Shown here: positions 1-20,000 of the stretch, piece by piece
Layout of the letters: the number at the start of each line of letters is the position of its first letter
Numbering within the stretch: the first letter of the stretch is position 1
From: an uncultured virus (IMG/VR IMGVR_UViG_3300029985_000038)
Taxonomy: Duplodnaviria; Heunggongvirae; Uroviricota; Caudoviricetes
Direction: 5' to 3' (one strand)
DNA: 20,000 bases
Virus record (IMG/VR): IMGVR_UViG_3300029985_000038
Notes under the pieces: generated by a model
What the model was told of the DNA's origin: nothing
Databases searched by the model: none
What the model saw: only the letters and a program-made list of their open reading frames with translations
Program-made: the position numbers and the translations under genes

Positions 1-692
1 AACAATCTAAATTATTTTTTGTGGGTGATTTAGTAGCTAGAGGTCCTTATGATCTTGAGACTATTCAGTTTGTAAGAGAGCTACAAAGGCAAGCTTATTT
101 GGATGGTGGTAAAATTAATTCATGTATTGGTAATCATGACGCCTTGTTTGTTAGTTTAGTTTTAGGTCTTGAAGAACATGAATCTTATAAAGCTATAGAT
201 CCTGCCATTAGATATCATTATTACTTAAATGGCGGTAAAGAATCAATTATTGAAAGAGCATATGAGTCTTTTGATGATATCTTATGGTTATCAGAAAGAC
301 CAATGATGATTGTAGAGGATGGAATTGCTATTCAACATGCAGATTCAATTTCCTACTACAAACATTTAGCTTACTCAATGGATAAAGATGATTTTGTTGA
401 AGCTGCAAATGAAAAAGGGCAAGAACTAATGTCTACACATTTAGGTGCCTGGGAAGTTTTTGGAGATATGACTGACAGAAGAGATTGGGATTATTATGGT
501 AGATCCACTAAGGAAATGCAAGTTTATTTAGATATTTTAGGGGCTAAGCATTTGGTACATGGTCACAGTAGACATGATTTTAATTATCCTGTTATTTATT
601 ACGATGGCTTAATTGCTAATATTGATGGAAGTATGAGTTGTGGCTATAGAAATGATGAAGATCGTGGTTTTATTTACTGTCCCGAATTATAA
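1..692 (+). CDS. Calcineurin-like metallophosphoesterase (PPP-like), 5'-truncated by the window edge
   Basis: Frame is open from position 3. Motifs FVGDLVARGP (GDxxxRG), GNHD, QHAD and VHGHS. Confidence 0.85.
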   Translation, partial: QSKLFFVGDLVARGPYDLETIQFVRELQRQAYLDGGKINSCIGNHDALFVSLVLGLEEHESYKAIDPAIRYHYYLNGGKESIIERAYESFDDILWLSERPMMIVEDGIAIQHADSISYYKHLAYSMDKDDFVEAANEKGQELMSTHLGAWEVFGDMTDRRDWDYYGRSTKEMQVYLDILGAKHLVHGHSRHDFNYPVIYYDGLIANIDGSMSCGYRNDEDRGFIYCPEL

Positions 693-698
693 TTAATC

Positions 699-1481
699 AT
701 GAGTTATTTGTCTAGCGCAATTGTGTTAAACTGGAATGAATCTCACGTATCAGTCGATACCGTGAGATTACTCCTAAATGAAAATGTTGAAGTTATAGTT
801 GTTGATAATGGATCTGAGGATGGATCTTTTGATAAACTTAAAAAGGAATTCGGCGCATCAGCTAAAGTAATTGGATGTAATGAAAATTACGGTTCTTCAA
901 TTGGCAGGAATTTAGGGATAGAATTAGCTAGTCAAGAGTATACTTTCTTAATTGACGGTGACATTCTATACGTTCCTGGTACTATATCTGCTTATAAAGC
1001 AATATTAAAAGAATTTCCAGAGGCTGCTGTTGTGGGTTATTTTGACGCAGAACATAGAGCTAAAACCGGCTGGGCACATGGAGCTAGAAGTAGAGAAGAA
1101 GCAGATAAAAAAATGTCTGAAATCAAGAACATAGCAGATTGGTATCCTGTGGCGTGGACTCAATATGGACTTTTTAGAACAGCACTCTTAAAGAAGTATA
1201 AATTTGTAACAATTCCTCCATTTAATCAATATGGATATGGATTGGAAGATGATTGGTTCTATAATCAATTGAAAGCAGACGGTCATGAATCGCTCAGTGT
1301 TGATAAGCCTTTTTATTATCATGATGCACACTTTTCCATCAGAGAATTGACTAAAAAGGGTTTGTCTGATATGGCGGTTGAAAGAATGAGAGTTTATTCC
1401 AAACATTGGGGTGTAGGTAATACTTCTGGTGAAAAATTGCTTAAAGGTATTCCTTTATCATTTAAGAGAGTGGCTTACTAA
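699..1481 (+). CDS. Glycosyltransferase family 2 (GT-A fold)
   Basis: IVLNWN, VIVVDNGSEDGS, GRNLGI, FLIDGD (DxD) and GLEDDW; TATAAT at 688-693, 5 nt before the ATG. Confidence 0.9.
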   Translation: MSYLSSAIVLNWNESHVSVDTVRLLLNENVEVIVVDNGSEDGSFDKLKKEFGASAKVIGCNENYGSSIGRNLGIELASQEYTFLIDGDILYVPGTISAYKAILKEFPEAAVVGYFDAEHRAKTGWAHGARSREEADKKMSEIKNIADWYPVAWTQYGLFRTALLKKYKFVTIPPFNQYGYGLEDDWFYNQLKADGHESLSVDKPFYYHDAHFSIRELTKKGLSDMAVERMRVYSKHWGVGNTSGEKLLKGIPLSFKRVAY

Positions 1482-2148
1482 ACCATTTTTGATTAAAGAT
1501 AGACGCTGGCTCTAGGCAGAATTCACTAATACGTTCTCCAATCAAATATGCAGATTGACTGCCTAGATGTTCCACTTTAGAAGTACTTACTAATGCATGT
1601 TTAAGACCGTGTGCTTTAATTGTTTGAATAATATCATCATCTTGATACCAATAAGCAAAACGTTCATCTAATGGTGCTATTAAATCAATGGCTTTGCGAC
1701 TGTAAACAGTACACCAAGGGGAAAATAATATACCGTTTTCATAGCCCTCAATTACACCCAATGGCATATTTACATGACGCCACCAAGATGGAGATAGTGG
1801 AGATGCTACATCTAATTGATGACTTACAATGCCTTCATAAATGTTTGTGAACCAATGATGATCAAAGATCAAATCATTGTTGGAAAAAACAACATAATCA
1901 TTTTTACAGTATGACAATCCTATATTAAGGTAAGCATTGTAGTTAAAAGGTGTTTTAGGTTCTATGTAATGTGTATTTGGAAAAACATACTCCATATTTT
2001 TACGTTTATCTATATCAGCAGACTCCATTATAATAATATTAAATTCATGATCTGATTCGGAGTTTATTAAAGAAATTATTGCATTGCTCGTTAGGAGGAA
2101 CTGATGTTGATCAACTGTTTTTGTTAGTATTATTACGTCTACTTTCAT
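1462..2148 (-). CDS. Glycosyltransferase family 2-like
   Basis: VDVIILT, FNYNAYLNIG, VVFSNND, LDERFAYWYQDDD and VEH; AGGA SD-like sequence upstream; convergent 20-bp overlap with the previous gene. Confidence 0.85.
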   Translation of the reverse strand: MKVDVIILTKTVDQHQFLLTSNAIISLINSESDHEFNIIIMESADIDKRKNMEYVFPNTHYIEPKTPFNYNAYLNIGLSYCKNDYVVFSNNDLIFDHHWFTNIYEGIVSHQLDVASPLSPSWWRHVNMPLGVIEGYENGILFSPWCTVYSRKAIDLIAPLDERFAYWYQDDDIIQTIKAHGLKHALVSTSKVEHLGSQSAYLIGERISEFCLEPASIFNQKWFSKPLS

Positions 2149-2169
2149 GTGTAAAGTCCTATGTATATT

Positions 2170-2991
2170 TTAATTGGAAACCTCGTGGTATTGTTCGAGT
2201 AGATTGGCATTTTTAGATAAATATGAAAAGCTGGGTCGATATGAAAAATGTGAAGCTATTGCATTTCCACATATTAGCCAGTCTGCTTTTGCTTGGCTTC
2301 TTCCTACGTAATTGAAATGACTTTCATCGTGAGTTCCAAATGGTAGCATTGTTTCAAGAGTTGAACCACTCCAACAAATCATATTAATGGATACATAGTT
2401 TATATCAGGATAATTTATTGGGGCTTTAAACATATTTGTGTGTTGTGTCTTAATAGCTTTAAGTAAAAAGGTGTGAAGAAACATAGCTAATTCACCATTT
2501 TCATGATATGAAAAATTCTTAAACTTCTTATTGGGTATAATATTTCTTTTAAGAAAGGGTAAATGTGTATGAGAAGTATTAATAACATTAGCAGATACCA
2601 ATTTATATGAAGTGCCTTCCATTTCAGTTAGTAATTTACACATATTGTAAATGCAGTGTTCATCTATCCAGCATATATCGTCGTCCATTTTTATATATAT
2701 GGTGTTTGGGTCAATACAACGTTCGTAGTATTTAACATAATTAGATGGATGAAATTTCCAACCCTCTTCATCTTCAAGATTTACTACTTCGCACCAATTA
2801 GGATGTTTTTGTTGGAATTTACGTATATACATGATATCGTATGGTTTTTGTGTGCAAAGCCAAAGTTCAAGTTTGTCGATGATATGCTTGTGTTTAACTA
2901 AATTATTAAATAAGGTTTTTAAATGATACTCCCTGCCAACGGGGATGACAACAATCACCTTCTTATCATTAAACATACTATTTTTATACAT
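2170..2991 (-). CDS. Putative GT-A fold glycosyltransferase
   Basis: VIVVIPVGR N-terminus, IYIKMDDDICWI (DxD-like), VSANVIN, HDE and SHFSY. Confidence 0.65.
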   Translation of the reverse strand: MYKNSMFNDKKVIVVIPVGREYHLKTLFNNLVKHKHIIDKLELWLCTQKPYDIMYIRKFQQKHPNWCEVVNLEDEEGWKFHPSNYVKYYERCIDPNTIYIKMDDDICWIDEHCIYNMCKLLTEMEGTSYKLVSANVINTSHTHLPFLKRNIIPNKKFKNFSYHENGELAMFLHTFLLKAIKTQHTNMFKAPINYPDINYVSINMICWSGSTLETMLPFGTHDESHFNYVGRSQAKADWLICGNAIASHFSYRPSFSYLSKNANLLEQYHEVSN

Positions 2992-3011
2992 CTAATTAGG
3001 TATAATAAGGT

Positions 3012-3461
3012 ATGATTTTCAAAACAAAACCAATGGATCTTTTAGTTATGGCATCGGAAATTGATCCAACCGAACAAGAGCGAAAACTTAAAGAAGCTAA
3101 AGAATTATTGATTGCTGATGGGTGGGTTAGTTTGAGTACAGAGTGTTCAGAGGACTATTATTTAGTTTACACTGCTGATGGAACCTTTGGTATTTATTGG
3201 CTTGAATGGGATAGTGATTATAGTGATTGGACATGGCAAACGACTTATTATCCTGTTTTTTGGAAGTTTAAACCGCATTTATCTTATAAAGATAATGACT
3301 ATTACAAATACATGGATGAAATGGTAACTCAAGGTCCAGGTTGGATTTTAGTAGCAAAAACTTTACCACAACTTACTGAAAATTCTTTAAAGGCTCATAA
3401 GCTTATGGGCGAATATTGGAGCCTTGAATGTGGTGATGCTGAAGAAGAGGTCGTGGTATGA
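3012..3461 (+). CDS. Hypothetical protein, paralog of 3458-3850
   Basis: 149-aa ORF; TATAAT at 3001-3006; shares AKELLIxDGW, FWxFKP, YYKY and TENS with the next gene. Confidence 0.8.
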   Translation: MIFKTKPMDLLVMASEIDPTEQERKLKEAKELLIADGWVSLSTECSEDYYLVYTADGTFGIYWLEWDSDYSDWTWQTTYYPVFWKFKPHLSYKDNDYYKYMDEMVTQGPGWILVAKTLPQLTENSLKAHKLMGEYWSLECGDAEEEVVV

Positions 3462-3850
3462 TTAAAACAAAAGAACAAGAAGAACAAGAAGAGTTATTTC
3501 GCTCAGCTAAAGAATTATTAATTAAAGACGGCTGGTTAGTTTTAGATAAAACTATTCCAGATGGTTATTATTTGTTACATACGTCATCCAACGAAAATGT
3601 GGATCTTTATTGGATACAATGGGAAAATGAAAAAACCTGTTTCTGGAGATTTAAGCCAACGGGTTCACCTGAAGAAACTCCAAAATATTACAAATATTTT
3701 GATGATTGTATGACACCCTCACCAGAATCATTCTTTTTAGTATCACCTACAGTAATTAGTCCAACTGAAAATTCTATTCAGGCATATGAATTATTAGAGA
3801 CGTTTTGGGATAGAGTGTTATATTCAGAAGATTATGCAGAGGAAGTATAA
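3458..3850 (+). CDS. Hypothetical protein, paralog of 3012-3461
   Basis: ATGA overlap with the upstream stop; same shared motifs. Confidence 0.8.
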   Translation: MIKTKEQEEQEELFRSAKELLIKDGWLVLDKTIPDGYYLLHTSSNENVDLYWIQWENEKTCFWRFKPTGSPEETPKYYKYFDDCMTPSPESFFLVSPTVISPTENSIQAYELLETFWDRVLYSEDYAEEV

Positions 3851-3856
3851 TTAAAT

Positions 3857-5080
3857 ATGTTAAAATTTCCAATTTTATACCACAAAGGTAAGGGTGGGGA
3901 AATTCGTGTTTGGTCTGTTTGGTCTGATGGCGATACTGTTTTTACAGAATATGGCGTCGAAAACGGTATTATGCAAATTTCCTCAAAGAAAGTTATTGCT
4001 AAAAATGTAGGTAAGAAATCTGCTACAACAGTAGAAGAACAAGCCGATAAAGAAGCTAAAAGTCAATGGGAGTTCAAAAAGAAACGAAAGTATTCTGAAT
4101 CAGTTGATGCAGCAGAAGAAGTTTTGCAACTTCCTATGTTAGCTAAAGATTACACTCCTGATAAGATTGTTTTCCCAGCTTTAATGCAACCAAAATTAGA
4201 TGGTGTACGTTGTGAAGCGTTTTGGGACGGCGATAGAATTAAACTTATTTCTAGAGCAGGTTTAGAGTGGACTGTACCAAATCATATTGCTGAACAAGTT
4301 GCGAATGTGTTACCTAAAGGTTCACAATTCGACGGAGAGCTATATGTTCATGGTAAGTCATGTCAAACTATCACTTCGTATGTAAAGCGTCTACAACCGC
4401 AAACAGAACTAGTAGAATATCATATCTATGATATGCCAGTGGTTGATGGTGATGATACATTAACTAATGAAGAAAGACATGCTGCTTTAACTAATATTTT
4501 AAAGGATTGTCAAGAAACTCACTTAATTCTAGTGGAAACAATTGAAGTTCATAATGAAAAAGAAATTAAAGATACAGAAGCATATTGGGTATCTTTAGGT
4601 TATGAAGGTGGAATTGTGAGAAATAAGAAAGGTATTTATCGTTTTGGTTATCGTTCTTGGGATTTACAAAAAGTAAAAACCTTTAAAGATGGTGAGTTTG
4701 AAGTGATTGGCTGTAAAGAGGGTGTTGGAAAAATGGTGGGTTGTGCTATTTTTGAATGTCGTAATGATATTACAGACGCAACTTTTGACGTTACTTGTTC
4801 ATGCCCAACAATAGAAAAACAAGAACAATATAAAAATAGACATAAATATATTGGAAAATTATTGACGGTTAAGTATTTTGATAGGACTGATGATGGCATT
4901 CTTCGCTTCCCGGTGGGTAAACTATTTAGAGCAGATGAAGATTTATCTAAAAATCTTATACCTATTAAAGTTTCACTTAATGAGGTATTAGTTAATGCTA
5001 TAATCTCCAAAGCAACAGTAAAGCCAAAGGATAAAACCAAGAAGAAATCTTTGTTTGACACTATTTTAGAAGAAGATTAA
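3857..5080 (+). CDS. lig: ATP-dependent DNA ligase (phage type)
   Basis: PMLA, motif I QPKLDGVRC (KxDG), FDGELY, YHIYD, GYEGGIVR, LQKVK and C-terminal OB-fold LRFPV. Confidence 0.93.
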   Translation: MLKFPILYHKGKGGEIRVWSVWSDGDTVFTEYGVENGIMQISSKKVIAKNVGKKSATTVEEQADKEAKSQWEFKKKRKYSESVDAAEEVLQLPMLAKDYTPDKIVFPALMQPKLDGVRCEAFWDGDRIKLISRAGLEWTVPNHIAEQVANVLPKGSQFDGELYVHGKSCQTITSYVKRLQPQTELVEYHIYDMPVVDGDDTLTNEERHAALTNILKDCQETHLILVETIEVHNEKEIKDTEAYWVSLGYEGGIVRNKKGIYRFGYRSWDLQKVKTFKDGEFEVIGCKEGVGKMVGCAIFECRNDITDATFDVTCSCPTIEKQEQYKNRHKYIGKLLTVKYFDRTDDGILRFPVGKLFRADEDLSKNLIPIKVSLNEVLVNAIISKATVKPKDKTKKKSLFDTILEED

Positions 5081-5583
5081 TGAAACTTACAAATTTAATT
5101 GTTACGCAAGATGACGTGCGAAATGTCGATATCATAATTCCCATGATGGATTCTATTTATTATGGGGTTCTGTTTGATGAAGCACACGTTTGTTCTTACC
5201 ATCGAAATGGAAGTCCTAACGCCTTAATCAAGTTAAGTCGTTTTCCAGACGGTCTTGTTTTCGTACATGATGGTCATCATCGTTTAGTTGCTAAGCAGCT
5301 TTGTGGTGTATTGGAAATTTACGAATGTGAATACAAAATTACAGATTGGAAGTGTTACACAGATTATTCTAAGGCGAATTTGGATCATGGTTGGTATACT
5401 CCATTTGATCCTAGATTTGAAATTCGTAAAGCTGAATTTTTTGATTTTAAAGAAGAGGTTTTATCTCAGATGGAGCATGAAAGAATTGGTTATATTTATG
5501 ATAACAGACATAAATATTGTAAACCTCGGACGCTACATACTGTAGCGGAATTAGCAGACAAAATTAAAAGTAGACTCAAATGA
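5080..5583 (+). CDS. ParB/Srx-like N-terminal domain protein
   Basis: LIVTQ near the N-terminus and FVHDGHHRLVA (DGHHR) motif; TAATG coupling to the ligase stop. Confidence 0.6.
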   Translation: MKLTNLIVTQDDVRNVDIIIPMMDSIYYGVLFDEAHVCSYHRNGSPNALIKLSRFPDGLVFVHDGHHRLVAKQLCGVLEIYECEYKITDWKCYTDYSKANLDHGWYTPFDPRFEIRKAEFFDFKEEVLSQMEHERIGYIYDNRHKYCKPRTLHTVAELADKIKSRLK

Positions 5584-5598
5584 ATCTGCTTTTAATTT
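5561..5598. terminator. Probable bidirectional terminator hairpin between convergent genes
   Basis: AAATTAAAAGTAGACTCA / TGAATCTGCTTTTAATTT inverted repeat with one G-U pair and one mismatch. Confidence 0.7.
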
Positions 5599-6889
5599 AT
5601 CTAATATTATGAATTAGTTGCGCTTCCATACCATTCTTCTTATCCCATACAAAAGCTTCTGAGGAACGGATGTTACCAACATAGCCCTTTGAATAATGCC
5701 AGAAGTCAGCAGTAGTTAAAGATGGAAGAATTCTGGTGCGTACACCAACGTTTTCATCTACATCTATTCTAGAATAGACTTTCTTACTGTGGAAGTGTCC
5801 AATGTGAACTTCACGGAATGTAGCCTTAGCCCATAATTGTGGTTCTTCTTGTGCCATAATTAAAGGTAATTGAGTAATCTTTTCCTCATTACCATGAGTA
5901 AACATCAATAAGACTTCTCCGTAGTCGTAATACTTTCTCTTCTTTGGAGAGTTGTAAATTGAAACTTCTGGATCGTTTGCATAACATAGATCCAAAGCAT
6001 CGCCAAGATAGAACATGGTTTCTACATCATGGTTTCCTGGGACAATAACAACGTCTACAGCCGCAACTTCTCTTAGACGATTAATTACATCACAAAGCAT
6101 TATTCGTGCCTCTCTGTACAATTTAAAGTGTCTACTATCAGTATCTTGGTGAGTACCTTTGGTTGTTGTATTTAATAGGTTATCGCTATTTAAGTAGTCA
6201 TTTCCAACAACGAAAAGAATCTTTTCGACATTGAATCCAGCCGCTTTTTGCAATAGATCATTTACAGCATCACAATAGGTTTTCTTAGCAATTTTAAGGT
6301 CGTAATCGTTACCGACTTCTTCACCCCAACACAATTTACCTAAGTGATGGTCTGCAATACAGATTTGCAATAGCTTACCATCATTAGATTTTACTCTAGT
6401 TGGAGTTCCAAATGCGGTTGGTGAATAGTTTTTAAGATCGTCTTTAAGTTCGTTATAAATCTTTTTGAGATTAACAACTTCCTTTTTCTTTTTCAGAGTT
6501 GCTTTAACTTGGAACAAAGGTTGAACCTTCGTGTCAAATCCAGCCCTAGAATCAGAATCAATCTTAATAAATCCTTCCCACTTATTGACAACAAATCTTT
6601 CTACTTCCCAAATAGACGTATCTACTTGTGCGTATTCCAATAATTCATCCAGCGTGTGAATTGAAGTCTTGTTAATAGCAATGCTTAGTGTGTCTTTTGT
6701 TTCAACAATTTGTTCATTGTTTACTAAATTAGATTTAGTTACAGCTTCCGCAGTTGCGGGTTTATTACTTTTCTCTAAAAACAATTTTACCTGTCTTAAA
6801 GTTCCACCATGTCTTGTACCTAATTCATTTCTAGTCATACCAGTTGAACGATCTAACCAGAATTTATTTTCATCTTGAGGTTTCCACAT
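5597..6889 (-). CDS. Calcineurin-like metallophosphoesterase with long N-terminal extension
   Basis: IADHHLGK, VGNDYLN, PGNHD, FTHG and HIGHFH motifs. Start moved from 7003 to ATG 6889 (MWKPQ), which has TATAAT 6 nt upstream and removes the overlap with prs. Confidence 0.85.
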   Translation of the reverse strand: MWKPQDENKFWLDRSTGMTRNELGTRHGGTLRQVKLFLEKSNKPATAEAVTKSNLVNNEQIVETKDTLSIAINKTSIHTLDELLEYAQVDTSIWEVERFVVNKWEGFIKIDSDSRAGFDTKVQPLFQVKATLKKKKEVVNLKKIYNELKDDLKNYSPTAFGTPTRVKSNDGKLLQICIADHHLGKLCWGEEVGNDYDLKIAKKTYCDAVNDLLQKAAGFNVEKILFVVGNDYLNSDNLLNTTTKGTHQDTDSRHFKLYREARIMLCDVINRLREVAAVDVVIVPGNHDVETMFYLGDALDLCYANDPEVSIYNSPKKRKYYDYGEVLLMFTHGNEEKITQLPLIMAQEEPQLWAKATFREVHIGHFHSKKVYSRIDVDENVGVRTRILPSLTTADFWHYSKGYVGNIRSSEAFVWDKKNGMEAQLIHNIR

Positions 6890-6964
6890 GTTTTTATTAT
6901 ACGAAAAGCTGCTCGTTATTACCTGCTCGTGTTTTTCAAAGAATCGAGCGGGTATAATAAATCC
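6890..6964. promoter_or_regulatory. Divergent promoter region with two -10 boxes and repeats
   Basis: TATAAT on the minus strand at 6896-6901 and on the plus strand at 6953-6958, each 6 nt from an ATG. CTGCTCGT occurs twice, with an inverted copy CGAGCGGG. Confidence 0.65.
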
Positions 6965-7918
6965 ATGATTAATGATTATGTTGTCTATGATGGTGGTCAA
7001 CACCCCGAACTTGCGAAATTAATTGCCGATAGAGTTGGTTCTTTAGGCATTTTGACTGTTAAAAGATTTGCTGATGGTGAAATTGGTGTTAATATTGAGG
7101 AAAGCGTTCGTGATAAGAAAGTTTTCTTGATTGCTCCAACTGCACCACCAGTTAATGATAGCTTAATGGCACTTATGATTAGCTTAGATGCTTTTATGAG
7201 AGCTTCAGCTAGTGAGGTTAATGTGGTAATGCCATATTTTGGATATGCTCGTCAAGACAAAAAGGTTCATCCAAGAGAACCTATTACAGCAAAATTGGTG
7301 GCTAACATGCTTCAAATGTATAGTAACGTGAATCGAATCGTTACTTTAGATTTACACGCTCCACAAATTCAAGGTTTCTTTAATATTCCGGTAGACCATT
7401 TGTACGGTGGTCCACTTATTGCTGATTACTTCTTGGAAAGAGAATTTCATAAACAAAATATTGTTGTAGTGTCACCTGACGTATCTAGTGTTAGTAGAGC
7501 TAGAGGATTGGCTGATGTTTTGAAGTGTCCAATTGCGATCATTTCTAAGCGTAGACCAGTTGCTAATGAAGTTGAAATTATGGAAATCATTGGTGATGTT
7601 GATGATAAAATCTGCATTATGCTTGATGATATGTGCGATACAGGTTCAACTCTCGTGAAAGGATCTGAGGCTTTAATGCATCGTGGTGCAACTGAAGTTT
7701 ATATGGCTGCAACTCATGGACTATTTTCTGGTAAGGCTAAGAATAATTTTATGTCCGCAGATCACATTAAAGAAGTTGTATGTTTAAACACGACACCAAT
7801 GAATCAACATAAAATTTTTGATAAATTAACTGTTTTAGATTGTTCTCCAATGATTGCAGAAGCTATTGAACGAATTGCTGCTAATAAATCAGTTAGCGAA
7901 ATGTTTAATCGTGGATAA
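6965..7918 (+). CDS. prs: Ribose-phosphate pyrophosphokinase (PRPP synthetase)
   Basis: RFADGE, MPYFGYARQDKK, LDLHAPQIQGFF, VVVSPD and LDDMCDTGST (PRPP-binding loop), ATHGLFS. Start moved to ATG 6965. Confidence 0.95.
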   Translation: MINDYVVYDGGQHPELAKLIADRVGSLGILTVKRFADGEIGVNIEESVRDKKVFLIAPTAPPVNDSLMALMISLDAFMRASASEVNVVMPYFGYARQDKKVHPREPITAKLVANMLQMYSNVNRIVTLDLHAPQIQGFFNIPVDHLYGGPLIADYFLEREFHKQNIVVVSPDVSSVSRARGLADVLKCPIAIISKRRPVANEVEIMEIIGDVDDKICIMLDDMCDTGSTLVKGSEALMHRGATEVYMAATHGLFSGKAKNNFMSADHIKEVVCLNTTPMNQHKIFDKLTVLDCSPMIAEAIERIAANKSVSEMFNRG

Positions 7919-7934
7919 TTTGTATAAATAAAAT

Positions 7935-8639
7935 ATGGTTATACCCAAAACGTTTCATTTTATATGGATCGGTGATCAACTGATGCCTGATTTTGCTAAA
8001 AAAATAATTGGTAGCTGGGTAATGAAACATCCATCTTGGAATCTTGTTATTTGGGATAATAAAAGAGTTGAAAAAACTTTTTTAAAACAAGATTCTACAC
8101 ACTTTATGTTTAATGAACAAGCATATTTAGATTGTCAAATATGGGCACAAAAATCAGATATATTAAGATATGAAATCCTTTTTTGGTTTGGTGGTGTATA
8201 TCTTGATGTTGATGTTTTTTGCTTTAAAAATATAGAAGACATTATTAAAGATGAAAAAGCTTTCACTTGCTGGTCTTATAAACCTATTTATTGTATAGAA
8301 AATGCAATAATTGGAAGTATACCATATACTAAAACAATGTGGAATGCAATACTGGGTGCTGGAAATGGCATAAGACATTGTAAAGATGATGTTTTGCAAT
8401 CTACAGGTCCATATATGTTAAAAACTATATGGACTAATGATGATAATATTAAAAAATTAGATCATGATTACTTTTTAAATCATTTACTCATAAATGATTT
8501 TCTAGATGGTAATATTAATTTATCAAATCACCCAGAAATTCATTCTGTTCATTTTTGTCTTTCATCATGGCACAGTAAAGAACGCTATGATTATCAGTTT
8601 GAAAAAATTAAAAAATTTATTAAAGATGCATATGTATAA
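7935..8639 (+). CDS. Glycosyltransferase, DXD sugar-binding (GT32/Och1-like)
   Basis: IPKTFHFIW, KSDILRYEIL, GGVYLDVD, TGP and a C-terminal H-x4-SW. Confidence 0.9.
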   Translation: MVIPKTFHFIWIGDQLMPDFAKKIIGSWVMKHPSWNLVIWDNKRVEKTFLKQDSTHFMFNEQAYLDCQIWAQKSDILRYEILFWFGGVYLDVDVFCFKNIEDIIKDEKAFTCWSYKPIYCIENAIIGSIPYTKTMWNAILGAGNGIRHCKDDVLQSTGPYMLKTIWTNDDNIKKLDHDYFLNHLLINDFLDGNINLSNHPEIHSVHFCLSSWHSKERYDYQFEKIKKFIKDAYV

Positions 8640-8733
8640 AGATTTATTTGAATCCAGATGGGATAAAATAGAAAGTTTAGTTTTAGATATTTAGTAGCAA
8701 GGACTTTGAATTTATTTTTTTAAAAATAGTAGC

Positions 8734-9048
8734 ATGGAGGACGACATGCTTGTAACAATTTTAATAGATTCATATTTAAATCTTGATTCGTTATTAAACA
8801 CAATAGATTTTATTAATGATAAATTCAAAAAAATAGAATTTGAAATAATAGTTCACGTACACGACGAAAACAACAGAGATGTTAAGAAAATTTTAGGTTA
8901 TATCTATGAACATAGAATCTGCAATCTTAGACTGTATACTAAGAATGATGATCAAATGCAAAATAAAGCTACAGGAGAAATGATCGTCAATTGGGTTGGT
9001 TTAGGAGAAAATCCTAAAATTCCCAAAAAAGTGTACGAACATGGATAA
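8734..9048 (+). CDS. Small protein resembling a degenerate GT2 N-terminal half
   Basis: VTILI, LLNTI, FEIIVHVHD and KATGEMIV follow the GT2 N-terminal pattern, but there is no DxD and it is only 104 aa. Confidence 0.5.
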   Translation: MEDDMLVTILIDSYLNLDSLLNTIDFINDKFKKIEFEIIVHVHDENNRDVKKILGYIYEHRICNLRLYTKNDDQMQNKATGEMIVNWVGLGENPKIPKKVYEHG

Positions 9049-9080
9049 AACCATGTAGGGTTGGGTATAATAAGGATACC

Positions 9081-9155
9081 ATGATGAACGCAACATCCAA
9101 TATGAATATCACTTCCAGCGTTCGTCTTCAGCAACGAAGACAGCAACGCCCATAA
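9081..9155 (+). CDS. Putative Gln/Arg-rich leader peptide MMNATSNMNITSSVRLQQRRQQRP (24 aa), absent from the ORF track
   Basis: TATAAT 9066-9071 and AAGGA 9072-9076 upstream. 8 of the last 10 codons are Gln or Arg. The TAA stop lies in the loop of hairpin ACGCCC-ATAA-GGGCGT, about 70 nt before the tRNA cluster. Confidence 0.65.
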   Translation: MMNATSNMNITSSVRLQQRRQQRP

Positions 9156-9226
9156 GGGCGTCTCTTTATGTCTACGTATATGTGCTGGCAATCCCAACCC
9201 TGTTTCTAAAATTTAATATATATTAT

Positions 9227-9297
9227 TGTGGATTCGTTCAATGGCAGGACCTAACACTTTGAATGTTAGTATTAGAGTTCGAATCTCTGATCCACGG
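9227..9297 (+). tRNA. tRNA-Gln(TTG)
   Basis: Acceptor TGTGGAT/ATCCACG, D-arm GTTC..GGAC, anticodon arm TAACA-CTTTGAA-TGTTA, T-loop TTCGAAT, G73; no encoded CCA. Confidence 0.92.
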
Positions 9298-9306
9298 CGA
9301 GAAAAT

Positions 9307-9406
9307 AGCGGATTCGTATAATGGTTATTATAATGGGCTTTTATTTCCTTTTCTTTAAAAGGGCGTAAGGAACCCACTGATTGGAGTTCGATTCTCTGAT
9401 CCGCTG
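9307..9406 (+). tRNA. tRNA with a 28-nt insert/intron in the anticodon loop (Gln-like body, anticodon uncertain)
   Basis: Acceptor AGCGGAT/ATCCGCT with normal D and T arms. Anticodon stem ATGGG/CCCAC encloses 35 nt (9338-9372) instead of 7. Confidence 0.75.
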
Positions 9407-9430
9407 CCGAGAGTTCTTTGAAAACATAAT

Positions 9431-9501
9431 AGCGGGTACTAATGGTTAGGAAAACGACTCTGAATCGTTTTAAAAGAGTTCGATTCTCTTACCCGCCGCC
9501 A
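9431..9501 (+). tRNA. tRNA-Gln(CTG), atypical compact D-arm
   Basis: Acceptor AGCGGGT/ACCCGCC, anticodon arm AAAACGA-CTCTGAA-TCGTTTT, T-arm AAGAG-TTCGATT-CTCTT, G73 plus encoded CCA. Confidence 0.8.
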
Positions 9502-9543
9502 ATTTTAAAGGAAATGATTTGAATTATTTTGAATGTTCAAAGT

Positions 9544-9960
9544 ATGGAATATAAAACTTGTTCAAAATGTCATTTAAAGAAATCTTTAGATTGTTTTAAT
9601 AAAAAAAGTGATAGAATTTTACAAACATATTGTAAAGATTGTCAAAAAAACATATCTCATGAACATTATGTAAAAAATAAACATACTTATTTAAGTAGAA
9701 ATATTAAAAGGAAGATAGATACAAGAGAATTTATAAATAGTTTAAAATTAAAACCATGTGTTGATTGTGGAAATCAATATGATCCGTGTGCAATGGATTT
9801 TGACCATATGGATGATAAAGAATATGATATATCTTCTATGGTAACTGTTGGTTTTTCTAAAAAATCTATTTTGAAAGAAATTTTAAAATGTGAATTAGTA
9901 TGTGCTGTTTGTCATAGAATTAGAACTAAAAAAAGATTAGAGAAAAGTATCTCCCTGTAG
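9544..9960 (+). CDS. HNH-type endonuclease with N-terminal zinc finger, free-standing in the tRNA cluster
   Basis: CSKC...CKDC, then CVDCG...MDFDH...KCELVCAVCHRIRT. Probable start is ATG 9544; the TAG stop overlaps the next tRNA. Confidence 0.8.
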   Translation: MEYKTCSKCHLKKSLDCFNKKSDRILQTYCKDCQKNISHEHYVKNKHTYLSRNIKRKIDTREFINSLKLKPCVDCGNQYDPCAMDFDHMDDKEYDISSMVTVGFSKKSILKEILKCELVCAVCHRIRTKKRLEKSISL

Positions 9961-10023
9961 TTCAGTGGATAGAATACAAGGTTGCGGACCTCGTGGTCGT
10001 GGGTTCGAGTCCCACTGGGGAGG
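9951..10023 (+). tRNA. tRNA-Arg(GCG)
   Basis: Acceptor CTCCCTG/TGGGGAG, D-loop AGTGGATA (A20), anticodon loop TTGCGGA, T-arm GTGGG-TTCGAGT-CCCAC. Confidence 0.88.
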
Positions 10024-10040
10024 CGAGAAAAATTTAATAT

Positions 10041-10118
10041 CTCCGCGTAGTAAGGGTGGTCTACGAAGCCATACACTTTAACGGACTGAAAATGCAGGTT
10101 CGAATCCTGTCGTGGAGG
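10041..10118 (+). tRNA. Non-canonical tRNA-Arg(ACG)-like RNA (no D-arm at the normal position)
   Basis: Acceptor CTCCGCG/CGTGGAG, T-arm GCAGG-TTCGAAT-CCTGT, anticodon arm GTGGT-CTACGAA-GCCAT only 8 nt after the acceptor strand; TAACGGACTGA lies 3' of it. Confidence 0.7.
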
Positions 10119-10129
10119 CGAGATATAAT

Positions 10130-10201
10130 ACCCTTGTGGTCCAATGGATGGGCTTCCGTCTTCGAAACGGATTTATGCTAGTTCGATTCTAGTCAAGGGT
10201 G
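10130..10201 (+). tRNA. tRNA-Arg(TCG)
   Basis: Acceptor ACCCTTG/CAAGGGT, D-loop AATGGAT, anticodon arm TCCGT-CTTCGAA-ACGGA, T-loop TTCGATT. Confidence 0.92.
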
Positions 10202-10212
10202 CGAGAATAAAT

Positions 10213-10299
10213 GCGGTGGTACACCATCGGTCTTCTAAACCGAATAAGTTAACTGGAGTGAGATCATTTCAAATACGGGTTCGAATCCCGTCTTCCGCG
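10213..10299 (+). tRNA. Non-canonical tRNA-Arg(TCT)-like RNA (no D-arm at the normal position)
   Basis: Acceptor GCGGTGG/CTTCCGC, anticodon arm TCGGT-CTTCTAA-ACCGA 7 nt after the acceptor strand, 31-nt region containing TAACTGGAGTGA, T-arm ACGGG-TTCGAAT-CCCGT. Confidence 0.7.
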
Positions 10300-10310
10300 C
10301 CGAGAAAAAT

Positions 10311-10382
10311 TTCCATATATCTCAAGGGATAGAGTCTCAGTTTCCTAAACTGAAGGTATGGGTTCGAATCCCATTATGGAAG
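10311..10382 (+). tRNA. tRNA-Arg(CCT)
   Basis: Acceptor TTCCATA/TATGGAA, anticodon arm TCAGT-TTCCTAA-ACTGA, T-arm ATGGG-TTCGAAT-CCCAT. Confidence 0.9.
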
Positions 10383-10404
10383 CGAGTTTAACTATAATAT
10401 CATT

Positions 10405-10638
10405 ATGAATGACTGGACTAATATTAAGAAAATAGCTTCTCAAGATAAAGACGTGTTAGATTACGTTCTTAAAAATGCTAAAGCATTAATGAAAGCTACT
10501 ATGACTCCAGAAGAATTCATTCTGAATATGCCTGATATTAATTTAACAGAACAAGAAAAAACTGGTAAAACCAGAGAAAAAATCGTTTTACCAAAATCAG
10601 GTGGTGGTACTATCATGATTAAAGGTGGCTGGTTCTAA
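10405..10638 (+). CDS. Hypothetical protein
   Basis: 77-aa ORF with TATAAT at 10393-10398, 6 nt before the ATG. Confidence 0.7.
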   Translation: MNDWTNIKKIASQDKDVLDYVLKNAKALMKATMTPEEFILNMPDINLTEQEKTGKTREKIVLPKSGGGTIMIKGGWF

Positions 10639-10650
10639 TTATAATAAAAT

Positions 10651-10908
10651 ATGAATGATCTAACAACAATAGAACAAAGGAAAAAGTTAGCTGAAGTCAT
10701 GTCGCCTTTAATTTTAGAGGCTCTAAGTGATGAAGAGGTCTTAGCTATTGATGATGAAAAAATAGCTACAAAAAAGAGACGGTTAGACTTCGACAGGGTG
10801 ATCTTATCTAAAATGGAGACACCAGAAGGAAGAGAAGAACTTAAAAAAATGATGAATTTTGCCATGAATCACAGTAAATGGGTTAATAAGATGAATCTTA
10901 TGAAGTAA
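10651..10908 (+). CDS. Hypothetical protein
   Basis: 85-aa ORF with TATAAT at 10640-10645; METPEGREEL motif. Confidence 0.75.
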   Translation: MNDLTTIEQRKKLAEVMSPLILEALSDEEVLAIDDEKIATKKRRLDFDRVILSKMETPEGREELKKMMNFAMNHSKWVNKMNLMK

Positions 10909-10925
10909 ATGATTTATAATAAGAC

Positions 10926-11294
10926 ATGAGAACACCAGAGCAAGACGCACAAAGAAATGAAATAATTTTAATGGCATTACAATCACCAGATGGGCGTTTT
11001 GCCTTGTCATACGCTGTATTAAATTCAATGTATGAATCACTAACCGAAGAGTATCGTCCATATTTTAACGAATACATGAAACAATCTAATGTTATTGAGT
11101 ATGTTGGAAATAGGCTTCATGGTATTTTATTGTTAAATATAAATGCAATAAATGCAATAGATACATTACAGGTTATATTAACAAATGAATATTTATTGTA
11201 TGGAAGATTTTATTCTGATGTTCAAAGAATTTTTAGTACAATGTCTGCAAATCACACCATGCAACCTGACGGAACGATAAGTAATTCACTATAA
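10926..11294 (+). CDS. Hypothetical protein
   Basis: 122-aa ORF with TATAAT at 10915-10920; LQSPDGRFAL motif. Confidence 0.75.
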   Translation: MRTPEQDAQRNEIILMALQSPDGRFALSYAVLNSMYESLTEEYRPYFNEYMKQSNVIEYVGNRLHGILLLNINAINAIDTLQVILTNEYLLYGRFYSDVQRIFSTMSANHTMQPDGTISNSL

Positions 11295-11310
11295 TAATAA
11301 AGAGGAAAGA

Positions 11311-11796
11311 ATGGTAACAATTGCTAAAGCTTTAAAAATCAAAAACCGTGTCGCAGAGAAATTGCGCAAAGCCGAAAAAGAATTTATGAGAGTCAACTCT
11401 TACAGAGTTGATTTAGGAGTTGACAATCCCCCAGAAGAAGTTTGGGATAAGCTTGTCTCATTGAGAAGTGATTTGTGGCACTTAAAGTCCGCAATCGCTA
11501 AAGCTAATGCTCCTGTTCAAGATGCCATTTTTGAAATGGCAGAAATAAAAGCTGAGATTAGCTATTTAGGTGGTTTAACAACCACAAATGGTAAGGTTGC
11601 AGTAAATACTAATCGTTATGCTGGATTTAGTGAAGATTCAGACAGCGATAAGTTCGTTGAATACAAAGCTTACTTCAACCGCAAAGAAGTTGAAGAGAGA
11701 GTGGAAGATTTGCAAGCCGATTTAGATACTCTTCAAGAGAGATTAGATCACTTCAATAACACCACTAAAATTGATGTTGCATTTTTGGGAGAGTAA
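11311..11796 (+). CDS. DIP1984-like (DUF6847-like) coiled-coil protein
   Basis: SD AGAGGA. N-terminal TIAKALKIKNR, central LKSAIAKAN and C-terminal LDTLQERLDHFNNTT match my recollection of the family pattern; not confirmed by a search. Confidence 0.55.
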   Translation: MVTIAKALKIKNRVAEKLRKAEKEFMRVNSYRVDLGVDNPPEEVWDKLVSLRSDLWHLKSAIAKANAPVQDAIFEMAEIKAEISYLGGLTTTNGKVAVNTNRYAGFSEDSDSDKFVEYKAYFNRKEVEERVEDLQADLDTLQERLDHFNNTTKIDVAFLGE

Positions 11797-11980
11797 GCTT
11801 CGGCTAAAATCCCAATTTCGGATGATTGAATAGCCCCTATTAAACAAAAATTACACTCGGTAATGGTATAGGTCTACGCCATTGATATTCATTGCATTAG
11901 CATGGCGCAGAAAATTTAAATACGAAGAACTCTTAACTCAAAATTTAAGATTTAAAACTTTTCTTGGCTATTATCATCCG
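11785..11980 (+). ncRNA. Candidate structured RNA downstream of the DIP1984-like gene
   Basis: cUUCGg hairpin 11785-11815; 15-bp closing helix 11819-11835/11966-11980; internal hairpins 11836-11872 and 11877-11907; 7-nt repeats 11928-11962. Confidence 0.65.
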
Positions 11981-11983
11981 TCG

Positions 11984-13246
11984 CGATAATTCTTTAAATT
12001 AAAGAATTTAAAGAAGGAATATTTTAATATCATATAGTATATAATTATGTGATAACAGATATTAAAGTAAGATTATATACAAACAAGGATCAATATAAAT
12101 CATTATTGAATTCTTTGTTGTGCTTTAATAAAATATGTAATTATATTTCTAATCAATCTTTTATTCACGGAAATGTAAAAAATAAAACTATATTGCATAA
12201 AATTACTTATAATTTAACTCGTGAGAATTTAAAAGAAGCAGATTCTCAGGTTACAATTAGAGCTATATCTAGAGTTGCAGATTCTTATAAGGTTTCTGTG
12301 CCTATTCAAGAAATTTTAAATAAAAAACGTATAATTAAAGGATTAAAACCGAAAGAAATAAAACCTAATTATTTTAAGCCAATTGCATCTATGGAATTGG
12401 ATAAATGGACAATGAGGTTTTTACAAATAAATAAATTATCTTTATGGTCGCCAGATGGAAGAATTCATGTCGATTATTCTATTCCTGATTATTTCAAATC
12501 TAGATTCAATAAAGATAAAATCAAGATGGCTAAATTGGTCTTGCAAAATGGTAAATTTTGGCTTCATTGCTCTATTGAAGAAAATGAACCAGAATTACAA
12601 GATCATATAGGATTTTTAGGAATTGATCAAGGTCAAGTTTATTTAGTGTCTGACTCCGAAGGAGAACAATATGAAGGCAAGACATTACAAAAGATAAGCA
12701 ATAAATATAAAACAAGAAGAGAATCATTACAAAAAAGTAAGAAAGCTAAGAAAACGAGAGCTAAAGCTAGAGCTTGGAAAAAATTAAGCAAGAAAGAATC
12801 TAGATTTAGACAAGATGTTAATCATCAAATAAGTAAAAGAATTGTTCAAAAAGCGAAAAACTTAAAGCAATGTATCGTCTTAGAAGACTTAAACGACTTC
12901 TTTGAAGATATAAAAGTTAGGCGTGAGAATAAATTTATGAGAAAATCTTGGGCATTCGCCCAACTAATCTTCTACATTCAATATAAAGCATTAAGAGAAG
13001 GAATAAGATGTATATTAGTTAACCCAGCTTATACCTCTCAACAATGCTATAATTGTAGATATTGTGATTCGAAGAATCGCAAATCACAAAGTATATTTGA
13101 ATGTATCAAATGTGGGTATATAAATAATGCAGATATTAATGCTGCCCTAAATATTGCCCTCAAGGGCAAATGTCAATTGTCCTATAGTTCGACAGCGGAA
13201 GCTGTTTAGAATAAATTAAACGAAAGTTTTATGAATTGATCCGTCG
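11984..13246 (+). mobile_element. tnpB-only IS200/IS605-derived element
   Basis: tnpB plus predicted omegaRNA, no tnpA. ATCCGTCG occurs at both sides (11976-11983 and 13239-13246); 10-bp inverted repeat at 11988-12008. Confidence 0.6.
12049..13209 (+). CDS. tnpB: RNA-guided endonuclease TnpB
   Basis: RuvC-I LGIDQG, RuvC-II IVLEDL, NPAYTSQQCYNC...CIKC zinc finger, RuvC-III NADINAALNI; D-E-D triad intact; 386 aa. Confidence 0.93.
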   Translation: MITDIKVRLYTNKDQYKSLLNSLLCFNKICNYISNQSFIHGNVKNKTILHKITYNLTRENLKEADSQVTIRAISRVADSYKVSVPIQEILNKKRIIKGLKPKEIKPNYFKPIASMELDKWTMRFLQINKLSLWSPDGRIHVDYSIPDYFKSRFNKDKIKMAKLVLQNGKFWLHCSIEENEPELQDHIGFLGIDQGQVYLVSDSEGEQYEGKTLQKISNKYKTRRESLQKSKKAKKTRAKARAWKKLSKKESRFRQDVNHQISKRIVQKAKNLKQCIVLEDLNDFFEDIKVRRENKFMRKSWAFAQLIFYIQYKALREGIRCILVNPAYTSQQCYNCRYCDSKNRKSQSIFECIKCGYINNADINAALNIALKGKCQLSYSSTAEAV

Positions 13247-13260
13247 AGTAATAATACTCG
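13150..13260 (+). ncRNA. Predicted TnpB omegaRNA (scaffold ends at 13240, guide from 13241); 5' end approximate
   Basis: Hairpin GGGCAA-ATGTCAA-TTGTCC (13164-13182) whose loop GTCAA can pair with TTGAT (13236-13240); GNRA hairpins ACAGC-GGAA-GCTGT and AAAC-GAAA-GTTT; overlaps the tnpB 3' end as is typical. Confidence 0.65.
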
Positions 13261-13280
13261 AAAATACTCTATAATATATT

Positions 13281-13646
13281 ATGAATAATTACCAAATGCC
13301 ACCACTTCCACCTAGTAATCATCGCGCTAACGCGATAGAATACGTTAAAGATCACACAGATGTTTTTGTTGATGCCTATTATGATCAATTGAAATATGTT
13401 GGTAAATTACTAGACAAACTTACTCCTGTTGATGCGGAAATGTGTCCTGGTCACACATTTGAGAGTGATTTGCTGTTGTTAGAAAAAGAACATGGAATAA
13501 AGCGTGATGTTGTTGCGGCAAAATGGAAAACTTTAATTGATCTTTATCCATTCATTACTGGTAAACCTTATTATGTGGTAGTTTATGAGGAAATTGGATT
13601 TGCTGTCATAAGCGATTATGCCTTAAAAAATATAGTGGTTAGTTAA
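13281..13646 (+). CDS. Hypothetical protein, probable paralog of 13647-13988
   Basis: TATAAT at 13270-13275; shares LExxxG...LxxxxxxIxGxP...ExxGxxVI with the next gene. Confidence 0.75.
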   Translation: MNNYQMPPLPPSNHRANAIEYVKDHTDVFVDAYYDQLKYVGKLLDKLTPVDAEMCPGHTFESDLLLLEKEHGIKRDVVAAKWKTLIDLYPFITGKPYYVVVYEEIGFAVISDYALKNIVVS

Positions 13647-13988
13647 ATGGATAGTGTTGAATTTTTAGATTATAAAGAACGCTTAGAGAAAGCTAAAGCA
13701 TCTAGTGCTTTAATTGCGACTTATCTGGATAAGTTAGATGAATTATATGATCTGTATTGGAAATTATGCCCCTCTATTCCTAAATCAAATTCAAAATATG
13801 AACAGAAAATAAAAGATTTAGAATACAAATATGGCACTACAAAAAACTTTTTTAAAATTCAATTAGATACATTACAACAGTTTTTTGACTTAATTGTTGG
13901 ATTCCCACAAGAGAATTTCTGGACAATTAATGAAGGTTTAGGCATTAGTGTTATTAACACAAAAGCTTTTAAAGGTGAACATGAATAA
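13647..13988 (+). CDS. Hypothetical protein, probable paralog of 13281-13646
   Basis: Abuts the upstream stop; same shared C-terminal pattern. Confidence 0.75.
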   Translation: MDSVEFLDYKERLEKAKASSALIATYLDKLDELYDLYWKLCPSIPKSNSKYEQKIKDLEYKYGTTKNFFKIQLDTLQQFFDLIVGFPQENFWTINEGLGISVINTKAFKGEHE

Positions 13989-14247
13989 GTATTTTGAAAA
14001 TTGGTATAGTTATCCTAAACACGTTAGACGTTCCCAGATTATATTTTTGCTAAATCCTGTGAACTTTTGGAGTTATTTAAGAACCTGGAATAAGTATGGA
14101 ATCAGAGGTTTTAAAGGACGTTTTTATTCTCCATTTGTTCAATATGATATTCTTAAAACTGGTTTATATGGTCATATGTTTTCAGCGGATATACATGTGT
14201 CTGCTATGACTAATCCACCTGTAAAATTTATTGTAAAACCGAAGTGA
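13981..14247 (+). CDS. Hypothetical protein
   Basis: ATG 13981 preceded by AAGGTG SD-like sequence, overlapping the upstream stop. Confidence 0.6.
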   Translation: MNKYFENWYSYPKHVRRSQIIFLLNPVNFWSYLRTWNKYGIRGFKGRFYSPFVQYDILKTGLYGHMFSADIHVSAMTNPPVKFIVKPK

Positions 14248-14760
14248 TTATTTGGGTGCTATTTGTCGTAAATCACCCATTTCACACAACACACTTTCGC
14301 CACTATCCGTTTGAACCCAACAAGTTAAACGCTTTAATCCAGTTTTATCGTGGTTGGATTTAATTAAAGTTACTTTGGTTTTAGCAAGTTTTGTATCTGA
14401 GTAATTCTTAGCGAACTTTAAAGCGTCTCCTGGCTGCGGTTCGTTCCAAACGTGTTTTCCAGTTGATGGATCTAAATAATAGAAATGGTTTAATGCCTTT
14501 CTATATTGTTTAGCATATAAATGTTGGAGATTTAAACCGTGTGAGCAAAATAGTTCATCCTTATGACTTTGGAAGTTTATGCGTTCAATACTTTCCGCTG
14601 AAGTTAATGACATTAAGTGCCACGCAATTCGCTTATTTTTAATAAATAAAATTGCATTATAACATGCACTGGCTTCGCTAATAATTTGATTTATTTTTTT
14701 TGATAGAGAGTTGTTTCTTTCTTCACACATTTGGTTAAACTTGTCTTGTATTTTATACAT
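14248..14760 (-). CDS. Hypothetical protein
   Basis: Start moved from 14904 to ATG 14760 (MYKIQ), which has TACAAT 6 nt upstream and avoids overlap with the SLOG gene. Confidence 0.7.
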   Translation of the reverse strand: MYKIQDKFNQMCEERNNSLSKKINQIISEASACYNAILFIKNKRIAWHLMSLTSAESIERINFQSHKDELFCSHGLNLQHLYAKQYRKALNHFYYLDPSTGKHVWNEPQPGDALKFAKNYSDTKLAKTKVTLIKSNHDKTGLKRLTCWVQTDSGESVLCEMGDLRQIAPK

Positions 14761-14764
14761 ACCA

Positions 14765-15268
14765 TTATTGTACCTGATTGGCTTCTTTATATTCAATCCA
14801 TTCATCCCAAGTATTATGAATTGGTTTCCCTTGTTTGATAGCGTAATTATAGCAATGTGTAGTTCCACCTGTAAAATCCCCATTCCATAATGCCAAGACT
14901 TCATCGGAATTATCCACCATAAATATATTACGATTTAACATGCAACTATTATTATAACTTCCTTTGTGTACATAAATAACTTTATCAGACTTTTCTAAGA
15001 GTTCCTTGTAGAGTTTTTGATAAGCAGGACCCCAACCACTATCTTGATTATAACATGGCACAGCAGCAATCAATGGAATGTTTAGACCTAAAGCCGCTAA
15101 TGCTAATGCTTGATCCCATCCAAGTGCTAAACCGGATATGACTTCATCAGGATCATGTTTTAGTAGTTGGATCTTAGCAAATTTAATTAAATGTTTAAGA
15201 TTATCTTTGCTGTAAGCATCGTGCTTGAATAATTTATTACTTCTATGACCGGTTCCCGCAAGTATCAT
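14765..15268 (-). CDS. SLOG superfamily protein (YspA/DUF1273-like)
   Basis: LAGTGHR, VISGLALGWDQ, AAVP, RNIFMVDNSD and LALWNG..GGT motifs. Confidence 0.88.
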   Translation of the reverse strand: MILAGTGHRSNKLFKHDAYSKDNLKHLIKFAKIQLLKHDPDEVISGLALGWDQALALAALGLNIPLIAAVPCYNQDSGWGPAYQKLYKELLEKSDKVIYVHKGSYNNSCMLNRNIFMVDNSDEVLALWNGDFTGGTTHCYNYAIKQGKPIHNTWDEWIEYKEANQVQ

Positions 15269-15321
15269 ATACTATTATAGATCAATAGGCGTCTAGTAAT
15301 ATAGTGTATAAATATTATGTT

Positions 15322-15930
15322 ATGAAAAATTCAACTCAACTTAATATCAATATTGATCAAGAATGGCGTAAAAAATTAGAAAAAAGAGCTTTTCAAGAAT
15401 CATTTAGCAAGCAAACAGAAATTACTGTAGCTGATCTTGTGCGTCGTTCGATTTGTGATACCTATAATTTAAATATTGAATATCCAATAATTAAAAACTA
15501 TACAGATAAAAATGAATATTTTAAAGCTATTGAAGAAGAACAGCATAATCCCAATAGAGTATGTATATATTCAGATGATCCAAATTTTGCTGTTCTTGGA
15601 TTATTATGTTATGATCTTGGCACTGACGCCGAAAATTACACCTTGCATAGATGGTATGTTTTAGGTGAGATAAATAAAGAACCAACTGAAATTATTGAAT
15701 ATGATAATTATGCAGATTTTAGAAACTATATGGTAGAAGCAAAAAATTTAAATTACACTATAATGCCAGCAGACAACCCTAGAAAACTTGAGTTTGGATA
15801 TACTATATTAGAAACATATAAGACGCATGTTTTTCCTTTGAAATTTCTTAAATTTGAAGAATCTAATGATTTTGATAAATGGAAAAAACTTATTTCTGGA
15901 GAAAAATTAAAGCAACTTATTACACAATAA
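15322..15930 (+). CDS. Hypothetical protein with ribbon-helix-helix-like N-terminus
   Basis: TQLNINIDQEWRKKLEKRA...TVADLVRRSI fits a beta-helix-helix pattern; start is 15304 (GTG) or 15322 (ATG). Confidence 0.55.
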   Translation: MKNSTQLNINIDQEWRKKLEKRAFQESFSKQTEITVADLVRRSICDTYNLNIEYPIIKNYTDKNEYFKAIEEEQHNPNRVCIYSDDPNFAVLGLLCYDLGTDAENYTLHRWYVLGEINKEPTEIIEYDNYADFRNYMVEAKNLNYTIMPADNPRKLEFGYTILETYKTHVFPLKFLKFEESNDFDKWKKLISGEKLKQLITQ

Positions 15931-15943
15931 GTTGCTTTAATTT
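15904..15943. terminator. Perfect 18-bp hairpin, probable bidirectional terminator
   Basis: AAATTAAAGCAACTTATT-ACAC-AATAAGTTGCTTTAATTT at a convergent gene junction. Confidence 0.8.
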
Positions 15944-15961
15944 AATAGTATATTTATTTTC

Positions 15962-17386
15962 TTACAAAGCAGCGTTAGCTCTAACAGTAGCCCAATCGTA
16001 AGCTTTGGTGACTTGTCCATTTCGGAACACTTCAACTAGATGATCCTGTTCGCCCTTAGCCTTAGCTTCAGCTTGAGAAACTGTAGTGAATACACCATCT
16101 CTCTTAATTAGTGACAAACGACCAGCCTTTGACTTCTTACCTGGATCAGTGATCGGATCTTTGAATACGTTGATATCCTCTCCATCAATTGTAGCTTCAG
16201 AACACTTAAAAGCGAACTTATTGGTGTCTCTATCAAGCTTCTGAAGTAGCGCACCACCCATACCAAAAGCAAGATTATCCATAGATTGACCGTGATTCTT
16301 TAGTTCTTGCATGATGTCCACACCAGATTCTAGACAAACACCGTCGCCTTGGATAACACGAACATGAGGATTAAGGACATCGTAACCCTTAGAGTTAGTT
16401 TCCATTCCAAACTGTTCGCCAAGAATCTTGATGATTTCTGGAACTACGACTCTTGCATTTCCGCTATCAGGTCGAACAACTAGAACACCATTTCGATTAA
16501 GAACCTTATCTTTTAGTTTCTTACCCCAGATTTCTCTACAAGCATTGAAGATGTCATAGCTATCACTTACACAAGCAACGAATCCTTCTGGGAATTCTTC
16601 TAGCATATTGTTGTAAGCATCTTCCTCATGAAGTCTACCCCATGAAGTCATTGTGCTGTGTTCTGATGCAGGAATTGAATTACCAGCGCAGAAATCACCA
16701 TAGATGTCATCAACTAAATCAAGAGCGATGTAAGTATCTGTTCCTTTAAAGTTTACCAAGTGAGCAGCACCACCGATTGCCGCAGATTCAACTGAGCTAA
16801 CGCCTCTGAATCCAAAGTCATGTAGCTTATAGTCGATTCCAGCAGGATCACCAGTTTCAATAAGGAAGCGTAAAATGTTCTTCTTGAAGTCTCTTGAAAG
16901 ACTACAAACAGTCGTAGGAAACCAATTTTGAACAAGAAGACTTTCGACAGAATTTGTAAGCCAGTAAGATGACTCTTCGTGCTTTGCAAGAAATTCGTCG
17001 TCAGTAATTTTAACGTCCATGAGAACGTTATGTGTAGGAACCGTAATACCTTCAGCAACGGCTCTAATAGAAAGAGGAAGGTAACCGTTATGCTTTTCGA
17101 GAATATGTTCCCAACCAGAACGATTAAAAAGGTCTTGACCGAAAAAGTGAGGCTTTGCACGATTGGCAGCGTCGTCAATATTTTTTCTAGTAACTACTTG
17201 ACCGGCAAGATATTGGACTAAGGTGTATTGCAATCCGAAGAATGTAGTTTCATCAAACTTACCACCACGAGATTCGAAATAGGATCGGATGTTGGTGGTC
17301 TTCTTTGGGTACTGACCCTTATGGGTGAGTTTGTAGCTATCTGTTAGCTTAACGATGTTATTATATTGAACTTTTCTAAGTGTCAT
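15962..17386 (-). CDS. nadV: Nicotinamide phosphoribosyltransferase (NAMPT/NadV)
   Basis: TDSYKLTH, YFESRGG, LHDFGFRG, GTDT, SIPASEHS, VSDSYD, RPDSG, IQGDG, AFGMGG and KKSKAG. Start at ATG 17386 with AGGA SD and TACAAT at 17404-17409. Confidence 0.95.
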   Translation of the reverse strand: MTLRKVQYNNIVKLTDSYKLTHKGQYPKKTTNIRSYFESRGGKFDETTFFGLQYTLVQYLAGQVVTRKNIDDAANRAKPHFFGQDLFNRSGWEHILEKHNGYLPLSIRAVAEGITVPTHNVLMDVKITDDEFLAKHEESSYWLTNSVESLLVQNWFPTTVCSLSRDFKKNILRFLIETGDPAGIDYKLHDFGFRGVSSVESAAIGGAAHLVNFKGTDTYIALDLVDDIYGDFCAGNSIPASEHSTMTSWGRLHEEDAYNNMLEEFPEGFVACVSDSYDIFNACREIWGKKLKDKVLNRNGVLVVRPDSGNARVVVPEIIKILGEQFGMETNSKGYDVLNPHVRVIQGDGVCLESGVDIMQELKNHGQSMDNLAFGMGGALLQKLDRDTNKFAFKCSEATIDGEDINVFKDPITDPGKKSKAGRLSLIKRDGVFTTVSQAEAKAKGEQDHLVEVFRNGQVTKAYDWATVRANAAL

Positions 17387-17415
17387 TTTTGTTTCCTGTG
17401 TGTATTGTACCAACG

Positions 17416-17865
17416 TTATTTCTGGGTTGTCAAGCCCAACAAAGCAATTTCTGGTGGAACTGGACGATATTTTTCTGGAACTTCAGAAGGGTCTATAGGT
17501 GTCGTTAATCTTTTAATTCGATTAGGACTCTTGCTGATTCGTTGATTGAAAATCTCAGTTGCAGCTTTTTTAGCTTCAACGTTTGCCCATTTATCTCTTA
17601 AATCCTGTTCTTCGACAGTCCAAGGAATGATTTCGATTTCATCAATTTGATCTACTGGAACTATGATGAATGGATTAATTGGTCCAGCTTCACCATCTAC
17701 AAGTTTCAGTTCGTACCAAACATGGTCGTCACTGGATAAATTCATTAAATATTTTCCATCTGCTTGCTTGAGAAATTCAGTATCGTCATTTTGAATCAGG
17801 GAGTTGCTTGTGATTAGAACTTTGTTTTTTGTATCTAATGCTGTGCGGTGTGTATATGTCTCCAT
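17416..17865 (-). CDS. Hypothetical protein
   Basis: Start moved to ATG 17865 (METYT) with TATAAT 6 nt upstream (17872-17877). Confidence 0.75.
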   Translation of the reverse strand: METYTHRTALDTKNKVLITSNSLIQNDDTEFLKQADGKYLMNLSSDDHVWYELKLVDGEAGPINPFIIVPVDQIDEIEIIPWTVEEQDLRDKWANVEAKKAATEIFNQRISKSPNRIKRLTTPIDPSEVPEKYRPVPPEIALLGLTTQK

Positions 17866-17934
17866 GTATTTATTATAGTTGTGTATAAATATAATGTGTT
17901 GACAATCCTTGAGGTTGAACACAATGGAGTAAAA

Positions 17935-18747
17935 ATGAATAAAATACTAAGCTACAAAGACGTTGTAGCAGATCAAAAAGACAATGAATTGTCATTAGTC
18001 ATAGATACATTGAATAAAAAATTATTGCAGAATAAATTCCCTTTGCAATTTTTGTTTAAAGAAAACACTTTAACGGAAACCATTTGGAGTGTCGTAAGTT
18101 ATTTAAGAGAAAGAGGATGGAGTGTAGAACATCAAAGTTATTTAAGAGAAAGAGGATGGAGTGTAGAACATCAAATATGTACATTCAAGGATGGAGATAC
18201 TACTGGTTCACCATCAATGCTTTCGATTTCCCCGATGCCAGAAATTGTTAAAGATACTGAAGTTAAAAATTTGTATCATAAAATTTTAAGTGAAAATCCA
18301 GAATATGAATATTCAACTCGTGTAAAATCAGGTTCTTTTCAAGCTGAATTATCAGGTAAATTATTTGAATATGAAAACCCAGACACGTATGCTCGTACAA
18401 GAGTAAGTTTTAGTATTACGGAATGTGGTGAGGATCAAACTACAGTAGAAAAAGAAATTCTCAACAAAATTAATCAAATTAGAAGTCAACACAACTATAA
18501 ACATAATTTTGACTTAGAAAAATTAAAATTATTAATTGATGTAAATCGTCGTCAAGGACAAAGTACAGCGTTAGTTGAAGCTGCTATGAAAGTTGGTGGA
18601 TATGTAATTTTCCCAAATGTGGCAATGGCTGAAATATTTAGAGAAAAATATAATTATGACGGATGTATTTCGATAGGAGAATTAAATGTATTACAAGGCA
18701 AAATCGCTCCTATTTTTATAGATAATGCTACTTTTTATGTGCTATAA
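17935..18747 (+). CDS. Hypothetical protein with degenerate C-terminal P-loop-like segment
   Basis: GGAG SD before ATG 17935; RRQGQSTAL (Walker A-like, K replaced by Q) and IFIDN (Walker B-like). Confidence 0.6.
   Translation: MNKILSYKDVVADQKDNELSLVIDTLNKKLLQNKFPLQFLFKENTLTETIWSVVSYLRERGWSVEHQSYLRERGWSVEHQICTFKDGDTTGSPSMLSISPMPEIVKDTEVKNLYHKILSENPEYEYSTRVKSGSFQAELSGKLFEYENPDTYARTRVSFSITECGEDQTTVEKEILNKINQIRSQHNYKHNFDLEKLKLLIDVNRRQGQSTALVEAAMKVGGYVIFPNVAMAEIFREKYNYDGCISIGELNVLQGKIAPIFIDNATFYVL
18097..18174 (+). repeat. Exact 39-bp in-frame tandem duplication (SYLRERGWSVEHQ x2)
   Basis: AGTTATTTAAGAGAAAGAGGATGGAGTGTAGAACATCAA at 18097-18135 and 18136-18174. Confidence 0.95.
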
Positions 18748-18755
18748 TAACGATT

Positions 18756-19310
18756 ATGGTAAACAGACAGGACAGAATTATAGTGGTTGATTGTGAATCT
18801 ACTTGCTGGAAAAACGATCAACCACCTGAAGGAGAACTTCAGGAAATTATTCAAATTGGATATACATTCTTAAATCCAATTACATTAGAATTGTCTGAAC
18901 CATACGAAATTATGGTGCGCCCTCAAAGATCCCGTATTTCTGAGTATTGCACTGAATTAACTGGTTTAACTTGGGATAGTGTTAAAAGTGGAATTATTTA
19001 CCAAGATGCAGTTAAATACTTTATGAAAACCGCTGCAACAAGAAGTTGTGTTTGGGCTGGATGGGGATTAGAAGATCAAGATTTTATGAGACAATCTTCA
19101 GAAATGGGAGCAATTTATCCCTTTGGTTTGAATTACATCAATTTGCAAGATTTGCACTGGATTCTAATGGGTAAAACAATTAAGCCATCCTTAAAACGCT
19201 CTGTAGAAGAAATGGGGATGGTTTTTGAGGGACGTTGGCACAATGCAAAAGATGATGCATATAATACTGCTAGAATTCTTAGAGAATACTTGAAAAAACA
19301 AAGAATTTAA
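18756..19310 (+). CDS. DEDDh 3'-5' exonuclease (ERI-1/KapD-like)
   Basis: IVVDCESTC (Exo I), EIIQIG, CTELTG, WGLED (Exo II) and HNAKDDA (Exo III). Confidence 0.9.
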   Translation: MVNRQDRIIVVDCESTCWKNDQPPEGELQEIIQIGYTFLNPITLELSEPYEIMVRPQRSRISEYCTELTGLTWDSVKSGIIYQDAVKYFMKTAATRSCVWAGWGLEDQDFMRQSSEMGAIYPFGLNYINLQDLHWILMGKTIKPSLKRSVEEMGMVFEGRWHNAKDDAYNTARILREYLKKQRI

Positions 19311-19324
19311 GGTATACTATTATC

Positions 19325-20000
19325 ATGACTCAAGAACTAACCAAAGAAATCGAAGAAATTATCAAATCACAAAATCTTAATTGTTCAGTAAAACAATTCA
19401 AAGAAAAAGTTGATTGGTATTCTATTTCACAATATCAAAAATTATCAGAACAATTTATTGAACAATTCAAAGAAAAAGTTGATTGGTATTATATTTCAAA
19501 ACATCAAAAATTATCAGAACAATTTATTGAACAATTCAAAGAAAAAGTTGATTGGTATTCTATTTCAATATATCAAAAATTATCAGAACAATTTATTGAA
19601 CAATTCAAAGAAAAAGTTGATTGGATTTATATTTCAAAACATCAAAAATTATCAGAACAATTTATTGAACAATTCAAAGAAAAAGTTGATTGGTATTCTA
19701 TTTTACAATATCAAAAATTATCAGAACAATTTATTGAACAATTCAAAGAAAAAGTTAATTGGAATTTTATTTCAATATATCAAAAATTATCAGAACAATT
19801 TATTGAACAATTCAAAGAAAAAGTTGATTGGTATTATATTTCAAAACATCAAAAATTATCAGAACAATTTATTGAACAATTCAAAGAAAAAGTTGATTGG
19901 AATTATATTTCAAAACATCAAAAATTATCAGAACAATTTATTGAACAATTCAAAGAAAAAGTTGATTGGTATTCTATTTTAATGTGTCAAAAATTATCAG
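19325..20000 (+). CDS. Tryptophan-repeat protein (23-aa repeats), 3'-truncated by the window edge
   Basis: ATG 19325 with TATACT 6 nt upstream. Frame reads MTQELTKEIEE...(QFKEKVDWxxIxxxQKLSEQFIE)n and stays open to 20000; missing from the ORF track because it has no stop in the window. Confidence 0.85.
   Translation, partial: MTQELTKEIEEIIKSQNLNCSVKQFKEKVDWYSISQYQKLSEQFIEQFKEKVDWYYISKHQKLSEQFIEQFKEKVDWYSISIYQKLSEQFIEQFKEKVDWIYISKHQKLSEQFIEQFKEKVDWYSILQYQKLSEQFIEQFKEKVNWNFISIYQKLSEQFIEQFKEKVDWYYISKHQKLSEQFIEQFKEKVDWNYISKHQKLSEQFIEQFKEKVDWYSILMCQKLS
19393..20000 (+). repeat. 69-bp coding tandem repeat, about 9 copies visible
   Basis: TGATTGG/TAATTGG recurs at 19411, 19480, 19549, 19618, 19687, 19756, 19825, 19894 and 19963. 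Confidence 0.95.

Follow-up and report, generated by a model that had tools for sequence, protein, structure and literature searches.

Leader-peptide attenuators control a number of amino-acid operons, as exemplified by the trpL, hisL, thrL and ilv leaders and by pheM of the pheST operon. In pyrBI of E. coli the leader ORF enters the terminator hairpin, and termination is averted only when a ribosome follows the polymerase closely. The tnaC leader encodes a 24-residue peptide ending in Arg-Pro-stop, senses free tryptophan and acts via Rho. The operon it precedes is the tryptophanase operon (PMC8429421). Our literature search found no account of leader-peptide attenuation for tRNA genes, or of its use as a tRNA counter-defence. 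Here we describe a locus in a 20,000-nt stretch of DNA (the window) from a very large peat phage, in which a tiny frame of Gln and Arg codons lies directly ahead of Gln and Arg tRNA genes.

The cluster consists of eight tRNA or tRNA-like genes, every one of the Gln or Arg type and four of them aberrant (Table 1). ARAGORN called four tRNAs, while seven genes lay above the gathering score of the Rfam tRNA model, and tRNA was the sole family to reach its own gathering score in an Rfam scan of 8900-10500. The first gene begins 71 nt past the leader stop, in agreement with the spacing of about 70 nt given in a first-pass annotation of this DNA. The anticodons TTG, CTG, GCG, TCG, TCT and CCT listed in that annotation were recovered with Rfam, as was an insert-bearing gene, at whose anticodon Rfam places UUU, not CTG, followed by the 29-nt insert. 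The ACG tRNA of the same list could not be confirmed, the gene at 10041-10119 having no ACG in a canonical anticodon loop and scoring 16.3 bits (E 4.6). The codon CGT is thus left without an exact-complement anticodon, and the statement that every leader codon is exactly complemented in the cluster holds for five of the six codon types. The tRNA with anticodon GCG could read CGT by wobble.

Table 1. Coordinates of the leader elements and of the tRNA cluster in the window.
Feature	Position	Strand	Remarks
Possible closing stem, 5' arm	9056..9065	+	AGGGTTGGG; upstream of the predicted transcription start
TATAAT box	9066..9071	+	context GGGTATAATAA; probable -10 hexamer for the tRNA operon; transcription predicted to begin near 9078
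AAGGA, putative Shine-Dalgarno-like	9072..9076	+	4 nt ahead of ATG 9081, 7 nt ahead of ATG 9084
Leader ORF	9081..9155	+	24 codons; ATG 9081, stop TAA 9153-9155; product MMNATSNMNITSSVRLQQRRQQRP; translation predicted
Hairpin P2	9083..9126	+	9083-9091 pairs with 9118-9126; 9 bp, -10.5 kcal/mol; second ATG buried
Transient helix AT	9118..9149	+	GCGUUCGUCUUC...GAAGAC.A.GCAACGC; -12.2 kcal/mol
Gln/Arg codon run	9123..9149	+	CGT CTT CAG CAA CGA AGA CAG CAA CGC; Gln/Arg in 8/9
Irregular long hairpin P3	9128..9188	+	-23.6 kcal/mol; tip = T; 5' strand = Gln/Arg run
Hairpin T	9146..9171	+	ACGCCC-AUAA-GGGCGU; 6 bp, -10.0 kcal/mol; tail CUCUUUAUGU; stop codon in loop
Possible closing stem, 3' arm	9193..9202	+	CCCAACCCT, then GTTTCTAAAATTT
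tRNA-Gln (TTG)	9227..9297	+	ARAGORN; Rfam 46.9 bits
Gln-like tRNA	9307..9406	+	29-nt insert after position 37; Rfam 40.1 bits; no call by default ARAGORN
tRNA-Gln (CTG)	9431..9498	+	shortened D arm; Rfam 31.1 bits (gathering score 29)
HNH homing-endonuclease gene	9544..9960	+	within the tRNA cluster; PHROG 2255, E 1.3e-29
tRNA-Arg (GCG)	9951..10023	+	ARAGORN; Rfam 53.5 bits
Weak Arg-like tRNA-like gene	10041..10119	+	Rfam 16.3 bits, E 4.6; other anticodon, relaxed thresholds only
tRNA-Arg (TCG)	10130..10201	+	ARAGORN; Rfam 53.3 bits
tRNA-Arg (TCT)	10213..10299	+	no D arm; 28-nt variable-region insert; Rfam 35.5 bits
tRNA-Arg (CCT)	10311..10382	+	ARAGORN; Rfam 59.8 bits

The leader ORF reported at 9081-9155 with the ending RLQQRRQQRP was read directly from the sequence, and its last codons, consisting of the run followed by CCA and TAA (9123-9155), agreed as well. 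The codon choice of the run deviates from the usage of the phage itself. Four different Arg codons occur in it (P 0.05, with the codon usage of the window as null), and six of the eight Gln/Arg codon types are present, including the rare CGA, CGC and CAG, the last of these twice. Part of the run stems from a duplication, as had been cautioned, with CAGCAACG found at 9129-9136 and again at 9141-9148; this 12-nt duplication sits in a U-free stretch.

A six-frame scan took in about 40,000 windows of nine codons, and the run was the sole one with Gln or Arg at eight of nine positions, the maximum for real genes in the same scan being 5/9. Shuffling of the leader returned 8/9 inside an ATG ORF in 0/100,000 cases and shuffling of the GC-rich core alone in 2/100,000, these nulls lacking the 12-nt duplication, so that chance is likelier than the counts imply. 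The ORF and its codon run are real, and the match to the tRNA cluster is statistically exceptional, with an excess far beyond chance. The locus was picked from a very large scan, a circumstance that counts against a decoding-coupled leader.

Candidate start signals for the short ORF, taken from the sequence alone, are ATG 9081 or 9084, the TATAAT box at 9066-9071, listed in the promoter scan as TGGATA-18-TATAAT, and AAGGA at 9072-9076. An exact TATAAT placed 5-7 nt ahead of an ATG occurred at 12 of 27 presumed gene starts versus 0 of 776 other ATGs. At ATG 9081 the spacing is 9 nt, outside the 5-7 nt found for all 12 TATAAT-led genes; this violation of the phage's own rule speaks against a decoding-coupled leader and in favour of a non-coding RNA. 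Leaderless phage transcripts are not reported in the portion of the phiKZ transcriptome paper that we consulted (PMC8244752), which to that extent offers no precedent for the TATAAT-ATG rule of this phage. The AAGGA motif is contained only in transcripts starting upstream of the TATAAT box. Gene 11311 uses AGAGGAAAG, which suggests that the host reads Shine-Dalgarno signals.

The leader RNA is strongly folded. The z value was -4.69 for 9078-9192 and -5.32 when the closing stem was included, with equally stable shuffles in 0/200 cases each time. The helices and their energies were established by calculation. Helix AT includes the GTCTTC/GAAGAC hairpin and shares 4 nt with the 5' arm of hairpin T. 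For a nascent RNA ending at 9150 it gives the minimum-energy fold; relative to the hairpin T state it is weaker by 5.8 kcal/mol. It is the sole competitor of T and requires a ribosome upstream of 9105, on Ala, Thr, Ser, Asn or Met codons. Four competing pairings had been proposed over the codon run. All of them exist, namely GTCTTC/GAAGAC (9124-9129/9136-9141), ACGCCC-ATAA-GGGCGT (9146-9161), CAGCA/TGCTG and AGACA/TGTCT, but the last two do not compete with T; they make up the lower part of P3 (9128-9188) in the minimum-energy fold. The burial of the second ATG in P2 is a further observation that weighs against a decoding-coupled leader.

Hairpin T passes a simple terminator scan and ranks first by GC pairs among the terminator-like sites of the window, the total of such sites (11 versus 8.6 +/- 2.8 by chance) being at chance level. 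Its tail, CUCUUUAU, is weak, as the first-pass annotation had remarked. Perfect 9-nt inverted repeats occurred in 549 of 5000 shuffles, so that the closing stem is not significant alone. When the real window was divided into 152 tiles, 43 contained such a repeat. The architecture put forward at the outset, a structured leader containing a short ORF rich in Gln and Arg, the amino acids of the tRNA cluster, was borne out. The ORF is preceded by a promoter-like box and followed by a GC hairpin whose tail is U-rich.

A ribosome footprint was modelled at each leader codon and the probability of hairpin T was computed. T (9146-9161) was formed with a probability of at least 0.97 when the ribosome stood on CGT, CTT or CAG, and under some footprint settings the same held for CAA and CGA; it was formed with a probability of about 1 for ribosomes up to an A site at 9132-9135. 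T was abolished only through direct occlusion, at the last three to five sense codons or at the stop codon, where its probability was 0. No effective antiterminator was found among the leader folds with footprints placed codon by codon. The proposal that stalling here gates production of the tRNAs in short supply was therefore not supported by the model, given that T survives early stalls, that AT is the weaker fold and that the stop codon lies in the T loop.

The locus resembles trpL-type attenuators in having a structured leader, a short ORF, a cognate codon run ahead of the regulated genes (8/9, before a cluster of Gln and Arg tRNAs only) and a GC hairpin with a U-rich tail, and a 1:2, 2:3 and 3:4 helix set can be drawn from P2 (9083-9126), AT (9118-9149) and T (9146-9161). 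It differs from them in that the genes under control would be tRNAs instead of biosynthetic enzymes, segments 2-3 and the terminator arm hold the codon run in place of segment 1, and the U tail is weak. Moreover, a trp-type stall at the regulatory codons favours the antiterminator, which was not the case here; of the 6 nt in the terminator arm the 2:3 helix takes up only 4, and it loses to T. The stop codon of trp-type leaders is located before segment 2 and lets the terminator form behind an unstalled ribosome; here TAA 9153-9155 is in the terminator loop, and thus an unstalled ribosome blocks T too.

The arrangement is closer to pyrBI, since the leader ORF overlaps the hairpin in such a way that a close ribosome blocks it, and the modelled footprints match this behaviour. 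However, pyrBI senses UTP-dependent pausing of the polymerase and not codon decoding, and no U-rich pause tract is evident in the present leader. As in tnaC, a ribosome held at the ORF end would cover the RNA beside the stop codon, whereas the RNA past the stop is here stably folded. In T-box riboswitches, as in the proposed device, the leader RNA senses the state of a tRNA by means of a codon and thereby governs a terminator, but their targets are synthetase and amino-acid genes, and translation is not required; no Rfam T-box match was obtained in 8900-10500 at E up to 10. The T4 tRNA region is likewise split by a homing-endonuclease gene (segB) and adjoins structured RNA. The T4 RNAs lie instead at the 3' end of the cluster, without an ORF of cognate codons, and the endonuclease is of the GIY-YIG type in T4 and of the HNH type in this phage.

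We tentatively prefer, at somewhat short of an even chance, a translated leader coupled to Gln/Arg decoding. It is favoured by the exceptional codon match, by the TATAAT box of the gene-start type and the AAGGA ahead of the ORF, by the strong leader fold, by the GC hairpin at the end of the ORF and by the dependence of that hairpin on ribosome position in the model. Positions 9066-9226 would comprise a promoter and a strongly folded 5' leader of about 149 nt belonging to a Gln/Arg-type phage tRNA operon, the 24-codon ORF at the 5' end of this leader would be translated, and where the ribosome stands within the Gln/Arg run would set the leader fold and so tie tRNA expression to Gln/Arg decoding. 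The promoter with its start site, the translation of the ORF and the effect on transcription are all putative. The most likely mode, although unlikely when taken by itself, would resemble pyrBI and work through direct occlusion or coupling. The run would supply the 5' strand of P3 and, at the GC tip T of that hairpin, the 5' arm as well, with the stop codon in the T loop, and T would be blocked only by a ribosome already past CGT, CTT, CAG and CAA and close behind the polymerase. A ribosome delayed at the first Gln/Arg codons would leave T free, and transcription would stop or pause; P2 could act as a pause hairpin. Because only a ribosome past the first codons would block T, prompt decoding would give read-through, which is the opposite of the sign given in the first-pass annotation, and the switch would be a check of tRNA usability or charging and not a depletion alarm. 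The sign supported by the model has no obvious benefit for a phage with back-up tRNAs, which also tells against a decoding-coupled leader. Other couplings, via Rho or RNA processing, are very unlikely.

A distinct possibility, which we nevertheless hold doubtful, is that the ORF is incidental and the promoter at 9066 drives a non-coding folded RNA made of P2 and P3/T, either as the 5' leader of the pre-tRNA or as an RNA in its own right, about 90-130 nt long and with its 3' end at T or past 9202, with a role in stability, processing or other functions. The Gln/Arg run would then be a by-product of a U-free, duplicated helix strand. The marked stability of the fold, whether or not the closing stem is counted, the start spacing discussed above and a geometry unlike that of a stall sensor all favour such an RNA, as does the precedent of T4 rnaC and rnaD, small stable RNAs (139 and 119 nt) adjoining the tRNA cluster. 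In addition, AT-rich -10-like hexamers are found just ahead of the first tRNA (CTGGCA-16-TAAAAT, 9185-9212), and the tRNAs may thus have their own promoter. Conversely, this explanation leaves the codon match to chance and the role undefined, no family other than tRNA is recognised by Rfam above its gathering score, and 9056-9202 bears no likeness to rnaC or rnaD, the local alignment scores of 12 and 14 being within the shuffle range. An origin of the leader as a decayed tRNA was considered separately and rejected, its alignment to the cluster also falling within the shuffle range.

The depletion sensor of the first-pass annotation, similar to trp or tna, is improbable; it is counted within the decoding-coupled account, of which it represents the minority sign. 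The phage would gauge the speed at which Gln/Arg codons are read and raise its own tRNAs after an attack by host anticodon nucleases, stalled ribosomes preventing intrinsic or Rho termination and turning the back-up tRNAs on. The codon match and the occlusion of T by stalls at the last three to five codons are consistent with it, and so are a TnaC-like peptide of 24 residues with an Arg-Pro-stop end and a C-over-G excess reminiscent of rut sites (C/G 1.92 over 9078-9155, with 23 C versus 12 G, about the top 3% of the window). Yet this RNA is stably folded, which speaks against Rho loading, C is about equal to G past the stop, and a stall would expose rather than mask the pyrimidine-rich 9160-9207. 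T remains intact under the early stalls and is blocked by an unstalled ribosome as well, the ACG tRNA is unconfirmed, and with a ribosome-polymerase spacing of about 30 nt the polymerase would have arrived at the U tail or passed it before a ribosome can reach the occluding codons. Phage tRNAs have been described as a means of escape from tRNA-cleaving defences in the parts of two reports available to us (PMC10264068, PMC11555353), and this lends the idea some support.

The probability is slighter still that the 24-residue basic peptide is itself the functional product, for instance an Arg-rich peptide that binds RNA and targets the neighbouring GC hairpin, or a participant in a contest over tRNAs, with the link to tRNA identity arising by chance. 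Phage peptides equally small, such as T4 Stp, can have activity, and four Arg residues in the C-terminal RLQQRRQQRP are found beside a GC hairpin with a 4-nt loop at the ORF end. On the other hand, four is a low Arg count, the peptide matched no Pfam or PHROG family, the codon choice is not that of the phage, and the match to the cluster would be left unexplained. Least probable of all is a closed 147-nt element (9056-9202) working as a branched terminator or insulator, in which transcripts of the upstream gene would contain both arms of the closing stem and end at GTTTCT (9202-9207), while those from the internal TATAAT would lack the 5' arm and continue into the tRNAs. The 10-bp GC-rich stem followed by a U-rich stretch, the low z value, the position of the promoter box just inside the 5' arm and the fact that no other terminator-like site occurs between gene 8734-9048 and the tRNAs point in this direction; the frequency of 9-nt inverted repeats in shuffles and real tiles, the weak U stretch and the unusual size of the insert (127 nt) for a branched terminator point away from it.

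If the ORF is translated and coupled, phages may adjust their supply of tRNAs through a direct test of decoding, and the sign of the switch would tell why they carry tRNAs. Read-through on stalling would indicate a back-up against anticodon nucleases, whereas read-through on prompt decoding would indicate a supply matched to translational capacity. In the improbable event that the depletion sensor is correct, the locus would represent leader-peptide control of tRNA genes as a counter-defence. With a cluster restricted to two amino acids and a leader nearly pure in them, the locus makes a sharp test case. Should the ORF be incidental, it would serve as a warning that striking codon matches arise in so large a scan.

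Finally, relatives of the locus were sought. Contigs from four peat runs carried a leader identical to that of the window, and thus provided no variants to read. The 15 runs listed for the sequence, all of peat or permafrost DNA, included no RNA run. A blastn search of 8700-10700 against phage genomes returned a 55-nt tRNA-Arg match only; in IMG/VR neither the glycosyltransferase (234 aa) nor the PRPP synthase nor a 23-nt word from the leader found a match, a degenerate QQRRQQRP-stop pattern gave 0 matches, and the antisense ORF across the leader, used as protein query, had no homologue. A pattern made of the tRNA-Arg 3' half and trailer matched one 3.6-kb contig, which was discarded as unrelated and devoid of tRNAs. 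The PRPP-synthase alignments in metagenomes and genomes showed, among the matches listed, cellular homologues with a best identity of 53%, and those in IMG/VR showed 20 loci, the best also at 53%; the exonuclease of the window was found in neither of the two largest records of these 20. Five of the 20 viral loci contained tRNA genes (12 in total), too few for a class-level survey of leaders. Protein searches detected relatives carrying both the exonuclease and the PRPP synthase on contigs of 295,442 nt (97-98%), 17,246 nt (72-74%) and 13,026 nt (63-67%).

The eight tRNA or tRNA-like genes at 9227-10382, downstream of the leader, concern Gln and Arg only; ARAGORN returned four of them, and the Rfam tRNA model placed seven above its gathering score and gave one weak match. 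Anticodons are present for codons rarely used by the phage (CGA 7%, CGC 7%, AGG 5% and CGG 1% of Arg codons; CAG 11% of Gln codons), and the tRNA set is not explained by the phage's own codon usage. Half of the eight genes are aberrant and could be pseudogenes, decoys or nuclease-resistant forms. Directly after the discriminator, seven of the eight carry (C)CGAG (9298, 9407, 10024, 10120, 10202, 10300 and 10383), these are 7 of 14 CGAG found on the window's + strand and may represent a shared 3' processing signal, and CCA follows only the gene at 9431-9498. The HNH gene, a homing endonuclease, overlaps the start of tRNA-Arg GCG by 10 nt with its 3' end and lies within the cluster as segB does in the T4 tRNA cluster. 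In the second tRNA gene, the hairpin insert can pair with 9503-9517, just before the HNH ORF, at 87% complementarity across 15 nt (9346-9360), and it shares the 8-mer AAGGGCGT (9359-9366) with the 3' arm (9154-9161) of T, the GC hairpin of the leader; both matches may be due to chance.

Features of the leader RNA, the tRNA cluster and the TATAAT boxes at gene starts
Feature	Position	Free energy (kcal/mol)	Description
P2	9083-9091/9118-9126	-10.5	leader helix
P3	9128-9188	-23.6	long hairpin
T	9146-9161	-10.0	tip of P3, ACGCCC-AUAA-GGGCGU
tRNA-Gln TTG			first in cluster
Gln-like gene	9307-9406		second; 29-nt insert after position 37; Rfam aligns UUU at anticodon; aberrant
tRNA-Gln CTG	9431-9498		third; short D arm; aberrant
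HNH endonuclease ORF	9544-9960		between Gln CTG and Arg GCG
tRNA-Arg GCG			after HNH ORF
Weak tRNA-like stretch	10041-10119		16.3 bits, no clear anticodon; between Arg GCG and Arg TCG; aberrant
tRNA-Arg TCG			between weak stretch and Arg TCT
tRNA-Arg TCT	10213-10299		no D arm, 28-nt variable insert; before Arg CCT; aberrant
tRNA-Arg CCT			last in cluster
TATAAT boxes at gene starts, examples (+)	688, 3001, 3846, 6953, 10393, 10640, 10915, 13270, 18743
TATAAT boxes at gene starts, examples (-)	17877, 15279, 6901

The leader ORF proposed in the first-pass annotation could be read directly from the sequence, from ATG 9081 to TAA 9153-9155 with the product MMNATSNMNITSSVRLQQRRQQRP, and its stop lies 71 nt from the first tRNA, close to the 70 nt proposed. 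From 9123 the codons are CGT CTT CAG CAA CGA AGA CAG CAA CGC, as annotated, and each Gln or Arg codon had been considered the exact complement of an anticodon in the cluster. This holds for CAA/TTG, CAG/CTG, CGA/TCG, AGA/TCT and CGC/GCG, but CGT is left without an exact partner, because the putative ACG tRNA corresponds only to the weak stretch, where a canonical anticodon loop with ACG could not be identified and relaxed ARAGORN assigned another anticodon. The run is the only window with eight Gln/Arg codons of nine among about 40,000 in all six frames; six of nine occurs elsewhere only in two overlapping windows (8853-8856) that lie in the upstream gene outside its reading frame, and the real proteins encoded in the window reach at most five of nine. 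Shuffling the leader gave an ATG ORF with such a run in 0 of 100,000 trials, and shuffling confined to the GC-rich core gave such a run in 2 of 100,000; these nulls leave out a 12-nt duplication in a U-free stretch that makes up half of the run. The run was also picked from a very large scan, which bears on its chance probability. It exceeds chance at this locus, and we take the true chance probability to be closer to 1e-3 to 1e-4 than to 1e-5. The phage prefers AGA (58% of Arg codons) and CAA (89% of Gln codons), and the run deviates from this usage: its four Arg positions all use different codons (P 0.05), and CAG occurs twice. Such a mix would suit a frame that samples each tRNA and, just as well, a sequence free of coding selection.

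An exact TATAAT lies 5-7 nt upstream of 12 of the 27 presumed gene starts of the window, compared with 0 of 776 other ATGs, and all 12 sites of this kind open ORFs of 77-430 codons. In three cases the TAA stop of the preceding gene falls inside the box, and no conserved -35 element was found at these starts. The boxes look like -10 elements, with one promoter per gene and leaderless mRNAs. The NAMPT gene differs in having TTGACA-18-TACAAT and AGGAAA, from which it follows that the host uses sigma-70-type promoters as well as Shine-Dalgarno sites. The extended box of the leader, GGGTATAATAAGG, is the one found at 3001 and 6953, but is separated from the ATG by 9 nt instead of 5-7 nt; the box is therefore a good candidate for the promoter of the tRNA operon, while the ORF breaks the gene-start rule. 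Transcription is predicted to start at about 9078, some 3 nt ahead of the ATG. AAGGA precedes the two ATGs by 4 and 7 nt and would be of use only to transcripts starting further upstream.

Folding of 9078-9192 returned -35.5 kcal/mol, well below shuffles (z -4.69), and z was -5.32 when a possible closing stem of 10 bp (9056-9065/9193-9202) was included. Since 549 of 5000 shuffles contained a perfect 9-nt inverted repeat, the closing stem alone is not significant, and its 5' arm lies upstream of the predicted transcription start. The Gln/Arg run itself forms the 5' strand of P3. The pairings CAGCA/TGCTG and AGACA/TGTCT, previously regarded as competing, both belong to the lower part of P3 and are compatible with T. 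The suspicion of a weak U-tail was well founded: since the tail of T is CUCUUUAU and the terminator-like sites of the window are at chance level (11 found against 8.6 +/- 2.8), T is doubtful as a terminator.

The nascent RNA was then folded at growing lengths, with a ribosome footprint set at each codon (3' edges at +9, +12 and +15 nt). A transient helix, AT (9118-9149, -12.2 kcal/mol), forms as long as the 3' arm of T has not yet emerged and overlaps 4 nt of the 5' arm of T, but once T can form, the T state is favoured by 5.8 kcal/mol, also when segment 1 is covered. For AT, the ribosome has to lie upstream of about 9105, on codons for Ala, Thr, Ser, Asn and Met. A ribosome placed on CGT, CTT or CAG, or depending on the footprint on CAA or CGA, left T formed with a probability of at least 0.97; T was lost only under direct cover, from the last 3-5 sense codons or the stop codon, located inside its loop. 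The mechanism originally suggested, in which stalling gates tRNA production, is thus not supported, as stalls on the first Gln/Arg codons leave T formed and AT is too weak. Two defining features of a trp-type attenuator are therefore missing: no antiterminator gains from a stall at the regulatory codons, and the position of the stop codon does not allow the terminator to form. The arrangement is instead that of pyrBI, whose hairpin is blocked only by a ribosome close behind the polymerase. Ribosome and polymerase are spaced by about 30 nt, so that by the time the ribosome sits on the occluding codons the polymerase would already have arrived at the U tail. As the ribosome must trail closely to block T, slow reading of the first Gln/Arg codons would favour T, and prompt reading of the run would block it and allow read-through into the tRNA genes. 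The leader ORF region is C-rich (C/G 1.92) and the free leader RNA stably folded; in a Rho-based version, stalling would open P3 and leave the pyrimidine-rich stretch 9160-9207 exposed, and slow decoding would again probably reduce read-through.

A translated leader whose decoding is coupled to the tRNA genes is our tentative reading, held at somewhat below even confidence. A functional link between codons and tRNAs accounts for the codon match, the most striking fact, and also for an ATG next to the predicted start, an uninterrupted frame and a hairpin behind the stop codon; the reading is weakened by the ATG spacing, the poor terminator and a supported sign without obvious benefit to a phage with back-up tRNAs. 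Among its forms, occlusion-type coupling is in itself unlikely, the original sign (stalling giving more tRNA) quite unlikely, and other couplings slightly less probable again. A structured leader without coding function, or a small RNA, is the chief alternative; it is only slightly less likely and has a precedent. Next to the T4 tRNA cluster, itself split by the segB endonuclease, lie the stable RNAs rnaC and rnaD, although these have no sequence in common with the leader element. On this view the codon match must be taken as chance. It is very improbable that the ORF is read for a functional small peptide, and marginally more so that the element is a branched insulator terminator. The remaining probability is unassigned.

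Escape from tRNA-cleaving defences by means of phage tRNAs has been described (PMC10264068, PMC11555353), and the titles and abstracts searched contained no account of leader-peptide control of tRNA genes. A decoding-coupled leader, if real, would extend ribosome-mediated attenuation by a new variant. The leader was identical to that of the window in contigs of four other peat runs. Partners of the exonuclease and of the PRPP synthase, at 97-98%, 72-74% and 63-67% identity, occur together on three contigs; the relatives' DNA was not found in the phage, IMG/VR and genome collections scanned, and a metagenome scan was dominated by cellular PRPP synthases.

With 33% G+C, the window looks like a section of a very large phage and encodes glycosyltransferases, an ATP-dependent DNA ligase, a phage-type repair exonuclease, PRPP synthase, NAMPT, a TnpB-like protein and the HNH endonuclease. 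Its nearest protein relatives are on contigs of 295,442 and 521,591 nt, and the 15 sequencing runs in which the stretch occurs are all DNA metagenomes of peat or permafrost. The TnpB/Cas12f-like gene (12049-13209) carries OrfB_IS605 and TNB domains. PRPP synthase (6965-7918) and nicotinamide phosphoribosyltransferase (15962-17386, - strand) constitute a NAD-salvage pair of auxiliary genes; the true start of the former is ATG 6965, whose product (MINDY...) agrees with a relative's protein, P0001, and TTG 6875 was rejected. An unrelated 378-kb IMG/VR phage found via PRPP synthase has two tRNAs with the amber-reading anticodon CTA (20108-20275), which hints at stop-codon recoding there. Finally, a 69-nt tandem repeat (19392-20000; 8.8 copies, 93% matches) lies within an ORF running off the window and encodes a protein with 23-residue repeats.

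Follow-up and report, generated by a model that had tools for sequence, protein, structure and literature searches.

Two tRNA-Arg-like genes in a 20,000-nucleotide stretch of DNA from an uncultured virus (the whole stretch analysed here, referred to as the window) raise the question of whether an RNA can work as a tRNA when the order of its core elements is changed. The initial annotation of this locus proposed that both RNAs carry their D-loop motif 3' of the anticodon arm and that this arrangement reflects a selected alternative fold rather than decay.

RESULTS

A D-loop motif 3' of the anticodon arm in two tRNA-Arg genes

The two rewired genes, RNA 1 (10041-10118, anticodon ACG) and RNA 2 (10213-10299, anticodon UCU), lie among three canonical Arg tRNA genes, GCG (9951-10024), UCG (10130-10202) and CCU (10311-10383). 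Their parts are as follows.

9951..10383, + strand: run of five Arg tRNA genes, the two rewired ones interleaved with the three canonical ones
10041..10118, + strand: RNA 1, whole gene; rewired tRNA-Arg(ACG), discriminator G10118 included, CCA not encoded
10041..10047, + strand: RNA 1, acceptor 5' strand, pairs with 10111-10117 (CTCCGCG/CGTGGAG, 7 of 7 pairs)
10048..10050, + strand: RNA 1, U8, A9 and N10 (G); N10 pairs with C10086
10052..10055, + strand: RNA 1, 5' strand of the proposed nested D* helix (AAG, then G), read from the sequence
10056..10072, + strand: RNA 1, anticodon arm GTGGT-CTACGAA-GCCAT (5-bp stem, 7-nt loop, ACG at 10063-10065)
10073..10078, + strand: RNA 1, 3' linker ACACTT (A, C as partner of G10055, A, then CTT as D* 3' strand)
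10079..10085, + strand: RNA 1, relocated D-loop motif TAACGGA (U-A14-A15-C16-G18-G19-A20, numbering by analogy)
10086..10093, + strand: RNA 1, N21 (C, pairs with G10050) and connector UGAAAAU, ending in a U48-like base
10094..10110, + strand: RNA 1, T arm GCAGG-TTCGAAT-CCTGT, read from the sequence
10213..10299, + strand: RNA 2, whole gene; rewired tRNA-Arg(UCU), discriminator G10299 included, CCA not encoded
10220..10226, + strand: RNA 2, connector TACACCA (U8, A9, C10, A11, C12, C13, A14), register from alignment A1 and model R1
10227..10243, + strand: RNA 2, anticodon arm TCGGT-CTTCTAA-ACCGA (anticodon TCT at 10234-10236)
10250..10258, + strand: RNA 2, relocated D-loop motif UAACUGGA and N21 (G), from direct reading and the alignment
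10259..10274, + strand: RNA 2, connector UGA, 9-nt insert GATCATTTC (10262-10270) and AAAU, from the alignment
10275..10291, + strand: RNA 2, T arm ACGGG-TTCGAAT-CCCGT, from direct reading and the parse

The acceptor, anticodon and T arms of both RNAs are normal as read from the sequence and parsed, with the T loop TTCGAAT in both and the anticodon loops CTACGAA in RNA 1 and CTTCTAA in RNA 2; the presence of U8-A9 was a requirement of the parse. Neither RNA has a D arm on the 5' side of the anticodon arm. The gap between acceptor stem and anticodon arm is 8 nt in RNA 1 (TAGTAAGG) and 7 nt in RNA 2, and the D-loop-like UAAC(U)GGA sits 3' of the anticodon arm. Direct reading and parsing thus confirmed the displacement described in the initial annotation, which had placed the motifs exactly (10079-10089 and 10250-10261). 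In RNA 1, AAG can be read to pair with CTT at 10076-10078 and G10055 with C10074, while U10051 is an extra bulged base that appears as an insertion in the R1 alignment. The corresponding pairs read in RNA 2 are C10-G10258 and A14-T10245, together with those of A11 and C12 with G10248 and T10249, and C13 is unpaired; here, the 3' linker is ATAAGT and the D-loop-like motif TAACTGGA (10250-10257).

RNA 2 has two peculiarities. Its acceptor stem (GCGGTGG/CTTCCGC) has 6 of 7 pairs and one T-T mismatch, and its 9-nt insert is unique among 64 aligned sequences of the family described below. In the minimum-energy fold of RNA 2, UGGAGUG pairs with CAUUUCA and G18-G19 would be buried; pairing of the insert with the GG motif is possible and would be in competition with T-loop docking.

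Both RNAs have an Arg identity set, consisting of GGA, C35, G36 or U36, and G73, with "position 20" assigned by analogy. As noted in the initial annotation, GGA also lies in the D-loop of the three canonical Arg tRNAs (9951, 10130 and 10311), while the Gln-type tRNAs have GGC or GGT. The nucleotides for the U8-A14, 15-48 and G18-G19/T-loop contacts are present, the contacts themselves being of a kind that is not visible in a sequence. An intron or a permuted gene was rejected as an explanation, as no removal of a single segment restores a cloverleaf with an anticodon.

A large family of rewired tRNAs in viruses

Motif scans of viral and metagenome contigs gave 150 distinct rewired tRNA sequences, all of them with an anticodon for Arg (ACG, UCU, UCG, CCU) or Ile (GAU, UAU). 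In viral contigs, 29 of 38 loci found with the first motif were members, as were 66 of 85 loci in metagenome contigs; the 62 further distinct sequences obtained in this way and the two window RNAs make up a set of 64, all Arg (ACG 29, UCU 21, UCG 13, CCU 1). The second motif, in which the anticodon was left free by the pattern, gave 86 distinct sequences. A recurrence of the arrangement on this scale is not due to chance. Much of the invariance seen in the set, at GGA, UGAAAAU, the T loop and U8-A9, was built in by the search patterns or the parse.

Among cultured phages, members were found in those of Streptomyces, Pseudomonas, Xanthomonas, Microbacterium, Rhodococcus and Rhizobium; a scan of 185,579 prokaryotic species genomes with one motif returned no member. 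A look-alike in T5-like phages (29.1 bits in Salmonella phage bombadil, 28.8 bits in Klebsiella phage Uniso31) has a 4-bp stem and a 10-nt loop in place of the anticodon arm and was not counted as a member.

Standard tRNA finders mostly miss this family. ARAGORN calls neither RNA 1 nor RNA 2 and overlapped only 6 of the 150 members. With the Rfam tRNA model (RF00005, gathering cut-off 29 bits), RNA 1 scores 16.3 bits, below the cut-off, and RNA 2 35.5 bits, above it; in the loci of 20 relatives, a member passed the cut-off in 5. Using model R1, RNA 1 and RNA 2 score 71.0 and 67.9 bits, respectively, and canonical tRNAs at most 35.5. GenBank records leave members unlabelled or label them "hypothetical protein", "tRNA-OTHER", "tRNA-Phe" or "tRNA-Leu". 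Altogether, the rewired tRNAs form a large family that was seen here only in viruses.

An exact 41-base query from RNA 2 had no match in viral contigs, a megablast search of GenBank phages with the entire window gave no match, and the sole match in a distant blastn search with the tRNA cluster was a tRNA-Arg of a crAss-like phage. The stretch is contained in 14 sequencing runs, all of DNA. Most of them carry the label peat metagenome, and two are labelled lake water; contigs from four of these runs have no differences in it. In a full-text literature search, whose coverage excluded subscription journals, we found no description of the nested arrangement.

A covarying helix encloses the anticodon hairpin

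In the 64-sequence set, 97.2% of 1408 helix cells are paired compared with 64.1% in shuffles, and the four new pairs are 83.6% paired compared with 45.2%, with 0 of 500 shuffles as high in either case; as the sequences are related, these controls overstate significance. Compensatory double changes occur in 18 of 22 pairs, and every helix has some. The acceptor helix is 98.2% paired with double changes in all seven pairs, the anticodon stem 98.1% and the T helix 99.1%. Positions 33 and 37 of the anticodon loop, which was unconstrained by the search patterns, are T and A in 64/64.

Covariation indicates a nested helix around the anticodon hairpin. The two bases that precede UAAY are partners of N11 and N12 in 62 of 64 sequences each, and all four Watson-Crick types occur. 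Column pair 11-39 is CG in 28 sequences, UA in 24, AU in 5, GC in 5 and other in 2, while column pair 13-38 is GC in 29, CG in 23, AU in 9, UA in 1 and other in 2; pair 15-34 fails in 19/64. When the partners in the four new pairs are slid by 1-3 columns, only 19-40% remain paired, and by mutual information the new pairs rank with those of the canonical stems. N11 is paired with its partner in 86/86 sequences of the second motif set (CG 46, AU 30, GC 6, UA 4). The segment N10-N14 is 5 nt long in 61 of the 64 sequences, and the 3' linker, the first A of which is at least 90% conserved in the family, is 6 or 7 nt long in all of them. TAA of the relocated motif is present in 64/64, although no search pattern demanded it.

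The helix drawn in the initial annotation, in which U8, A9 and base 10 pair with the bases around the end of the motif, is correct in part. The third of these pairs, between base 10 and the base after GGA, covaries (N10-N21: AU 13, GC 13, UA 12, CG 6, GU 1 and unpaired 19 in 64 sequences); it is not general, because N10 is U in 82/86 of the second motif set while the next base varies. The candidate U8-G and A9-U pairs are invariant, and they are absent in relatives with the connectors GAU, AAGAU or NACAU, which have no UG. The main enclosing helix, formed by N11-N12(-N13) with the two to three bases directly 5' of UAAC, had been overlooked.

Might the connectors be flexible linkers, with neither a nested helix nor a docked GG, as in mitochondrial-type tRNAs without a D arm? 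The Rfam tRNA model aligns RNA 2 in this manner, with the D arm deleted and 28 nt inserted in the variable region; RNAalifold returned the three standard helices only, with neither a D hairpin nor a fourth helix; and the nested helix comprises only two to four pairs. However, pairs 11-39 and 13-38 covary as strongly as the canonical stems, the family has conserved TAA and GG, a canonical T loop and fixed linker lengths, and positions 15 and 48 switch together. We consider flexible linkers very unlikely. Energy folding likewise misses the nested structure, which is calculated at -13.8 kcal/mol for RNA 1 (minimum, -21.9) and -11.9 kcal/mol for RNA 2 (minimum, -24.7).

The same data bear on whether the two genes are pseudogenes, i.e. 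decaying tRNA-Arg duplicates in a cluster that a homing endonuclease had shuffled. The HNH endonuclease gene inside the cluster, two other odd tRNA-like genes nearby, the mismatch and insert in RNA 2, and the low-scoring look-alike without an anticodon loop in T5-like phages (28.8-29.1 bits) would fit such a history. It is nonetheless extremely improbable, since the same architecture is found in 150 distinct sequences from unrelated phages, every helix has compensatory changes and the identity nucleotides track the anticodon; at the level of sequence, covariation already contradicts decay. The proposal of a selected alternative fold, in turn, is strongly supported by family conservation, covariation and identity-element tracking.

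A putative tertiary pair and identity nucleotides

The bases matching the Levitt pair (15-48) covary, switching together between A-U and G-C. With U before the T stem and position 15 free in the pattern, A is found in 64/64; with C before the T stem and A or G allowed at 15, G is found in all 12 parsed member loci. The mixed combinations did not yield members: A at 15 with C before the T stem gave three loci, none tRNA-like, and the G15/U48 pattern gave one locus, which is not a rewired member.

Only two isotypes, Arg and Ile, were seen, and both ArgRS and IleRS use D-loop nucleotides as identity elements (PMC9976931). The identity sets given in that source are A20, C35, U/G36 and A/G73 for bacterial tRNA-Arg, and A73, G16, U20, U21 and the anticodon loop for bacterial tRNA-Ile. 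In the 86 sequences of the second motif set, in which the base after GG was left free, this base is A in 31/31 Arg members and U in 54/55 Ile members, as would be expected if A20 is an ArgRS element, the role that the initial annotation had assigned to it. The discriminator is A in 55/55 Ile members, and in the Arg members G in 17, A in 13 and U in 1. Judged by sequence, the identity nucleotides of the rewired Arg and Ile members follow the anticodon and match the bacterial identity sets.

Gene neighborhood, codon demand and anticodon sets

Each of the five Arg tRNA genes, rewired and canonical alike, is followed by the 3' trailer (C)CGAG. An HNH endonuclease gene lies inside the tRNA cluster, and two further odd tRNA-like genes are found nearby. 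A promoter scan of the window gave 7 sites versus 7.3 expected, i.e. no excess; terminator-like sites number 4 versus 0.8 expected, and one of them (9146-9161, + strand) is located just upstream of the cluster.

Arg codons in the 29 window ORFs are AGA (132), CGT (53), CGA (18), CGC (15), AGG (13) and CGG (2), and the rewired ACG and UCU would serve the two commonest of them. These anticodons are distinct from GCG, UCG and CCU of the canonical neighbors, with no overlap. Similarly, the sole annotated Arg tRNA of Streptomyces phage Mildred21 is CCU, while its rewired copies carry UCU, UCG and ACG. Genes for tRNA repair also occur in phages with members; those of Mildred21 are for an RNA ligase, a polynucleotide kinase, a CCA-adding enzyme and a Ro-like protein.

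Such repair genes in carrier phages are among the reasons to ask if the rewired RNAs are tRNA-like decoys or otherwise non-translational RNAs, which would keep the features recognized by ArgRS or by nucleases and either soak up a factor or donate Arg off the ribosome. The fold departs from a normal ribosome substrate, the GG motif of RNA 2 is possibly buried by the insert, and host tRNA-cutting defenses together with phage tRNAs that counter them are described in published work (PMC10264068, PMC12409363, PMC13096335). In contrast, the family has four Arg and two Ile anticodons in normal 7-nt loops with U33 and A37, its anticodon sets do not overlap those of canonical neighbors, the rewired pair bears the anticodons for the commonest Arg codons of the phage, the 12-bp acceptor/T limb that binds EF-Tu is intact, and the anticodon limb has a conserved length. 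A decoy would have no need for these anticodon, limb or EF-Tu features, and we regard this function as unlikely.

DISCUSSION

Here, we present an analysis of two viral tRNA-Arg-like RNAs and their relatives. Based on these sequence comparisons, RNA 1 and RNA 2 are probably working Arg tRNAs from a family that is carried by viruses and has its core elements in a changed order. Starting at the acceptor stem, the chain would pass through U8-A9, the short 5' strand N10-N14, the anticodon hairpin and the complementary 3' strand. Next would come the D-loop-like U-A-A-Y-(N)-G-G-A, a connector whose length varies and whose last base is U, and the T arm, from which the chain would return to the acceptor stem. 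With this order, the anticodon arm would be nested inside the D arm, and the four-way junction of the cloverleaf would become a three-way junction. We suggest that the normal core layers are kept, namely U8-A14, A15-U48 and the docking of G18-G19 on the T loop, and that ten layers lead from the core to the anticodon loop, as in a normal tRNA. In the rewired RNAs, these would be N10-N21, N11, N12, N13, N14 paired with the second base 3' to the anticodon stem, and the five anticodon-stem pairs; in a normal tRNA, they are four D-stem pairs, 26-44 and five anticodon-stem pairs. With the core layers kept and a limb of ten layers, an L of normal size would still be formed. The host ArgRS would charge such a tRNA through A20, C35, G/U36 and G73, and on the ribosome, ACG would read CGU, CGC and CGA after the usual deamination of A34, and UCU would read AGA.

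Why the fold was selected is a matter on which we can only be tentative. Our leading guess is an escape from host factors that recognize the normal D arm or core, e.g. tRNA-cutting defense nucleases. We speculate that phages may possess an Arg/Ile topology of their own, which can be charged by ArgRS and IleRS and fits the ribosome but is invisible or resistant to host factors reading the D arm or core; this possibility, too, is better seen as a conjecture than as an expectation. The factors in question would be tRNA-cutting immune nucleases, toxins and quality control, and the fold would then be a structural form of counter-defense. If so, nature would have arrived at the L-shape in a second way, the topology would offer a ready scaffold for orthogonal tRNAs, and many phage genomes would hold unannotated or mislabelled tRNA genes. 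Because members are missed or mislabelled, analyses of codon supply and counter-defense in phages are incomplete. Members are at hand in cultured phages of tractable hosts, i.e. Streptomyces, Pseudomonas syringae, Xanthomonas, Microbacterium and Rhodococcus.

Compared with canonical tRNA-Arg (RF00005), the rewired RNAs share the 7-bp acceptor stem, the 5-bp T stem with its UUCGAAU loop, the 5-bp anticodon stem, the loop CU-NNN-AA, the D-loop GGA, the Arg anticodons and the 3' trailer; with the canonical tRNA-Arg(UCU) of Streptomyces phage Wofford, they have the T arm and the AAAUU variable loop in common. They differ in lacking a D hairpin between positions 9 and 26 and in having the D-loop 3' of the anticodon arm, in that the 5' rather than the 3' strand of the D-helix continues into the anticodon stem, and in having a three-way instead of a four-way junction. 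Permuted tRNA genes of a red alga and the tRNA-like structure of turnip yellow mosaic virus also reach a tRNA shape via another segment order; the former are processed into a normal cloverleaf, and the latter is the 3' end of a genome and not a free adaptor. To our knowledge, neither nests the anticodon arm in the D arm.

D-arm-less mitochondrial tRNAs have lost the contact between G18-G19 and the T loop. Those of metazoans (tRNA-Ser(AGY) and nematode tRNA-Ser) resemble the rewired RNAs in having a short connector in place of a D hairpin on the 5' side of the anticodon arm and, in PMC7609411, are described as having a T arm that is short and a fold that is flexible and less rigid than the canonical L. 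In contrast, UAA..GG is retained in the rewired RNAs, together with a T loop of canonical form and covariation between 15 and 48; if they work, they do so with the ordinary bacterial translation apparatus. The allo-tRNAs, or 8/4 and 9/3 tRNAs (Mukai et al., PMC5389517), are similarly non-standard and derive from metagenomes and phage tRNA clusters; according to that work, UAU (Ile) and GCG (Arg) are among their predominant anticodons, and some come from soil or peat data. Their acceptor stem has 8 or 9 bp and their T stem 4 or 3 bp, their variable arm is long, and their D hairpin is in the normal position (PMC5389517), whereas the rewired RNAs have a 7/5 branch, a displaced D-loop and no long variable arm; a variable-arm hairpin is absent in 63/64, and the insert of RNA 2 could form one. 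The engineered "mini HisT", which lacks a D arm, is usable by a bacterial synthetase, EF-Tu and the ribosome, as stated by Edelmann et al. (PMC11551756); it is artificial and its D arm was deleted, whereas the D-loop of the rewired RNAs is relocated. If active, the rewired RNAs would be a viral exception, namely a natural, conserved adaptor whose strand topology differs and in which the core of the L-shape is apparently kept, and they would show which parts of the cloverleaf are really needed by synthetases, EF-Tu, RNase P and the ribosome.

RESULTS

Two rewired tRNA-Arg genes in a phage tRNA cluster

The window is AT-rich (G+C 32.9%) and phage-like by its PHROG matches, which include DNA ligase, exonuclease, HNH endonuclease and transposase as well as nicotinamide phosphoribosyltransferase and ribose-phosphate pyrophosphokinase; megablast with the whole window found no close relative among GenBank phages. 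Eight tRNA-like genes form one plus-strand run (window 9227-10383). ARAGORN calls four of them (Gln-UUG, Arg-GCG, Arg-UCG and Arg-CCU), and the Rfam tRNA model adds 9307-9406, 9431-9498 and 10213-10299 and gives the RNA 1 region 10059-10118 only 16.3 bits.

Features of the window
6875-7918, + strand, ribose-phosphate pyrophosphokinase-like protein
9307-9406, + strand, tRNA-like gene with Gln-type body (Rfam tRNA 40.1 bits; not called by ARAGORN)
9431-9498, + strand, tRNA-Gln(CUG)-like gene (Rfam 31.1 bits; not called by ARAGORN)
9529-9960, + strand, HNH endonuclease gene within the tRNA cluster (phrog_2255, E 1.3e-29)
10041-10118, + strand, RNA 1, rewired tRNA-Arg(ACG)
10213-10299, + strand, RNA 2, rewired tRNA-Arg(UCU)
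12049-13209, + strand, transposase-like ORF (phrog_506, E 1.7e-45)
15962-17413, - strand, nicotinamide phosphoribosyltransferase (E 3.9e-146)

In both RNA 1 and RNA 2, the acceptor stem has 7 bp (one of them a T-T mismatch in RNA 2), the anticodon stem has 5 bp and a loop of 7 nt (CTACGAA in RNA 1, CTTCTAA in RNA 2), the T arm is canonical and base 73 is G; the place of the D arm holds only 8 nt (RNA 1) or 7 nt (RNA 2). A D-loop-like motif lies 3' of the anticodon arm, as TAACGGA-C-TGA in RNA 1 and TAACTGGA-G-TGA in RNA 2. Parsing the sequence thus confirmed the layout described in the initial annotation (acceptor stems, canonical T arms, G73, 7-nt anticodon loops and a 7-8 nt connector), which had also placed the relocated motif exactly in both RNAs, at 10079-10089 and 10250-10261. 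The Rfam model can align RNA 2 only with the D arm deleted and 28 nt inserted before the T arm. The new pairs are G10-C21, AAG with CUU (U10051 bulged) and G15-C in RNA 1, and C10-G21, AC with GU and A14-U in RNA 2. Because a 9-nt insert unique to RNA 2 is able, based on folding, to pair with its own GG motif, RNA 2 may be impaired or regulated.

CGAG or CCGAG, usually followed by A, stands directly after the discriminator in seven of the eight genes (window 9298-10392), the exception being 9431-9498, which is followed by CCAAT; this trailer may be a signal for 3' processing that the genes share, or a remnant of unit duplication. The gene at 9307-9406 carries a 29-nt insertion after position 37 of the anticodon loop; when folded, its anticodon arm is lengthened to a long hairpin with a 4-nt loop cap and the normal 7-nt loop is gone, so that it could be an intron-bearing gene or a tRNA-like RNA. 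In 9431-9498, the D arm is shrunken, with a CUAA/UUAG stem closing the 3-nt loop UGG. HNH genes adjoin rewired tRNAs in Streptomyces phage Mildred21 too, and rewired tRNA genes may have been moved between phages by homing endonucleases. The nicotinamide phosphoribosyltransferase and the pyrophosphokinase-like protein resemble a phage enzyme pair for NAD+ salvage, which may be linked to counter-defence.

The rewired layout recurs in viral and metagenome contigs and in cultured phages

A loose search of viral contigs for the shared motif gave five loci (four distinct sequences), all with the rewired layout and an Arg anticodon and within tRNA clusters of G+C-rich phages. The main motif of the first set, GGANTGAAAATNNNNNTTCGANTCC, matched 38 loci in viral contigs (28 complete members, one cut at the contig end and nine chance matches) and 85 in metagenome contigs (65 complete, one cut and 19 chance matches). 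Among 185,579 prokaryote species (one genome each), it matched 12 loci, all of which lack a T stem and the layout of a tRNA, and ARAGORN found no tRNA in these 12. The first set comprises 64 distinct sequences, window RNAs included, with Arg anticodons throughout (ACG 29, UCU 21, UCG 13, CCU 1). R1, a covariance model of the family, separates it from ordinary tRNAs, scoring RNA 1 at 71.0 bits, RNA 2 at 67.9 bits and other members at 51-90 bits versus at most 35.5 bits for canonical tRNAs. R1 also picked up members in which a different connector joins GGA to the T stem, of 3 nt (GAU), 5 nt (AAGAU, UACAU) and 8 nt (NUGAAAAU); a 17-nt connector occurs in RNA 2 only. Bacterial genomes sampled from two phyla gave no R1 match (0/151 and 0/151 at E<=1e-9, strict filters), and all five phage records searched whole with R1 contained one. 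The search for homologs envisaged in the initial annotation, run here by motif and by covariance model, recovered the same arrangement in viral contigs, metagenome contigs and cultured phages.

Members in cultured phages (phage; anticodon; R1 score; GenBank annotation or position)
Microbacterium phage Pumpernickel; UCU; 77.9 bits; none
Pseudomonas phage ventosus; UCU; 77.6 bits; none
Xanthomonas phage XacN1, two copies; ACG; 74.1 bits; none
Rhodococcus phage NiceHouse; ACG; 62.3 bits; under a 'hypothetical protein'
Rhizobium phage RHph_I1_18; UCU; 57.2 bits; 3' end overlaps deoxyribonucleotidase CDS start
Streptomyces phage Mildred21; UCU; 62.8 bits; 'tRNA-OTHER'
Streptomyces phage Mildred21; UCG; 53.4 bits; 'tRNA-Phe(gaa)'
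Streptomyces phage Mildred21; ACG; 53.8 bits; none

The Mildred21 tRNA region (L297, 72000-106000) encodes tRNA nucleotidyltransferase, a Ro-like RNA-binding protein, RNA ligase, polynucleotide kinase and tmRNA, and holds two more 'tRNA-OTHER' features (97925-97997 and 98558-98686). An unannotated element of T5-like phages (L044, Salmonella phage bombadil, ~1473-1544; L148, Klebsiella phage Uniso31, 369-440) has the family acceptor, a UAACUGG-like motif and a T arm, with a 4-bp stem and 10-nt loop instead of the anticodon arm; it scores 29.1 and 28.8 bits with R1 and may be a relative that has decayed or been re-purposed. On a 463-kb viral contig (L001, 514-601), ARAGORN calls an 88-nt tRNA-Arg(CCU) with a normal D arm and an apparent long variable-arm hairpin, unusual for Arg.

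Covariation supports a nested helix and a putative 15-48 pair

In a MAFFT alignment of the 64 sequences (89 columns), pairing across the complete proposed structure reaches 97.2%, versus 64.1% in shuffles (0/500 as high) and 41-48% in slid controls. The four new pairs are jointly 83.6% paired versus 45.2% (shuffles) and 19-40% (slid). Their 5' partners lie in N10-N14, a strand of 5 nt in 61/64 sequences that precedes the anticodon hairpin; the 3' linker between the anticodon arm and UAAY measures 6 or 7 nt throughout the 64.

New pairs in the alignment (n=64)
N11 and the base adjoining UAAY on its 5' side: CG 28, UA 24, AU 5, GC 5, other 2
N12 and the base one further 5': GC 29, CG 23, AU 9, UA 1, other 2
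N10 and the base that follows GGA: AU 13, GC 13, UA 12, CG 6, GU 1, other 19
N14 and the second base past the anticodon stem: CG 33, GC 7, AU 3, UA 2, other 19

By mutual information, the N11 and N12 pairs come third and fifth when all column pairs are ranked, in the midst of the canonical stems. Because RNAalifold alone recovers no helix beyond those of the acceptor, anticodon and T arms, and the computed minimum for RNA 1 and RNA 2 is 8-13 kcal/mol below the proposed structure, the case for the nested helix comes from covariation, not energy. The initial annotation had paired the first three connector bases with the motif; of these pairs, N10 with the base after GGA does covary (unpaired in 19/64), and U8-G and A9-U cannot form in short-connector members.

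In a normal tRNA, bases 15 and 48 pair, base 48 being the last one ahead of the T stem. Where that last base is U, A stands at position 15, which the search pattern did not fix, in 64/64. With C there and A or G allowed at 15, 22 loci matched: 12 parse as members, all with G15; one further G15 locus has a 5/7 acceptor stem; four are copies of one G15 sequence with a broken acceptor stem; and two with G15 and all three with A15 are not tRNA-like. The G15-U48 pattern matched one locus, not a member. Positions 15 and 48, numbered by analogy, thus covary as A-U or G-C, with at least two switches, in the 'GGA-GC-UGAAAAC' group and in L307 and L315, G-C loci otherwise like the A-U sequences L031 and L039.

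A probable isoleucine clade with matching identity nucleotides

A fourth Mildred21 copy (loop CUGAUAA, anticodon GAU) adjoins the tRNA nucleotidyltransferase gene. By blastn, it matches 83 phage records, of which 77 are from Streptomyces phages; it is unannotated in nearly all and labelled tRNA-Leu in one. Ile-type copies also occur in a crAss-like phage (anticodon UAU) and a 462-kb uncultured phage, and all 19 loci matching the Ile-type motif in viral contigs are members. This second clade of rewired tRNAs probably decodes isoleucine. A broader motif with the anticodon left free matched at least 120 stretches; among the matches listed, 108 of 110 new loci hold a member, and bacterial genomes sampled from two phyla gave none (0/401 and 0/401). 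The second set has at least 86 distinct sequences (UAU 41, GAU 14, ACG 17, UCU 10, UCG 3, CCU 1), with no isotype beyond Arg and Ile among the matches listed.

Also among the matches listed, the base after GG is A in 31/31 Arg members and U in 54/55 Ile members (one A), in line with the initial annotation's view of this A as the ArgRS identity element A20; the discriminator is G 17, A 13 and U 1 in Arg members and A in 55/55 Ile members. L199, the one GAU member among them with A after GG, may have switched identity recently or may be a tRNA of dual identity.

DISCUSSION

The bacterial identity sets given in PMC9976931 (Table 1) are A20, C35, U/G36 and A/G73 for Arg, and A73, G16, U20, U21 and the anticodon loop for Ile. 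Because the identity nucleotides of the rewired RNAs track the anticodon and match these sets, we suggest that selection reads the displaced loop as a D-loop, at the position used by ArgRS and IleRS. This tracking is the strongest argument that rewired RNAs would be charged. That the family is confined to Arg and Ile may mean that only some synthetases tolerate the fold, or that it arose once and later switched identity.

We propose that N10-N14 would stand in for 22-26 of a normal tRNA because this strand runs directly into the anticodon stem. The returning strand would replace 44 and 10-13 and exit the helix exactly at the start of A14, keeping the geometry of the D-loop (U8-A14, A15-U48, G18-G19 docked on the T loop), the ten stacked layers from core to anticodon loop and the 12-bp acceptor/T limb. 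Because the chain would already be at the helix top past the base paired with N10, a connector of 2-3 nt should suffice, a minimum that fits the observed length range.

In 29 window ORFs, Arg codons are AGA 132, CGT 53, CGA 18, CGC 15, AGG 13 and CGG 2; the rewired UCU and ACG would therefore serve the two commonest and do not duplicate the adjoining canonical GCG, UCG and CCU genes. Escape from tRNA-directed host nucleases is an attractive candidate reason for the fold: such defences and phage tRNAs countering them have been reported (PMC10264068, PMC12409363, PMC13096335), and Mildred21 has tRNA repair genes.

Standard tools mostly overlook rewired genes: ARAGORN overlaps 6 of 150 collected members, with ends or isotype wrong, and the Rfam tRNA model reaches its cut-off in 5 of 20 sampled relatives and one of the two window RNAs. 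We found no description of the arrangement in the full-text literature (subscription journals outside coverage), and the accessible text of a review of non-canonical tRNAs (PMC7609411) contains neither 'phage' nor 'virus'. In the available portion of the paper on 8/4 and 9/3 tRNAs, phages are named only for 8/4 tRNA-Ser and tRNA-His (PMC5389517), and a 2024 paper describes all known bacterial tRNAs as canonical cloverleaves (PMC11551756). Compared with the cloverleaf, the N10, N11, N12 and N14 pairs are new in the rewired family.

Follow-up and report, generated by a model that had tools for sequence, protein, structure and literature searches.

The 20,000-nucleotide stretch of DNA from an uncultured virus that was analysed here (the window) contains a tnpB-only member of the IS200/IS605 family, of the IS1341 type and of an ordinary kind, which lies in the genome of a megaphage. 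The element sits 3' of the sequence TCAT; it has recognisable left and right ends, an intact nuclease gene and, at its right end, an omegaRNA scaffold that overlaps the gene. Our joint reading, to which we give a probability of roughly 60%, is that an IS1341-type element has inserted 3' of this TCAT, that TnpB and its omegaRNA are aimed at the element-free version of the same site, and that this serves homing or retention of the element. A solo TnpB in a phage is already a known kind of finding, TnpB having been noted as frequent in phages (PMC12607003). The sole unexpected item is a short repeat close to the TAM that recurs in other elements of the same clade. The coordinates of all features are collected in Table 1.

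Table 1. Features of the tnpB element and its surroundings (positions are those of the 20,000-nucleotide window)
Feature	Positions	Strand	Remarks
tRNA cluster	9227-10383		HNH endonuclease ORF inside the cluster, ~2 kb from the element
Predicted four-way structure	11819-11980	+	closed by a 15-bp helix; RNA status unproven
TAM TCAT	11974-11977	+	nearest TCAY upstream of the left-end hairpin
Left copy of 8-base direct repeat ATCCGTCG	11976-11983	+	
Left end of element	11978-12048	+	linker, hairpin, then AAGGAAT motif
tnpB	12049-13209	+	386 aa, GTG start, intact ORF
omegaRNA scaffold, conserved 3' core, and right end	13162-13240	+	overlaps the last 48 bases of tnpB
Pseudoknot 5' arm GTCAATT	13172-13178	+	in the loop of hairpin GGGCAA...TTGTCC; pairs with 13234-13240
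Pseudoknot 3' arm AATTGAT	13234-13240	+	last bases of the scaffold and right end
TTGAT	13236-13240	+	right boundary of the element
Right copy of 8-base direct repeat ATCCGTCG	13239-13246	+	
Predicted guide/target CCGTCGAGTAATAATACTCG	13241-13260	+	first bases past the scaffold end; right flank
7-bp hairpin TCGAGTA-ATAA-TACTCGA	13244-13261	+	phage intergenic DNA

The element measures 1,263 bp (11978-13240); should its first six bases be a target duplication, the element proper would begin at 11984 and measure 1,257 bp. It occupies an intergenic region of about 220 bases between two phage genes. A recorded contig of 521,591 bp encodes the TnpB protein of the window, which makes this a 521-kb phage, and the DNA of the window is present in peat metagenome runs. 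Neighbouring ORFs match a phage DNA ligase, an SbcD-like exonuclease, PRPP synthase, nicotinamide phosphoribosyltransferase, glycosyltransferases and an RNase T-like exonuclease. A search of the phage collection at the DNA level gave no match.

The initial annotation had called this TnpB transposase-less, and no transposase gene is present in either the element or the 20-kb window: among the ORFs of at least 50 aa (27 by PHROGs, 23 by Pfam) there is neither a Y1 transposase nor a serine recombinase. The element occurs once in the window. A single copy with no TnpA beside it is also what would be seen if the element were a passive passenger, carried in by one transposition from a host copy with TnpA acting in trans, its TnpB and RNA being irrelevant to the phage or to spread. 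The commonness of TnpB genes in phage records, with 209 matching records, points the same way. We consider such a passenger unlikely, if still a serious possibility, and the evidence that bears on it is noted below as it arises. Could the element be a recent arrival from a typical host copy? Its G+C content of 0.279, against about 0.33 for the phage, argues against this, as does the lack of a close bacterial relative: a scan of the genome collection with the relative at 81% identity to TnpB as the query gave distant matches only, the best being 28-52% over short parts.

The TnpB protein has the domains PF07282 (1.5e-19) and PF01385 (2e-10), both past their curated cut-offs, and matches phrog_506 of PHROGs at 1.7e-45. 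Residues D193, E279, C333, C336, C352 and C355 are invariant in an alignment with its six closest relatives. The third RuvC aspartate is in the sequence NADINAA, and the segments GIDQG, VLEDL and NADINAA align with the catalytic motifs of the solved Cas12f 9nzq. Both CxxC pairs of the zinc ribbon align to solved Cas12f/TnpB chains. The protein had been proposed to be an intact TnpB, and these aligned RuvC (D/E/D) and zinc-ribbon residues bear this out. A nuclease-dead regulator of the TldR-like kind is ruled out by the intact catalytic residues. A fully intact ORF with all of its catalytic and zinc residues also argues against a passive passenger.

The closest relative of this TnpB (P0126/P0003) is 81% identical, is truncated at both ends and is without the third catalytic Asp; decay of this sort is typical for such elements, and a truncated nearest relative is in keeping with a passive passenger. 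Relatives at 51-82% identity are on record, outside the metagenome matches listed. The relatives that were compared at the DNA level have TnpB proteins 25-43% identical to that of the window, and the match to ISDra2 TnpB reaches 28 bits only. The TnpB and P0006, used as queries against the viral contigs, gave no match.

The ends of the element were mapped by comparison with at least 80 metagenome loci (TnpB 28-43% identical among the matches listed) and one jumbo-phage copy. At the left end these relatives share a layout of TAM, short linker, hairpin and a GGAGGAA-like motif, and the window has the same layout. Its linker is 10 bases long (CCGTCGCGAT), and its hairpin (11988-12008) is a perfect one of 9 bp, AATTCTTTA-AAT-TAAAGAATT. 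Among the relatives, TCAC precedes the shared sequence in all three copies of one multi-copy family (L009/L010/L011) and in all three of another (L040/L046/L052), and TCAT is found at the left junction in L021, L080 and L026/L028. The published TAM of AmaTnpB, known from experiment, is TCAC (PMC10278001). A TCAT-like TAM, as first suggested for this element, fits both the TCAC or TCAT at the left junctions of its relatives and the TCAC of AmaTnpB. The position of the window element, of which a single copy is known, 3' of TCAT would likewise fit insertion at a fixed motif.

At the right end, independent copies of the relatives diverge from one another immediately past a hairpin rich in G+C and the nnGTTGAC (or ATGAC/TTGAT) that comes after it. 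A pattern scan found 22 relatives that end in a hairpin plus TTGAC, TTGAT or ATGAC. The 18 right ends that were aligned have a conserved core, which consists of a hairpin GGGCnG...CnGCC with GTCAAC in its loop, a variable hairpin, CAAGC, a terminal hairpin and TAGTTGAC. In this alignment GTCAAy pairs with rTTGAC. The 378-kb phage of locus L001, which encodes a TnpB reported at 41% identity, has the same right end of hairpin and TAGTTGAC. The six-pair pseudoknot helix is 95.8% paired in an alignment of 20 sequences (A4), with compensatory changes at two pairs. Compared with its relatives, the window has a change from C-G to U-A in this helix and a terminal G-U pair. The keeping of the scaffold pseudoknot through compensatory changes argues for continued constraint, and so against a passive passenger.

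A covariance model (R1) was built from 18 distant relatives with the window excluded, and both strands of the window were searched with the filters off. The best match in the whole window was the full model at 13162-13240, with a low score of 15.4 bits and an E-value of 0.0027 that is only roughly calibrated. The next-best match in the window (E 0.1; 11392-11434, minus strand) corresponds to an inverted repeat of 8 bp within a coding region and was taken as chance. From the end of the R1 match and the retained pseudoknot it follows that the scaffold stops at 13240 and that the guide starts at 13241. The scaffold end that had been predicted from the window by itself is therefore confirmed both by a model from which the window was excluded and by the covariation of the pseudoknot. 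It is established that the guide of a TnpB is the sequence directly 3' of the right end (PMC8612924; PMC10690162).

The two end hairpins of the window are dissimilar. That of the right end (13218-13229) is an imperfect AAAC-GAAA-GTTT, unlike the left one, whereas in the relatives the left and right hairpins are near-identical. The ends of the window element may perhaps no longer be substrates for a transposase, and this dissimilarity is a further point in favour of a passive passenger.

What, then, would the guide recognise? The reconstructed element-free site is TCAT followed by CCGTCGAGTAAT. The initial annotation had put weight on the match of the guide to this empty site. The match is real, yet it is uninformative: the guide is defined as the right flank, the empty site is obtained by joining the left flank to that same right flank, and so every TnpB element has such a match by construction. 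TCAT plus 21 bases of the right flank has one near match in the window, namely the right junction, where TGAT stands in place of TCAT; the left junction matches the guide over six bases only. Throughout the clade, one base distinguishes TTCAC, the TAM, from GTTGAC, the terminus of the right end.

In the mechanism that we favour, the element would be transcribed through tnpB, the conserved core of the omegaRNA would be formed by the last 80 or so bases of the element (13162-13240), and the 16-20 phage bases that follow, starting at 13241, would act as the guide. TnpB with this omegaRNA would be predicted to cut genomes that have TCAT directly before CCGTCGAGTAATAATA, which is the element-free version of the site. 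Such a target could be carried by a co-infecting relative, or by a copy of the genome from which the element had been excised by a transposase in trans. Repair from the filled copy would reinstate the element, and this would amount to homing between phages or to retention. The filled allele would be spared, as its left junction has only the six-base match to the guide and its right junction has TGAT in place of the needed TCAT. Published work already sets out the idea of retention driven by TnpB and of homing into phages or plasmids that co-infect (PMC13565253; PMC10690162), and the homing or phage competition that had been suggested for this TnpB is plausible.

The same anatomy of scaffold, pseudoknot and target pattern would serve equally if TnpB were a weapon of competition, cutting and destroying related phages that lack the element rather than converting them, so that the carrier gains in mixed infections. 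Homing endonucleases have been described as killing competitor phages that are too divergent for conversion (PMC13565253). A single 20-base target in non-coding DNA would easily be lost through mutation, which tells against this use, and we rate it as very improbable.

The six bases shared by the two junctions deserve a closer look. The initial annotation had noted the same sequence on both sides of the element, and ATCCGTCG is indeed present at both junctions. It occurs twice in the 20 kb, counting both strands, and exactly at the junctions, against an expected 0.10; two occurrences were reached in 2 of 200 shuffles. The 8-base match is made up of two bases from TCAT/TGAT and six more, after which the left copy continues into CGATAATT and the right copy into AGTAATAA. 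Insertion without target duplication is described for the IS200/IS605 family (PMC7290912; PMC10690162). In the window element the six bases after the TAM are the same as the six bases after the right end, which departs from this rule.

Is this a peculiarity of one locus? The recurrence of the repeat was scored as the number of bases following an upstream TCAY that are identical to those following the right end. R1 was used to place the right ends (75 matches in 81 sources), giving 69 right ends and the window; loci in which the N-terminus of TnpB was not found, or which had fewer than 80 bases upstream or fewer than 10 downstream, were dropped, leaving 55 loci including the window. A TAM with a repeat was present at five of the 55, these being the window, L047, L073, L017 and L027, with 6, 6, 6, 6 and 8 bases, and in the repeat-bearing loci the identity stops abruptly. 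The other 50 loci have 0-3 matching bases, and none has 4 or 5. When the flanks were permuted, a mean of 0.08 loci reached six bases, with a maximum of two in 2,000 permutations. The four further loci are on unrelated metagenome contigs and belong to the same TnpB clade as the window. The repeat is absent from the multi-copy families L009/10/11 and L040. In the Fervidicola TnpB family (L082-L091), which has a TTAC TAM, none of the three full copies has a repeat, and none of six right flanks resembles the start of the left end.

As a repeat of this kind is found in unrelated contexts, it looks mechanistic rather than selected to save an RNA helix. The simplest view is that some insertions leave it behind as a by-product, or that certain sites are preferred. 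The proposal that the six shared bases of the window had been kept so as to preserve the helix upstream is weakened by the occurrence of a TAM with a 6-8-base repeat in four unrelated contigs of the clade. In the favoured mechanism the 6-base repeat next to the TAM would be a by-product of insertion that recurs in the clade, not an adaptation to the neighbouring structure.

An altogether different origin is that the CCGTCG at the right was never part of the original phage DNA. It might be what is left, after a deletion, of a second, tandem copy (its first six bases) or of a circle junction, or the right end might run to 13246. The naive site would then be without CCGTCG (TCAT followed by AGTAATAA), which would leave the guide with no natural empty allele to match. 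The bases past the right end are the first six of the element, as they would be in a junction of right end to left end, and the resident TAM is still available for a second insertion. The left end and the right flank do not align significantly beyond these six bases (p ~0.05, and in a different, offset alignment), on which ground a tandem-copy relic was rejected. At four other loci the repeat (6, 6, 6 and 8 bases) breaks off abruptly, and repeated clean deletion to such a point would be odd. The scaffold and pseudoknot, moreover, end at TTGAY in all relatives. Taken with the points in its favour, these make it very improbable that CCGTCG is foreign to the phage.

A polymerase that lengthened the 3'-OH made by the transposase at the nicked target, ahead of strand transfer, would leave a footprint like the repeat. 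In L027 about 7-8 more bases lie between TCAC and the conserved left-end sequence than in L023, in which the TAM is uncertain, and the longer spacer fits the addition of bases. It is a tentative and rather doubtful suggestion that some insertions of the clade duplicate 6-8 TAM-adjacent bases, possibly through such 3'-OH extension, and that TnpB with its omegaRNA may bind the self site at the left junction without cutting it, damping expression or blocking excision. No mention of a TAM-adjacent repeat was found in the TnpB literature consulted, which is not the whole of the field.

The phage DNA upstream of the element had been taken to encode a functionally constrained RNA. The minimum free energy fold of 11797-11990 has a closing helix of CGGATGAT/ATCATCCG plus AATAGCC/GGCTATT. 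The fold of 11819-11980 has a z of -1.62 against dinucleotide shuffles, 12 of 200 of which fold as well; with mononucleotide shuffles as the control, z is -3.1. The closing duplex has -19.8 kcal/mol; elsewhere in the 20 kb, at least 15 segments of 162 bases have an end duplex that is as strong or stronger. Rfam gave no match to the structure at the gathering threshold and two matches at E up to 10, both above 2, and neither a homologous sequence nor a paralogue in the window was found. With no Rfam match, no homologue and weak folding statistics, the idea of functional constraint loses ground, and the four-way structure, which is a predicted fold, may be real. The simpler geometric statement, that deletion of the element brings the closing helix directly before a hairpin, holds for the computed fold of the empty site, which keeps the helix with the hairpin of 13244-13261 next to it. 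This hairpin has no T-run after it on either strand, and no terminator was called.

Element-free alleles were also sought. The filled site is present in contigs of all four peat runs and is 100% identical to the window; contig X4 (11685-12040) spans the left junction and X2 (12070-13478) the right. No joint across the element was seen in the contigs of the four runs, in which rare empty alleles could be hidden at low depth. A filled allele that is invariant in four of four runs gives no sign of turnover, and this too favours a passive passenger. The 24-base reconstructed site has no match in the viral contigs. The flanking proteins match none and one of the loci in the viral contigs, respectively, and the one, L001, matches over 22 residues only; its 378-kb phage has no homologue of the upstream gene. 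The sole near relative of the downstream gene, P0137, is 88% identical and lies on a 4.8-kb contig. Neither a natural empty site nor a related locus was found in the viral contigs or in the phage, metagenome (among the matches listed) or genome collections.

How does the element compare with known systems? It resembles the IS1341-type references, ISDra2 TnpB and AmaTnpB, in having a lone tnpB with OrfB_IS605 and zinc-ribbon domains and the RuvC D/E/D residues, short structured ends, a 4-base TAM in the left flank, and an omegaRNA scaffold that overlaps the 3' end of tnpB, with the right flank as guide. It differs from them in having TCAT for TCAC and a right end of TTGAT for TTGAC, and also in being in a 521-kb phage, with end hairpins that are dissimilar and a 6-base repeat beside the TAM. 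As in the published concept of TnpB retention or homing, the predicted target is the element-free allele, that is, TAM plus right flank (PMC10690162; PMC13565253; 10.1101/2023.03.14.532601). For the copy in the window, which has no known TnpA partner, cutting, excision and conversion would be predicted steps.

Like the free-standing homing endonuclease genes of T4 (Seg/Mob, 'intronless homing'), the element is a selfish nuclease gene between genes of a large phage. In contrast to Seg and Mob, it would recognise its target by RNA and not by protein, and self and target would be told apart by the presence of the element rather than by substitutions in a nearby gene (PMC13565253). TnpB elements of the IS607 family and IStrons also combine TnpB with an omegaRNA and also occur in phages. 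IS607 ends are described as having a GG core and no hairpins (PMC10690162), whereas the relatives of the window element have hairpin ends and a TCAY TAM. These ends, that TAM and the lack of a recombinase in the window led us to reject an IS607 element or IStron. A group I intron or IStron was rejected in addition on the ground that 11600-13500 had no match to a group I intron model, even with E-values up to 10 allowed.

The TAM, the scaffold end and the 20-base target are now fixed by independent evidence, and a test of cleavage and homing can be designed from them directly. The repeat may have a wider bearing. If it is a true insertion footprint, the rule that these elements insert without duplication would have to be amended for part of the IS200/IS605 family, and each element of this sort would have, at its left junction, a seed-matched copy of its own target.

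The layout seen in the window's element, in which the six bases after the TCAT TAM are found again after the right end, is shared by other members of its clade. In four metagenome TnpB elements (L047, L073, L017 and L027; see the table below) the 6–8 bases that follow TCAC recur exactly 3' of the right end. Right-flank bases are also repeated 5' of tnpB at two further metagenome loci, there with no adjoining TCAY (TCAC or TCAT) motif. The repeat is of nine bases in L053 (3415–3423 and 4539–4547), where the upstream copy is placed after the left-end hairpin and before the start codon, and of seven in L008 (1921–1927 and 3106–3112).

Over 12049–13240 the element has a G+C content of 0.279, compared to about 0.33 in both flanks. 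Direct reading of the sequence found no obvious Shine-Dalgarno sequence at the start codons of tnpB or of the next gene. The second-best match in the window to the omegaRNA covariance model, built from 18 relatives of the element, is on the minus strand at 11392–11434 (E 0.1). It consists of an 8-bp inverted repeat, GTCAACTC/GAGTTGAC, within an ORF (11311–11796) for which no homologues were found. It is probably a chance match.

Elsewhere in the window there is a tRNA cluster, in which one of the matches (9307–9406) is unusually long at 100 bases. The HNH endonuclease ORF lying amid these tRNAs recalls the free-standing endonucleases of T4-type tRNA regions. Four glycosyltransferase-like genes are present, including the tabulated ORF, which as a whole protein also has a weak match to PF12919, the TcdA/TcdB glycosyltransferase domain family (7.6e-06, with no single stretch passing). 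The tandem repeats are inside an ORF starting at 19325 that belongs to phrog_3532, of unknown function.

Features of the window and TAM-adjacent repeats of related elements
Feature	Sequence	Position	Right-end copy	Description
Glycosyltransferase ORF	window	7935–8639		DXD sugar-binding region, PF04488 at 2.8e-16
tRNA cluster	window	9227–10383		7 Rfam tRNA matches; 4/7 also called by ARAGORN
HNH endonuclease ORF	window	9529–9957		between tRNAs of cluster
Tandem repeats	window	19392–20000		period 69 bases, 93–96% alike; continue past window edge
Repeat	L047	89–98	1296–1301	with TCAC
Repeat	L073	1945–1954	3162–3167	with TCAC
Repeat	L017	2410–2419	3872–3877	with TCAC
Repeat	L027	2551–2562	3874–3881	with TCAC

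A further TnpB copy, L093 (G001:C1:335386-336420), comes from an IMG/VR phage of 378 kb whose genome CheckV rates as complete, and the protein of this copy has a reported 41% identity to the window TnpB. Its right end is a hairpin followed by TAGTTGAC, the same as that of the window's clade, and the TnpB stop codon is inside this terminus. In the peat metagenome runs X1 and X2, a separate contig of 2,963 bases matches the window only at 12793–12825, which is 33 bases of tnpB with two differences, and diverges from it beyond this match. The same samples therefore contain a second, different tnpB.
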